Shown: positions 1 to 64,000 of the stretch, piece by piece | How positions within the stretch are numbered: position 1 is the first letter of the stretch | How the letters are laid out: every line of letters starts with the position of its first letter | Source: Mantamonas sphyraenae STR306 | Lineage: Eukaryota; Protista; CRuMs | DNA: 64,000 bases | Reading direction: 5' to 3' | NCBI GenBank assembly: GCA_026936335.1 | Contig: JAPMXV010000035.1 | Location: 310,001-374,000, forward strand | Translations under genes and position numbers: made by a program | Notes under the pieces: model-generated | Database searches by the model: none | What the model saw: the letters and a program-made list of their open reading frames with translations, nothing else | What the model was told of the DNA's origin: nothing

Positions 1-2
1 GC

Positions 3-404
3 GAGAGCTCAACAAGCGACGGGAAGGCAGATGGGACTGAAGGGAGCCTTTTCGAACACCCTGAGTACAAGGTGATGTTCAAGTTTGGGATTATCGACAA
101 TGCGCTGCTGCTGATGATGGCCATGGCGGGATACAGCGTTGATGCAGTGATCGCGCGTCGGATCGGCATCCACGGCTACGGAGTGCTTGTGGGCTCGCTG
201 CTGGGCAATAGTTTGTCGGATGCGGTTGCAGCCATGCCTGAAGGGGCGCCGGCCACGGTGGGGGTCTTTGTGGGTGCGTGCTTGCCTCTGGTGCCACTTT
301 CGGTGGCCATGTTTACCAAGCAGGAGCTGAAAGGCACTCTGGCGGGCAAGCTGGTACTGGGATCGTCGGCCGCCATGCTGGTGTGGTGCTTTGCAGAGCA
401 CTGA
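3..404 (+). CDS. TMEM65-like small membrane protein, 5' partial
   Basis: Frame is open from the window start. Hydrophobic segments carry FGIIDN...LGNSLSD, resembling the FGFLDN...LGNLVSD motifs of TMEM65-like proteins. Confidence 0.5.
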   Translation, partial: ESSTSDGKADGTEGSLFEHPEYKVMFKFGIIDNALLLMMAMAGYSVDAVIARRIGIHGYGVLVGSLLGNSLSDAVAAMPEGAPATVGVFVGACLPLVPLSVAMFTKQELKGTLAGKLVLGSSAAMLVWCFAEH

Positions 405-520
405 TAGGACGGAGAGGGATTGGCAGGAGCAAAGGCAAAGTGGAGACGGGAGTGGTGTGGGACACAGGAGCGAGAGAGTGAAGTGTGAGAGCGCGCGCAG
501 GGCGGCAACCCGTCGCCACC

Positions 521-1038
521 ATGCAGCTCTCGCGCTTTTTGATGAAATGCACAAACGAGAGTGTGGAAATCCAGTTGAAGAACGGAACGGTTGCGTACGG
601 GACGATCACCGGGGTGGACCAGGCGATGAACACGCACTTGAAGGCGGTGAAGTTGGTGCCGAAGAATCGCAACCCCATCACGCTGGAGGGCTTGTCGATC
701 CGAGGCAGCAACATCCGCTACGTGATCCTGCCGGAGGATCTCAACCTTGTCACGTTGCTGAAGGATACGTCGACAAAGGCTGGGCGCATGACCAAGGCGA
801 AGCGCAAGGGTAAGTTTTGCCGGAGGACGGCGACGCGGAATGCAAGCACGTCAGAGCGTGTGCGCGGGTAGCAAGAGCTGCATGACGCACACAACGTGGC
901 GCAATAGACGGGCGACGTTTACGTGAATGGAGGCATTGACACGCGCGTGCACGCGGACACACAGCTTTGGAAGAACGGGGCCGCGGACGCGGACGTGGGC
1001 GCGGGCGAGGACGCGGCAGGGGCCGTGGACGACGATGA
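521..1038 (+). CDS. SNRPD1: Small nuclear ribonucleoprotein Sm D1
   Basis: Sm1/Sm2 motifs ([21 protein letters not shown]; [14 protein letters not shown]). Exons 521-809 and 965-1038 (GTAAGT..ACAG) restore the RG-dipeptide tail. Confidence 0.95.
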
Positions 1039-1879
1039 ACATCACAGATTGACCCAGAATGTGTGTTGACGTACGCATGACACCTTGCAAACCACGTCTT
1101 GGGCCAACGGTGTCTATGCGCGAGTGTGTATGTGTGCGCCCTGTGGCTGGGCTTGTGGCCAGGATTGGGTCGAGAGGGCGGTTCAGCTTTCCTCGCTTGC
1201 ACCGCTCTGTTCAGTGGGAATGATGTGATGATACTGTCGAGAAAGTTTTCTTGAGGAGCAACGCTTGCAGTATTGGGTGGTTTGAGTGGCCAGTGAACAC
1301 GGAGGATGTGCGTGTTGCGCGATGCGCTTGTCTTTGCCGCCGGCCGAGTCGTCGGGGTACAGACACACGTAGCACCCCTCAGAACTGAGCTACTGTGGTT
1401 GAAAGTGGTGTGAATGAGCGCTGCGGGCTCAACGGGCCCGTCCGGCATGGTTGGGGGCGATCGAACGGTGTTGACCAAGGCAGCAACACCAGTCTGTGAC
1501 AGACCGTTTATTCGAGCGAATCTAGGGTTGTGGCGTGTAGGGACAGCCATCATGCATGCAAACGAGGGGCATCGTGCATGTTTGGACTGATGTGGCAACG
1601 TGCGCCGGGCTGGCCAACTCTGAAAAAGCATGGAGGTGGGTTTTTGTAGCCCCGTTGTAGAGGTTGGGCGTCATAGCAGGTGTAGCGTTGTGCACACACA
1701 CATGGCAATGCCACAAATACGGCCGCGGAAGTGCACAGCACACGCTCGGGTGGCGCACACCCCCTCCAAAGGACACAGTTGCGTGCCGGGAGGCGCTCGA
1801 AAAGGGAGCCCGATCTTGTCTGAAATCCTGACACGCGAACGGACACTCCGTGTGCTTCCATGCGTTGCACCTGCCGCCC

Positions 1880-4800
1880 ATGGCACTCATCACACAGATT
1901 GAATCGGAAACAGAGTTTCATACCTTGCGACAGCTGTTGGAACACTGTCAGATAGCCGAGCTGGAGCCGGCTTTGGCCGAGCGCAAGCTGGATTCGCTCA
2001 ATGCGCTTGAGTTGCTGGACAGCAAAGAGACACATGAGCTGCTTTTCGAGGAACTGCGCAGCCTGAGCGTGGAGGAACACTCATTGAACAAACTGGAGCG
2101 AATGTTGAGCAAGCGTAGAGCTGATCTGGCTTCTCAGGCCAAGCAGAACCTGCCGGGTGAGCTACGCACGAAATGTTTTTTGCCCCGCCCGCACCACTTT
2201 CCACATGCGGCAGCCCAGCCGGGTTGTCCGTACCCACCACTTTGCCAGTTTCTACATATCAAACCACTTTGGAAGCGATGTGCGTGGATGCAGAAGCCAG
2301 CTGACACTGTTGATCACCAACACTACTCGCAGATTCGGCCTCTGTCGACCAATGGAGTACAGAAGAGACACGGCGCTGGGTGCTTGCGATCACAGGATCA
2401 CCCAAGATTGCCGCAGCGTTCAGACAAGCGGACATTTCTGGCGAATTGCTGCTGGAGCTGACGGAGAGGGATCTTGCGGATCCCGAAATCGGGTTGAACG
2501 TGGATAACAAGCTACTGCAGCGCAAACTGTCGCGCTCACTGCGTTCATTGAAGGAGGCAAAGGGAGTCGATGGAAGTAGTGCAGGAGACAACGGATCATC
2601 CCTGCTCTTTCCTGAACAAGAGACGCTGACAGCTAGCGAGCAGCAGGCCAAGCTGGAGCAGGAAGCCACGTCGGCAACGCTGGAAGAGCTGAAGCGTCTG
2701 CAGGAGGACCTGCGGAGGCAGCAAGAGGAGCAAAAGAAGCAGCAGGCCGTGATGTTGGCACAGCAGCAGGCACTGGCCCAGGTGCAGCAGAAACACGAGG
2801 AACTGCAGCATTTCCAACAGCAGGCGGAGCACGCACAACACGCGCACCACCAGGTGCTGCAGCATCAAGCGCAGCATATGCAACAGGCCGCACTTGGACA
2901 AAAGTACACAGCCAACTTCAAAAAGGTGTATACGCCCGGAGGCACGCCGTACCAGGTGGCTCCGGAGAGGGTGACGCCGACCTTGTCGGGAGCTCGACCC
3001 CGAAGCAAACCCGGACGCAAACGCGGGCGTCCCAAGGGATCGAAGAACAAACCAAAGCCTGCCCAAGGCACGCCTAGAAGTGCAACTCCCCCTGCGCGTG
3101 GCTTCAGGCCGACAGTGCCTCAGCCCAAGTCGGAGATGCTGCAGGACGCAGAGCGGGTCAAAGAGGACGCATACGAAGCAATCCGCATCAATGAGAACGT
3201 GGGACCAGTGAGCCAAAATTTGTCAACGCTGCAGGAGGGCCAGCGACTGTCGTCGCTGTACATGGACGTAGAGGGCGAAGTGGACGACGGAGAGGAGACG
3301 GAGGACGAGGCGACCAGCAACGAGCGACTGGTGAGATCGCATGCATTGCGCGTGGCGAGAAACCTGCTGAAAACGATGGACAACCCAAAGGCGAGCTCAG
3401 AGGAGCATGCCGGAGCGAAGGCGAAGTACGAGAAGCTGCTGCAGGATGTCTCTGCAAAGCGCATCACGATGGCAGACGTGTTCAAAGTGCCATACAAGTC
3501 CATTGAAGCACGTGGCGAACGTTGGAGTCGTGCACAGCTGGAGTGGGCTGCGGCGATGAGACTTCCGCTGGACGGGGTGGACGGCTTCACACTGCACTCG
3601 GCACCCCCAAAGAAAGTGGTGCGCGTTGAGCAAGGTTTGCAAAGGACAAAGCGTAAGGGCGTGGAAGAGGATGATGTGGAGGAGGAAGAGGGGCCGAGCG
3701 AGTACGAGGCGGGAAAGTTGCAAGGCCCTGCAGTGGCCGAGTCGAAGCTGGACAACAAGCGTCTGCGGGCTAAGGACCTGGGCAAAGAAAGCACGAGCAT
3801 GCCGGTGACGACTCGATTGCGTCGCAAGCGCAAGTATACGCCGGTTGCAGCGTACAACTTGTTTCTGGCGGAGGATGGCGTCGCAAAAGAGCGCAAAGGA
3901 GGCAGCAGCAAGAAACGAAGCGCCCCGCACGCGTCGGCGGACATGTTGAACCCGCTGCGCATGTTGGAAAGGAAGCTGCCGTCTGTGTCGACAAGCAACG
4001 GGGTTTCCGTGGGCACGACGCGCAGGCCGCCGCCAAACTGGCAGATGGTCATGCGGCCACGCCTGCTGATCCACCGTGGAGAAGTGGCGTCGAGCAATGG
4101 CCTGTGGAGGCATCCAGGTGCGTACATTGACGAGCGCGGCTTTGAGATCCCGTGCAACGTTTGCCTGCCGCTTTGCTATCAGTACGATGAGCTACTGGAG
4201 GTGGAGAGCGGCCTGCCGTTCTACCCATACATTGTGTCGTCGCTGCTGACCGCAGAAGAGAACCAGAGTGCACCCCGTCTGGTGGTGCGTGTGCCCAGCC
4301 GGGAGCCAGATGCAATGTCGCAACGCATGCCTGTGCCGCTGAACGACCAGCGCAGGGTGCTGGTGTCACTCAAGAGTGGCATGTTGCATCGGGTGGACAG
4401 TGACATCCGGTACACAGGTCATGAGGTGCTTGTGTGGACGCGGCTGCAGGCTGTGCTGGCCCTTGTGGATCCACCCAAGTACAACCCGTTGGCGCTGGTC
4501 CCGACGCCGGAAAACGCCGATGATTCGACGCAAGTGAAGAATTACCTTCGCAAAACGAACATGCTGCTGCGCTGCTGGTTGTACGACAACTACGAGGATC
4601 CGCATCCCGTGCCCGAGGAATTGAACCAGCTGAGCGTGCAGACGGGGATGAGCGTCACACAGGTCAAAGCGTGGATGGAGCAAGCACGTGGATCTTTGCT
4701 GTCGGAGATGGAAGAGGAGCGTGCGTTGCGCGAGCTGTATCTGCAGAACATCGGCTTTATCGAGATTGTGCGCGTGGGACGCGAACGCAAGCAGCCGGAA

Positions 4801-4992
4801 ATGGCCATGAGCGAGGCCCAGCGGCTGCGCATGTTGGAGGAGCGCATGTTGGCAGCCGATACACATGTGCGTGAGTACTACCAGTTGCGTGCGCGCACCA
4901 AGCGCACACACCTGTACGAACGCGAAAACTGGTATGTGTCGTTGGATCGCAGCAACGCAGACCGACAAGACTACAAGCGCCAGCGTGTTTGA
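1880..4992 (+). CDS. SAM domain + AT-hook + divergent TALE-type homeodomain protein
   Basis: Exons 1880-2156 and 2333-4992. SAM: WSTEETRRWV..AFRQADISGELLLELTERDL. Q-rich coiled coil. AT-hook RKRGRPKGS. Homeodomain LRCWLYDNYEDPHP..L...TGMSVTQVKAWMEQAR. C-terminal KRQRV. Confidence 0.75.
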
Positions 4993-5051
4993 GTGCCTGA
5001 GCTTGAGCTTGTGTGTGTGTGTGTGAGACATGCGAAAAATGCTGTTGTTGT

Positions 5052-6285
<1,234 letters not shown>

Positions 6286-6475
6286 TGTGCGGAAAAGGTT
6301 GTGTTGGTGGAAGCCACGGGTGCGGGGAGCTGAGTGAGATGGGGATGGGAACGGAATATTGTAGTGAAGGGGAACAAAAAGTGGAGTGGGCCAAGTCGTG
6401 GTTCAGGGGTGGGTGGTGGGGGTGGCCTGGTGGACTCCAGAGGTGCGCCGAGGAAGGCAACCATCCGCTCCAACG

Positions 6476-9400
6476 ATGTCCATCCGCTTGCGAGATCTGA
6501 TTCGCCAGTGCCGTGCAGCACGGACGACGGCCGAGGAGCGCGAGGTGATTGCCAAAGAGTCTGCGGCAATGCGTACCAAGTTCAGGGAGGATGACGAGCA
6601 GTACCGAACTCGCAACCTGGCCAAGCTGCTTTTCATGCACATGCTGGGCTACCCGACTCACTGGGGCCAGATGGAGGTTCTCAAACTCATCTCAGGCTCG
6701 CGTTTCATGGAGAAGCGCATCGGATACTTGTCGCTGATGATGCTGCTTGACGAGCGGCACGAGGTGACGATGTTGGCGACCAACTGCATGGGTAACGACC
6801 TCGCACACAACAACCAGTTCATTGTGGGCATGTCTCTGTGCGCTTTGGGCAACATTGCCAACGCAGAAATGGCACGCGACATCAAGAGCCAGGTGGACGA
6901 GCTCATGGGGCACACAAACCCGTACATCCGGAAAAAGGTGAGGCCCAGTTCCCTCCGCAGCCTCTGCTTCGCGATACCCCAGGCCCACGCGCTAACACCT
7001 GCCTCGTGCCCGCTGTGTGCGCTGTATGTGTATGTGGAACTGCCCTGTTGGTGTGCGTAACGCTGTTGCAGGCCACACTGTGCGCAGTGCGGTTCATTCA
7101 CAAGGACGCCGACCTGGTGGACGATTTCCTTTCGCGAATTAGACCTCTGCTGGCCGACCGAAACCACGGCGTGCTGCTCACCGGTGTGCGTCTGCTCATC
7201 GAGATGTGCAAGGTGGACCCGGAAAAGATCGATACCTTCCGACGTGTAAGTCACCTCCGTGTGCATGGTCATATCGCACGTGTGCACGCGTGTGCGCTTC
7301 CTCCCGCCGCCTTTTCCCTCTCCAACCCGGGCTCGCGTTTTGTCTCCGCACAGCCTGCAAACGCGGCCCACGAGCGCATGCGCCGCATGCACGCGGTGGA
7401 CATCGAGCACTGAATGCACACGTGGACACATACGAAATGCTAACATGGAATGGGGTGTGGGTGTGGGACAAACACACAGCTTGTGCCGAACCTCATCCGC
7501 ATCTTGAAGAACCTGGTGCAGTCGAGCTATGCGCCAGAACACGACGTCGGCGGCGTTACAGATCCGTTTATCCAAGTCTCTGTGTTGCGGCTGCTTCGCA
7601 TTCTGGGCCAAGGCGACACAGAAGCGTCGGAGCAGATGAACGACATTTTGGCAGAGGTGGCCACCAACACGGAAAGTACAAAGAACGTTGGCAACGCCGT
7701 GGTCTACGAGGCCGTACAGACCATTCTGGCCATCGAAAGCGAGCCTGGCCTGCGCAAGCTGGCCATCAACATCCTGGGCCGCTTCCTCGTCGGCCAGAAC
7801 AACAACCGCTATGTGGCGCTGACGACACTTGCCAAGGTGTTGCACGACGACATGGCTGCCGTGCAGAGGCACCGCCACACCATTGTGGACTGCCTCAAGG
7901 ACCACGACATCTCTATCCGCCGCCGCGCGCTCGATTTGGTGTATGCACTTGTCAACGAGGGCAACATCCGCACGCTGACCCGCGAGCTGCTCAACTACCT
8001 CGTGGTGGCCGACGAGCAGTTCAAACCCGATCTGGCCATCAAGATTGTGACCATCATCGAGAGGTACGCACCCAACGTGCGCTGGCAATTTGACCAGCTG
8101 CTCAAAGCCATCGTGCTCGGGGGCAAGTATATCCGTGGCGAGGTGCCGGCCACCTTCCGCATCCTCATCCTGCAGAACCAAGAGTTGCAGGCGTACGCAG
8201 TCACAAAGCTGTACCTTGCTCTGAGTCAAGAGGCGCATGACAAGGGCGGTGCAGGAAACGTCAACCAAACGCTGCTGGAGCTTGCAGTGTGGGCCATTGG
8301 CGAGTATGGCGACTACCTCATCTCGGACGAAGACAACCTGGGCGAAGACCAAGATCCAGTGGACGTCAACGAAGACGATATTATCCTGCTGCTTGAGGAG
8401 GCTCTGCAGAGCCCAAATGCTACGCTGCAGACGCGCCGCATCACAGTGATGGCGCTGATCAAGCTGTCGTCGCGTCTGGAGGGCGTCGATACACGCATCC
8501 GCGAGCTGCTGAACAACTTTACCGAGTCGATGGACATCGAGCTCCAGCAGCGCTCGTGGGAATTTCTGAACCTGTTCCAGTTTGACGAGATCAAGGAGAA
8601 GCTGACGACACATATGCCGCCGTTTAGCAAGACAGTGCTCGCACGTCGTGCAGAGGAGTTTATCGACGACCCTGCGGCGCCGATGCGTGCTGTGGACGGC
8701 GAAGACGGCGAGGACGAAGAGGATGAGCAGGAGGATGGCCAAAGCCCGTTGGACATTGCCAGCGTGTCTGTGTCCAAGACAGGCAAGAAGACGTCGTCGT
8801 CGTCGTCTTCGGGCGAGGACAACGGCGACCTGATCACCTTTGGCGGAGACGAAGGAAGCAGCGACGGCGGTGCACAGGGTTCGAGCGGAGGCGGAGGTGG
8901 AGGTGGAGGCCTGGAGGAGCTGCTGGGTGTCTTTGGGGGCTCGAGTGGCGACCTGCTGAGTGGCAGTGGTGGTGGTGGTGGTGGAGGTGGAGGAGGTGGC
9001 GGAGGTGACGACCTGTTGAACATGCTGGGCGGCGGCGGCGGCGGCATGGGCGGCATGGGAGGCATGGGAGGGGAGGCATGGGAGGCATGGGAGGTGGAGG
9101 CGGAGGTGGGGGCGGATCGGATCTTATGAGCATGCTGGGTGGCAGTAGCGGAGACCTGATGGGCGGGCTGGGCGGTGGCAATGGCGGAAGCAGCAGCGGC
9201 GGAGGTGGCAACAACGGCGGAAGTCTGTCGGACACGATGACGGCGTACAACAAGAACAACGTGCTGGTGACGTTTGACTTTGTGAAGAACCCGGACAACG
9301 AGGCAATGACCAAGATCACAATGACGTACAGGAACAACAACGGGAGCAACCTGGAAGACTTTGTCTTCAAGGTGGCTGTGCCCAAGTACATCAAGTTCCA

Positions 9401-9587
9401 GGTGAAGAAGGCCAGCGGGACATCGGTGCCTGCAAACGACAGTGGCGCTGTGACGCAGGTGGTTCTGCTGAACAACTCGATGCACAAGGAGCGGCCTGTG
9501 GCCATGAAGTTCCAGCTCAAGTACGAGCTGGATGGGAACCTGGTTACAGACGGTGGAGACATCAAGGGCTTCCCCAGTGGACTGTGA
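6476..9587 (+). CDS. AP1G1: AP-1 complex gamma subunit (gamma-adaptin), one frameshift in the Gly-rich hinge
   Basis: MSIRLRDLIR..R..KESAAMR, LGYPTHWGQME, KRIGYL, PEHDVGGVTDPFIQV. Introns 6938-7071 and 7246-7479. The ear domain (FKVAVPKY) is in another frame after a shift at ~9070. Confidence 0.93.
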
Positions 9588-9662
9588 TGAAGAAGAAGAT
9601 GATGGTGTGTGTGTGTGCGTGTGTGTGGTGCGCAGCGACGGGCCAAACAAACAAAAATTCCA

Positions 9663-12600
9663 ATGCGCCGTAGCAAGGCCCCGTCCAACCGACGCAAGCT
9701 GCTGCACAAGAGTGCCGTGGGACTCAGCAGCAGTAGTAGTAGCAGCAGCAGTGTGAAGACCATTGCAGCTGCGGCGAACATTGTAAAGGCGGCGAACAGC
9801 GAGAACAAGCGGAACGTGGAGTCGAGCAACTTGGCACCAAGCGAAGAGGGGAAGCAGCTGAGCCCCAAGGAGAAAAGCATCATGACAAGCACACCACCTG
9901 CAAAGCAACCAGCCTTGAAGAGACGACGCATGGGACCCCCACCAGCGGCAAAGAAGGGCAAGAAGGGGTTCTCGGCGCCAAAGATCGACGCCAAGGTGTT
10001 GAAGCAACGGATGGAAGAGGAGACAGCGTCGCAAGAGGACAGCAAACTGTTCTCGGTGATGTGGTGCAAGGCCAGCAACAAGAAACACAAGACATACAAC
10101 GATGCGTTCCTGTTTCTGCAGGGCGCGAAGCATCTGCTGAAGGACGCCGAAGGCAAAGAGTTGTACAACAAGGGCAACGTGATCGGCAAGATGCCGCGCA
10201 CAAAGCCAGGCGACCTCATCTACCTTGGTGGCAAGGAGGTGGAGATCATGAACGAGCTTGACACGCAGCTGTACTTTTCAGGTGAGCGAAGCACAAGTTC
10301 CCGAAAAGTTCTCGGCGGCGGGGTGATCACTCACCGGCCGCACTCGGGCAACACACACATGCTGGGAGCCCCGAGCATGATCACACTGACACAGACACGA
10401 CACTGACACACGGACCCACGCAACACGCTTCATTGCAGGACAACTGTTTGTCAAGGGCGGTATGAAGGGTGTGGGCTCCACGGGGCCGGCAAAAGGGATC
10501 CAGATGAGCAAGCCGAAACGAACCGAGTTTAAGAAACACAGCAGCGGAGCAGCAACACCGCAGCCCAAGACAAAACCGAAGCCTTTGCACAGCAGCACAG
10601 ACGAGAACGCGTTGGTGCTGAATGCGGGCCATGCAAAGAGCAATGCGCGGGGGCAGTTGCTGACAGAGGTGGTGGTCGACCCGTACCTGGCCACAAAGCT
10701 GCGCCCGCATCAGCGCGAAGGTGTGCGCTTCCTCTACGAGTGTGTCATGGGCAACAAGTCTTCCGACTTTCACGGGGCCATCCTGGCCGACGAAATGGGC
10801 CTTGGCAAGACAATCCAGGCAATCACCCTTGTGTGGACGCTGCTCAAGCAGGGACCGACAGGCAAGCCCGCCATCAAAAAGGCAGTCATCGTTACACCTG
10901 CGTCGCTGGTAGGAAACTGGCAGCGCGAATTTCAAAAGTGGCTGGGTGTGGAGCGTCTGCGCCCGTTGGTGATCAAGGGAGGCGCAGGAAGCTCGGCTGC
11001 ACAGGCCGCCGAGTCCATCAAGGAGTTCCCCAAGGCCACGCGCTACCCAGTCATGATCATTTCCTACGAAATGTTTCGCTCCTGCTCCGTGACCATCAGT
11101 TCCTTGCCCTGCTGCGGGTTGGTGATTTGTGACGAAGGGTATGTTGGGCATGCTTAGACGGACAAGGGAAGGGTGGTACGGGGAGTTGCTGACACGCACA
11201 CGCACACCACTCATGCTGAAACGGCACAGGCATCGGTTGAAGAACGGCTCGTCGCAGATTGCGGTCGCACTGAACAACCTGAAAACGAGGCGCAGGGTGA
11301 TCCTGAGCGGCACGCCAATCCAGAATCAGATGGACGAATTCCACGCCATGATCAACTTTGTGAACCCAGACATGCTTGGGGACCGCAACACGTTCATGCG
11401 CGTGTTTGGCACGCCGATCATGAAGGGCCGCAGTGCGGACGTGGGGCCAAAGGAACGAGTGCTTGCCGAGGCCAGGTCGACTGAGCTGACACGCATGACG
11501 TCACAGTGCATCCTGCGACGCACGGCCAAGATCAATGAGAAGTACCTGCCGGAGAAGGTGGAGCTGGTGGTGATGTGCAAGCCGACGTCCGTGCAAGAGA
11601 GGGCGTACAAGGCCGTCCTGCGTTCGGGCCAGTCGATTGTGTACGAGGCGGTGAAGAACGGCTCGATGCACAGTGCGCTGGGAGTCATCATCTCATTGCG
11701 AAAGGTGTGCAACGCGCCCGTTCTGGCGTACGACAAGGTGCTCGAGGGTGCAACGCGTGAACACGAGCGCAGCATCTACACAGACGCACAAGAGACGTAT
11801 GGCGTGGACTACGAAGCGCTGAACAACACGTTGAAGCAAATGAGCGAGCACGGTGGCTCAGGCGGCCGTGGAAAGAGTGGCAACAGCAGTCAAGGCAACG
11901 ACACGGACAAGCTGATTGTGCCTCTGGACACGGGCAAGCTTGTGGTGCTTCACTCGCTGCTGGACAAGATTGCAAGCAGTACCAAGGATCGCGTCGTGCT
12001 CATCAGCAACTTTACACGCACTTTGGATGTGCTGCAGGGGGTGTGCGACCTCGTCGGGCTGAAAACGGTGCGACTCGACGGAAGCACCGACTCGTCCAAA
12101 CGCACAGAGATGGTCAAGTCGTTCAACAACGGGTACGCAGGCGTGCGCGTCTTTTTGCTTTCTGCACGTGCAGGCGGCGTGGGACTGAACCTGATTGGAG
12201 CCAACCGCCTGATCCTCTTTGATCCCGACTGGAATCCGGCTACTGACCAACAGGCCATGGCACGGGTTTGGCGAGACGGCCAGAAAAAGAAAGTGTCCAT
12301 TTACAGACTCGTGACCACGGGCACCATCGAGGAGAAGATCTACCAGCGGCAGGTTCTGAAGACCGGCCTGAGCACAGCCGTCGTCGACGACAAGGCCAAC
12401 GTCGAGCGAAACTTCACCAACGACGATCTCAAGGATCTGTTCACCCTCAAGACAGACACCGTGTCCGACACCTACGACCTCATGCAGAAGGAGTTGAAGA
12501 AGAAGGAGCGCCGACGCCAACAATTGGCTGCGCAGGGTGAGTCTGAACAGGAGGACGAGGAAGAGGGCGACGCCGCCGCACAGGAGGAGGAGGTGGCAGG

Positions 12601-12949
12601 CGACTTTACACAGCTCAAGGGAACGCAAAATATCGACGAACTGCCCTCCATGTGCCTGCTTGGGTCCATGCACGATGAGGCCAAAGCGCTGATCTCCTTT
12701 GCGCTGGTTCGACGCGTGAAAGGTGCCGATGCGAATGATGACGGTGAGGAGGAGCAGACGAGCGATTGCGGCGGCAAAGAGGTGGAAGATGACGAAGAAG
12801 AAGGATTTGAAGGGGATGAGGATGAAGTGGCAGACAGCGCGGAGGAGGACGACGAAGAGGACGAAGAAGATGGTGGCACCGTGACGACGGTCATTGCTGA
12901 CCCTACAGACGAAGACGTGCTGGACCAGGCGATGGAAATGGAAGTGTGA
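9663..12949 (+). CDS. RAD54B: RAD54B/Rdh54-like SNF2 DNA translocase
   Basis: LRPHQREGVRFLYECV, ILADEMGLGKT, DEGHRLKN (spliced), LSGTPIQN, DPDWNPATDQQAMARVWRDGQKK; N-terminal FSVMW..KKHKT motif. Introns 10282-10438 and 11139-11229. Confidence 0.88.
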
Positions 12950-12995
12950 CCACACGTGGTCCATGTGCATGACAATGAACCCGATTTCGTTCCAA

Positions 12996-15900
12996 CTACC
13001 TGCTCGCAATCTTGGGCAGCACCTTGCCTTTGCCCTTTCCGGCTGCGCTGCCGTCCGTGCGATCACTAAAGAGTTGGCCGTCGCTGAAGCGTTCACCTGC
13101 ATCTGAATACAGCCCATCCGAGTCGCCGTTGAATGGACCAAAGCCAGGGATGCCCAGGTCAGCGGCTCCAAGCGGCTCGTCCAGCTTGTTCCAGCCAATG
13201 GTGCGTGGCCCACTACTTGTTGGCCGCGACCCGCGTGAGAAAGGCCGGCCAAACAGCCAGTCATCATCCTCTCCCTGGGTGCCACTGGCATCTGTGGATG
13301 TGTCCAGGTCCAGGTCTGCACCCATCAGCATGGCGTTGGCCTCAAGCTCGCTGATGTGCGCCTCTAGTTCGCTGACTCGTTTCGAATGCTCCTTTGCATG
13401 CCGGATCAGCTGTGCCTCCAGTGTGCCCACGCGAGTCTCTGCACGTTGTGCACGCATTTCCAACGCCAGCTCCTGGCTCTTGCTCAGGCCACGGTGTTCT
13501 TCCGCACTGTTTTGCCGTGCTTTGCGTTCTTCCTCAAGGCTTGCTTGCAACTGACTCAGCTGCTCTCGCAATTCATCTCTCTGCTCCACAACCTTTTCGT
13601 ACGCCTCTTTGTGCTCCTCCAGCTGCCGCGCGCGATCCTCCTCCTCCTGCATCGAGGTGCCCTGATGGTCCTCCGCTTCCACCAACACACCGCCCAATCT
13701 GTTTTTGATAACCCCTTCCAGGCGTTCAATAATGGCCTGCTGCTGCTTGATCACTGCTTTCATCGTCTTGACGTCGTACTTGCGCATGCGCTCCTGCAGC
13801 TTGTGGATGTACGCCGCCTGTGATTGATGCGCAGCCTTCAGCTCCCGCAGCTGGATTTCCAGCTGTCCCTCCTGGCCACTTTCCAGCTTGTGCACCTTGA
13901 GCCGCAGAGCTTCGTTGATTTGCTTCTGTTGCGTGGCAGCCTGCACCAGCAGCGCGTACCGTTGCGGCAGCTCCTCCGGTGGCACTTTTTGCACGCCGCT
14001 CTGCACCAACAGCGCTTTGTCCGCCTTGGCACGCATCACTGCTGCACTTCGCAGTCGCTCGTGTTTCTCCTGTAGTGCACGCAGCTCGCGACGCTGCTCA
14101 ATAAAGTCGTCCCCAATCTGCCGGATTACCTGGTTGCGTTCGTACACCATCTGCTCCAGCTCTGCAATCTGCTCCGCGTTTGCACGCGTCACCTCCTCCA
14201 GCTTCAGCTGAAGTGCAGACGACAGTTTGTGCGTGTCCTCACGGCTCAGGCTCTGCACGCTGTACGCACGCGACGGGGATTCAGAGCCGCCCAAGGCCAT
14301 CGCGGACGATGCACCATGCTGAGCACGCAGCGATGCTCCACCGGAAGGCGTCAACACGTTTGTTTGATGCCGTTGTTGCTGTTGTTGCTGCTGGTGGTGG
14401 TTGTCGCCCGTGCGGCGCCCGGACGGCGGTGTGGGACTCTTCTTGGCTGTGCTGCGGCTGGCGTTGGTCTTGGGCCGCAGGAGCTTTGGTGCGGCCGGGA
14501 AGGGCGACGGGGCACTGGCTAGGTACTCAAGCATGGCAGATTGGGTGTACACACACACTTGGCATTGGCCAAACATAAGGGGGGAGATGTGGGCCAGGTC
14601 GGAGGCCAGATAGACCTCCACTGTGGGGAAGGCCACCTGATGACCTGGAGTGTCGCCCGACAGCGCCTGCGTTCCAGAAAACATCTCTACAAAGGTGATG
14701 TACGCCACAGCCAGCAGGGCGTCGTCCTTCTGTGTGTACATCTCGATCATCAGGCAGGCGGAAGGGGAATCGAGCATGGCCTCGGGCACGTGGAAGTGCA
14801 TGTGCTGTTGCCATCGCCATTGGAAGCCATCGTGGGAAGAGGTACAAGTGGTGGCCCAGGAGCGTTGGCGGCCGCTGTGGGCGCTGTCTTTGAGCTGAGC
14901 TTGCTTCAGCGTCTGCTCACGTGCAGCCGAGACAGCGGCCAAACGGCTGGGCAGCACGCGAGTGAAAGCAGTGGCGTGTGTGGACTCGGTGAGGTTGTGG
15001 TGCATGTGAAAGTCCGCATTGTCCACAGGGCTCACCACACAGAACATGCTGTCGGACACCAGATTGTCTTCAAAGACACTCACACAGTCCAAGGTCAGTT
15101 CCGCATACAACCACCCCGGTTGTGCATACACTTCCATGGTACGCGACAGGCCATTGTGCACCAGAATAGAAACGTACAGCAGAATGGTGTTTCCATCCTC
15201 GTCGTCGTCATCGCTGTTGTTGCCGTCGTTGCTGCTGCTGCTGGTGCTGCTGCTGCCCTTTCCTCCCCCCGCTGGTTGCAGTGGAAGACACACATTGAAC
15301 TGTTGCTCACGCACGAGCGTGGCCAATGGCAGGAGAGCCGATGTGAGAAGCGCCTTGTCGCGCTGGTTGACCACCGACAGGAGCAGACCTTGTTCAAACT
15401 CGTGCTCCAAAATGGGGAGGAACAACGTGTGATTCCACACGGGGTCACAGCTGCTCTTGATCTGTTTGGTGGACGCGCCCTTCTTGGGGGTGGCTGGGAG
15501 GGTGGCTGTGACGAATGCGTTGGGCTCCTGGTCATCTGCGTCGGTGGGCAGGCCCGTGGCGCGGTGGACAAGAAGGCTCACGTACCCGTCGCCGCCGTGG
15601 ACGGTAAACGGAGACAATTGAGCCTGGTCCAATGACGTAGATTGTTTGCCACGTGATGTGAGGGCGTCCTGGAGCACTTGGCTGGGCGAGGGCGATGCGT
15701 GACTGGCCTTGGCGACGGCAGGAAGGCTGATGTCGACGTCGAGACGAGCGACAACGGCCGTTTCTGCGCCGGGCGAGGTCAGTCGCTCCGAGTCGCTGCC
15801 AAGAACAATAAGCTTACAGGAGAGGTGGCCTGTGGTGAGAAGGCGCACAAAGGAGGATAGGTTGATGTCATAGTGGGCTGTGCCGACGCTGTGGGGCCGC

Positions 15901-16250
15901 TGGTCCTCGTCAAATCCGAGAAGTTCGATTTCCAGGCCCAGGATGAGCAGTTGGGCCTGCGAGGAGGCACTGCTGCGGCTGGACGTGCGACTTCCCGAGT
16001 CTCCGACGTTGGCTTTCTCCTTCTCGACCAGCTGTTCCAGGCTGGCGGGCAGGTTGAGCACAAAGTCAAACAGGTCAGAGTCAAACTGGGCGCGAGTCAC
16101 GTCGCTGACCACCGAAGTTCGCTGCTGGCCCTTGGGCTGTTCCACCATCGACCGCACCGAGTTGTCGAATAGGTTGAGCAGGGTGCCAGTCAAGAAGTAG
16201 CTGGACTTTGTCACAAAGTACGCCTGCGGGATGCGTACGACCAGATCCAT
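12996..16250 (-). CDS. C2-domain and coiled-coil protein, CCDC33-like
   Basis: C2 domain (LLVHRATGLP..PNAFV..SCDPVWNHTL) and long C-terminal coiled coil with AHQSQAAYIHKLQ..VIKQQQAIIERLE. Start taken at the first ATG (MDLVVRIP). Confidence 0.65.
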   Translation of the reverse strand: MDLVVRIPQAYFVTKSSYFLTGTLLNLFDNSVRSMVEQPKGQQRTSVVSDVTRAQFDSDLFDFVLNLPASLEQLVEKEKANVGDSGSRTSSRSSASSQAQLLILGLEIELLGFDEDQRPHSVGTAHYDINLSSFVRLLTTGHLSCKLIVLGSDSERLTSPGAETAVVARLDVDISLPAVAKASHASPSPSQVLQDALTSRGKQSTSLDQAQLSPFTVHGGDGYVSLLVHRATGLPTDADDQEPNAFVTATLPATPKKGASTKQIKSSCDPVWNHTLFLPILEHEFEQGLLLSVVNQRDKALLTSALLPLATLVREQQFNVCLPLQPAGGGKGSSSTSSSSNDGNNSDDDDEDGNTILLYVSILVHNGLSRTMEVYAQPGWLYAELTLDCVSVFEDNLVSDSMFCVVSPVDNADFHMHHNLTESTHATAFTRVLPSRLAAVSAAREQTLKQAQLKDSAHSGRQRSWATTCTSSHDGFQWRWQQHMHFHVPEAMLDSPSACLMIEMYTQKDDALLAVAYITFVEMFSGTQALSGDTPGHQVAFPTVEVYLASDLAHISPLMFGQCQVCVYTQSAMLEYLASAPSPFPAAPKLLRPKTNASRSTAKKSPTPPSGRRTGDNHHQQQQQQQRHQTNVLTPSGGASLRAQHGASSAMALGGSESPSRAYSVQSLSREDTHKLSSALQLKLEEVTRANAEQIAELEQMVYERNQVIRQIGDDFIEQRRELRALQEKHERLRSAAVMRAKADKALLVQSGVQKVPPEELPQRYALLVQAATQQKQINEALRLKVHKLESGQEGQLEIQLRELKAAHQSQAAYIHKLQERMRKYDVKTMKAVIKQQQAIIERLEGVIKNRLGGVLVEAEDHQGTSMQEEEDRARQLEEHKEAYEKVVEQRDELREQLSQLQASLEEERKARQNSAEEHRGLSKSQELALEMRAQRAETRVGTLEAQLIRHAKEHSKRVSELEAHISELEANAMLMGADLDLDTSTDASGTQGEDDDWLFGRPFSRGSRPTSSGPRTIGWNKLDEPLGAADLGIPGFGPFNGDSDGLYSDAGERFSDGQLFSDRTDGSAAGKGKGKVLPKIASR

Positions 16251-16330
16251 CTTTGCACGGGTGGGGGTGATGGACGATGGGGTGACTGAGAGATGGAGAT
16301 GCGGGAGTGTTGGGCTTGTTGGATGGGGTA

Positions 16331-16956
16331 GGGTTGGTGGCGATGGCGACGTGGTGGAAGCGACCGGTTTCTTTGTTGTTTGCTTGTGGGTGGCTTCCCA
16401 CTTCCCACTTCCCACTTCCATCGCCTTTCTCGTTTACACACGCGTCCATTCCCTCTCCGACCACCCTGTCCACCTGTATCCTCTCCCACGCTTCTGCTTC
16501 TGCTCAGCGCTTCAGCGACGACCGCCTGCCCTCGCCCTTCTTTGGCGGTCCCTTGCCTCGTCGTCGCATCCTCACTGCCTTCTTGTTCTGTCGCACCATC
16601 CCTGCGTCCACATACATCGAGTCTCGGAACGTGTGCAACGCCGGCGGATAGTACGCCGCCACTTCCGCTCCAACCAGCTTCTTGCGCAGCACCTTGTTGC
16701 CGCTGCGCACACCTGTGCCAGAAGGCAGATTGCCAAAGATGGCATCACTGCGTGACCTCCATGCAGCCACCTCCTCCTGGTTCAGCGAGCTCACTCGCAC
16801 ACTGTGGCGCTTGGCGCGGCTCGACACGCCGCGCATGCCGCCTTCCAAGCCAGCCACACATGCCAGACCGGTGCCACGTGTCGTGCCTACTGACAGAACG
16901 GAGTGTGTGACCCCCGATGACACACCTACGACGCCACAACGACGAACAAACATGGG
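16331..16956. repeat. Left arm of inverted duplication (partner 21855-22453)
   Basis: Reverse complement of 21855-22453. I spotted two substitutions in the ORF and small indels downstream of the stop. Confidence 0.95.
16504..16953 (-). CDS. Mitochondrial small-subunit ribosomal protein mS33 (Rsm27), copy 1
   Basis: IFG....RSGNKVLRKKL.G..VAAYYP and RRRGKGPPKKGEGRRS signature. Alternative start at 16836. Confidence 0.85.
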   Translation of the reverse strand: MFVRRCGVVGVSSGVTHSVLSVGTTRGTGLACVAGLEGGMRGVSSRAKRHSVRVSSLNQEEVAAWRSRSDAIFGNLPSGTGVRSGNKVLRKKLVGAEVAAYYPPALHTFRDSMYVDAGMVRQNKKAVRMRRRGKGPPKKGEGRRSSLKR

Positions 16957-17020
16957 ATGTGTCGCTCTGAGCGGCGTTTCTTTTCTTTTGGTTCGCAGGT
17001 GCATCCAGTCGTGCAGGCAC

Positions 17021-17734
17021 TCAGGCACTGCGCGTCACCTCATCCAACATAGCACGGATCCCAGCTGCATCAGCACCCTCGATCTTGTACAAGGGCTTGC
17101 CGCCCGAGAAAAGGACAAACGTTGGCACGGCACGAACTTCAGCGGGAGGGTGACCTCACGCATGTCCTCGTTGTCCACATCGATCTTGACAAACAGCACC
17201 GACTTGTCTTCAAACTCCTTGGCCATCTCGTCGAGCACAGGGGCAATCTGCTTGCACGGACCGCACCATTCGGCGGAGAAATCCACCAGCACCGTCCTGT
17301 CCTCGTCCTGCACGAGATCCACAAACTCCTCCACCTCTTCAATCTCTGTCACTTTGCCCAACGGAGCCACGGGCTCGGCCTCGACAGCTTCCATGACGCG
17401 TGCTGTATGAAGAGCTGGGGCGCGGGCGCGAAAGCTGTGTCAGGTCGCAACCTCGCGTCACACTGCTGTGCATTTACCTACCTGAACGCTGGACGATGCC
17501 ACTGCTTGTTGAGTGTGCATCCATGCCCAAAACAATGCTGCTGGTGCTGCTGGTGCTGCCGCTGAGCAGGCTGCAGGCAACCGTGCGCTCGGCGCCGATT
17601 CCGGCTGTTCGGAGCGGAGCCGAGGACGTCTTGGTGCTCAGGGCACGCACAGACGACACGGTGCTCATGGAACGCTTGGAATTGGCCCGCAAGCCACGCG
17701 TGCAAGTGTTTGCAAGTGTACGTCGGACAAACAT
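17021..17734 (-). CDS. Thioredoxin with mitochondrial-type presequence, one frameshift
   Basis: VLVDFSAEWCGPCK active site. An R/S/T-rich exon 17734-17482 is joined through intron 17481-17415. The C-terminal VRAVPTFVLF..GK..KIEGAD needs +1 nt at ~17145. Confidence 0.85.
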
Positions 17735-17748
17735 TGGGTGGATCAGGA

Positions 17749-20125
17749 TCACTCTGTTTGTTTGCCATCGCCTGCGCTGCTGCTCTTGCCCCGCAACGCC
17801 TCGAGCCACTTTTCACCCTCTACCGGCGATTCAGCGTACCAGTACCACACACGGTCACCCACGGCCGTTTTCACCTGGAACAGGAACAGGCTGGCGTGCT
17901 TCTTTTTCAGTTCGGGGAACTTGGCGTCGCGCTGGTCTCGGATGTCACTTGCTTCGTTGCCCTTGATGTCCACAATACCCTTGGGCTTTCCGCCGCGCAG
18001 AAATGTCTTTTCGTCCTGATAATAGGCCATGGTATTGTTCTCCAGCACCACATACCGGCGCTTCCAGCCTTTGAAAACCGCCCCCTTCTTGTACAGCCAG
18101 CCCCGTCGGACGCCGACCTCCATCTGTTCCTGCTCGTCGTCCTCGTCGTCTGTGCTCTTGGAACCCAGGGGCACGAGACCAAACAGAGATTTGCGCTTAG
18201 AGGCGTTGGAGCCTGACGAGCTGCTCATCTGCGCCTCAAGCTCGGCCAAACGCTTCTGCAGCTCAGCCTCTTCGGCCTCTCGCACTTTCTCCTCCTCCTC
18301 CTTCTGCTTTTTCTGCTCCACGTCTGCTTTGATGCGCTCCAGTGCGGCCGTGCTGTCCAGAAGTTCGCGTTCCATGCTGCGGGAGTGGCGAAGCGAGGCA
18401 TTCTGTTTGCGTTCGCTGCGACTTAGGGTGCCCATCATGGACAAAGACTTTTGGCTCGCTTGACGAATGAGCAATTGCGACGCACTTCCACTGCGGCGAT
18501 AATCACGCACAGTGAGCTCTTCCCCAGCGTTGCTGCTGCTGCTGCTGCTGCTGTCCTCTTCCGGCAGCTCGTTGGCTGAATCCACTCCCATTTCGCCACC
18601 TGCATCTAGATACAAAAGGTATAGGATGGCAAAGAATCCACGGAAGGTGACCTGGATGGAAAAGGTGTTGATGGGGCCGCTGCTCTCGTCATGCGGCTCG
18701 ACGCTGGACACAAAGTCGGCCACGGCCTCAAAATCGAGGTCGGCCTCCTCGCCAATGAGGCGTGTGAGGGCGCTGTGGAAGTTCAGGACGTCAAGAGAGG
18801 TGGCGTCCCCGGCAAAGAACGCAAAGACCTTTTTCAGCGAGCGGAAGCGGTCGTCGAGCACAATGGCTTGCACGTGGACCTTGACGTCGCCAGACTCGGC
18901 CACAACGTCGTTGGAAACCAGGCCCATGTTCCAGAACGAGTACAGCATGTGAAGAAACATCCAAAAGGTCACCTTCTGGTCGTCGAGATCGATGGAGTCG
19001 TCGTAAAGGTGAATGGCCTTGAGTTCGACCTTGAGGGCGGTGTGGAAGCGTTTTTGGGTCATGTCGTCGGAGCAGATGTCCTGCATCATGCTCATACAAC
19101 GCTGGGATGTGACCCAGGATTGGTTCTGTGCACTGTAGAGAGGCTGGGCGTGCGTGTCGCCTGGTTTGTCGCTGGACGGTAGGAAGCCCGCAAGTTTGTC
19201 GCCTGTGACGGCGTTGCCATCGGCTTCGGCAAACACGTCGAAATATAGCTCCAGGTCACGAAAGAGGGCAGCAACGCTGGCCATGCTGACCTTGATTTCA
19301 GTGGTGGAGGTTGATTCCCGGATTTGGCGCACAAGCTGATGGAGGACCGTGTGGATTTCGTCGTCCGATGCGACGTCCACATGCTTTGCGGGCACATTGT
19401 AGTCTTGGTTGAAAGCAAGCACGTCGGTCATGGTCACTGGTAAGGAGGGGGAGGGGGAGAAAGTGAGCCGACTCGTTTTTTTGGCAAATTGGGACACGCA
19501 TCTCTTGCGGGCCGCCGCAAGAGGCATGTGGACGGGATGAGGGCTGGGCAAAATCTACCTCGAGTCTCTTCGACATGATTGAGGCAGCCAACAAGGTAAA
19601 CGGCTGCACGAGAGCCCTGAACGAGCATGATGCGCTCAATATAGCTGGCAGCAACATCGAAGGAGTTGCGATCGGCCACATCGTAGAGGACAACAAAGGC
19701 AACGGCGTGGTTGAGAAGCTCTTCAAAAACATGTTCGGACTCGGCCGCCATAAAGGCGAGATCAATATTCTCTTCGTCGACCTTGAGTGTGGCCAGAGTC
19801 GTTGACTCGTCCAAAGCAGCCACTACAGACGGCACCGCGAAGGAGAAGGGATTGAGGGGGAGGGGGGGTTGGGGGAAGGGAAGGGGCAAAGGGGGTAGAA
19901 GAGTGAGTGTTGGCCCAGGGGAGGTGTGAAACGTGTGCATCGGACGCGAGGGGAGCAGCCGAGACACGGCAATCTTCGACGAGGCAAGAGGGGAGAAAGT
20001 TGGCACTCACCGTCGTCGTCGTCGGTGGCCTGGTGGGCCTCGGTGACGCTTTCGACTCTGCGGCAAAAGTTCCGATTGAGCAGTTGGTCTCTGCCACACA
20101 TGGTGACCAAGCGGGAGGTGGGCAT
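17749..20125 (-). CDS. Degenerate Ras-like domain + EF-hand-like region + coiled coil + C-terminal PH domain protein
   Basis: Exons 20125-20011, 19822-19559 and 19436-17749 all join in phase 1. Ras-like AFVVLYDVADRNSFD..VYLVG..LVRQIR. PH: RGWLYKKGAVFKGWKRRYVVL...WLEAL. Confidence 0.72.
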
Positions 20126-20217
20126 GGGTGGGACTTTGCGGCGGTTTGGGCGGGGACGCGCGACCGCACACACATCACCCCCGAAAACCACAACCCCAAC
20201 AAGTCGTTCTTTCTGCT

Positions 20218-21785
20218 ATGACGAGATCGGCAACAACATTCCTGATGGCTCTGCTGCTGTTGGCAGCCTGTGTTGTCGCGAGCCCTGGCGGCGAGTTCAG
20301 GTGAGTTTCCTCCAAGCAGTGGAGACTGTGACGCTGAGGGATGGGTGAGCATGCTGGGGTTGTCCACACGTCCTTGCGTACACATGGGGACACCATGGGA
20401 TGGCTCAGTGGAAGCAGCGACGCATGGGAAGGGGTGGGGGGGGACCTTGGGGAAGGAGGGAGGGAAGGCGCGGCGTGTTGTTTTGAGAAAAAGGAAACGA
20501 CGCCTAGTGCAAGCCGCTGACACGACGTGTGGGTCTGTTCACGCATTTGCGACCATAGCATGAGCTCGAGCGCAAGCGAAGGCGAGGCAGTGGCAGGTAA
20601 GTGGTGCGAGTAGGGCAGAGGTGGTTGGAGAGGGACTGACAAAACGCAAACGGCCTTTTTCGGATGGTGGAAAAAAACCAACTCGCAGAGGCCAACTTCT
20701 CCGAGTCGGAAGCGAGCGCTGAGGCTCAGTCTGGCTCTAGCGAGTCGGATTCTGATGTGGAAGACTACGACGAGACGCGTGATGCGTTCTGGTTCCGCAA
20801 GGCTACGCCGACGCCTGTGGCACGCCGCGCCGCACCTTCGTACAGCCGCCGCAGCAGCAGCTACAGCAGCAGCCGACGCAGCAGCAGCTACAGCAGCAGC
20901 CGCCGCAGCAGCTCTTCATCGCGAGGTGGATTCTGGAGCACGCGTCGCACAGCTACGCCTACGCCTACGCCTGCGACCCGTCGCACTACCACGACTCGCA
21001 CGTCGCGAGGTGGCTTCTGGAGCACGCGTCGCACAGCTACGCCTACGCCTACGCCTGCAACCCGTCGCACCACGACGACGCGCACCTCGCGTGGCGGATC
21101 CTTCTGGAGCCGCTTGGGCAGCAGGACCACTCCGACGCCCACGAACCCGCCTGTGCGCACTCCTGTTCGCACACCTGTTCGCACGCCTGTTCGCACGCCT
21201 GTTCGCACGCCGGTGCGCACGCCTGTTCGCCAGACCCCTGCTCCGGCCAACGTGGACTGGACGCGTGAGGAAGCCATCATCCCGAACACGTTTGGCCTGT
21301 CCTACCTGTCCCAGGCCCGTCTGCGCCGCACTGTGGGCGACCCTGGACCTTTGACCTCCGAGTGCTCCAACAGCCGTATCACCAACCCCAAGGTGCTGAA
21401 CAACCTGCAGACGCGCCAAATCGGCCACATGTCCTTCCGTGGAAACCGCTATGTGCTGGACCGCCTTGAGCGTTCGCTGAACGAGGTTCGCCGCCAGTAC
21501 CCGGATCTGTTCCGCCGCCTGAGCTCGGCTGGCATGCTCTGCATGCGCGCTGTGCGTGGCTCTTCGACCTCGTTCTCTTCGCACGCGTGGGGAGCGGCTG
21601 TGGACCTCAAGATTGACGGCCGCCTGGACCCGCGCTTCAACGGCAAGGCCTTCCACGGTCTCAACGTCATGGCCCCGATCTTTGCCCGCAACGGTCTCTT
21701 CTGGGGCGGCTGGTACTCTCCGCAGTACGAAGACGCCATGCACTGGGAACTCTCTGGCACTCTGTCGTCCGAGCTCAACCGCTAA
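20218..21785 (+). CDS. Secreted M15-family Zn peptidase (D-Ala-D-Ala carboxypeptidase / L,D-endopeptidase-like)
   Basis: Signal peptide MTRSATTFLMALLLLAACVVA. Exons 20218-20300, 20559-20596 and 20689-21785. Catalytic motifs SSHAWGAAVD and WGG....DAMHWE. R/T/P-rich repeats precede the catalytic domain. Confidence 0.85.
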
Positions 21786-21854
21786 GTGCGTCCTTTTGCT
21801 TGCAGGCGCGTCGGCGCTGGTCCAAACAAACCTTTGCGCCGTTGTTTGTCTCCA

Positions 21855-22453
21855 CCCATGTTTGTTCGTCGTTGTGGCGTCGTAGGTGTGTCATCGGGGG
21901 TCACACACTCCGTTCTGTCAGTAGGCACGACACGTGGCACCGGTCTGGCGTGTGTGGCTGGCTTGGAAGGCGGCATGCGCGGCGTGTCGAGCCGCGCCAA
22001 GCGCCACAGTGTGCGGGTGAGCTCGCTGAACCAGGAGGAGGTGGCTGCATGGAGGTCACGCAGTGATGCCATCTTTGGCAATCTGCCTTCTGGCACAGGT
22101 GTGCGCAGCGGCAACAAGGTGCTGCGCAAGAAGCTGGTTGGAGCGGAAGTGGCGGCGTACTATCCGCCGGCGTTGCACACGTTCCGAGACTCGATGTATG
22201 TGGACGCAGGGATGGTGCGACAGAACAAGAAGGCAGTGAGGATGCGACGACGAGGCAAGGGACCGCCAAAGAAGGGCGAGGGCAGGCGGTCGTCGCTGAA
22301 GCGCTGAGCAGAAGCGTGGGAGAGGATACAGGTGGACAGGGTGGTCGGAGAGGGAATGGACGCGTGTGTAAACGAGAAAGGCGATGGAAGTGGGAAGAAG
22401 TGGGAAGTGGGAAGCCACCCACAAGCAAACAAAGTCGCCATCGCCACCAACCC
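21855..22453. repeat. Right arm of inverted duplication (partner 16331-16956)
   Basis: Direct sequence comparison. Homology ends in GTCGCCATCGCCACCAACCC, 28 bp before the Kelch ATG. Confidence 0.95.
21858..22307 (+). CDS. Mitochondrial ribosomal protein mS33, copy 2
   Basis: Same protein sequence as 16504-16953 from MFVRR onward. Confidence 0.85.
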   Translation: MFVRRCGVVGVSSGVTHSVLSVGTTRGTGLACVAGLEGGMRGVSSRAKRHSVRVSSLNQEEVAAWRSRSDAIFGNLPSGTGVRSGNKVLRKKLVGAEVAAYYPPALHTFRDSMYVDAGMVRQNKKAVRMRRRGKGPPKKGEGRRSSLKR

Positions 22454-22481
22454 GATTTCCGAATAGCTCGGCGCATTCAAC

Positions 22482-24107
22482 ATGTCGTCGAACTTTGGCA
22501 GAGACCAGAAGACAGAAGACTTTCTCAAGGAGGCGTTTGCAAACTGGAGGGACGTGGACGAGCTTGTGCTTGGTAGCGGGCCATCTGCAGCAGATCTGGA
22601 GTATCGAGAGAAGAAGGCAAGGGCAGCACAGATTCGAGGGCGGTCGCAGCTGTTTGTGTCTGCAACTTCGATGAAGACGATGAAGCAACTGCAGCAGGAG
22701 GCGAGCGAAGAAAGTGCAAACGAACTGGACTGGGAGCAGCTGCTCATCAAGTACCTGCCAGAGATGGACAACCCCGGACTGGACTCTGTGTGGATGCGCA
22801 TGGGCGGGCACTCGAGCTGGGCAGACAAATTGGTGGCGGAGATGAAATCGGGCGACGAGGTGGTGGAACCGCTGAAAAGAGGGTCGGCCACTTTGTGTCT
22901 GACACCTGAGCGCGACCGCCTGATTCTGTTTGGCGGCCGGTTGTTCTTTGGCAAACACTATGTGTTGAACGACATGAGCATCTTTGACCTCGCCACACTG
23001 TCGTGGAGGTTCTACCATAACGACCTGAGCTTGTACCCCAACAATGGCGGGCCGAGCCATCGCTACGGCCACTCAGCAACCATAGTGGGAGACGACATGT
23101 ACGTTTATGGAGGGTCGTATATGCAAAACACCACGTGTGCCGCGTTGCGCACGTCCACCAACCAGGAAGTCCACAGCGTGCTGGAGATTTTCAACCTGCG
23201 CACGATGGAGTGGGAACGCGATCCCAGCAGTCGTATCTCAAGCGGTGCAGTCTACTTGAATGGAGGGACATCAGAACACACCATGACACTTCTCCCGCCT
23301 CATGAGGGAGCCTCAATGAGCAGCTCGAACCGTGGCCGTGGCGACGATGTCCTTCTGCGCATGGTCAAACTGGGTGGTTCTCAAGGTTCCACAAAGGTGT
23401 TGGAAAGCACGGATCATGGTTTGACATGGGCTGTGCGAAAGCTCACCGTGCTCCGCATCTCAAAGTTGCATACCGCCAACGTGTGGATCAACTCGGAGGA
23501 CAACTCCCGACACATCATCGTGTACGGCGGCATCGTCGGGCAGACCCCAACCAACCTGCTGGAGAGTTTCGAGACGTCGACGATGAACAAGACGGTGCTG
23601 CAAGAGGCGACAACCGACGGCTATGCGCCTGCAGCTCGGTCGGGCCATTCCGCGTGTGTGAGCCAGGACAAGCTGTTTGTGGTGGGAGGCTACGTACAAG
23701 AGCGTGGCTATACGAACGAGGTGATTGTGTACGACCTTGTTGAAAACCTGTGGGTGCAGACGATCCCAAGCACAAGCCCTTTGGTGCGAGGGGTCATGCC
23801 CACCGCATCAACCAAGATGGCCTCTGTTGCGGTCGGCTCGCGCATTTACATGTTTGGCGGGTATAGCGGCTCGTACCACGGCGGTATGAGTGTGCTGGAC
23901 TTTCTGCCCGAATGGGAGCCAGAGATCCACCACGCGTTCCCGGACGACTTTCGCCTGGCCGTCAAGACGCTGCTGATGATGTCACAGATCTCCCCTGACG
24001 GTTTCTTTCCCATGTACGATGACGAGGACATGGATTTCCTGTGGTGGATGTTGCCAACCGAGGTTGTGCTGCGCGTGATCCGCCACCTGGCGCGCGTTTG
24101 GACGTGA
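22482..24107 (+). CDS. Kelch-repeat protein with C-terminal F-box-like module
   Basis: Kelch blades LILFGG, RYGHSATIVGDDMYVYGG, ARSGHSAC..LFVVGG, IYMFGG. Tail WEPEIHHAFP..VKTLL..LPTEVVLRVI. Confidence 0.8.
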   Translation: MSSNFGRDQKTEDFLKEAFANWRDVDELVLGSGPSAADLEYREKKARAAQIRGRSQLFVSATSMKTMKQLQQEASEESANELDWEQLLIKYLPEMDNPGLDSVWMRMGGHSSWADKLVAEMKSGDEVVEPLKRGSATLCLTPERDRLILFGGRLFFGKHYVLNDMSIFDLATLSWRFYHNDLSLYPNNGGPSHRYGHSATIVGDDMYVYGGSYMQNTTCAALRTSTNQEVHSVLEIFNLRTMEWERDPSSRISSGAVYLNGGTSEHTMTLLPPHEGASMSSSNRGRGDDVLLRMVKLGGSQGSTKVLESTDHGLTWAVRKLTVLRISKLHTANVWINSEDNSRHIIVYGGIVGQTPTNLLESFETSTMNKTVLQEATTDGYAPAARSGHSACVSQDKLFVVGGYVQERGYTNEVIVYDLVENLWVQTIPSTSPLVRGVMPTASTKMASVAVGSRIYMFGGYSGSYHGGMSVLDFLPEWEPEIHHAFPDDFRLAVKTLLMMSQISPDGFFPMYDDEDMDFLWWMLPTEVVLRVIRHLARVWT

Positions 24108-24283
24108 GCCGGAGTGGGAGAGGAGTGGGGTGGCAAGAGGGTGACATCCAGGGTGGAAATGTACGGTGAAGGGGTTTCGATGGTCTGGAGGGCGATTTCA
24201 GCTGATACGTGAGACTGTGCGCCTGCTTCGCCACGCCAGTTCTTTGACAGACACACAGACACACAACGGACAGACCACCGAGA

Positions 24284-26271
24284 ATGTCGTTCGATAATGT
24301 GATGCTGAACAAGCGCTCGTCGGCTGCGATGGGCACTTTCAAGATCAACAACGACGGCATGGGTTGGAAGAATGGAAAGACGGATGAGGTGCTGCAGGTG
24401 CTGTCCAAGGAGATTCTGTCTCTGCAGTGGTCCAAGGTGCCGTCTGGCATGCAGCTGGCCGTGTACCTCAAGAGCGGTGGTTCCTACCTGTTTGACGGCT
24501 TTGGGCCCGCTGATCTGGACACGCTCAAGCCCTTTGCGAAAACATACGGCAAAGACATCGAGCAGGTCTCCGTGTCCACACGTGGACACAACTACGGTGA
24601 CTTGGAGTTTCAGAGTAAGTGGACAACCATGGCCACGTACGCGCTGCAGCTCAGCATGGCGCGTGCCCACAGAGAGGGGTGATCTCGAGCGCATTTTTCC
24701 CGCCAAAAAAAAAAGACGCGGGAAGCTGACGCACGGTGCGGCTACAGACAAGGAGCTGGTGATGAAGGACTCACGGGACGACACGATGTTCTCATTGAAC
24801 CTCGGCGACGTGAGCAACTGCACACTGAACAAGGAGAATGTGCAGATCCTGTTCCACGGGGCCGGGAGCACAGAAGCGAGGAATGTGAGTGATCAGGCCT
24901 TGGGGGGACTCGGGAAAACGCAGGGCACACACGCTTACACAGGGGGACATACACACTGTCACACTTGATGTGCGGACGCATTTGGTGTTTGTCACGCATG
25001 TGCCATCGTAGTCGGACACTGTGACGGAGATCTCGTTCTTTGTGCCACCGGTGGAAGGCGAGCCACTTCGAGCGGCGGAGCTGCAGAAAACCGTGCTTGA
25101 GCGGGCCGAGATTGACTTCAACTCGGGCGACTACGTCCTCAAACTTCCCCAGGTGTTCTTCCAGACGCCGCGCGGACGCTTCGACATGGAAATGTGCTCC
25201 ACGTTCTTCAGGCTGCTGGGCAAAAACAACAACAACTTTAAGATCCTGTACAAGAACGTCAAGGGCTTGTTTGTGCTGGAAGAGCCATACGGGCTGAACA
25301 CACTCTTTATGATCAAACTGGATCCGCCCATTAGTCAGGGCAGGTCGCGCTACCCGATCCTCCTGCTGCAGTTTAAGGACACGGACATCACCGAAGATCT
25401 GGAGGTGCAGCTGGACGAGGAAGAAATCGAGGCCAAGTATCCGCTGCTGAGCAAGAGCATGACGGGCAAAACCTACTTGGTGCTGAGCAAGGCATTCAAG
25501 TCGCTGGCCAAGGACAAGAAGATCATCAAGGCGGGCCAGTCGTTCAAGAGCGCGGCCGGAGCGGACGCCATCGTGTGCTCGCTGGGAACGTCGCAGGTGC
25601 TGTTGTATCCCCTGGAAAAGAGCTTTGTTTTCACCAGCAACCGCCCTGTGCATGTGGTGTACTCGCGCGTGGCTTCGGTGGAGTTTACGGCGTCCAAGAT
25701 CACGGCGACGGGCTCGCGAAAGAACTTTGATTTCACCATTAGCACAGAGTCGGGCAACACGTACGAATTTACAAACCTGGACCGAGAGGACTATGCGCCG
25801 CTGCTGAAGCTTGTGCAGGCCAAGCGCATGACCATCAAGAACTTTGAGCATGCCAAGGCTTTGTTCGGCACAGACGGCAACCTGAACGCTCGCGACGCCA
25901 GCCGCTACGCCGCGTATGCCGGAGAGGACGATCTGCGGGGTGTGGTCGATGACGAAGAGGATGATGATGGTGATGAGGGCCCCGGATACGATGACGGCGA
26001 GGATGACGACGGATCGGAAGGGAGCGGCGACGACGACTTTGCCCCCGACGACGACCTCAGCGAACCCGAGGAGTTTGAGGAGATCGAGGTGGAGGAGGGT
26101 GAGGAGGTCCCGGAGGATGATTCTGACAGCGAGGTGGAGGACGAAGACGATGAAGATGAGGAGGAGGCAAGCAGCAGCCGCAAGCGCGGACGTGACGACG
26201 AGGACGACGACGACGACGACGATGACGAGGCTGAGGAAGGTGGAGGCAAAAGGGCACGTGTGGATGAATAG
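24284..26271 (+). CDS. SSRP1: FACT complex subunit SSRP1/Pob3 (no HMG box)
   Basis: GMGWK, STRGHNYG, EISFFVP, TPRGRFDMEM, LDPPISQGRSRYP, LYPLEKSFVF and an acidic tail. Introns 24615-24747 and 24885-25011. Confidence 0.92.
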
Positions 26272-26340
26272 ATTGTGCAAGTTAGTGCAAGTTAGTGCAG
26301 GTTTGTGTGTGTGCGCATGCGGCGACATCGAAAAATCAGA

Positions 26341-27060
26341 ATGCCGGGAAAGGGCAAGCTGAAGCAGAAGCAACGAGGCAAGGGCAAACAACAGTCGCAA
26401 AGCGGAGCGTCTGGGTCGTCATCATCTTCTTCGTCGTCGTCTTCGGGCAAGGCAAGCAAGGGAAAGTCAAAGAACGAGCTGCGGAAGGAGGAGCTGCGGC
26501 GCGAAAACGAGAAGCTGGAGGTGATCAAGAATGCGCGTGCAAACACATCGCTGTTTGCGCTGTTCAACGCCTTTCAGGAGTACACAAAGGACGACACGAC
26601 GGTACGCTTTGAGTACAAGAGCCCCGAAGAGATGAGCAAGGAGGAAGTGCAATGGGCGTTTGACCTGTGCAAACTGAACATGGAAGAGATGTACAACGAG
26701 GGCTGGGGCTGGAATGACAACCGCAAGATGGGTGAGCTGACGGATGACAGCTCGCGCTTCTTGATTGGCTACGTGACAGGCGAGGGAGAGGACGGCAAGG
26801 ACGAGCCGGTGGCCTACTGCAACGTGGTTTTCGACCTGGATGACGACGGCAAGCTGATGCTGTACCTGATGGAGATCCAGCTGGAGGAGCGTATGCAGCG
26901 CAAAGGATTGGGAGAGAGGATGATGGTTGTGCTGGCACTGCTGGCCAAGCTGACCAAGATGGAGGTTGTGCGGCTCACAGTTTTCACGCGTATGTCGTGC
27001 AGGGAGTATTGGAAGGCGAAGGATGTACACAACAGGCAGGGCGGATACTCACTCACTCGG

Positions 27061-27101
<41 letters not shown>

Positions 27102-27235
27102 GAACAGACAATCCGGGCGCGATGAAGTTTTATACAGAGAAGTTGGGGTACAAGCCGATGGCCAAGTCACCCAGCGTGCGTGACCCGGTGCACGCTGACC
27201 AGTACTGCTACGAGATGCTGGAGAAGGACGTGTGA
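26341..27235 (+). CDS. NAA40: N-alpha-acetyltransferase 40 (NatD)
   Basis: WAFDL.K.NM...Y..WGW....K..EL, LYLMEIQLE...QRKGLG, LTVF..N..A.KFY..LGY...SP..YEML.K. Intron 26990-27107. Confidence 0.9.
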
Positions 27236-27274
27236 AGGTGTTGGAGGGGATTCGAGGACGTTTCAGCACAAATG

Positions 27275-28574
27275 TCAAGTGCCCCACATGTGGGCAAACA
27301 GCTCGTTGACAAAGTCCTCCTCGACACGCATGTTCACCGAATCATCCTCGGGAGCCATAAAATTCTCGAGCTTGTCGTGGACACGGTAGCTGAGGGTACG
27401 GCCCTTGGTCTTGCGTGCATACTCCTTGCGGCGGCGCGTGTTGCCTGCAAGCTGTTTGGCAGCCAACCAGTTGCGGCCCATGGCAATAGGATCTGCTCCG
27501 TTTGACTTTGCGTCGAGAAGCTGATGCAAAAGGCGTTCGTAAAAGTCTCCGTCGTCGTAGATGTTCGTAGTGTTCAGATTGGCTGGCAGGGGTGGCAGAG
27601 ACGCGTGCACGTTTGCTGCTGGGCGGAGCACCGATGATGCGTTCACGGCCGCGGTAAAGTTGGAAGCGTCGCTGCACGCGTTCTTTGTCACGCATGGCAT
27701 GGTCGATTTGGCGGACAATGCTCTGGTTGATGGCCTTGAACTTGCCTTCCGTAGCCACACGTGTCTTTTTGTCCCACTTGTCGAGGGTGGTGTCAAAGAA
27801 AGGACGCTCTGCGCGTGATGTGCTGTCCATAAGCTTCCAAAGATCGCGTGGGCGTTTGCGAGAGCGCGCAAGGGGAGCTGCGTCGATTCCTTCGACCTTG
27901 CCCTCACTGAGTGCAAGCTTGAGCTCGAGAAGGTCGCCCGCAAGGCCGAGAGCAGCTTCCTGTGCTCGTTCAAAGGCCTGCCTGAGTTGGGGGGAGTGGT
28001 CGCGAAAGGAAGAATGCATAGAAGGCTGTGGGAAGCGGTGGGCGAGCTTGAGGGCACCCTGGAGCTTGATGCGGAGCTCCAGAGAGTTGTCCCACAGCTG
28101 CTGCTGCCTCAAAGCATGCTGTGCCTTTTCGTTATCCTGCCTGCGAGTCAAAGGCGGTCCCGAATGGGTCATGAGTGCAGGCGAGGGCGCACGGACGGAG
28201 GTTTCCAGGTCGTCATCGGAGGCGGAGGAAGCCGACGCGGACGAATCGGACGAGGCGGACGAGGCCTGGGAACGAGGAGAGGAGGGTGGAGAGGAGGAGG
28301 AAGAGGATTGGGATGAGGGAGAGGAGGGAGAGGATGCAGACGGGTGTTCGAGCTCGAGGTCTGCTCTGCTCGTGCGCTTGCCTGTGTAGCGACCTGTGAG
28401 GAAATCCGTGTGCATTTCGCGACGGCGAGAACGAGGTGTGGGCTCAAACTGCTCATCCATGACGTCGGCAGTGCTTCGCACAGTCTCGGGCATGTCTTGC
28501 TCGTCGTCTAGGTCGACGACATCCTTGGGGGTCGGATCGAGCAGGTCTGCGAGCTGGGAGGCGAGCGAGCTCAT
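27275..28574 (-). CDS. AATF: AATF/Bfr2 ribosome biogenesis factor, one frameshift
   Basis: N-terminal SLASQLADLLDPTP, QQQLWDNSLELRIKLQ, LDKWDKKT. The C-terminal IYDDGDFY..LL and KGR.L.Y.VH.KL.NFMAP are in the adjacent frame (shift at ~27565-27595). Confidence 0.88.
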
Positions 28575-28651
28575 GGAGGTGGAGATTCGTTGGTGGGAAG
28601 AGCGCTGTGGGCTCCAAGCCAAAGCTTAGAAGCAACCAAACAGGGCCAGCA

Positions 28652-30379
28652 ATGTCGTTGTCGGTGAGTTCCAACCGATTGGATGTATTTGTGAACCAGT
28701 TGACGGACAAGGCGGCGCTGAAGGAGTACGGTGACCACGGCCAATTCTCGGCTTGTGTGATCGGCGACGGGCAGCTGCTGCTGAGTGGTGGATACCACTA
28801 TGGCAACCGAGTGTCGCACATGTTCAAGTTCAACGCAGATTTGATCAAGGTGCGCAAGATGCCCGTGCGTGGGCTGCAGCCACCCAAGGTGAATCTGCAA
28901 AAGAGCAAGCGGCAGGGGAGGCACGTGCTGCTGTTCGGAGGCTTTGTGCAGAACACACATCCAATCAACGAACTGTTGGTATTTGATCACGTGGCGGAGA
29001 GGTTTGTCACGGTGGAGTATGTGGACGGGGCGGAGGCAGTCGACGTGCAGTCGGTGCCTCTGGCGGAAGGGGAGGAGGAGGAGATCGAGGAGGAGTCGCT
29101 GGGGATGTCAGTGTGGCAGACGTTCTTTGGCAAGACAAAGACGAAGAAGGAAGTGCAGGCGAGGGAAGAGGAGACGAGCGGCGGGGTCGGAAACACTGCA
29201 GAAGAAGCGGAGGGCGAAGATGTGAAGGACAGGGTGGTTCGCGTCCACGGAGAGGTGCCCATTTCTCGTGGCTTTACGACGTGTGTGCAGACGGCGGGGC
29301 GATTGATCTTCTTTGCAGGAAGGACAGGGGCAGAGTCGTCGAGCTCTGGGTGGACGCACGACAACGAGGTGTGGATGCTGCAGCCATACGCTTGCGAAGT
29401 GGACATTGATGGAGAGCTTGACGAGAACGAGACAGTATGGGAGTGGGAATGGGTCAAGGTGGAGACGGTGAACGAAGGGCCGCTGCCACGTGGCACGCAC
29501 TGCGCGGGTCTGTTGAACGGACAGGGGATGTGGAAGCTGCTGCACGTGAATCAGGGTCACCCGACCATGGTTGTCTTTGGTGGGCGGACGGAAAAGGAGA
29601 TTTTTGACGATCTGTGGCTGCTGGACTTGGTGACGTTGACGTGGAAGCAGATTGAGGCCGGCGAAGAGATGGAAGTGTACGACCCGCTAAAGAAGGAAAA
29701 GGAGGAAACCCAATTGACGCCTCGGCAAGTGGGGGGAGCGCAGGAGCAAGGCGTGATCAAGGTGCTGGGCGGCGAGAAGGATGCCGGGGAGGAGAGCGGC
29801 GAAAAGGGGAAGAGTAGCAAGGGCAAGGAAAGCACGGAGAGCAAGAAGCATGCAGGATTCTGGCCATGCGCAAGGGCTTACCTGAGTGCACAGGTGGTGT
29901 ACGATTATGTGTTGCTTGTGATTGGCGGAGGGGACACGACGTCGCCGACGCGCTTCGGCCAGGACGTGATCGGATTCAACTTCTTGACGATGAAGTGGAA
30001 CCACGCACACATTCACATGAACACAGAGCCGATGGGCATTGACAAGGGGGACGTGTACTTGGAGCCTCCGAAAGTGAACAGCGACACGGTGTGGGCTCTG
30101 CGGAACCGCGTGTACGTGTACGGCTCTCCGTCGGGCAGCTTTGACTTTGTGCTGTGGCAGATGAACGTGAAGCCTCCGGAGTGGAACATGGATGTGCACC
30201 AGTACTACCCGTTGCGGTTCAAGCAGGTTGTAAAGACCCTGCTGCTGATCTGGTACCGCGAAGAGTACATGGACGACGACGTGTTTCCGCTGAACGAGGT
30301 GCCCTTTGAGGTGCTGGAGCGGATCATTGCCATGTTGAGTTTGGATCTGGGGATGTGGGGGGACCAGGATGCGTGGTGA
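28652..30379 (+). CDS. Kelch-repeat protein with C-terminal F-box-like module
   Basis: LLFGG, PISRGF..LIFFAG, PLPRGTH..MVVFGG...FDDLWLLDL, WPCARAY..LLVIGG. Tail WNMDVHQYYP..VKTLL..VPFEVLERII. Confidence 0.8.
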   Translation: MSLSVSSNRLDVFVNQLTDKAALKEYGDHGQFSACVIGDGQLLLSGGYHYGNRVSHMFKFNADLIKVRKMPVRGLQPPKVNLQKSKRQGRHVLLFGGFVQNTHPINELLVFDHVAERFVTVEYVDGAEAVDVQSVPLAEGEEEEIEEESLGMSVWQTFFGKTKTKKEVQAREEETSGGVGNTAEEAEGEDVKDRVVRVHGEVPISRGFTTCVQTAGRLIFFAGRTGAESSSSGWTHDNEVWMLQPYACEVDIDGELDENETVWEWEWVKVETVNEGPLPRGTHCAGLLNGQGMWKLLHVNQGHPTMVVFGGRTEKEIFDDLWLLDLVTLTWKQIEAGEEMEVYDPLKKEKEETQLTPRQVGGAQEQGVIKVLGGEKDAGEESGEKGKSSKGKESTESKKHAGFWPCARAYLSAQVVYDYVLLVIGGGDTTSPTRFGQDVIGFNFLTMKWNHAHIHMNTEPMGIDKGDVYLEPPKVNSDTVWALRNRVYVYGSPSGSFDFVLWQMNVKPPEWNMDVHQYYPLRFKQVVKTLLLIWYREEYMDDDVFPLNEVPFEVLERIIAMLSLDLGMWGDQDAW

Positions 30380-30416
30380 GGGCCACGTGAACTGAACGAC
30401 CGCCGAATTGAAAACG

Positions 30417-31580
30417 ATGTCGACCAAATCAGCAAGCTTTGTTGTGGATGGACTGCGCACAGCAGTGGGCAAGGGCAAGCCTGGAGGAGCACTGCATGGG
30501 ATTGCGCCTGGTTTGCTGTTGTCGCAGACGTTGGAGGGCCTGCTGGCACGCAACAGCGAGATTGCGAAAGAAGACGTTGGAGACGTGATGACGGGCTGTG
30601 TGACGCCCGTGGGGCCCCAGGGAGGAAACATCGCGCGTCTGGCAACCCTGCACAGTGGGATGCCGCACACGGTGCCCGCGACGACAATCAACCGCATGTG
30701 TGGCAGCAGCCAAACGGCATTGAACTTGGTTTCGGCCGCTGTGGAGGCCGGCGACTACGACGTGGGCCTGGCCAGCGGCATTGAGATGCTCTCCACGGTG
30801 CCCTTTTTCGCAGACTGCGACGGATATCTGATGAACAACAAGGAACCCGATGCGTTCCTGAGGTCGATGCCCGTGAAGCTGCTGCACCAGGGAGTGTCGG
30901 CTGAGTTGGTCGCAGAAAAGTACGGCGTGACGCGAGAGGAGTGTGAGGTTTACAGCGCTCGCTCGCACGAAAAGGCACTGGCACAGGACAGCGAGGCGCT
31001 GAAGGCGCAGGTGTTGGCGGTGGAGAACCCTGTGTCGGGAACGACGGTGACGCAGGACGAAGGTGTCCGCGCTCCGGACCTGTCCAAGCTGGCAGAGTTG
31101 AAGTCAGTGTTTAAGGAAGGAGGAGTGGTGACGGCCGGCACAGCAAGCCAGATCAGCGACGGTGCGGCAGCGGTGCTGGTGTGCAGCGAGGAGTACGCGA
31201 CGCGGAAGAACCTGGCGCCCAAAGCACGCGTGGTGTCGCGTGCTGTGGTCGGCTCGGACCCGGAGCTGATGCTTGACGGCATCCCTGCAGCAGCGCGCAA
31301 GGCCTTGGCTGCAGCCGGATTGGGCGTGGGCGAAATTGACCACTTCGAGATCAACGAGGCATTTGCGTGTGTGGTTCTCGCCTTTGCAAAGGACATGGAT
31401 GTGGACCTGGACCTGATCAACGGGTTCGGAGGAGCCATTGCACATGGCCATCCTACTGGCGCAACGGGTGCAATTCTGGCCACCAAGATTGTGCACAGTG
31501 TTCCTTCGGGCAGCAAGGTGCTGCAGGGCATGTGCATTGGACATGGCCAGGCGATTGCGACGGTGTATGAGATCATGTGA
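30417..31580 (+). CDS. Acetyl-CoA C-acyltransferase (thiolase)
   Basis: INRMCGSS, EINEAFA, GGAIAHGHPTGATG and MCIGHGQ motifs; intronless. Confidence 0.93.
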   Translation: MSTKSASFVVDGLRTAVGKGKPGGALHGIAPGLLLSQTLEGLLARNSEIAKEDVGDVMTGCVTPVGPQGGNIARLATLHSGMPHTVPATTINRMCGSSQTALNLVSAAVEAGDYDVGLASGIEMLSTVPFFADCDGYLMNNKEPDAFLRSMPVKLLHQGVSAELVAEKYGVTREECEVYSARSHEKALAQDSEALKAQVLAVENPVSGTTVTQDEGVRAPDLSKLAELKSVFKEGGVVTAGTASQISDGAAAVLVCSEEYATRKNLAPKARVVSRAVVGSDPELMLDGIPAAARKALAAAGLGVGEIDHFEINEAFACVVLAFAKDMDVDLDLINGFGGAIAHGHPTGATGAILATKIVHSVPSGSKVLQGMCIGHGQAIATVYEIM

Positions 31581-31637
31581 GGGGTGCGACGGTTGTGGAA
31601 AGTGGAAAGTGGAAAACAACGGTGTTTGGACAAGGAA

Positions 31638-34217
31638 TCAGGTTGTTGTTGGATCAGCGGGGGAATCGACCGCTTCTCCCGCGTCTTGTGCGCTGTCGTC
31701 GTTGTCCTCAGTGTCGTCGTCGCTGTTGATGGCGGTGTCGAGCTCGTGGACTACCTCGGTGACCTTGCTGGCGACGTCTTTGCCAACAACTTCTTCGATT
31801 TCGGCTGTGACGGTGTCCGCGTCGACGGATTGCAGCTGCTGCTTGAATTTGGGCCAGTAGGACTGGACGAGGCCGTTCATGGTTTGAGTCAGGGATTCAA
31901 GGTGTTCCTGCAACTCCTCGGTGAGCTTCTCCTGCACGGCAATGCGAATGTTGTCCTGGAAAACGTTGAGTAGGAAGTTGTACAGCCAGCTTGCAGCGTT
32001 GCCGAGAACCACGACCTCGAGTTCGGTGATTGCGACCATGATGGTTTCGACTTCGACCTGCAGGAGACGCTCGGCACCCTCGCCTGCGTCGGCAGCAAAA
32101 ATGTGGAAGCTTAGCTCGGCGGTGCCACCCTGAACAATGGCGTTTGCGCGGCCGTCGTCCTCGAGGCCAGGGAAGCTCTGCTTGATGTAGTGCCAGTGGA
32201 AATCGTTGAGGACAGCATGGATTTCTGTGACGCTGATGGTGATGCGGCGACCAAAGTCGACGTTTACGCCCGAGGTCGGAATCTGCAGGCCGGAAAACAC
32301 GAGTTCGTCGAGGCGATATTCAAACGAGCCGACGACGGTTTCCTCGACCTCCTCGATGGCCGGGATGTCGACTTTCATCATCTCGTCGCGCACATAGGAG
32401 ACAATGACGTCCTTGATCTCTTCAATAAACACACGGTTCTGCTCGAGGAAGAGCTGGAACTCTTCCTGGTTGCGGAGGTCGGTGGCAAGGTCCTTGCCTT
32501 CGCCGAGGACCTCTTGCATGTCCTGGCCAATGAGCCGCGTGAAAACGCCCTTGCCACGCTCGACAAGCATGCGGGACTCGTCTGACTCGCGGACCTGGTG
32601 ATAGAGGGAGCGACCAAGTTTGCTGACGTCGTCAAAGTCGGTGGAGAGAGATTCGCGGAGCTCGGGATCGTCTTCGCCGGACATGAGGCGGTCCTGGTCG
32701 ACGCCTTTGAGGCGGCGGAGCACACGCTTGCCGCGCTCGCGCAGCTGGTGGTATTCGTCGCGCTGCTTGATCTGGTCGAGGACGACCTCGCCGCTTTCGA
32801 GGACCTGCTTGATTTCCTCATCCTTTTCGAGGATCTGCTTGCCCGTGGAGACGAGGCTGCGTGCATGTTCGTTCTCGATGACATTGGTGACGACAAGTTC
32901 GCGTGCGCGTGCGGCAGCGTCCTGGTTCTGGGCCCAAGCTGTCTTGACCAGCTCCTCGGCATGGTCTGCAGCCTGCTTGAGGGAGTCCTTGTCGACGGCC
33001 TTGCGCTGAACGACGGCTTTGATGACGTCTGTGCCTGTCTCCTTGAGATGTGTGTAGTGCTCGGAGGCCTGGGCCTCCTGGATGGCCAGTTTTGTGGAGT
33101 CGAGGAGGGCCTTGCCGTCACTGGCGTAGGCCTGGCGCAGGTCCTCGAGGAGCTGCTCGCTTGGTTCTTCGAGCTGCTTGAGGAGTTCGTTGCGCTTGGC
33201 GACGTCTTTGGTGCGGTCGAGAAGGGCACGGACACGTTCGTTGTCCTTGACTTCGTTGAAGAGGCTGCTCCCTCGGTCGACGATGAACTGCCCCTCGTTG
33301 CGGAGGAGGACAAGCTTGAAGGAGTTGACGCGTGCCTCGTCATCGAGGTCATCTGCGTCAATGGAGGAGTCTGCGTCTGTGCTGGGGCTGCCAAAGAGCT
33401 GGCGGTGAAGATCGTTGTTTGCTCGCTGCTCGTGGAGGCGCTTGAATTTGATGAAGCAGGCGTTGCAGACGGTGATGTCGTCGTTGTCAGGATGCTTGTG
33501 GAAGCGAACAGTGGTTGTTTCACCGCAAGCGGCGCACATTTTGCCGCTGTCAATGAGTTCCTTCTGCTGACGGAGAATGGCTTGCTGGAGGTCCTTGAAA
33601 CAGTCTTCGCAGAAGAGCTGGTGGTTACGGGCATGTTTCTTCCAGGAGCGTGATGATGTGGTGTGGCACTGGGAGCAGGTCGGGGTCGGGTGGGCAGATG
33701 AGGAGGCAGACGGGGCGTCGGAAGGGAGGTCTGTGGAGGCGGACGTGGCTGACTCGGCCTTGGGCTTTGTGTTGCCGTTGCGCTTCATGGTGTGGAAGCA
33801 GTTGCTGCAAAGATAGGTGTTTGTTTTCGGGTTGCGCTGTCGGGGCGAGGCAGGGGAGAGACGGAACGGGAGGTGGGCGCGTGGAGGAAGGCGGGCGGGA
33901 GGGTGAGTGGACAGGAGGGCATCAGACAAGGCCGTGGAGGCGAGGACGGCAGCGTACCTTCCAATTAGTCGAGGTTGTGGTCTGGCATTTGATGCAAACA
34001 GGACCGGAGGAGGAGGAGGAGGAGGAAGAGGAGGAGGAGGAGGTGGTGGTGGAGTCGGAGGCTGTGGTGGAGAGGCAGCAGCTTTGCGCTGCTTAAGACG
34101 AGCCTGTGTGGCTGCAAAACAGTCGCCACAGAGGAACTGGCCCGTCTTTGGATTCTTTTTCCACTTTGTGCTGGTGGTTGTCTGGCACTGCTTGCAGACG
34201 GGGCCTGTGCCGGACAT
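31638..34217 (-). CDS. Four GATA-like zinc fingers + helical region + BPI/LBP (TULIP)-like C-terminal domain, one frameshift
   Basis: Four CxxC-x18/19-CxxC units. Finger 2 (CIKC..WK|RNPK..CSNC) needs +1 nt at ~34072 and intron 33957-33837. C-terminal DIPAIE..FEY.L..L..FHW.Y.K.SFP.L.D.G.A..ASWLYN. Confidence 0.7.
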   Translation of the reverse strand: MSGTGPVCKQCQTTTSTKWKKNPKTGQFLCGDCFAATQARLKQRKAAASPPQPPTPPPPPPPPLPPPPPPPVLFASNARPQPRLIGRYAAVLASTALSDALLSTHPPARLPPRAHLPFRLSPASPRQRNPKTNTYLCSNCFHTMKRNGNTKPKAESATSASTDLPSDAPSASSSAHPTPTCSQCHTTSSRSWKKHARNHQLFCEDCFKDLQQAILRQQKELIDSGKMCAACGETTTVRFHKHPDNDDITVCNACFIKFKRLHEQRANNDLHRQLFGSPSTDADSSIDADDLDDEARVNSFKLVLLRNEGQFIVDRGSSLFNEVKDNERVRALLDRTKDVAKRNELLKQLEEPSEQLLEDLRQAYASDGKALLDSTKLAIQEAQASEHYTHLKETGTDVIKAVVQRKAVDKDSLKQAADHAEELVKTAWAQNQDAAARARELVVTNVIENEHARSLVSTGKQILEKDEEIKQVLESGEVVLDQIKQRDEYHQLRERGKRVLRRLKGVDQDRLMSGEDDPELRESLSTDFDDVSKLGRSLYHQVRESDESRMLVERGKGVFTRLIGQDMQEVLGEGKDLATDLRNQEEFQLFLEQNRVFIEEIKDVIVSYVRDEMMKVDIPAIEEVEETVVGSFEYRLDELVFSGLQIPTSGVNVDFGRRITISVTEIHAVLNDFHWHYIKQSFPGLEDDGRANAIVQGGTAELSFHIFAADAGEGAERLLQVEVETIMVAITELEVVVLGNAASWLYNFLLNVFQDNIRIAVQEKLTEELQEHLESLTQTMNGLVQSYWPKFKQQLQSVDADTVTAEIEEVVGKDVASKVTEVVHELDTAINSDDDTEDNDDSAQDAGEAVDSPADPTTT

Positions 34218-34265
34218 GGGATGGCAGCGGAAAAGGTTTGCGCAAACGGCGGCAGACCAAAGACA

Positions 34266-36486
34266 ATGACGCAAGCGTACAATCGTGTGAACCGACTGTT
34301 GGCACACTTGAGCCCAGAATGGGAGGTTGTGGAGGTGGAGACGGTGGAGGTGGGTGGAAAGGGCAGTTCGGAAGGGGTTGGGATGCGGCGGGAACAGATG
34401 CTGGCACTGCGCAAGTGGCTGGACGGACCGTACCACGAGCTGAAGGACAAGGTGAGAGAGCATGTGCGCAACACAGAAATCTTCCACTCGAAGCTGGACG
34501 AGACAATGACGCTGGCGGAGGAACGCAAGCTTGCGTTGGAGCGCATGCGTGCGTACTACGCCCCGCAGTGGATCTCACCTTCGGAGATGGCACGCAACGT
34601 GGAGATTGTACTTGCGGTGGGCGAACCGGCCAATTGGGTGGACATGTCGCTGGCGACCAAAGCTGGGGCGCACGCGTTTTTGTTCGGAGGAGCACTCGCA
34701 CTGCTGGGCAGCGAAGAGCAGCAGGAACGCATGCTGCCTGCAGCTGCGCGGCTGGAAACGATTGGTTGTTTTGCGATGACGGAGCGAGGTAGGTTGGATA
34801 GGCGAGAGGGGGCGTGGAAATAGGAGTGGGGCGAGTGTGACGTGGATGGTTCGCGAGTTTTTGCTTGGGCCGTGAGTTTTTCTTGTTGTCAGCAAGGGGC
34901 CCGCTGACATGGGAGCGGGCTGGACGTGGCGCACAGGACACGGGAGCAACGTGAGGTCTTTGGAGACGGTTGCCGAGTACGACCAGGAGAGCGGAGAGTT
35001 TGTGATCAACACACCGTCGGACAGTGCGGAGAAGTGGTACATTGGGAATGCACTGAGCGCACAGATGGCGGCCGTGTTTGCACAGCTGATTGTGAACGGG
35101 GAGAATCATGGGCCGCACGTATTTGCAGTGCCCATCCGTGATGAGGAAGGCCGTGTGGTGGACGGGGTCACAGTGACGGACAACGGGACGAAGGGCGGGA
35201 TCAACGGCGTTGACAACGGGCGCCTGCGGTTCAAGGACGTGCGTGTGCCTCGCCTGAACATGCTCAGTCGGTTTGGGTATGTGGACGAGCGCGGACGTTA
35301 CAGCAGTCCTGTGTCCAACGTGAACAAGCGATTCTTTGACATGCTGTGTAAGTGGTGGACGCGGGTTGGAAGTGAGTGGAGGGAGGGTGGGGCAAGGAGG
35401 AGGGAAATGGGACTGACACGGTTTGGTGCTGTGCATGGATCAGCTGCATTGACGCCCACCCGTTGTGCGGTGGTGCTGAGCGCCATTGCGGCGCTCAAGG
35501 TTGGCCACAACGTGGCGATCCGATACGCGCACAAGCGGCGACAATTTGCGGCAAAGAAGAACGCAGCAGAAACGAGGCTGATTGACTACTCAAGCCATCG
35601 ACTGCTGTTGCTGCCGGACCTGGCGACAAACTTTGCTCTTGTGGCCGCGCTGCGTGCGGTGATCAAGCAGTGGCACGGAAGGTCGTTGCGCACGGAGCGG
35701 CAGGTGGTTGCGCACGTGAGTGGACTGAAAGCGTACGCGACTTGGCTGGCTGTGGACTCGCTGCAGAGGTGCCGTGAGTGCTGCGGTGGCGCAGGGTTCT
35801 TGGCGGTGAACCAGCTGGTGGTGCGACGTGCGGCGGCAGACGTGGGTACGACATGGGAGGGTAGCAACGGGATTCTGGTGCAGGTGGTGGCCAAGTATGC
35901 GCTGGATCGGTTCATGCGGCCGATTCTGAAGGGCAACCTGGGCGCGGTGGGAAGCGTGCTGGCAACGGCGATCCGGCGTTCGATCAACTACAACCTGAGT
36001 GTGTGGGATTACTATCCGTCGGACGAGGAGATCATGTCGAGCAAGTTTGTGCTGAACGCATGGGAGTTTGCGGAGCAGTGCATGGTGGCCGACGTGGCTG
36101 TGCGCTTGCGGTCGCTGATGGGTTCGATGGGCAGGGCCAAGGCGTGGAACCAGTGTCTGCCCGAGCTGAACGAGGTGGCGATGGTGCACATGGAGAGTGT
36201 GATTGCACAGCACTTTGTGGCATCGATCAAGAGCCTGCCGAAGGGCCACCTGCGGACGACTCTGCGGCTGCTGTTTCGCCTGCACAGCATGCACCGACTG
36301 CACCAGCGCCGCGCGTGGTTTGTGGAGCAGCGCTACTTCAACCCGCACACGAGTCGTCGCCTGCTGCACATCACGCAGAACCTGGCGGACAAGGTGCAAC
36401 CGATCTCGCTGGACCTTGTGGAGAGCTTTGGCGTTCCGGACGAGGTGCTGGGAGCGCCGATTGCGTGCGACGACAGTGTGTTCTGA
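34266..36486 (+). CDS. Peroxisomal acyl-CoA oxidase
   Basis: GCFAMTE.GHGSNVR.LET.A.YD, KWYIGN, G.NGVDNG, RRQF, QRCRECCGGAG, TWEGSN. PTS2-like RVNRLLAHL. Introns 34789-34936 and 35348-35443. Confidence 0.93.
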
Positions 36487-36566
36487 GTGTGGTGAGAGGG
36501 AGGAGACGCATAGAGAATGGAGGCAGATGGTGCGGTGGGTTGGGCAGGTCAAGTTGTGAACGAACG

Positions 36567-39116
36567 ATGTTTGCGAGGACCGTGCGAGCGATGGCCCCGT
36601 TGCCGAGTGCGTATGTGCCGTCAGCAGTGGAACCTGCATGGCAAAAGGCGTGGAAGGAGGGAAGTCAGGCGTTCAAGGCGGATGCGGACGGGGCGAGGGA
36701 GAAGAAGTACATCTTGTCTCAGTTCCCGTACCCGTCGGGGGACCTGCACATGGGCCACGTGCGAGTGTACACGATGAGTGACGCGCTGGCTCGGTATCAC
36801 CGGATGCAGGGGAAGCATGTGTTGCATCCAATCGGATGGGATGCATTCGGGCTGCCGGCCGAAAACGCGGCGCGTGCGCGGAACCTTGATCCGGCGGCGT
36901 GGACAGAGAAGAACGTGGCGCAGATGCAACACCAGTTGGACAGGATCGGAATCCAGTTTGACTGGTCGCAGACGCTGAGCACAGCGGACCCAGGGTACTA
37001 CAAGTGGACGCAGTGGTTGTTTCTTCAACTTTTCCGACGCGGGTTGGCGTACCGAAAGGAGTCGTGGATCCACTGGGACCCTGTGGACCGGACTGTGCTT
37101 GCAAACGAACAAGTGGATGCAAACGGGCGGTCGTGGCGCAGTGGGGCCAAGGTGGAGCGACGAGAGCTGGAGCAGTGGTTCCTGAACATCACGTCGTACG
37201 CGCCGGCTCTGCTGGAGGACCTGGAGCAGCTTGTGGACACGTGGCCAAATGCTGTGCGCACGATGCAGGAAAATTGGATCGGGCAGTCGAGTGGGACGAC
37301 GGTGCACTTTGCGCTGGAAGGAGACGGGGCGCGGGCGGGTACGACGCTGGACGTGTTTACGACTGCGGTGCACACTCTGCACGCGACGACGTTTGTGGCA
37401 GTGGCACCGGAACATCCGCTGGCTGGAAATGCGCCTGTGGACACGGAGCTTCCGTTTCGGGCGAAGCATCCGACGCTGGGCACGTCTCTGCCGGTGTTTG
37501 TGTCGGAGTACGTGCTGCAAGAGTACGGAACCGGAGCGGTGATGGGAGTGCCTGCACACGACGAGAGGGACGCACGGTTTGCAGAGGCGCATGGGTTGGA
37601 TGTGAGGGCAGCTGTGGACGAAGAAGAGCAGGTGCTGGTGGACTCGGGCAAGTACAGCGGGTTGTCTGTGAGCGAGGGCCACGCAGCGATCCAGGCGGAT
37701 GGAGTGAAGGCCGGTTGGGCGACAGCGAGCACCCAGTACAAATTGAGGGACTGGTTGATCTCTCGGCAGAGGTACTGGGGCGCGCCGATCCCGATTGTGC
37801 ACTGCGGGTCGTGCGGGCCTGTGGCGGTGCCGGAAGAGGAGTTGCCTGTGGAGCTGCCGCCGATCGAAGCGCTGCCGCAAGGAGATGGAAGTGAGACGGA
37901 GCCGAGTCAAGCGTCGCCGCTGAACCATGTGAAGGAGTGGGTGGAGGTAGAGTGCCCGGAGTGCGGGGCGGATGCACGGCGGGACACGGACACGATGGAC
38001 ACGTTTGTGGACTCGTCATGGTACTTTGCGCGGTACCCAGACGCACACGACGACACACAGATCTTCTCTGCAGAGCATGCGAATCATTGGCTGCCTGTGG
38101 ACGTGTACGTGGGCGGGATCGAACACGCGATCTTGCATCTGCTGTACTCGCGGTTCATCACAAAGTTCCTGGCAGACGAGACGACGGGCTTGACGGTGAC
38201 CGAGCCGTTTGGGCGGCTGTTGACGCAGGGAATGGTGCAGGGGCGGACCTACAAGAACGCAGACACGGGCCAATACTACCGGGCGGAGGAGGTGGAGGAC
38301 GAAGGGGGTCGAGTGCGTGTGGTTGGAGACGCAGATGCGCGTGTGGATGTGGTGATGGAAAAGATGAGCAAGAGCAAATTCAACGGGGTGGATCCTGTGG
38401 CGATGATTGACGCGCACGGGGCAGACACGACACGGCTGTTTGTGCTGTTCAAGGCACCGCCGCATCAAGAGCTGCAATGGGACGACAGTGCGATCTCTGG
38501 GCAGCGGCGATGGCTGGATAGGCTGTGGAAGCTGGCAGCTCGGGAGGAAGAGGGCCTGAGAGAAGCACGTATGAGCCTGGACGAGCTGGTGGCGACACGT
38601 GCGGCAAAGTGGACGAACGAGGAGAAAGAGTTGGCGGTTCTTGTGCACGAGACAATCGAGAGTGTGCAAGAGACGATGGAACAGAGCCTGAGGTTCAACA
38701 CGGCGATTGCGGCGCTGATGAAACTGAGCAACGGATTGGCTGAGAGACGGGAGGCAGACCCCGCGCTTCGAGCAGCAGGTACACGTGCGTTGCTGCAGAT
38801 GTTGGCACCATTTGCACCCCACTTTGCAGCAGAAGTGTGGCAGCACACCCATGGTGGCGAGGATGTGTTCAGCACGGGCTTCCCCACGGGGGTGAGGGAC
38901 TTGGGGCCGCTCACGGCTGGGCGCCTGTGCGAAGTTGTTGTGCAGCTGCGTGGGAAGAAGCGAGGGGTGGTGCACGTGGAGGAGGAGGTGCTGAAGGATG
39001 AGGCGGCATTGCAGGAGGTTGTGCTTTCTCAAGAGTTTGTGCAGGCCGGGTTGGATGGGAAGGAGGTGAAGCGGGTGATTGTGGTCAAGGGGGGAAAGCT
39101 GGTGAATGTACTGTGA
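36567..39116 (+). CDS. LARS2: Mitochondrial (bacterial-type) leucyl-tRNA synthetase
   Basis: FPYPSG.LHMGH, GWDAFGLPAEN, RDWLISRQRYWG, DTMDTFVDSSWY, KMSKS; short R-rich N-terminus. Confidence 0.95.
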   Translation: MFARTVRAMAPLPSAYVPSAVEPAWQKAWKEGSQAFKADADGAREKKYILSQFPYPSGDLHMGHVRVYTMSDALARYHRMQGKHVLHPIGWDAFGLPAENAARARNLDPAAWTEKNVAQMQHQLDRIGIQFDWSQTLSTADPGYYKWTQWLFLQLFRRGLAYRKESWIHWDPVDRTVLANEQVDANGRSWRSGAKVERRELEQWFLNITSYAPALLEDLEQLVDTWPNAVRTMQENWIGQSSGTTVHFALEGDGARAGTTLDVFTTAVHTLHATTFVAVAPEHPLAGNAPVDTELPFRAKHPTLGTSLPVFVSEYVLQEYGTGAVMGVPAHDERDARFAEAHGLDVRAAVDEEEQVLVDSGKYSGLSVSEGHAAIQADGVKAGWATASTQYKLRDWLISRQRYWGAPIPIVHCGSCGPVAVPEEELPVELPPIEALPQGDGSETEPSQASPLNHVKEWVEVECPECGADARRDTDTMDTFVDSSWYFARYPDAHDDTQIFSAEHANHWLPVDVYVGGIEHAILHLLYSRFITKFLADETTGLTVTEPFGRLLTQGMVQGRTYKNADTGQYYRAEEVEDEGGRVRVVGDADARVDVVMEKMSKSKFNGVDPVAMIDAHGADTTRLFVLFKAPPHQELQWDDSAISGQRRWLDRLWKLAAREEEGLREARMSLDELVATRAAKWTNEEKELAVLVHETIESVQETMEQSLRFNTAIAALMKLSNGLAERREADPALRAAGTRALLQMLAPFAPHFAAEVWQHTHGGEDVFSTGFPTGVRDLGPLTAGRLCEVVVQLRGKKRGVVHVEEEVLKDEAALQEVVLSQEFVQAGLDGKEVKRVIVVKGGKLVNVL

Positions 39117-39122
39117 TGTGAT

Positions 39123-40337
39123 TTAGGTGGACGATGAATGAGCGGATGGGCTTGCGGGAGAGACGCGTTGGCGTTTTGAGTCGGGCAGGGACGGGGACGG
39201 GGACGGGGACGGGGATTTCCTTTTTGTGGTGGGGGAGGAGGAGGCGGTGCGTTTGGGAACGGGTTTGAGGGAGATGCGGCGCTTGCGTTCCCATTCGATG
39301 GTGCGGCGGAAGTAGGCAGACTCTTCGGCCTTGTTCATGATGGAGATTGTGTATGGAAAGCGGTCGGACTCGGCGACGAGATAGAGGGCGGCTTCGGGAC
39401 GGTGCACGCGGAGAATGGCCCAGTCCGTGCCTGGGCGGCGTTCAACCCACGTGAGAGGGAGAATGGGGGCGAGTTGTGATTGGATGGTGGCGCGGGTGTC
39501 CTCTTGAGGGACATTGTCGAGTCGAAGGACACAGCCAGTGCGGAGGTGTACGAGGCGGGCAACGCGAATACCCTGGGTTTGGAGGAGATAGTCATGGCGG
39601 TTGTTGATGGCATAGATCTGTTTGCGAAGTTGGGCGAGTTGTTGGCCAAAGGCGGCCCAGTCAGGCTTGCTGATGGCACGGAGCGGGCGTCCGTGGGTGG
39701 CACGTACGATGAGGCGAAGGAGGCGGACATTGACGCCCTTGACAGACATACTCTTGAGCAAGCGATGCTCTTCGGCGTTGGGGTCCTTGGTGGCCCATGG
39801 GAGGGCATCAGAGTTGTCGTGGAGGGCGGCGACGGCGGTTGCGACGGCGTCGGGGCTGTCGAGCTCGACAAAGGCAAAGCCTTGGCTTCGGGTGGTGGAG
39901 CCATCGAGGTGTGGGAGGCTGACATAGGCGACGGAGCCATACGGGGCACAGAGGGCGGCGACGGCATCTGTGTTTGCGTCGAGGGGCAGGTTCTCGAGGT
40001 AGAGAGTGCGCGCGTCGATGACGGCGTCGTCAGCAGGCTGAAAGGGCTGTGTACGACGCACGCGACGTCCGTCGTCGCTGAGCTCGAGCTTGTTGCTGTG
40101 GCGCAGGGCTTTTGTGATGGACTTGAGTTTGGTGGTGATGCTGGCGAGTTTGTTGAAAGCTAGAAACTCTCGAATCTCGATCCAGCCATCTTCGGAGGCG
40201 TCGACGAGCTTACGGGTGAAGCCGTCGCGGTTGAGGTTGGCGTCGGAGAGGTAGAACTCGATTTGGGAGACGATTTTTTGCTGGAAGGGAGGGAGGGAGG
40301 AGGAGGAGGAGGAGGAGGAGGAGGAGGAGGAGGACAT
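39123..40337 (-). CDS. La-related protein, LARP7-like (La motif, RRM, C-terminal atypical RRM)
   Basis: QIEFYLSDANLNRDGF..FNKL, RTLYLENLP, GFAFVEL, GCVLRL...EESAYF. Confidence 0.75.
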   Translation of the reverse strand: MSSSSSSSSSSSSSLPPFQQKIVSQIEFYLSDANLNRDGFTRKLVDASEDGWIEIREFLAFNKLASITTKLKSITKALRHSNKLELSDDGRRVRRTQPFQPADDAVIDARTLYLENLPLDANTDAVAALCAPYGSVAYVSLPHLDGSTTRSQGFAFVELDSPDAVATAVAALHDNSDALPWATKDPNAEEHRLLKSMSVKGVNVRLLRLIVRATHGRPLRAISKPDWAAFGQQLAQLRKQIYAINNRHDYLLQTQGIRVARLVHLRTGCVLRLDNVPQEDTRATIQSQLAPILPLTWVERRPGTDWAILRVHRPEAALYLVAESDRFPYTISIMNKAEESAYFRRTIEWERKRRISLKPVPKRTASSSPTTKRKSPSPSPSPSLPDSKRQRVSPASPSAHSSST

Positions 40338-40404
40338 GGTGGGGTTGGTGCTGGTTGGGTGGGATGGGGCGGGGCGTGGGGCGCGGGTGTGGCCAAGAGA
40401 AGAA

Positions 40405-41475
40405 ATGATCACGTGGGAGTCTGCTTATCCAGTGACTATCTTTTTGGTGGTGATTGGCACGCTGCTGTATCTGCGTCTGGGATGGATCTGGGCCAAGCCG
40501 TCGCGTCCGGCAGAGGCATGGCCCAAGGCGGAAGGGAACCTGGCGGTGGTGGTGACGGGCAGCTCGACAGGCATTGGGCGTCACACAACGCTGGCATTGG
40601 CAAAACTGAACTACCAGGTGTTTGCTACGGTGCGGAAGGAGGCGGATGCAGAGTCGCTGCGGGCGGAAGGCGGAGAAAACGTGCACCCTGTGCTGATGGA
40701 TGTGGCGGACCTGGAGGCAGTGGCAAGGGGTGCAAAGGACGTGGGGGCAGAGTGTGAGAAGAACGGGTGGGCGCTGGTGAGCGTGGTGGCAAACGCAGGA
40801 ATTGCGGTGGGAGGGCCGCTGGAGGTGCTGGCGGCAGACAAGGTGGAGAGGCAGTTCCGTGTGAACGTGTTTGGTCTGCTGGCAACAGTGCGCGAGTTTA
40901 GTCCGCTGCTGCGTGCGGCAAAGGCAGTGACGGCATTCAAGCCTCGCGTGGTGTTGGTGTCGTCGGTGGCCGGGCGGCTGGCGTCGCCGCTGGTGGGCAT
41001 CTATGCAGCAAGCAAACATGCAGTGGAGGCGATTGGAGACGCTCTTCGCCACGAGTATGCACTGACGGACGGGCCGGGCGTGGTGGTTGTGGAGCCGGGG
41101 CGTGTGTTGACGGCGATCTGGGACACGTCGTTTGATGAAGGACGTCGCACGCTGGATGAGCTGGACGAGTATGGAAAGGGTCTGTACCAGGAGCTGGGCA
41201 ACGCAGTGTTGACGACAGTGGAGAAGGAGACGCTTGCGCCCGGTGGGTCGCTGCCTGTGGACAAGGCGATGCCGTACATGTTGGATGCAGTGCTTCTGCC
41301 GCAGCCTCCGCGTAGGATCATGATTGGTACGGATGCCAAGGTGAAGAACACGTTGCGTTTGTTGTTGGGCGACCGTTTGATGGACGGATTGGTGCAGAGC
41401 ACGTTGGCCAAGATGATTGCCAAGGCTGGCGAAGGCAAGGGGAATGAGAAGGGCAAGGGAAAGAAGAGGGAGTAG
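40405..41475 (+). CDS. Membrane-anchored short-chain dehydrogenase/reductase (retinol/17beta-HSD-like)
   Basis: N-terminal TM helix, TGSSTGIG, ANAG, YAASK, VEPG. Confidence 0.9.
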   Translation: MITWESAYPVTIFLVVIGTLLYLRLGWIWAKPSRPAEAWPKAEGNLAVVVTGSSTGIGRHTTLALAKLNYQVFATVRKEADAESLRAEGGENVHPVLMDVADLEAVARGAKDVGAECEKNGWALVSVVANAGIAVGGPLEVLAADKVERQFRVNVFGLLATVREFSPLLRAAKAVTAFKPRVVLVSSVAGRLASPLVGIYAASKHAVEAIGDALRHEYALTDGPGVVVVEPGRVLTAIWDTSFDEGRRTLDELDEYGKGLYQELGNAVLTTVEKETLAPGGSLPVDKAMPYMLDAVLLPQPPRRIMIGTDAKVKNTLRLLLGDRLMDGLVQSTLAKMIAKAGEGKGNEKGKGKKRE

Positions 41476-41594
41476 GGGAGGAGTGAGGAAGGAGTGGGGA
41501 AGGAGTGGGGAAGGAGTGGGAAGGGTGGAGGGAGAAACACAAAATAAGAAGAGGATGGATTGCTGGATTGCGGTTGAGTCGTGCGTTTTCATTG

Positions 41595-44500
41595 TCAGAG
41601 CTCGGCATCTGCAGTGGCATCCTTGCTTTCGCTGGCCTCATCTTCGAGGATTCCGCGAAGAGTTTCGCCCATGGCGGAGATCTCTTCGTCGGTGACGGGC
41701 ACGGTCTCGACCTCGTCGCGCCGCCTGGCGGCCTGTTCTTGGGCCTCGCGTACCTTTCGCTCGGCCTCCCTCTTTGCCTCTTCCTCCTTCATGGCCTTGG
41801 CCTTGCGGGCACGCTCTTCTGCCTCGACCTGGAGGCGGCCGATGGTGTTGTTGCCAGCAAGGAAAGACTGGATGGAGCCGACGCCGGCATTTGCGGCCAT
41901 GGTGCGCTGCAGCAGCTTGAATTCTGCACTTCCGAGGGCGTCTGTGTCCTGGGAAAGCTCGATGGTGGCGCCCTCGGGCATGCGGAGGAACTGGCGGTAG
42001 ATGGAGCGGCGTCCGTCGAGCTCGACGTTCCAAATGACCATGTGGACGGCCGTCTCTTTGCGCATGCGGCGGCCGTTGATATACACATAGTCGTCGTCGT
42101 TGTCGCTGCCGCTGCGTTTGTTGTTGTTGTTGCCACGTTTGCGGTTGTCCTTTTTCGGTTTGCGTGTGCTGTTGCGTGTGCTACCGGTGCTGCTGACGCT
42201 GGCGGGCAGAAGTGGTTCGTCTTCGCCCCAGCCGTCTTGGTCGTCGTCCTCGAGGTCGTCCCACTCGGTGCCCTTTGTGCCACGGCGGATGTCGTCGGTT
42301 TCGACGACAAACTCAAAGTGCTCGACGACGGTGCGCCTGCGGGTGCCCTTTTCGCCGCGCCAGCGTTCGGCGCGAGCAAAGATGCGGCGGAGGGTGGACA
42401 TGGGCACCTCGTTGTCGAGGGGCACAAAGAAGCGCGTCTCGTCCATATTGAGGCGGAAAAAGACGTCGAGCATGCGGCCGTTCATGTGGACGGAGAGGAT
42501 GTAGTTGTAAAAGACAATGGCGCTGACGGCAAACATGACAAAGTAGAGGACGAGGACGAGAAAGACGCCCACGGCGCCGCTGTTTTCGTGGAGGAGAAAG
42601 TGCTGGTAGAGTTTGAAGGCGTCGCCAAAGTAGTTTTCGGTGGCGAGGTCGACAATGAAAATGAGGAGCGGGTCGAGGAGAGTGGCGATGCCAAAGCAGA
42701 GGAGGAGGCGTGAGAGGGTGTCTGGGATGCCTGTGGCGAGGTTCTGGACGGCAAGGGCACAGGCGCTAAAGATGGAAAAGATGATGAGGTTGAAAAAGGG
42801 CCCGGCGAGGATGGCGCCGATCTCGATGTAGGTGGGGACGACTTCCCATAGGTAGCTGAGGCGGATGGTGTATGCAAAGACGGCAAACTCTGAGATGGGA
42901 ACGCGAAAGAGGTAGAGGAAGCACCACTGGCCAAAGTAGTGGGTGAAGAGGCGGAGCCAGAAGACGACGAGAAGCATGAGCATGGTGAGCCAAAAGTCTG
43001 GGGTGCGCCAGCGGGTGGGCCCAAACTCGAGGAGGAGCTCGCGGCGGATGTACTCGACCTTTTTGGCAGCCTCGCGGCGTTCGAGGGCGCCCTTGGGCTG
43101 GGGAACGGAGAAGCGGAAGCGCTCGAGGACCTGTGCGCTGGTGAGCTTTGCGCCGCGTGCGCGCTTGCGTTGGGCGTATTTTTGGTGCTTGTTGAAGACG
43201 GAGTAGGCCTCGTTGGTGGCGGAAAACTCGAGGGCGGTGCCCTGGTGGAGAATGAAAGCGAGCTGCTCGTTCTGCTCCTTGATCTGTTCGCTGGAGTCGG
43301 CTTTGAGATCAAACTTGAGGCGGTGTTTGAGGGTGGCCATGCGGGCGCGAATAGACTTGCTGCGGGCCTCCTGGGTGAGCTTCTTGTCAGCGCCAGCGGC
43401 GGCGGCGGCGGGAGTTTGGCCGAGTTGTTCCTTGTCAAAAAAGCCGGCAGGGGCAGAGGAGGTAGAGTCTGCAAGGCCCACGCCTGCGCCAGACTGTGGA
43501 TTGTCGTGGTGGTGGTGGTCGTCGTCTGGATTTTGTGGGTCGTCGTTGAGGTCTGTGTCGCTGAGGTCGCCGTCCTGCTCGAGGGCGGCGTCTGCGAGGG
43601 AGCGTGAAAAGGCCTCTTCGCGGTCGCGGTCGGGGTGACCAAGGAGGGCAGAGGTGTAGTCGAGCATGACTTCGTACTCCATCTGGCCGGCCTGGTAGCG
43701 AGGGAGGTGGACGACCTCAAAGTAGAGGTTTGCGAGCCAGTTCTCGAGATTGTCTGCGTAGGCGCGTTCGTAGGCACGGTGTGTGTCTACGCCGAGGTCG
43801 ATCTCACCGCGGACAAGAGGGACCTTGAACTTGCCGCGGATGACGTCAAACTTGGGGTCGCTGACGGGAAAGGCGCCCCAGGCGACGACTTGGTCGAGGT
43901 CTGCGGCGCGGCCCTTGAGCATAAAGAGCTCAAAGATGAAGACCATGGAGGGGCGCATGTCGCGCTTGGAGGGACAGACGGTGTAGACGGACTGGTCGAA
44001 GCGGAGCTCGAGATCCTCGAAGCGGCCTGAGTGTTTGACGGGCCGTGTGGCGCCGTACCACTCGTGGCCCTTGAGGTTGCTCCAACGCATGCTCTGGCCG
44101 CCGAGGCGGTCAAACATGGAGACGAGAAGGACGTACTTGCCTGGGAGGACCTTGTCCTTTGCGGCGCGGAGCATCTCGAGGCGGAGCTGGATGGGCTGGG
44201 GCGTGTCTTTCCACTCGACGTGGTAGTGCTTCTTGGCCTGAAAGACGCCGGATTTGTCGTCGTAGGCGAGTTCACCAAACTTTTCGACGACCTGGCCGCG
44301 GCGTTCGTCGAGCTTCGCCTTGAGCTGGTCCTCTGTGCGCTCAAAGGTCTCGTGCATTTGTTTGCTCCGATTGCGGTCGAGATGGACCTGTGTGAGGTAG
44401 TCCTTGTGGTAGCGGTCCTTCTCCTCCTTGAGATGAGTCTGTAGGCGCTCGCGTGCGAGCAGCTCCTGCTTCTCGACGGCGCGTTGGCGCTCGCGAAAGG

Positions 44501-45342
44501 CGTACATCTCGCGGTCGGCCTCTGCGGCGCGCTCCTCTTCCATCCTTCGCTCCTGCTCCTCGAGGTCGGCGACGTCGAGGCGGCCGACGACGAGGGAGGT
44601 CTCACTGGCTTCGGTGTCAAAGATTTCTGTGTACTTTGGCATTCGGCGGTTCTGTGGGTGTGTGGCAGGGAGGCGAGGCGGGATAACGGTACGGGGAAGG
44701 AAAAACGGCTGGGGTGAGCGGCAAGCGGGAGGGTGTAGGGGGTTGTGGAGAGTGCGGTTGGAGGATATGGTGTGGGAGGAGTAGGGGTGTTGTCGGGGCG
44801 AGGGGGTGGAGGGAGTGTGTGCAGCGTACCTTGATGCGGTTCTTGAGTTGCTGTGCCTTTTTGCGGCGGTCGGCTTGGAGCTTTTCGATGGGACCCTTGA
44901 GGACCTGGACAAAGTCTTCGGGGTCTGAGTCTGGGTGGGCATGTGCGGATGGAGAGGGCCTGCGTCTGGAGGGGCGGCCAGGGGAGGACTGGTACTGTGC
45001 AAGGAGCCTGCGGGTGTCTGAGTTGATGTCGTCGTGGTCGGCGGGGTGGTCGTTGTCGGCAGACGGGAGGGAGGAGGAAGAGGAGGGTTGGGGAGGGTTG
45101 GAGGGAGAGGAGGAGTGGGAAGAGGATGACGAGGAGGAGGAGGTGTGTGGTGTGGTTGTGGAGGAGCTGGGGAGGGCTGTGGGGAGGTCTGGCATGCGAG
45201 GGACGGTGGGGAGCGAAGTGGTGTTGAGGGTCTGCATCTCGACGTGCTCGCGGGTATTTGTGTGATCCTCCTGCCTGTCGGTGCCAGACTCTCGCACAGT
45301 GGTGGGGCGACCGTGTGCGGGGAGGACTGGAAGCTGTTGCAT
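41595..45342 (-). CDS. OFCC1-like multi-pass membrane protein
   Basis: Exons 45342-44830 and 44651-41595. Coiled coil; W..TPQP..LRAAKDK..G.YVL.VS.FDRLGG; AWGAFP; about 5 TM helices ending [11 protein letters not shown]. Family call is from memory. Confidence 0.65.
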
Positions 45343-45421
45343 GCGAGGAGTCGGAGTAGGTTTTTTGGGGTTGGCGAGGGAGCGGGGGCGGAGGCACGGA
45401 AAGAAGGGAGTCGTTGGGCAG

Positions 45422-46373
45422 ATGGGCAAGTCGGGCAAAGCAAACCATCGGGGCAAGGGTAAAGGTGGAGGCCAGGGAGGGTTTTCAGGGAAGGGCAAGG
45501 GTCAACGGAAGGGAGGGCCGCGTACGAATCACGGGTCGAGCACGACGGCCGGGACGGTGGTGGAGAACACGGGGCTGAGGTTAGCGATGTGGGACTTTGG
45601 GCAATGTGACGCGAAGCGATGCACGGGGCGGAAACTGTGCCGACAGGGTCTGTTGTACGAGCTGAAGCTGTCGCAGAGGTTCGGCGGACTGATTCTCTCG
45701 CCAGACGGGGAGCAGGCGGTGTCGCCTGCGGACCGGGAGCTTGTGGAGGGATCTGGTGTGGCGGTGGTGGATTGTTCGTGGGCAAAGATTGCGGATATTC
45801 CGTGGGGGAAGATGCAAGGAGGGCAGCCACGGTTGTGTGAGTTGGAGGGGGGGATGGGATTAGAGGGGGGGGGGGGGTGGAGGGTGACTGACACGGTTGC
45901 ACGGTGCAGTGCCGTTCTTGGTGGCAGCGAATCCAGTGAATTATGGAAAGCCGATGCGGTTGACGTGTGCAGAGGCGGTGGCTGCGACGCTGTATATTAC
46001 AGGGTTTCCAGAGGCGGCAGACAAGCTGATGAATCAGTTTAAGTGGGGGCCTGTGTTTTATCAGCTGAACGAGAGGTTGTTGGAGCAGTATGCAGGGTGT
46101 GCGGACAGTGGAGAGGTGGTTGCAGTGCAGATGGAGTACTTGGAGGAGGTTCGGGAGGAGCAGGAGAGGAGGCAGAGGGAGAAGGAGGAGAGGTTGGCTG
46201 GTGGGGAGGATGGAGGGATTGAGGAGGATGAGATGGGGAGTTTGAATCATCGGATGGGGAGGTTGAAGTGGAGGGGAGGGGAAGAGGGAGGAGGGGGTGG
46301 AGGGGGAGGAAGGGGAGGAAGGGGAGGAAGGGGAGGAAGAGGGGAGGAGGAAGAGGGGGAGAGAGGAGGATGA
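45422..46373 (+). CDS. TSR3: 18S rRNA aminocarboxypropyltransferase Tsr3
   Basis: [43 protein letters not shown]. Intron 45837-45909. The low-complexity tail may be frameshifted, with the true stop at 46471-46473. Confidence 0.92.
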
Positions 46374-46498
46374 TGTGGTGGTGATCTTGGCGGAGGAGGA
46401 AGGGGAGGAAGGGGAGGAGGGGGAGGAGGAGGATGTGGTGGTGATCTTGGCGGAGGAAGAAGGGGAGGAATGAAGGTTGCGGTTGCATTGCACGGGGA

Positions 46499-46822
46499 CT
46501 ACTCGTGAGGGAGGGCGTGGAGAAGGATGGAGGCGAGGGAGCCGTGGGTGTGCTGGAGGATGAGGGCGTCAGAGGGGCGTGTGACGCCAAGGGCGGCGAG
46601 TGCGGCGTCGGCTTGGTCGTCGGGAGTGTGGTGGCGGGAGACGGCGTGCCAGAAGGAGGTTTCCATGGCGTCTGCGTGTTGGGAGACGAGGCGGAGTTGG
46701 CGGAGGGCCGTGGTCGGGGCAGACGGGGAGTTTGCTCGAAATCGGACGGGGATCAGGATTTGGTCTGCGTCGAACTGGGAGGCAAGGATGTGCTGGAGAG
46801 AGGTGCAGGAGTAGGAGTCCAT
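46499..46822 (-). CDS. Hypothetical 107 aa protein
   Basis: ATG-initiated ORF that fills the gap, with the C-ending codon style of neighbouring minus-strand genes. No motif recognised. Confidence 0.35.
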   Translation of the reverse strand: MDSYSCTSLQHILASQFDADQILIPVRFRANSPSAPTTALRQLRLVSQHADAMETSFWHAVSRHHTPDDQADAALAALGVTRPSDALILQHTHGSLASILLHALPHE

Positions 46823-46863
46823 GGTGTGGGCGGGAGTTTGCGTGTGGTGTGTGTTGTGTTGGA

Positions 46864-48336
46864 TCAGATCGGGGGCGGCTGGACTTGGGTGCCGCGGGGC
46901 GCGGTGGGGACGACGGGCTGGAGAAAGTCGTGGGGAATGTGGCCGGTCTGGGCAACGCGAGCATATTCTTCGGGGAGGGTGTTGAGCTCTGCGTAGTGTG
47001 CGGAGCGAATGCGGCGGACCTTCCAGCGGGTGTAGGCCCAGACAAGGACGGCGGCGATGATGGCGACGCCGATGAGGGAGTACTGCCACCAGGGGAAGGC
47101 CTCGAAGGATTGCTCGCGGGTAAAGACGGCAAAGGCGCCAGAGCCGGTGTCGACGACGACATTGAGGTTCTGGAGCGGGGTGCCGAGGGAGACGGTGGTG
47201 GTGTACTGGAGCTGGTCGGCGTTTGTGACGGGGACGGTGCTGGTGGAGCCAGAGGCGGTGTCGAGGGCGAGGACGTGGAGGGTGCGGGTGCGATCGGGGC
47301 GAGGGACACGGGTGCGTGTGAGGGTGTGGGTTGCAGGAGCTGTGGCAAGGGAGTAGTTGTAGTTGCGCTGCGCAAGGAGGAGCTCGGGGGCGTCGTCGTG
47401 GGTGAGGTTGTGGACGACGAGGACGTTGCGCATAAAGACGTCGCCGAGGAGAAAGACGTCTGGCATCTGAGCGTCGGTGCCGATGCACTGGCGCCATTCG
47501 TTGACGTCGGGCTTGTCTGCGTTGAGGATAAAGTCGTCAAAGGGGACGCGGAACTCCCAGCCGTTGATCTTGACATAGACGTCCGGGCGTGTGGTTGTGA
47601 GGTCGGGCCAGGTGCTGAGGGCAGACTCGAACCAGTTGAAGGCACTCTGCGGGTTGAGTTTGGTCTTGCCCGGGAGGAGGAGGCAGGAGGTGCCGGAGTC
47701 GACGACGGCGGTGGTGCCGGACGCAAAGGTGAAGGCCTTGGAAATGTGTGCGTCGGCAAGTCTGAGGGATTGGACCTGGATGCTGTAGGAGCGAATGGCA
47801 CAGTCTGTGGAGCCGTCTGGGCCCTTGCACTCCTTTTGGAGCGGGGCGGAAACGAGGGGCGGTGTGAAACTGGCCGGATCGTAGCCGCCGAGGTCGAGGT
47901 GGCCACCGTGCTTGGAAAGGAGGAGAGAAAACAGGCGGCGGGGCATGAGGTTGGGTGGAGTGGGGTCGAGAATGGAGGGAGGGCGGCGTGCGCGGCCAGA
48001 GAGGGTGTCGAGGAGGGAGGGAAGGGCTTTGGAAACGGCCGGGCTGAGGCCGAGGATGCCGTCGACGTGGGACCAGTTGCCCGAGGAGTTTGTGATGCAG
48101 CCAAAGGCGGCGCGTGCGTGGAAGGCGCCGAGGTGGGCGTGGTCTTCGCAGAGGTAGCCCTTGAGGGAGGAGTCGTCGAGGTAGGAGAGCTGGAAGGTGG
48201 TGGTGATGTGCTGGGTCTCGCCCGGCTTGTTGTAGGTGGAGGAGGCGGTGGGGGTGTAGTAGGTGCGTGCGTGTGCGTGGAGGGAGAGGAGAGCGATGGT
48301 GAGGAGGAGGAGAAGGAGGCGAGGGGGTTGGGCCAT
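46864..48336 (-). CDS. Type I membrane pepsin-like (A1) aspartic protease, circularly permuted
   Basis: Signal peptide, then Y.P.ASSTY, DGILGL, FSLLL..LDLGGYD, VVDSGTS, LLGDVFMR, then Y...VSLGTP.Q...VVVDTGS and a TM helix. Confidence 0.88.
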   Translation of the reverse strand: MAQPPRLLLLLLTIALLSLHAHARTYYTPTASSTYNKPGETQHITTTFQLSYLDDSSLKGYLCEDHAHLGAFHARAAFGCITNSSGNWSHVDGILGLSPAVSKALPSLLDTLSGRARRPPSILDPTPPNLMPRRLFSLLLSKHGGHLDLGGYDPASFTPPLVSAPLQKECKGPDGSTDCAIRSYSIQVQSLRLADAHISKAFTFASGTTAVVDSGTSCLLLPGKTKLNPQSAFNWFESALSTWPDLTTTRPDVYVKINGWEFRVPFDDFILNADKPDVNEWRQCIGTDAQMPDVFLLGDVFMRNVLVVHNLTHDDAPELLLAQRNYNYSLATAPATHTLTRTRVPRPDRTRTLHVLALDTASGSTSTVPVTNADQLQYTTTVSLGTPLQNLNVVVDTGSGAFAVFTREQSFEAFPWWQYSLIGVAIIAAVLVWAYTRWKVRRIRSAHYAELNTLPEEYARVAQTGHIPHDFLQPVVPTAPRGTQVQPPPI

Positions 48337-48379
48337 GGTGAAGGGAGGTGGGATTGTTGTGTTGGCGGCGGAGGAGGCA

Positions 48380-50175
48380 ATGTCGTCGTTCTGGCAAGGG
48401 AGCAATGGACGGGGCACCGGAGAGGAGCAGGGGTCGCCGTGGGCGCTGTCGTCAGCACTGGCAAAGTTGAATGATTCGCTGGACTTTGACAAGCTGAAGG
48501 AGAAGGAGGAAGGGGTGGGGCGGAGAAAGGTGGTGGCGGAGGTGGTGGAGGAGCAGGATGAACGGGAGGAGGAGCGGGAGGAGGAGCGGGAGGAGGAGCG
48601 GGAGGAGGAAGAGGAGGAGAAGAAGAAGCGCAGGGGCAAGGAAGTGGCAAAGGTGGTGGCGACGCCGCCAGGGACGCCGTCGCTGGGGAGTCGGCGGAAG
48701 CCGCCGAGTGCGCTGTCGTCTCGGCGTGCGGACGACGAGGTGGCACGGCTAAAGGAGGCGCTGGCACAGAGGGAGGCGCAGCTGGAGGCACACATTGCAC
48801 GTGCGGCACAGTATCACGAGAGCGCGGAGCTGGAGGCACGTGCCGGGGACGTGGAGTCGCTGCGGGAAGAGTTTACGGCACGGCTGGCCGAGGCGCAGGG
48901 GAAGGTGAAGAGGCTGAGCGGACGGATCGAAACGCTAAAGGGGGAGCTGGCAGAGGCGCAAAAGGGGAAGGAGGAGGCGGAAGGGCTGCGGGCGGAGGGG
49001 GAACGGCTGGCGGAGGAGAACGGTCGGTTGCGGAGCGAGTTGAAGGAGGCGCGAGAGGAAGCAAAGGGCCTGCGGGAAAGCAACGGGGAGCTGCGAGCCA
49101 AGGTGGCGGCGATGCGAAAGACGCTGGAGGAGACGTCGTCGGCAGCAGAGTCGCAGCTGGACGCGTCGTTGGCGGACATGGAGGCGAGCATGCGTGCGCG
49201 GGAGGCGATTTCAAGGAGAATGAGGGGTCGTTCAAAGCGACGGTGCAGGAGCTTCGAGCGACGCTGCAGCGTGTGCAGGAGGGGGCGGAGAGGCGAGAGG
49301 AGGCGCTGCGGGCGGAAATCGGACAGTATCAGGAACAGGTGGAGGAAGCTGAGGGGAGGATCGCGGAACTGCAGGAAAGCGCAGGGGCGGCGGCGATACC
49401 GCTGATGAAGGAGACGGAGACGCTGCGGAAGCGAATTGGGTCGTTGAAAGAGGCTTGGGAGATGCGGGAGGGGACGCTTGTGGAACGTGCGGAGGACGCG
49501 GAGCGAGGGATGGCGGAGGCGGAGGCGAAGTGTGCGCGTGCACGTGCGGCGGCGCAGGAGGCGAAGCGGAGGTTGGTGCGTGCAGAGGGGCAAGCAAAAG
49601 AGAGGGAGGAGCGTGTGAGGGAGCTGGAGCGGCGTGTGGTGGAGCTGGAGGAGCGCGGGGTGGAGGTTGTGGAGAAGCGGGTGGAAGTGCCGGTGGAGAA
49701 GATTGTGGAGCGGGTGGTTGTGGAGCGGGTGGAGGTGCCTGTGGAAAAGATTGTGGAGCGTGTGGTGGAGGTGCCTGTGGAGGTGGAGGTTGCGGTGGAA
49801 GGGAGGGGCAAGGAGAAGGAGAGAGCGAGCGTGGGGACGCCAACGGATGGGGTGTATGTGGACGAGCAGCTGCAGAGGAGACTGGAGTTGAAGCAGGGGG
49901 AGTGCGAAAGCTTGAAGGAGAGGGTGCGTGGGCTGGAGCGGAAAATGGGGATGCTGGAGGGGGAGCTGGTGGAGGCGACGGAGAAGCTGGAAGGGCTGCA
50001 GGGCGGGTTGGGGCGGGAGGAGGCCGGGAAGTTGCAGAGGAGCTACATGGCGTGCCTGGAGCTGCTGGGAGAAAAGACAGAGGAGGTGGAGAGGCTGGAG
50101 GGGGATTTGCAGGAGGTGAAAGGGTTGTATCAGGAGGAAATTGCGGCGCTGATTGGGAGGCTGGAGGAAAGGTGA
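48380..50175 (+). CDS. TMF1: TMF1/Sgm1-like golgin coiled-coil protein, one frameshift
   Basis: Long coiled coil and C-terminal Y..CLELLGEKTEEVERL..DL..VK.LY..EI signature. Frame change at ~49211. Confidence 0.8.
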
Positions 50176-50251
50176 TGGTCGCAGAGGTCGGATGTCGACG
50201 CGGAGACGGAGGGGTGGGTAGTGGGGGGAGCGGGTGGATATGTGAACAAAC

Positions 50252-50322
50252 ACGCCGCTGGTGTAGTGGTAACATAGGTGCCTTCCAAGCACTTGCTTCG
50301 GGTTCGATTCCCGAGCGGCGTA
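50252..50322 (+). tRNA. tRNA-Gly(TCC)
   Basis: Cloverleaf: acceptor ACGCCGC/GCGGCGT, anticodon arm GGTGC-CTTCCAA-GCACT, T arm TCGGG-TTCGATT-CCCGA, downstream T5. Confidence 0.93.
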
Positions 50323-50516
50323 CTCTTTTTGGGGATTTTTTTTGGTGGTGGAGTGGGGGGTAGGGTGGGTGGGGTAGGGTGGGTGGGGTAGGGTGGGAGA
50401 GGGAGAGGGAGGGTGGAGGGTGGAAGGAGGGGGGAAGGAGGGAGGAAGGAAGGGTTGGCGCAGGCGCAGCAAGAGTTTTTTCGTTTTTTGGGTTCCCTCT
50501 TTGTCAGCTTGAAGAG

Positions 50517-51035
50517 ATGCGCGTCTTGGTTGCTCTGACTGTTGTGGTTGCATGCTGCGCAGCGTTTGCAGTGGGCGCTCCGGCGCCGCCGACTATCCCG
50601 TCGTTCACGTCACAGCTGAAGGAAGTCAATCTGCACAGCAAGCCGTGGTGGGGCACGTTTGCACTGGACGTGGCCGGGAACCAGATGCTGATGGACGTCA
50701 ACATCAACGGGACGTCGGAGTACGACACGTTGCTGACGGGAGGCAACATGTACGTGGTGCAGAACAATCTGTTCTGCGACAAGACGGCGGATTCACGCAA
50801 GGCCACTTTCATTTGGGAGGGCTTGCCGAAGACGACGTACAACGGCACGTCGGTGATCAACGGCGTCACTGTGTCCAACTATGTGTTGGCAGGAAAGATC
50901 TACTACCAGTTTACCGACTCGAACACGCCGTACTATGCTCTGTGGAGCGGGATCGAGCTGTGGTTTGAGGACGTCAAGGTGCAGACGCCGCCGAAGGGGA
51001 CATTTGACGTGCCCAGCTGCTGCAACAGCGAGTGA
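50517..51035 (+). CDS. Small secreted protein, ependymin-related/LolA-fold-like
   Basis: Signal peptide, PPTIP, beta-rich core, Y.G...ING, C-terminal FDVPSCC. Fold call is inference. Confidence 0.6.
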   Translation: MRVLVALTVVVACCAAFAVGAPAPPTIPSFTSQLKEVNLHSKPWWGTFALDVAGNQMLMDVNINGTSEYDTLLTGGNMYVVQNNLFCDKTADSRKATFIWEGLPKTTYNGTSVINGVTVSNYVLAGKIYYQFTDSNTPYYALWSGIELWFEDVKVQTPPKGTFDVPSCCNSE

Positions 51036-51045
51036 TTGTGCGGTT

Positions 51046-51058
51046 GACGGGGAGAAGG

Positions 51059-51118
<60 letters not shown>

Positions 51119-51167
51119 ATGCTTCCTAGCAGAGGCACTCTCGATCCGCCGTGGTGACGGGAGAAGG

Positions 51168-51205
<38 letters not shown>

Positions 51206-51208
51206 ATG
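51046..51208. repeat. Two (GA)n microsatellites in a short duplicated cassette
   Basis: TGACGGG(G)AGAAGGCG-(GA)n-GGGAATG occurs twice. Confidence 0.9.
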
Positions 51209-51312
51209 TAGGAGGGATCCGCCGTGGTCGCGTGGGCGGTTTGGTGATGGTGGAAGCAGACACCTGTAACTGAGGGTGGAGCATAGTAGAGGTGAAAAAA
51301 ACGGAAAACGCG

Positions 51313-51383
51313 ACGACTGTGGTGTAGGGGTAACATACACGCTTCCCAAGCGTGTGCCTCGGGTTCGATTCCCGGCTGTCGTA
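51313..51383 (+). tRNA. tRNA-Gly(CCC)
   Basis: Acceptor ACGACTG/CTGTCGT (one T-T mismatch), anticodon arm CACGC-TTCCCAA-GCGTG, GGTTCGATTCC, downstream T8. Confidence 0.88.
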
Positions 51384-51420
51384 CTTTTTTTTGCGCGCGA
51401 GTGGAGTTGAGAGCAGGATG

Positions 51421-54400
51421 CATCCAGGCATCCACAGTGTGGGTAAAGGGCAGGAGGATGGTGTGTGGGCGGTTGGTATGGTGCCAGGCCACCCATGGAG
51501 CCGAGGCCGGGGCAGGCGACAAAACGGCGAAAACCAGGAACGCAGGGTTCATAAAGGTTTCAGCGCTAAAGAACTCGACGAATTGGAGGCAAAGACGTGC
51601 GGCCACCGCAGCCAGCAACGGCGTGCCCAGCACGCACCCAGGCATGCACAGTGTGGGTAAAGGGCAGGAGGATGGTGTGTGGGTGGTTGGTATGGTGCCA
51701 GACCACCTGTGGGGCCGAGGCCGGGGCAGGCGACAAAACGGCGAAAACCAGGAACGCAGGGTTCAACCAGGTTTTAGACCTGGAAAAATGGACGAATTGG
51801 AGCCAAGAACGTTTTTCACTTGGGCGGCCACTCCAGCCAGCAACGGCGTATCCAGCACGCACCCAGGCATGCACAGTGTGGGTAAAGGGCAGGAGGATGG
51901 TGTGTGGGTGGTTGGTATGGTGCCAGACCACCTGTGGGGCCGAGGCCGGGGCAGGCGACAAAACGGCGAAAACCAGGAACGCAGGGTTCAACCATCTTAG
52001 ACCTGGAAACAAGGGACGAATTGGAGCGAAGAACGTTTTTCACTTGCGTGCGGCCGCTCCAGCCAGCAACGGCGTATCCAGCACGCACCCAGGCATGCAC
52101 AGTGTGGGTAAAGGGCAAGAGGATGGTGTGTGGGTGGTTGGTATGGTGCCAGGCCACCCATGGAGCCGAGGCCGGGGCAGGCGACAAAACGGCGAAAGCC
52201 AGGAACGCAGGGTTCAACCAGGTTTTAGACCTGGAGAAATGGACGAATTGGAGCCAAGAACGATTTTCACTTGGGCGGCCGCTCCAGCCAGCAACGGCGC
52301 ACGCAACACGCACCCAGGCATGCACAGTGTGGGTAAAGGGCAGGAGGATGGTGTGTGGGTGGTTGGGTATGGTGCCAGGCCACCCATGGAGCCGAGGCCG
52401 GGGCAGGCGACAAAACGGCGAAAGCCAGGAACGCAGGGTTCAACCAGGTTTTAGACCTGGAGAAATGGACGAATTGGAGCCAAGAACGATTTTCACTTGG
52501 GCGGCCGCTCCAGCCAGCAACGGCGTACCCAGCACGCACCCAGGCATGCACAGTGTGGGTAAAGGGCAGGAGGATGGTGTGTGGGCGGTTGGTATGGTGC
52601 CAGGCCACCTGTGGAGCCGAGGCAGGGGCAGGCGACAAAACGGCGAAAACGGTTCATCGAGCTTGACGATCTTGGCCAAACAAGGGTGGGTCGGCGAATT
52701 GGAGCCAAATGCGTGCGGCCGCTCCAGCCAGCAACGGCGCACGCAACACGCACCCAGGCATGCACAGTGTGGGTAAAGGGCAGGAGGATGGTGTGTGGGT
52801 GGTTGGGTATGGTGCCAGGCCACCCATGGAGCCGAGGCCGGGGCAGGCGACAAAACGGCGAAAGCCAGGAACGCAGGGTTCAACCAGGTTTTAGTCCTGG
52901 AGAAATGGACGAATTGGAGCCGGAGACGTTTTTCACTTGGGCGGCCGCTCCAGCCAGCAACGGCGTACCCAGCACGCACCCAGGCATGCACAGTGTGGGT
53001 AAAGGGCAGGAGGATGGTGTGTGGGCGGTTGGTATGGTGCCAGGCCACCTGTGGAGCCGAGGCAGGGGCAGGCGACAAAACGGCGAAAACGGTTCATCGA
53101 GCTTGACGATCTTGGCCAAACAAGGGTGGGTCGGCGAATTGGAGCCAAATGCGTGCGGCCGCTCCAGCCAGCAACGGCGAGCCCAGCACGCACCCAGGCA
53201 TGCACAGTGTGGGTAAAGGGCAAGAGGATGGTGTGTGGGCGGTTGGTATGGTGCTAGGCGACCTGTGGAGCCGAGGCCGGGGCAGGCGACAAAACGGCGA
53301 AAACCAGGAACGCAGGGTTCAAGTTGGTTTTAGTCCTGGAGAAATGGACGAATTGGAGCCAAATGCGTGCGGCCGCCGCAGCCAGCAACGGCGTATCCAG
53401 CACGCACCCAGGCATGCACAGTGTGGGTAAAGGGCAGGAGGATGGTGTGTGGGCGGTTGGTATGGTGCCAGGCGACCTGTGGAGCCGAGGCCGGGGCAGG
53501 CGACAAAACGGCGAAAACGGTTCATCGAGCTTGACGATCTTGGCCAAAACAAGGGTGGGTCGGCGAATTGGAGCCAAATGCGTGCGGCCGCCGCAGCCAG
53601 CAACGGCGAACCCAGCACGCACCCAGGCATGCACAGCGTGGGTAAAGGGCAAGAGGATGGTGTGTGGGCGGTTGGTATGGTGCTAGGCGACCTGTGGAGC
53701 CGAGGCCGGGGCAGGCGACAAAACGGCGAAAACGGTTCATCGAGCTTGACGATCTTGGCCAAAACAAGGGTGGGTCGGCGAATTGGAGCCAAATGCGTGC
53801 GGCCGCCGCAGCCAGCAACGGCGAACCCAGCACGCACCCAGGCATGCACAGTGTGGGTAAAGGGCAAGAGGATGGTGTGTGGGTGGTTGGTATGGTGCTA
53901 GGCGACCTGTGGAGCCGAGGCCGGGGCAGGCGACAAAACGGCGAAAACGGTTCATCGAGCTTGACGATCTTGGCCAAACAAGGGTGGGTCGGCGAATTGG
54001 AGCCAAATGCGTGCGGCCGCCGCAGCCAGCAACGGCGTACCCAGCACGCACCCAGGCATGCACAGCGTGGGTAAAGGGCAAGAGGATGGTGTGTGGGCGG
54101 TTGGTATGGTGCTAGGCGACCTGTGGAGCCGAGGCCGGGGCAGGCGACAAAACGGCGAAAACCAGGAACGCAGGGTTCAAGTTGGTTTTAGTCCTGGAGA
54201 AATGGACGAATTGGAGCCAAATGCGTGCGGCCGCCGCAGCCAGCAACGGCGTATCCAGCACGCACCAGGCATGCACAGCGTGGGTAAAGGGCAAGAGGAT
54301 GGTGTGTGGGCGGTTGGTATGGTGCCAGGCGACCTGTGGAGCCGAGGCCGGGGCAGGCGACAAAACGGCGAAAACGGTTCATCGAGCTTGACGATCTTGG

Positions 54401-57144
54401 CCAAAACAAGGGTGGGTCGGCGAATTGGAGCCAAATGCGTGCGGCCGCCGCAGCCAGCAACGGCGAACCCAGCACGCACCCAGGCATGCACAGTGTGGGT
54501 AAAGGGCAAGAGGATGGTGTGTGGGCGGTTGGTATGGTGCTAGGCGACCTATGGAGCCGAGGCCGGGGCAGGCGACAAAACGGCGAAAACCAGGAACGCA
54601 GGGTTGAAAAGGGTTTTAATCCTGGAGAAATGGACGAATTGGAGCCGGAGACGTTTTTCACTTGGGCGGCCGCTCCAGCCAGCAACGGCGAACCCAGCAC
54701 GCACCCAGGCATGCACAGTGTGGGTAAAGGGCAGGAGGATGGTGTGTGGGCGGTTGGTATGGTGCCAGGCGACCTATGGAGCCGAGGCCGGGGCAGGCGA
54801 CAAAACGGCGAAAACCAGGAACGCAGGGTTCAACCAGGTTTTAGACCTGGAAAAATGGACGAATTGGAGCCGGAGACGTTTTTCACTTGGGCGGCCGCCG
54901 CAGCCAGCAACGGCGCACGCAACACGCACCCAGGCATGCACAGTGTGGGTAAAGGGCAAGAGGATGGTGTGTGGGTGGTTGGTATGGTGCCAGGCGACCC
55001 GTGGGGCCGAGGCCGGGGCAGGCGACAAAACGGCGAAAACCAGGAACGCAGGGTTCAAATTAGGTTTTACTCCTGGAGAAATGGACGAATTGGAGCCGGA
55101 GACGTTTTTCACTTGGGCGGCCGCCGCAGCCAGCAACAGCGTACCCAGCACGCACCCAGGCATGCACAGTGTGGGTAAAGGGCAAGAGGATGGTGTGTGG
55201 GCGGTTGGTATGGTGCCAGGCGACCCGTGGGGCCGAGGCCGGGGCAGGCGACAAAACGGCGAAAACGGTTCATCGAGCTTGACGATCTTGGCCAAACAAG
55301 GGTGGGTCGGCGAATTGGAGCCAAATGCGTGCGGCCGCCGCAGCCAGCAACGGCGTACCCAGCACGCACCCAGGCATGCACAGTGTGGGTAAAGGGCAAG
55401 AGGATGGTGTGTGGGCGGTTGGTATGGTGCCAGGCCACCTGTGGGGCCGAGGCCGGGGCAGGCGACAAAACGGCGAAAACCAGGAACGCAGGGTTCAAAT
55501 TAGGTTTTACTCCTGGAGAAATGGACGAATTGGAGCCGGAGACGTTTTTCACTTGGGCGGCCGCCGCAGCCAGCAACGGCGCACGCAACACGCACCCAGG
55601 CATGCACAGTGTGGGTAAAGGGCAAGAGGATGGTGTGTGGGTGGTTGGTATGGTGCCAGGCGACCTGTGGGGCCGAGGCCGGGGCAGGCGACAAAACGGC
55701 GAAAACCAGGAACGCAGGGTTCAAATGGGCTTCAGTGCTAGAGAACTGGACGAATTGGAGCCAGATACGTTTTTCACTTGGGCGGCCGCCGCAGCCAGCA
55801 ACGGCGTATCCAGCACGCACCCAGGCATGCACAGCGTGGGTAAAGGGCAGGAGGATGGTGTGTGGGCGGTTGGTATGGTGCCAGGCGACCTGTGGGGCCG
55901 AGGCCGGGGCAGGCGACAAAACGGCGAAAACGGTTCATCGAGCTTGACGATCTTGGCCAAACAAGGGTGGGTCGGCGAATTGGAGCCAAATGCGTGCGGC
56001 CGCCGCAGCCAGCAACGGCGTACCCAGCACGCACCCAGGCATGCACAGTGTGGGTAAAGGGCAAGAGGATGGTGTGTGGGCGGTTGGTATGGTGCCAGGC
56101 CACCTGTGGAGCCGAGGCCGGGGCAGGCGACAAAACGGCGAAAACCAGGAACGCAGGGTTCAAAAAGGATTTAGTGCCAAAGCACTGGACGAATTGGAGC
56201 TAAAGACGTTTTTCACTTGGGCTGCCGCTCCAGCCAGCAACGGCGTACCCAGCACGCACCCAGGCATGCACAGTGTGGGTAAAGGGCAAGAGGATGGTGT
56301 GTGGGCGGTTGGTATGTTGCCAGGCCACCCGTGGGGCCGAGGCCGGGGCAGGCGACAAAACGGCGAAAACCAGGAACGCAGGGTTCAAATTAGGTTTTAC
56401 TCCTGGAGAAATGGACGAATTGGAGCCGGAGACGTTTTTCACTTGGGCGGCCGCCGCAGCCAGCAACAGCGTACCCAGCACGCACCCAGGCATGCACAGT
56501 GTGGGTAAAGGGCAAGAGGATGGTGTGTGGGCGGTTGGTATGGTGCCAGGCGACCCGTGGGGCCGAGGCCGGGGCAGGCGACAAAACGGCGAAAACGGTT
56601 CATCGAGCTTGACGATCTTGGCCAAACAAGGGTGGGTCGGCGAATTGGAGCCAAATGCGTGCGGCCGCCGCAGCCAGCAACGGCGTACCCAGCACGCACC
56701 CAGGCATGCACAGTGTGGGTAAAGGGCAAGAGGATGGTGTGTGGGCGGTTGGTATGGTGCCAGGCCACCCGTGGGGCCGAGGCCGGGGCAGGCGACAAAA
56801 CGGCGAAAACCAGGAACGCAGGGTTCAAATTAGGTTTTAGTCCTGGAGAAATGGACGAATTGGAGCCGGAGACGTTTTTCACTTGGGCGGCCGCCGCAGC
56901 CAGCAACAGCGTACCCAGCACGCACCCAGGCATGCACAGTGTGGGTAAAGGGCAAGAGGATGGTGTGTGGGCGGTTGGTATGGTGCCAGGCGACCTGTGG
57001 AGCCGAGGCCGGGGCAGGCGACAAAACGGCGAAAACGGTTCATCGAGCTTGACGATCTTGGCCAAACAAGGGTGGGTCGGCGAATTGGAGCCAAATGCGT
57101 GCGGCCGCCGCAGCCAGCAACGGCGTACCCAGCACGCACCCAGG
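51421..57144. repeat. Tandem array of 26 units of ~213-226 bp, with two unit types
   Basis: Counted 26 CAGGCAT(G/C)CACAG anchors. A constant core alternates with cassette A (CAGGAACGCAGGGTT..., 16 units) or B (GGTTCATCGAGCTTGACGATC..., 10 units). Confidence 0.97.
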
Positions 57145-57323
57145 ACCCAGAACATGATCAAAAACCTGTACTGCAATGTATGATCCTCATCCTACATCCA
57201 TTGTGCCGGCATACGTTGCTTCAACGAGCTGCGCACAAAAGTCGCGACAATCATTCGGTCGCAGCTTAGTTTGCTCGCATGCCAAGACCAAGACCATTAT
57301 CGCACTGTTTTCCCTTCAGGGCC

Positions 57324-57397
57324 ACCTGCGTAGCTCAGTTGGTTAGAGCATTCGACTTTTAATCGAAGGGTCGGGGGTTCGAGCCCCCCCGTGGGGG
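57324..57397 (+). tRNA. tRNA-Lys(TTT)
   Basis: TAGCTCAGTTGGTTAGAGC D arm, TTCGA-CTTTTAA-TCGAA anticodon arm, GGGGG-TTCGAGC-CCCCC T arm, downstream T8. Acceptor stem is imperfect (A1-G72 as written). Confidence 0.88.
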
Positions 57398-57813
57398 TGC
57401 TTTTTTTTCCTTCGTCCATTCAGGCGTGTCTGCCCATTTCTCCTCCGTTCTTTGCAACAGCCTCGGTCAACTCGTCGAACACGCAGATTCCACTTGAGGG
57501 GCTTCCAGGGGGTCTGCAGCGCCCGGAGCGGCAAAGCAGACCCACCCAACCCCACCCAAAATCCGAGCTGCCGACTCACAGGAAGCAATCATCTTGTGTT
57601 GCTCTTCCAGTCACGGTTTCAACTCGTCACACACTCAGACACCGCTCGTGGGGCGTCCAGGGGGTCGTTTGCGCCTGGAGCGGCAAAAGTGCAATACACA
57701 CACCCGTCATCGCACACACGTCCAATCACACCCAAAACGAGGTTCACAACGAACCAATCACCTTGTATTACTCATCCGCCTGCCCATCCTGCCTCTCCAT
57801 TGTCATCCTCCCG

Positions 57814-58842
57814 TCAGACCGCCTCGTAGAGAAACACGTTCACAAGCTCCCGTTGAATCCGGATAAGGACCTCCTGCGGCTGCTCCCACCACAGACAATC
57901 CTCATCCTCGAGGTGTTCCTCCCCCTCGCCCACTATCACATGCTGCACGTGCTCGCCCCAGTTCATCAGAAGCAGCGTCTCCACCGCCTCGTCCACTTCG
58001 GCGGGAAACACACAGTGCACCTCCTCGTCCCACTGTGGCTGCTCTGCATCCAGCTCGCACACAAGTTCCAGTCGTACGCGCGGACTTGGCGCAAGAAGAA
58101 CTGCACAGCGCCCGTGGTAGTCCAGAGCTCCTAGATTCCACCCGTTTGCTGCCAGAAACCGCACCACAGCCACTTGCCCGTTCTGTGCTGCCAGGTGCAG
58201 CCACGTCATGCCGTTTCCGTCACGCGACTCTTTGTAGTACTGCGACCCGATCTCCTGCGACACGTACCACTGTAGTTTGTCCATCAGCGGCTGCGATACC
58301 TCTAGTCGGTGTGCGATGATCGTGATGATCATCTCAAACGCCCGCCGACGCGAAAGCAACCGCAGCTCCTGCACGCTGAACGTCTCGCCCGTGTTGGCCA
58401 CCTCAAAAAGCAGTCGCAGCCCTCGCGACTCGGCCTCTTTCCGATGCCGAACCAGGAACAGGCCCAGTGCCAGTTTCGCCACAAGATCCTCCTCATGCCC
58501 TGCCATCCACTCCTCTAACCGCGTCTCTACGTCCACCCCATCCTCAAGTGACCCTTGCTCGTAAAGCGTCGGCAGCGCGTACGGCACTTCCGCCGCGCTG
58601 CTCGCAAGGTGTTTGATACCTCGTGCCACGTTCTTCCGCAACCCACCATGCCCGCGCATGTAAAGCATCCCTCGTACGTACTCGTCCTCTGCTGAGGTCC
58701 CCTCCCACGCCCGCTTCTTCGCTGCAAAGATGTCCTGCTCGATGCCCAGCCCATGCAGCAGCGCCAATGCACTGTTTTCCTCCGCAGCCACCTTGTGACC
58801 ATCCTGGCGCATGCTGCTCGCTCCTGCTTCGTCGTCAGACAT
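57814..58842 (-). CDS. Sel1-like + ankyrin repeat protein with C-terminal F-box-like module
   Basis: Y..GMLYMRG.GG..KN..RG (Sel1-like); DGNGMTWLHLAAQNGQVAVVRFL (ankyrin). Tail WDEEVHCVFP..AVETLLL..QPQEVLIRI. Confidence 0.78.
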   Translation of the reverse strand: MSDDEAGASSMRQDGHKVAAEENSALALLHGLGIEQDIFAAKKRAWEGTSAEDEYVRGMLYMRGHGGLRKNVARGIKHLASSAAEVPYALPTLYEQGSLEDGVDVETRLEEWMAGHEEDLVAKLALGLFLVRHRKEAESRGLRLLFEVANTGETFSVQELRLLSRRRAFEMIITIIAHRLEVSQPLMDKLQWYVSQEIGSQYYKESRDGNGMTWLHLAAQNGQVAVVRFLAANGWNLGALDYHGRCAVLLAPSPRVRLELVCELDAEQPQWDEEVHCVFPAEVDEAVETLLLMNWGEHVQHVIVGEGEEHLEDEDCLWWEQPQEVLIRIQRELVNVFLYEAV

Positions 58843-58994
58843 CAGAATCAATCGGTACACGCAGCTACGCTTGGCTGGCCCGGCGCCGCCAATCTCTGCT
58901 CCTCTCCATCCAACTCAACTCCCGGAACACGCACTTGGTAAGCCAGCCAACCGCTGTGAGCATAGACCTTTGACCCCCTGCCCAATCCAGAGAA

Positions 58995-61019
58995 ATGCAG
59001 AACGACAAGAAGCTGACAAGGGTCCATCCCAGAATGCCCTCCGTTGAATCCGTTTGCCACACGCTCCTCAACGGCGACAACAGTGTCGACGACATCAACC
59101 AGGCGCTTGTAGACACAGGCGAGGTGCGTGGGCATGCATGGTGAAGGAGCTTTGTCCAGTATGGCGTAGGCTGACACGGAATGAGGCGTCTTCAGCATGT
59201 TGACCTCGAGGGCGAGCCCCTGGGCGACACAGCCGTCGCGTTGCTGGCGCAGGCCCTAGCCACGAATGCCAACCTGCTGTACCTGGTGCTAGAGTCGACA
59301 CAAACCGGCCAACATGGCGCTGCCGCCCTCGGCAACGCTCTTCAATCCAACAACACGCTCAAGCTCCTCAATCTCAACGCCAACGACCTCCGTGCCGACG
59401 GAGCGGCGGCCGTCTCTGCAGGTCTGGCCTTCAACCGTGCCTTGCAGACTCTCTCTCTTGTCAGCACTGGTCTCGGCGACGGCGGTGCTGCCGCGCTCGC
59501 GGACGCCTTGGCTCAAAACATGGCGCTCCAAACACTCGAAATCAACATGAATGGAATCCAAGACGACGGCGCAGTGGCGTTGGGGCAACTGCTTGCTTCC
59601 AATCGTGCCCTACTCTGCATGCAGGCTTGGAGCAACGAAATCGGTGCCACCGGGGCCCAGGGACTCGCACAAGGCCTTGCTCAAAACCACACACTTCAGG
59701 AGCTCATCCTCGACAGCAATCGCATCGAGGACGAGGGAGCGGCTGCGCTGGGTGACGCCCTGCAGGAAAATACCGCTTTACGCCTCCTGCAGCTACGCCG
59801 CTGTTCCATCAGCGACAAAGGCGCCGCTGGCCTAGGCAAAGGCCTGGAACTCAACGCAACATTGCTTTCTTTGGATCTCAGCCAGAACAACATTTCGGAC
59901 GAGGGATGCGCAGGCCTCGGGCGGGGACTGGCCTCGAATTCGGCGTTGAAAACTCTTCATCTCTCCCGCAACACAATCGGCCCGGACGGCGTCAACGAAT
60001 TCGCCGCTGCCCTGGCATCAAACATCGCGCTTCAAGTATTGTCTCTGGACGGCAACAAGCTGGGAGAGACAGGTGGCGTTGCTCTGGGAGACTCACTCGC
60101 ACGCAACCAGCACCTGTGGCATCTCCGTCTCGATGCAAATGGCATCGCAGGCGCCGCAGCCGACGCTCTGGGCACCGCTCTAGCAGCAAACACAACTCTG
60201 CAAGTACTTAACCTCAACCAGAACCCACTGGGTGACGACGGCGCCGTTGCCATTGCGTGTGGCCTCAAAGAAAACGCCGCTCTCCAGGCGCTGCATGTCG
60301 GCCTTGCCCAGATCGAAGACAAAGGAGCAAGTACACTGGGGCAAGCCTTGCAAGCAAACGCTTCCCTGCAGGTGCTTTCCCTCATGGGCAATGCCGTTTC
60401 AGCTGGCTGTGCCCACGCATTTGCATCCGCACTCGAGAGCAGCCGTTGCCTTCAGGTGTTGGACCTGGCCAGAAGCAACGTCGACGAACAAGGCATAGAC
60501 TTGTTTGCATCCGCCATGGAGAAAAACAGGACCTGCTGGCGTTTAAATGGCCTACGTGACGCGGCTCTGCAAGAACGTGTGGAAGACAATCGGCAGCAGG
60601 CGTTGGCAATGACCATTGCGGCAGAAGTCGGCAACGTGCAAGAGATGGAGCGCGCACGTGACTGGGGCGTATCCGTGGATGCGTTTCCGAGGCGAATGTC
60701 CGTCCTCGAGGCTGCCATCAAGGCTCAACAGATGGACGCCGTGAACCTGCTGCGTTCTTGGGGCGCAAGAGTTCGCAAAGAGACGGTCGATGAGGCCAGA
60801 GCATACGGGTGGAACAAGCAAGTGCATTGGGTGGGGTGGGGTGGACAGGTCGATGAAGCGATGGAAACCGCGTTGGTGATGAACGGGGAGGAGAGCTTGG
60901 TGATGTTTGAGTGTGGTGGGATGGAGGAGTATGTGGAGGAGAGGGGGTGGGAAGGGTGGGTGACACTGCCGGATGAGGTGATGGAGAGGGTGATTGGGTG
61001 GATGGGGAGGGCTGGGTGA
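58995..61019 (+). CDS. Ribonuclease-inhibitor-type LRR protein + ankyrin-like repeat + C-terminal F-box-like module
   Basis: About 16 28-residue repeats (N..L..L.L..N.I...GA.AL..AL). Upstream exon 58995-59123 splices in phase 0 to 59196. Tail WNKQVH..AMETAL..LPDEVMERVI. Confidence 0.85.
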
Positions 61020-61071
61020 GTGGAGAGGGAGGGCTGGGTGAGTGGAGAGGGTGTGAGAATGAAACGGTGGT

Positions 61072-63999
61072 TCATTCGAGGCGCTGTCGTTTGGAGAAGG
61101 AGGAGGAGGAATGGTCTTTGCGCTTGGGCAGGGTGAAGGAGGGGATGGGGTAGGCGTCGACGAGTGTATAGGTGGTGGGACGGGTGGTGAGGTGGGGTGT
61201 GATGCGGTCGATGAGGGTGTGGAGGAGGGTGTGCAGTGTGGCGTCGCTGCGTTGGGGGTTGTCGAGCCAGGCGATCTTGAGGGAGAGGGAGGTGACGCCG
61301 CGGGTGAGGGATTTGCTGATGGCAGGTTGAACCTGCTGGTAGGTGAGGTGTGGCCTGAGGAGGCGGACAAAGAAGGCCAGGTCGACAGGCGGCACGCCAA
61401 CGTTGCCCAGCGCCAGGATGATGTGTCGGACCAGAGACATCACGCTGCCGTTTTTGACCAGCTCACGCAGTGCCTGGTGTTCGTGTGTGTGCTGATGGCG
61501 AGGATGCTTGGCTGCGCGTGCCTTCATGTGTGCCAGCAGCGTCTGGAACTCCCGCGCCGTGCAGCTACCACGCTCGTCGCTGGGGGTGGCACTGCTCCAG
61601 CCACACCGTACAGATTCAGAATGCCACGCGTCCACCTTGTTGGTGGTGAGGTGGTGGTCGTAGTCGCATTGTGTCCAGTGTGGGTCGCTGTCATTGTCAG
61701 CAGGGCGTCGTGCCTTCTGCAGCCACAGTTGGGTCTGCTTGTGCTCCTTCCAGGTGCTGGGATGGGGCCTGTCACCAAGAGTGTCCATCTCTGTCATGAG
61801 GAGGTGGAGAAGGGCGTAGTTGGGGTCGCCGTGGTCGTGCGGCTCCTCCAGCCAGCCCACCTTCAACCCAGCCTTTGTCACACCCACGGCCAGACCAGCG
61901 TCACGGATGGCAGTTCTGCACGCCTGTTGATATACATCACGGCCGAGAAGGGTGAGGCAGAGTGCCATGTCGCCCTGGGAGAGGGGAATGTTGCCCAGAG
62001 CGAGCTGAATCTGTCGGACCAGCGTGGTCAGGGTGCCATGGCAGACCACAACACGCACCTGCAGGGTCATGAGGTCTGGGATGTTGTCGATGGGATGCTT
62101 GTTGGCCAGAGAGTGCATGTGCTTCAGCAGTGCCGTGTGCTCCTTCTGGTTGCTGTGCATGCGCTCGCTCTTGCGCCAATACGTCCAGCCACTTCGCACA
62201 ACGCCATCTGGCAGTCCATCCTCAACGGCCACCACTTCCTCCTCCTCTCTGGGCTCGGGCAGAACAAGCACGGGGATGCCGAGGGCGTTGACTGCGTCGA
62301 CGGTGGTGGGTCGGGTGGTGATGTGGGGTTTGATGCGGTCGATGAGGGTGTGGAGGAGGGTGTGCAGTGTGGCGTCGCTGGGTTTGGGGTTGTCGAGCCA
62401 GGCGATCTTGAGGGAGAGGGAGGTGACGCCGCGGGTGAGGGTGGCGCTGATGGCAGTCACGACCTGCTGGTAGATGAGGCGTGGTCTGAGGAGGCGGACA
62501 AAGAAGGCCAGGTCGACAGGCGGCACGCCAACGTTGCCCAGCGCCAGGATGATGTGTCGCACCAGGGAGTTCACGCTGCCGTTTTTGACCAGCTCACGCA
62601 GTGCCTGGTGTTCGTGTGTGTGCTGATGGGGAGGGTGCTTGGCTGCGCGTGCCTTCATGTGTGCCAGCAGCGTCTGGAACTCCCGCGCCGTGCAGCTACC
62701 ACGCTCGTCGCTTGATGCAGCACCGATCCAGCCACTGCGCACAGACTCAGGATGCCACTTGTCCACCATATTGGTGGTGAGGTGGTGGTCGTAGTCGCAT
62801 TGTGTCCAGTGTGGGTCGCTGTCGTTGTCAGCAGGACGTCGTGCTTCCTGCAGCAACACTTGGGTCTGCTCGTGCTCCTTCCAGGTGGAGGGATGGGTTC
62901 TGTCGCCGAGGGTGTCCATTTCTGTCATGAGGAGGTGGAGAAGGGTGTAGTTGGGGTCGCCGTGGTCGTGTGGCTCCTCCAGCCAGCACACCTTCAACCC
63001 AGCCTCTGTCACACCCATGGCCAGACCAGCGTTCTTGATGGCAGCACTGCACGCCTGTGGATCCACGTCATGGTCGAGAAGGGTGAGGCAGAAGGCCATG
63101 TCACCCTGGGAAAGGGGAATGTTGCCCAGAGCGAGCTGAATCTGTCGGACCAGCGTGGTCAGGGTGCCATGGCAGACCACAACACGCGCCTGCAGGGTCA
63201 TGAGGTCGGAGATGTCGTCGATGGAATGCTCGTTGGCCAGGGTGTGCATGTGGTTCAGCAGTGCCGTGTGCTCCTTCTTGTTGCTGTGGCTGCGCTCTTC
63301 ACTGCGCCAGTTCTGCGACCATCCTTTGCGCACAACACCATCTGGCAACTTGCTCTCTTTGTCTACAATTGCTTTCTTCCGTGAACCGGTGTCTCCGTTC
63401 ATGGCCACCCTTGCCAGTGTGCTCGACGTTCCTGTCTCTGTGCCACTGCCAGCCGTGACCCTGAGCCTGCGCTGTCCGCTGCCTTTCTTCTGTTGGGGAC
63501 CAGTACGTCGGCTAGAGTGGCCTCTGCTTGTGTGTCTCGGCTGCCATTCGTCCGTGCCCTCCTGCTCCATGTCGTCTGCGTCGTTGTCGCTCTCTTCTTG
63601 CGGCATGTACTCCTCATCCATGGCAACGACAGTGTCTGCAAAGCTGAGTGTGCCCTGAGTTTCCAACTCGTCATCCACGTGCTGCTGGGTTGCGTCGTTG
63701 GCCTCGCCGTCTTCTTCGTACGCCTCCATCCCTGAGCTGGTCATCCACTCTGAGCTGGCCGAGATTGACCGTGGTTCACGGTGGCCAAAGTTCAGGAACA
63801 TCAAGTCCTCCACGTCGCCGGTGTCATGTGTGTGCGTGTCCTGGTCTGCGTCGTTGTCATCGCTGTCTCCAGTCTGCCGTGTGTCCTGGTGGGAGGACGA
63901 CGACGATGTGGTGGTCGATGTTGTTCGTGTGATGCCGACAAAGGCGGGGCTGATGCGTTTGGGGACGCGGTTGTGGTTTGTGGTGGGTTGAGCAAGCGG
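61072..63999 (-). CDS. Uncharacterised protein with an internal 377 aa tandem duplication, 5' end outside the window or uncertain
   Basis: Frame is open to the window end. Two similar blocks are offset by 1131 nt. C-terminal KRQR is NLS-like. Confidence 0.75.
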   Translation of the reverse strand, partial: PLAQPTTNHNRVPKRISPAFVGITRTTSTTTSSSSSHQDTRQTGDSDDNDADQDTHTHDTGDVEDLMFLNFGHREPRSISASSEWMTSSGMEAYEEDGEANDATQQHVDDELETQGTLSFADTVVAMDEEYMPQEESDNDADDMEQEGTDEWQPRHTSRGHSSRRTGPQQKKGSGQRRLRVTAGSGTETGTSSTLARVAMNGDTGSRKKAIVDKESKLPDGVVRKGWSQNWRSEERSHSNKKEHTALLNHMHTLANEHSIDDISDLMTLQARVVVCHGTLTTLVRQIQLALGNIPLSQGDMAFCLTLLDHDVDPQACSAAIKNAGLAMGVTEAGLKVCWLEEPHDHGDPNYTLLHLLMTEMDTLGDRTHPSTWKEHEQTQVLLQEARRPADNDSDPHWTQCDYDHHLTTNMVDKWHPESVRSGWIGAASSDERGSCTAREFQTLLAHMKARAAKHPPHQHTHEHQALRELVKNGSVNSLVRHIILALGNVGVPPVDLAFFVRLLRPRLIYQQVVTAISATLTRGVTSLSLKIAWLDNPKPSDATLHTLLHTLIDRIKPHITTRPTTVDAVNALGIPVLVLPEPREEEEVVAVEDGLPDGVVRSGWTYWRKSERMHSNQKEHTALLKHMHSLANKHPIDNIPDLMTLQVRVVVCHGTLTTLVRQIQLALGNIPLSQGDMALCLTLLGRDVYQQACRTAIRDAGLAVGVTKAGLKVGWLEEPHDHGDPNYALLHLLMTEMDTLGDRPHPSTWKEHKQTQLWLQKARRPADNDSDPHWTQCDYDHHLTTNKVDAWHSESVRCGWSSATPSDERGSCTAREFQTLLAHMKARAAKHPRHQHTHEHQALRELVKNGSVMSLVRHIILALGNVGVPPVDLAFFVRLLRPHLTYQQVQPAISKSLTRGVTSLSLKIAWLDNPQRSDATLHTLLHTLIDRITPHLTTRPTTYTLVDAYPIPSFTLPKRKDHSSSSFSKRQRLE

Positions 64000-64000
64000 A

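What the first reader, a model, noticed from the sequence alone, without database searches (positions are those of the whole stretch)
46864..48336. Circularly permuted, membrane-anchored pepsin-family protease
Established: A1 proteases run Y-x-x-x-I-x-I-G-T-P...DTGS, then F.P..SST, the flap Tyr, DGILGL, D(T/S)GT and ILGDVF. Seen: straight after the signal peptide this chain starts at YYTPTASSTY and runs through DGILGL, VVDSGTS (~47690-47700) and LLGDVFMR. Only then comes the normally N-terminal segment VPVTNADQLQYTTTVSLGTPLQNLNVVVDTGSGAFAV (~47140-47235), followed by a TM helix and a cytosolic tail with YAEL/YARV motifs. The ORF is single and uninterrupted, with both catalytic Asp intact. Inference: this is a clean circular permutation. 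The Arg-rich linker (TLTRTRVPRPDRTR) could be an internalised propeptide whose cleavage gives a two-chain enzyme tethered by its small catalytic fragment. I know of no described example but could not search.
Basis: partly seen in the sequence, partly recalled or inferred. Interest (0 to 1): 0.88.

Follow-up and report, generated by a model that had tools for sequence, protein, structure and literature searches.

The report
Circularly permuted pepsin family in protists
This gene encodes a pepsin-type protein-cutting enzyme whose usual front end, carrying one of its two catalytic residues, has moved to the back and is tied to a membrane anchor; the same rearranged design occurs in many distantly related single-celled eukaryotes and was not found in the literature searched.

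Summary
The 490-aa ORF (46864-48336, minus strand) is a circularly permuted A1 pepsin: residues 24-310 match pepsin 53-314, residues 369-401 match pepsin 5-37. AlphaFold gives pTM 0.88 with the displaced Asp32 fragment at pLDDT 91-97. The genome matches Mantamonas sphyraenae in size and contig count. It holds three permuted paralogues; the scan noted the other two before (s1-590483, s1-596406). About 50 distinct clusters at 50% identity show the same order, including genomes or transcriptomes of Mantamonas plastica, Ancoracysta, Andalucia, Cochliopodium and several cryptophytes. One origin is not rejected (p-AU 0.84). Both catalytic Asp are almost invariant; 49 of 59 members have a C-terminal membrane anchor. 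The linker carries the basic pro-strand motif of pepsin zymogens (27 of 67, 4.2 by chance), and AlphaFold orders that strand in the Guillardia member, which supports an internal prosegment family-wide; in this protein the motif is degenerate. Activity, cleavage and location are untested, and no RNA of this gene was seen. No description found in six targeted searches of open literature. New variant of a known family, possibly very old.

The parts
48268..48336 (-). Signal peptide, aa 1-23 (cleavage after A-H-A inferred by eye; no predictor available)
   Evidence: Hydrophobic run aa 7-19; homologues also begin with a hydrophobic leader
47347..48267 (-). Pepsin core, aa 24-330 = pepsin about 51-326: rest of the N-lobe (flap Tyr52, GILG) and the whole C-lobe
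   Evidence: VIA-align: model 2-306 on pepsin 51-326, Z 23, rmsd 2.4-2.5; phmmer
48181..48183 (-). Flap tyrosine, Tyr52 (pepsin Tyr75)
   Evidence: Tyr in 37, Phe in 14 of 52 rows
47686..47700 (-). DSGTS motif, Asp213 (pepsin Asp215), followed by a family-specific Cys218
   Evidence: Asp in 66 of 66 rows, Cys in 62 of 67
47437..47451 (-). LLGDV psi-loop motif (pepsin Gly302)
   Evidence: Gly in 67 of 67 rows
47242..47346 (-). Linker aa 331-365, Arg-rich; putative internal prosegment with a degenerate pro-strand near aa 336-344
   Evidence: Disordered in the model; family motif enrichment; by eye TLTRTRV lines up with ELKRHKV in the M. plastica orthologue
47119..47241 (-). Displaced mature N-terminal fragment, aa 366-406 = pepsin about 2-42, with catalytic Asp396 (pepsin Asp32) at 47151-47149; contains no Cys
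   Evidence: phmmer; four strands at pLDDT 91-97; Asp in 65 of 66 rows
47032..47091 (-). Transmembrane helix, about aa 416-435
   Evidence: Hydropathy 1.7 over 19 residues, basic residues follow; 49 of 59 members have such a segment after the fragment
46864..47031 (-). Cytosolic tail with two YxxPhi motifs (YAEL, YARV) and the stop codon
   Evidence: Sequence; YxxPhi in 19 of 49 family tails against 9.1 in shuffles

Best explanation
A type I membrane aspartic protease of a circularly permuted A1 subfamily, made as a zymogen with the layout signal - core (pepsin 51-326) - prosegment - N-fragment (pepsin 1-42, Asp32) - membrane helix - tail. SHOWN by computation: the order of parts, conservation of both Asp and both psi-loop glycines, a confidently folded bilobed model that includes the displaced fragment, and a family that can be one clade. 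INFERRED: the pro-strand in the linker occupies the interdomain sheet as in pepsinogen; in an acidic compartment (endosome, lysosome or food vacuole, suggested by YxxPhi) the linker is cut and a two-chain enzyme results, in which a large chain with Asp215 is held without a disulfide on a small membrane-anchored chain with Asp32. INFERRED origin: tandem duplication of a pre-pro-enzyme gene, then loss of the first copy's pro plus N-fragment and of the second copy's core; the junction core - pro - N-fragment is what such a tandem leaves. Split odds: permutation real 0.98, active protease 0.85, linker works as a cleaved prosegment in this protein 0.6-0.65.
For: Swapped matches. pTM 0.88 in two independent members; with about 50 disordered linker residues a pTM of 0.88 is hard to reach unless the 41-residue fragment is docked (inference). 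57 of 166 collected proteins permuted, canonical enzymes appear only from about E 1e-9. Asp 66/66 and 65/66. Motif [KRH]-hydrophobic-x-hydrophobic-x-[KRH]: 27/67 linkers against 4.2 shuffled, maximum 12 in 1000; 34/63 canonical prosegments against 6.1. A profile from canonical pro-strands scores 10 of 27 spread-out linkers at p < 0.05. In the Guillardia model the motif (model 302-308) is an ordered strand at pLDDT about 86 while the mature N-terminal strand is not formed, the zymogen-like state; in this protein's model the mature strand is formed and the linker is loose. Constrained one-clade tree is 24 log units better, p-AU 0.84.
Against: No activity, cleavage or localisation data. Model coordinates could not be read, so the Asp-Asp distance was not measured. 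This protein's own linker does not score as a pro-strand (z 0.0) and Pfam A1_Propeptide hits no member. Trp39 is replaced by Ala/Gly family-wide and the Cys45-Cys50 loop is lost. Motif counts are inflated by relatedness. No RNA run of this gene was found.
Confidence: 0.6

Rival explanations
1. Permuted, active, but single-chain: in this protein the linker is a relic of the prosegment that only bridges the old C- and N-termini (or helps folding, as the BACE propart does) and need not be cut.
For: Linker disordered and mature N-strand in place in the model; no pro-strand score in this protein; linker length varies from about 17 to over 140 residues; propart-less A1 enzymes and non-inhibitory proparts are known (PMC3116508).
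Against: Family-wide retention of a pro-strand motif at a pepsinogen-like distance from the mature start; ordered strand in the Guillardia model; basic character kept between the two Mantamonas orthologues.
Confidence: 0.28
2. A catalytically dead or weak pepsin-fold binding protein or receptor.
For: Trp39 lost throughout; Tyr75 is Phe in 14 of 52; one small subclade has D-S-M at Asp215.
Against: Both Asp nearly invariant at about 25-30% overall identity; all five A1 hallmarks of PMC4079213 present; Trp39 is described there as not absolutely conserved.
Confidence: 0.08
3. Assembly error or two truncated tandem genes read as one.
Against: Single frame with GC3 0.83-0.89 in core, fragment and tail; three DNA runs hold 84-96% of the words (not independent of the assembly); two more permuted paralogues on other contigs; same order in transcriptome-derived proteins of other species and in the Guillardia genome.
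Confidence: 0.01

Closest known systems
Pepsin family A1, subfamily A1A (pepsinogen, cathepsin D, rhizopuspepsin; Pfam PF00026)
   Same: Bilobed fold (Z 23-24, rmsd 2.3-2.5 over about 254 residues); all hallmark motifs; signal peptide; pro-strand motif.
   Different: Chain opened in the 42-51 loop and rejoined so that pepsin 1-42 follows 326; prosegment internal; Trp39 and the Cys45-Cys50 loop absent; invariant Cys after the Asp215 motif.
BACE1/2 and plasmepsin V (membrane-anchored A1 enzymes)
   Same: Type I topology: lumenal A1 domain, one C-terminal helix, short tail (PMC3116508 for the comparison).
   Different: Their anchor follows the C-lobe in normal order; here it follows the strand after Asp32. 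No close kinship was shown.
Type III metacaspases of algae (PMC3734836)
   Same: A natural protease subfamily with swapped subunit order, found in protists including Guillardia theta.
   Different: Unrelated cysteine-protease fold; swap of whole p10/p20 subunits, whereas here the cut lies inside one lobe.
Swaposin (plant-specific insert of phytepsins; PMC3320104)
   Same: The circular permutation classically linked with aspartic proteases.
   Different: It is the saposin insert that is permuted, not the protease.
Engineered sin-pro-pep pepsinogen (Lin, Tang and co-workers, 1995; from memory, paper not held)
   Same: As recalled, an artificial permutant with an internal propeptide that activated to a two-chain enzyme.
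   Different: Artificial, cut between the lobes, soluble. Unverified recollection; a lead only.

Membership tests
Peptidase A1 (hallmarks of PMC4079213) | D32-[TS]-G | tested here: met
   DTG at 396-398; 65 of 66 rows
Peptidase A1 | Tyr75 in the flap | tested here: met
   Tyr52; Tyr 37, Phe 14 of 52
Peptidase A1 | hydrophobic-hydrophobic-Gly122 and -Gly302 | tested here: met
   ILG 94-96, LLG 296-298; Gly 58/59 and 67/67
Peptidase A1 | D215-[TS]-G | tested here: met
   DSG at 213-215; Asp 66 of 66
Peptidase A1 | Two-lobed pepsin fold; Pfam Asp above cut-off | tested here: met
   pTM 0.88, Z 23-24, 105 bits against 19.9
Peptidase A1 | The two Asp juxtaposed in the active site | tested here: inconclusive
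   Fragment confidently modelled (pLDDT 91-97) but coordinates not readable, distance not measured
Canonical A1 architecture | Motif order D32, Y75, G122, D215, G302 with an N-terminal propart | tested here: not met
   Order is Y75, G122, D215, G302, D32
Peptidase A1 | Trp39 (common, not absolute) | tested here: not met
   Ala 35, Gly 23 of 66; Trp once
A1 zymogens | Prosegment with basic-hydrophobic first strand | tested here: inconclusive
   Enriched in family linkers, ordered in one model; not significant in this protein; Pfam A1_Propeptide not hit
A1B (nepenthesin type) | Cys-rich insert between Trp39 and Tyr75 | tested here: not met
   That region is where the chain is opened; no Cys before residue 63 or in the fragment
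Peptidase A1 | Acid proteolysis, pepstatin inhibition, zymogen processing | not testable with these tools
   Needs bench work

The most novel reading that the evidence does not exclude
An undescribed A1 subfamily as old as, or nearly as old as, the last eukaryotic common ancestor, kept in flagellates of several supergroups and missing from the animal, fungal and plant proteins seen here, in which an internal prosegment is excised to give a two-chain protease whose Asp32 sits on a small membrane-anchored chain.
Probability: 0.35. Interest if true: 0.9.

Novelty: new variant of a known kind. Interest (0 to 1): 0.8.

Why it matters
Pepsin-like proteases are among the most studied enzymes, and surveys define them by a fixed order of motifs. 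A natural permutant kept across CRuMs, Provora, Discoba, Cryptista and probably Amoebozoa shows that the fold tolerates being opened next to the catalytic Asp32 and that zymogen control may work from inside the chain. Pipelines that require aligned hallmarks would drop these proteins as defective; public entries seen here are labelled only 'Peptidase A1 domain' or hypothetical. It gives a direct test of the duplication route to permutation and of how the pepsin prosegment acts, and a candidate ancient enzyme of protist digestion or membrane-protein processing. Guillardia theta offers a culturable model.

Tried and rejected
No RNA run was offered. Longer 643-aa start at 48795 rejected (antisense to a coiled-coil gene, no protease motif; homologues start at the signal peptide). 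Prokaryotic or viral origin: one hit among GTDB genomes is an interrupted gene on a contig in a bacterial MAG, best read as eukaryotic contamination; none in viral contigs; both scans used narrow patterns and are weak tests; two earlier tries failed on a too-diverse alignment. No permuted pepsin in PDB by sequence or fold or among the nearest Atlas models; the Atlas feature search was uninformative. 'Core-only' hits look like truncated gene calls: P0003 ends at the pro-strand and its relative P0208 has the full permuted form. Tandem double-A1 proteins (P0099, P0209) are in normal order and were not shown to be intermediates. Free trees put the long branch P0082 (and once P0081) outside the clade, but the constrained tree was better. 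Literature searches found no permuted pepsin; subscription journals and MEROPS were not searchable. The third paralogue was read exon by exon and not joined.

Full report
OBSERVATION. The minus strand from 48336 to 46864 is one open frame of 490 codons. Pfam Asp covers model 40-307 with the first part and 1-32 with the later part. The gene is single-copy as DNA, and GC3 is 0.84 in the core, 0.89 in the displaced fragment and 0.83 in the tail, as expected of one coding unit.

HOST. The assembly has 25,061,354 bases in 78 contigs, matching the FALCON assembly of Mantamonas sphyraenae (25.06 Mb, 78 contigs, mean 321,299.41; PMC10492846). The best homologue is from Mantamonas plastica. The word search of that genome paper found no mention of proteases or peptidases.

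NOT AN ARTEFACT. Three DNA runs of one study hold 84-96% of the words, and no RNA run was listed. The stronger evidence is comparative. The same genome has a second intronless permuted gene on C53 and a third, intron-containing one on C57, next to two ordinary A1 genes. Of 166 proteins collected, 57 have the GTP..DTGS fragment after the GILG core; the top-ranked hits are all permuted or partial, and ordinary enzymes enter only near E 1e-9. Named members: Mantamonas plastica, Ancoracysta twista, Andalucia godoyi, Cochliopodium minus, Guillardia theta (three clusters), Rhodomonas, Hanusia, Teleaulax. Several are transcriptome-derived, so relatives are expressed in permuted form; Guillardia's is in its genome. 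Placing these in CRuMs, Provora, Discoba, Amoebozoa and Cryptista rests on PMC10492846 for Mantamonas and on my own knowledge for the rest. Most other members are unnamed metagenome or metatranscriptome proteins. No permuted protein with an animal, fungal or land-plant name appeared, but that is not a proof of absence.

STRUCTURE. AlphaFold2 on residues 20-414 gives mean pLDDT 88.3 and pTM 0.88; the displaced fragment forms four strands at pLDDT 91-97, and only the linker is below 50. Model residues 2-306 superpose on pepsin 51-326 (Z 23, rmsd 2.4-2.5), leaving the place of pepsin 1-50 to the fragment. I could not read coordinates, so juxtaposition of the two Asp is inferred from pTM and pLDDT. 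The new termini fall in the surface loop at pepsin 42-51, whose disulfide is lost. No solved structure has this order.

CATALYTIC FEATURES. All five hallmarks used by PMC4079213 are present. Across the alignment Asp215 is in 66/66 rows, Asp32 in 65/66, Gly122 in 58/59, Gly302 in 67/67; Tyr75 is Tyr 37 or Phe 14; Trp39 is Ala or Gly; a Cys five residues after Asp215 is a family mark. Such conservation at 25-30% identity argues for a working site (inference).

LINKER. A motif basic-hydrophobic-x-hydrophobic-x-basic occurs in 27 of 67 linkers (shuffle mean 4.2, maximum 12) and in 34 of 63 ordinary prosegments (6.1). A profile built only from ordinary pro-strands scores 10 of 27 spread-out linkers at p < 0.05, mean z 1.5. 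Related sequences inflate these counts. In a second model, of Guillardia P0045 (pTM 0.88), this motif is an ordered strand and the mature N-terminal strand is not formed, which resembles the strand exchange between pepsinogen and pepsin (established knowledge; see also PMC11313796). In the window's protein the motif is degenerate (z 0.0) and the model shows the mature state. So a prosegment origin of the linker is well supported for the family; its cleavage here is a 60-65% inference.

ANCHOR AND PLACE. 49 of 59 members with a tail have a hydrophobic 19-mer after the fragment, often within 6-17 residues, and YxxPhi occurs in 19 of 49 tails against 9.1 shuffled. With the signal peptide and four N-glycosylation sequons this implies a lumenal enzyme sorted to endosomes, lysosomes or food vacuoles (inference).

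ORIGIN. On the shared core, permuted proteins form one side of a branch (SH-aLRT 96-97) apart from one or two long branches; forcing all 38 together improves the likelihood by 24 units, p-AU 0.84, so one origin is not rejected, though not proven, and the trees are quick and midpoint-rooted. BACE2 and a plant CDR1-like row dropped out of that tree, so the sister group is unknown. The junction core - pro - N-fragment is what permutation by duplication (PMC3320104) would leave from a tandem pre-pro-enzyme. Whether the wide spread reflects LECA age or transfers among protists is open; prey contamination is possible for single transcriptomes but not for all.

NOVELTY. Six targeted full-text searches found no permuted pepsin, and two A1 surveys do not contain the word. 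Analogues exist in other protease folds (type III metacaspases; permuted NlpC/P60). The scan's first readers noted the two paralogues; their lengths, 1305 and 2389 letters, match the C53 and C57 genes found here. Verdict: works like a membrane-anchored pepsin zymogen, belongs to A1 by fold and hallmarks but not to the canonical architecture; new variant of a known kind; interest 0.8.

Noticed in passing
window 48380-50175 (+): A TMF1-like coiled-coil gene (Pfam TMF_TATA_bd, E 7e-13) faces away from the protease; its first ATG lies only 43 bases from the protease ATG, a very tight head-to-head pair if that start is used.
   Followed up: partly
window 46499-46822 (-): A 107-codon ORF starts about 42 bases after the protease stop; no Pfam match.
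   Followed up: partly
window 45281-46373 (+): Split ORFs that look like the 18S rRNA aminocarboxypropyl transferase Tsr3 (recognised from memory, not tested).
   Followed up: no
window about 51300-56500: A long array of degenerate repeats that gives many similar spurious ORFs.
   Followed up: no
L017 (G000:C57:74364-76752, -) and L004:1054-2358 (G000:C53, -): Two further permuted paralogues, one with several introns and long acidic inserts, one intronless; both end in a membrane helix.
   Followed up: yes
L005 (G000:C16:38107-38781, -): A divergent A1 gene in normal order whose first Asp motif (MDSGS) lies upstream in another frame, probably across an intron; Cys-rich stalk and membrane helix at the end.
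   Followed up: partly
P0108, P0177, P0178: A small permuted subclade; P0108 and P0178 have D-S-M in place of D-S-G at Asp215, perhaps inactive.
   Followed up: no
P0194; L026: Permuted genes filed under an archaeal MAG (in a 90% cluster with Teleaulax) and a Verrucomicrobiaceae MAG (interrupted gene) look like eukaryotic contamination of those bins.
   Followed up: partly
P0166 contig (JGI 3300072015): A permuted member lies tail to tail with a sortilin-domain gene; a single case.
   Followed up: no
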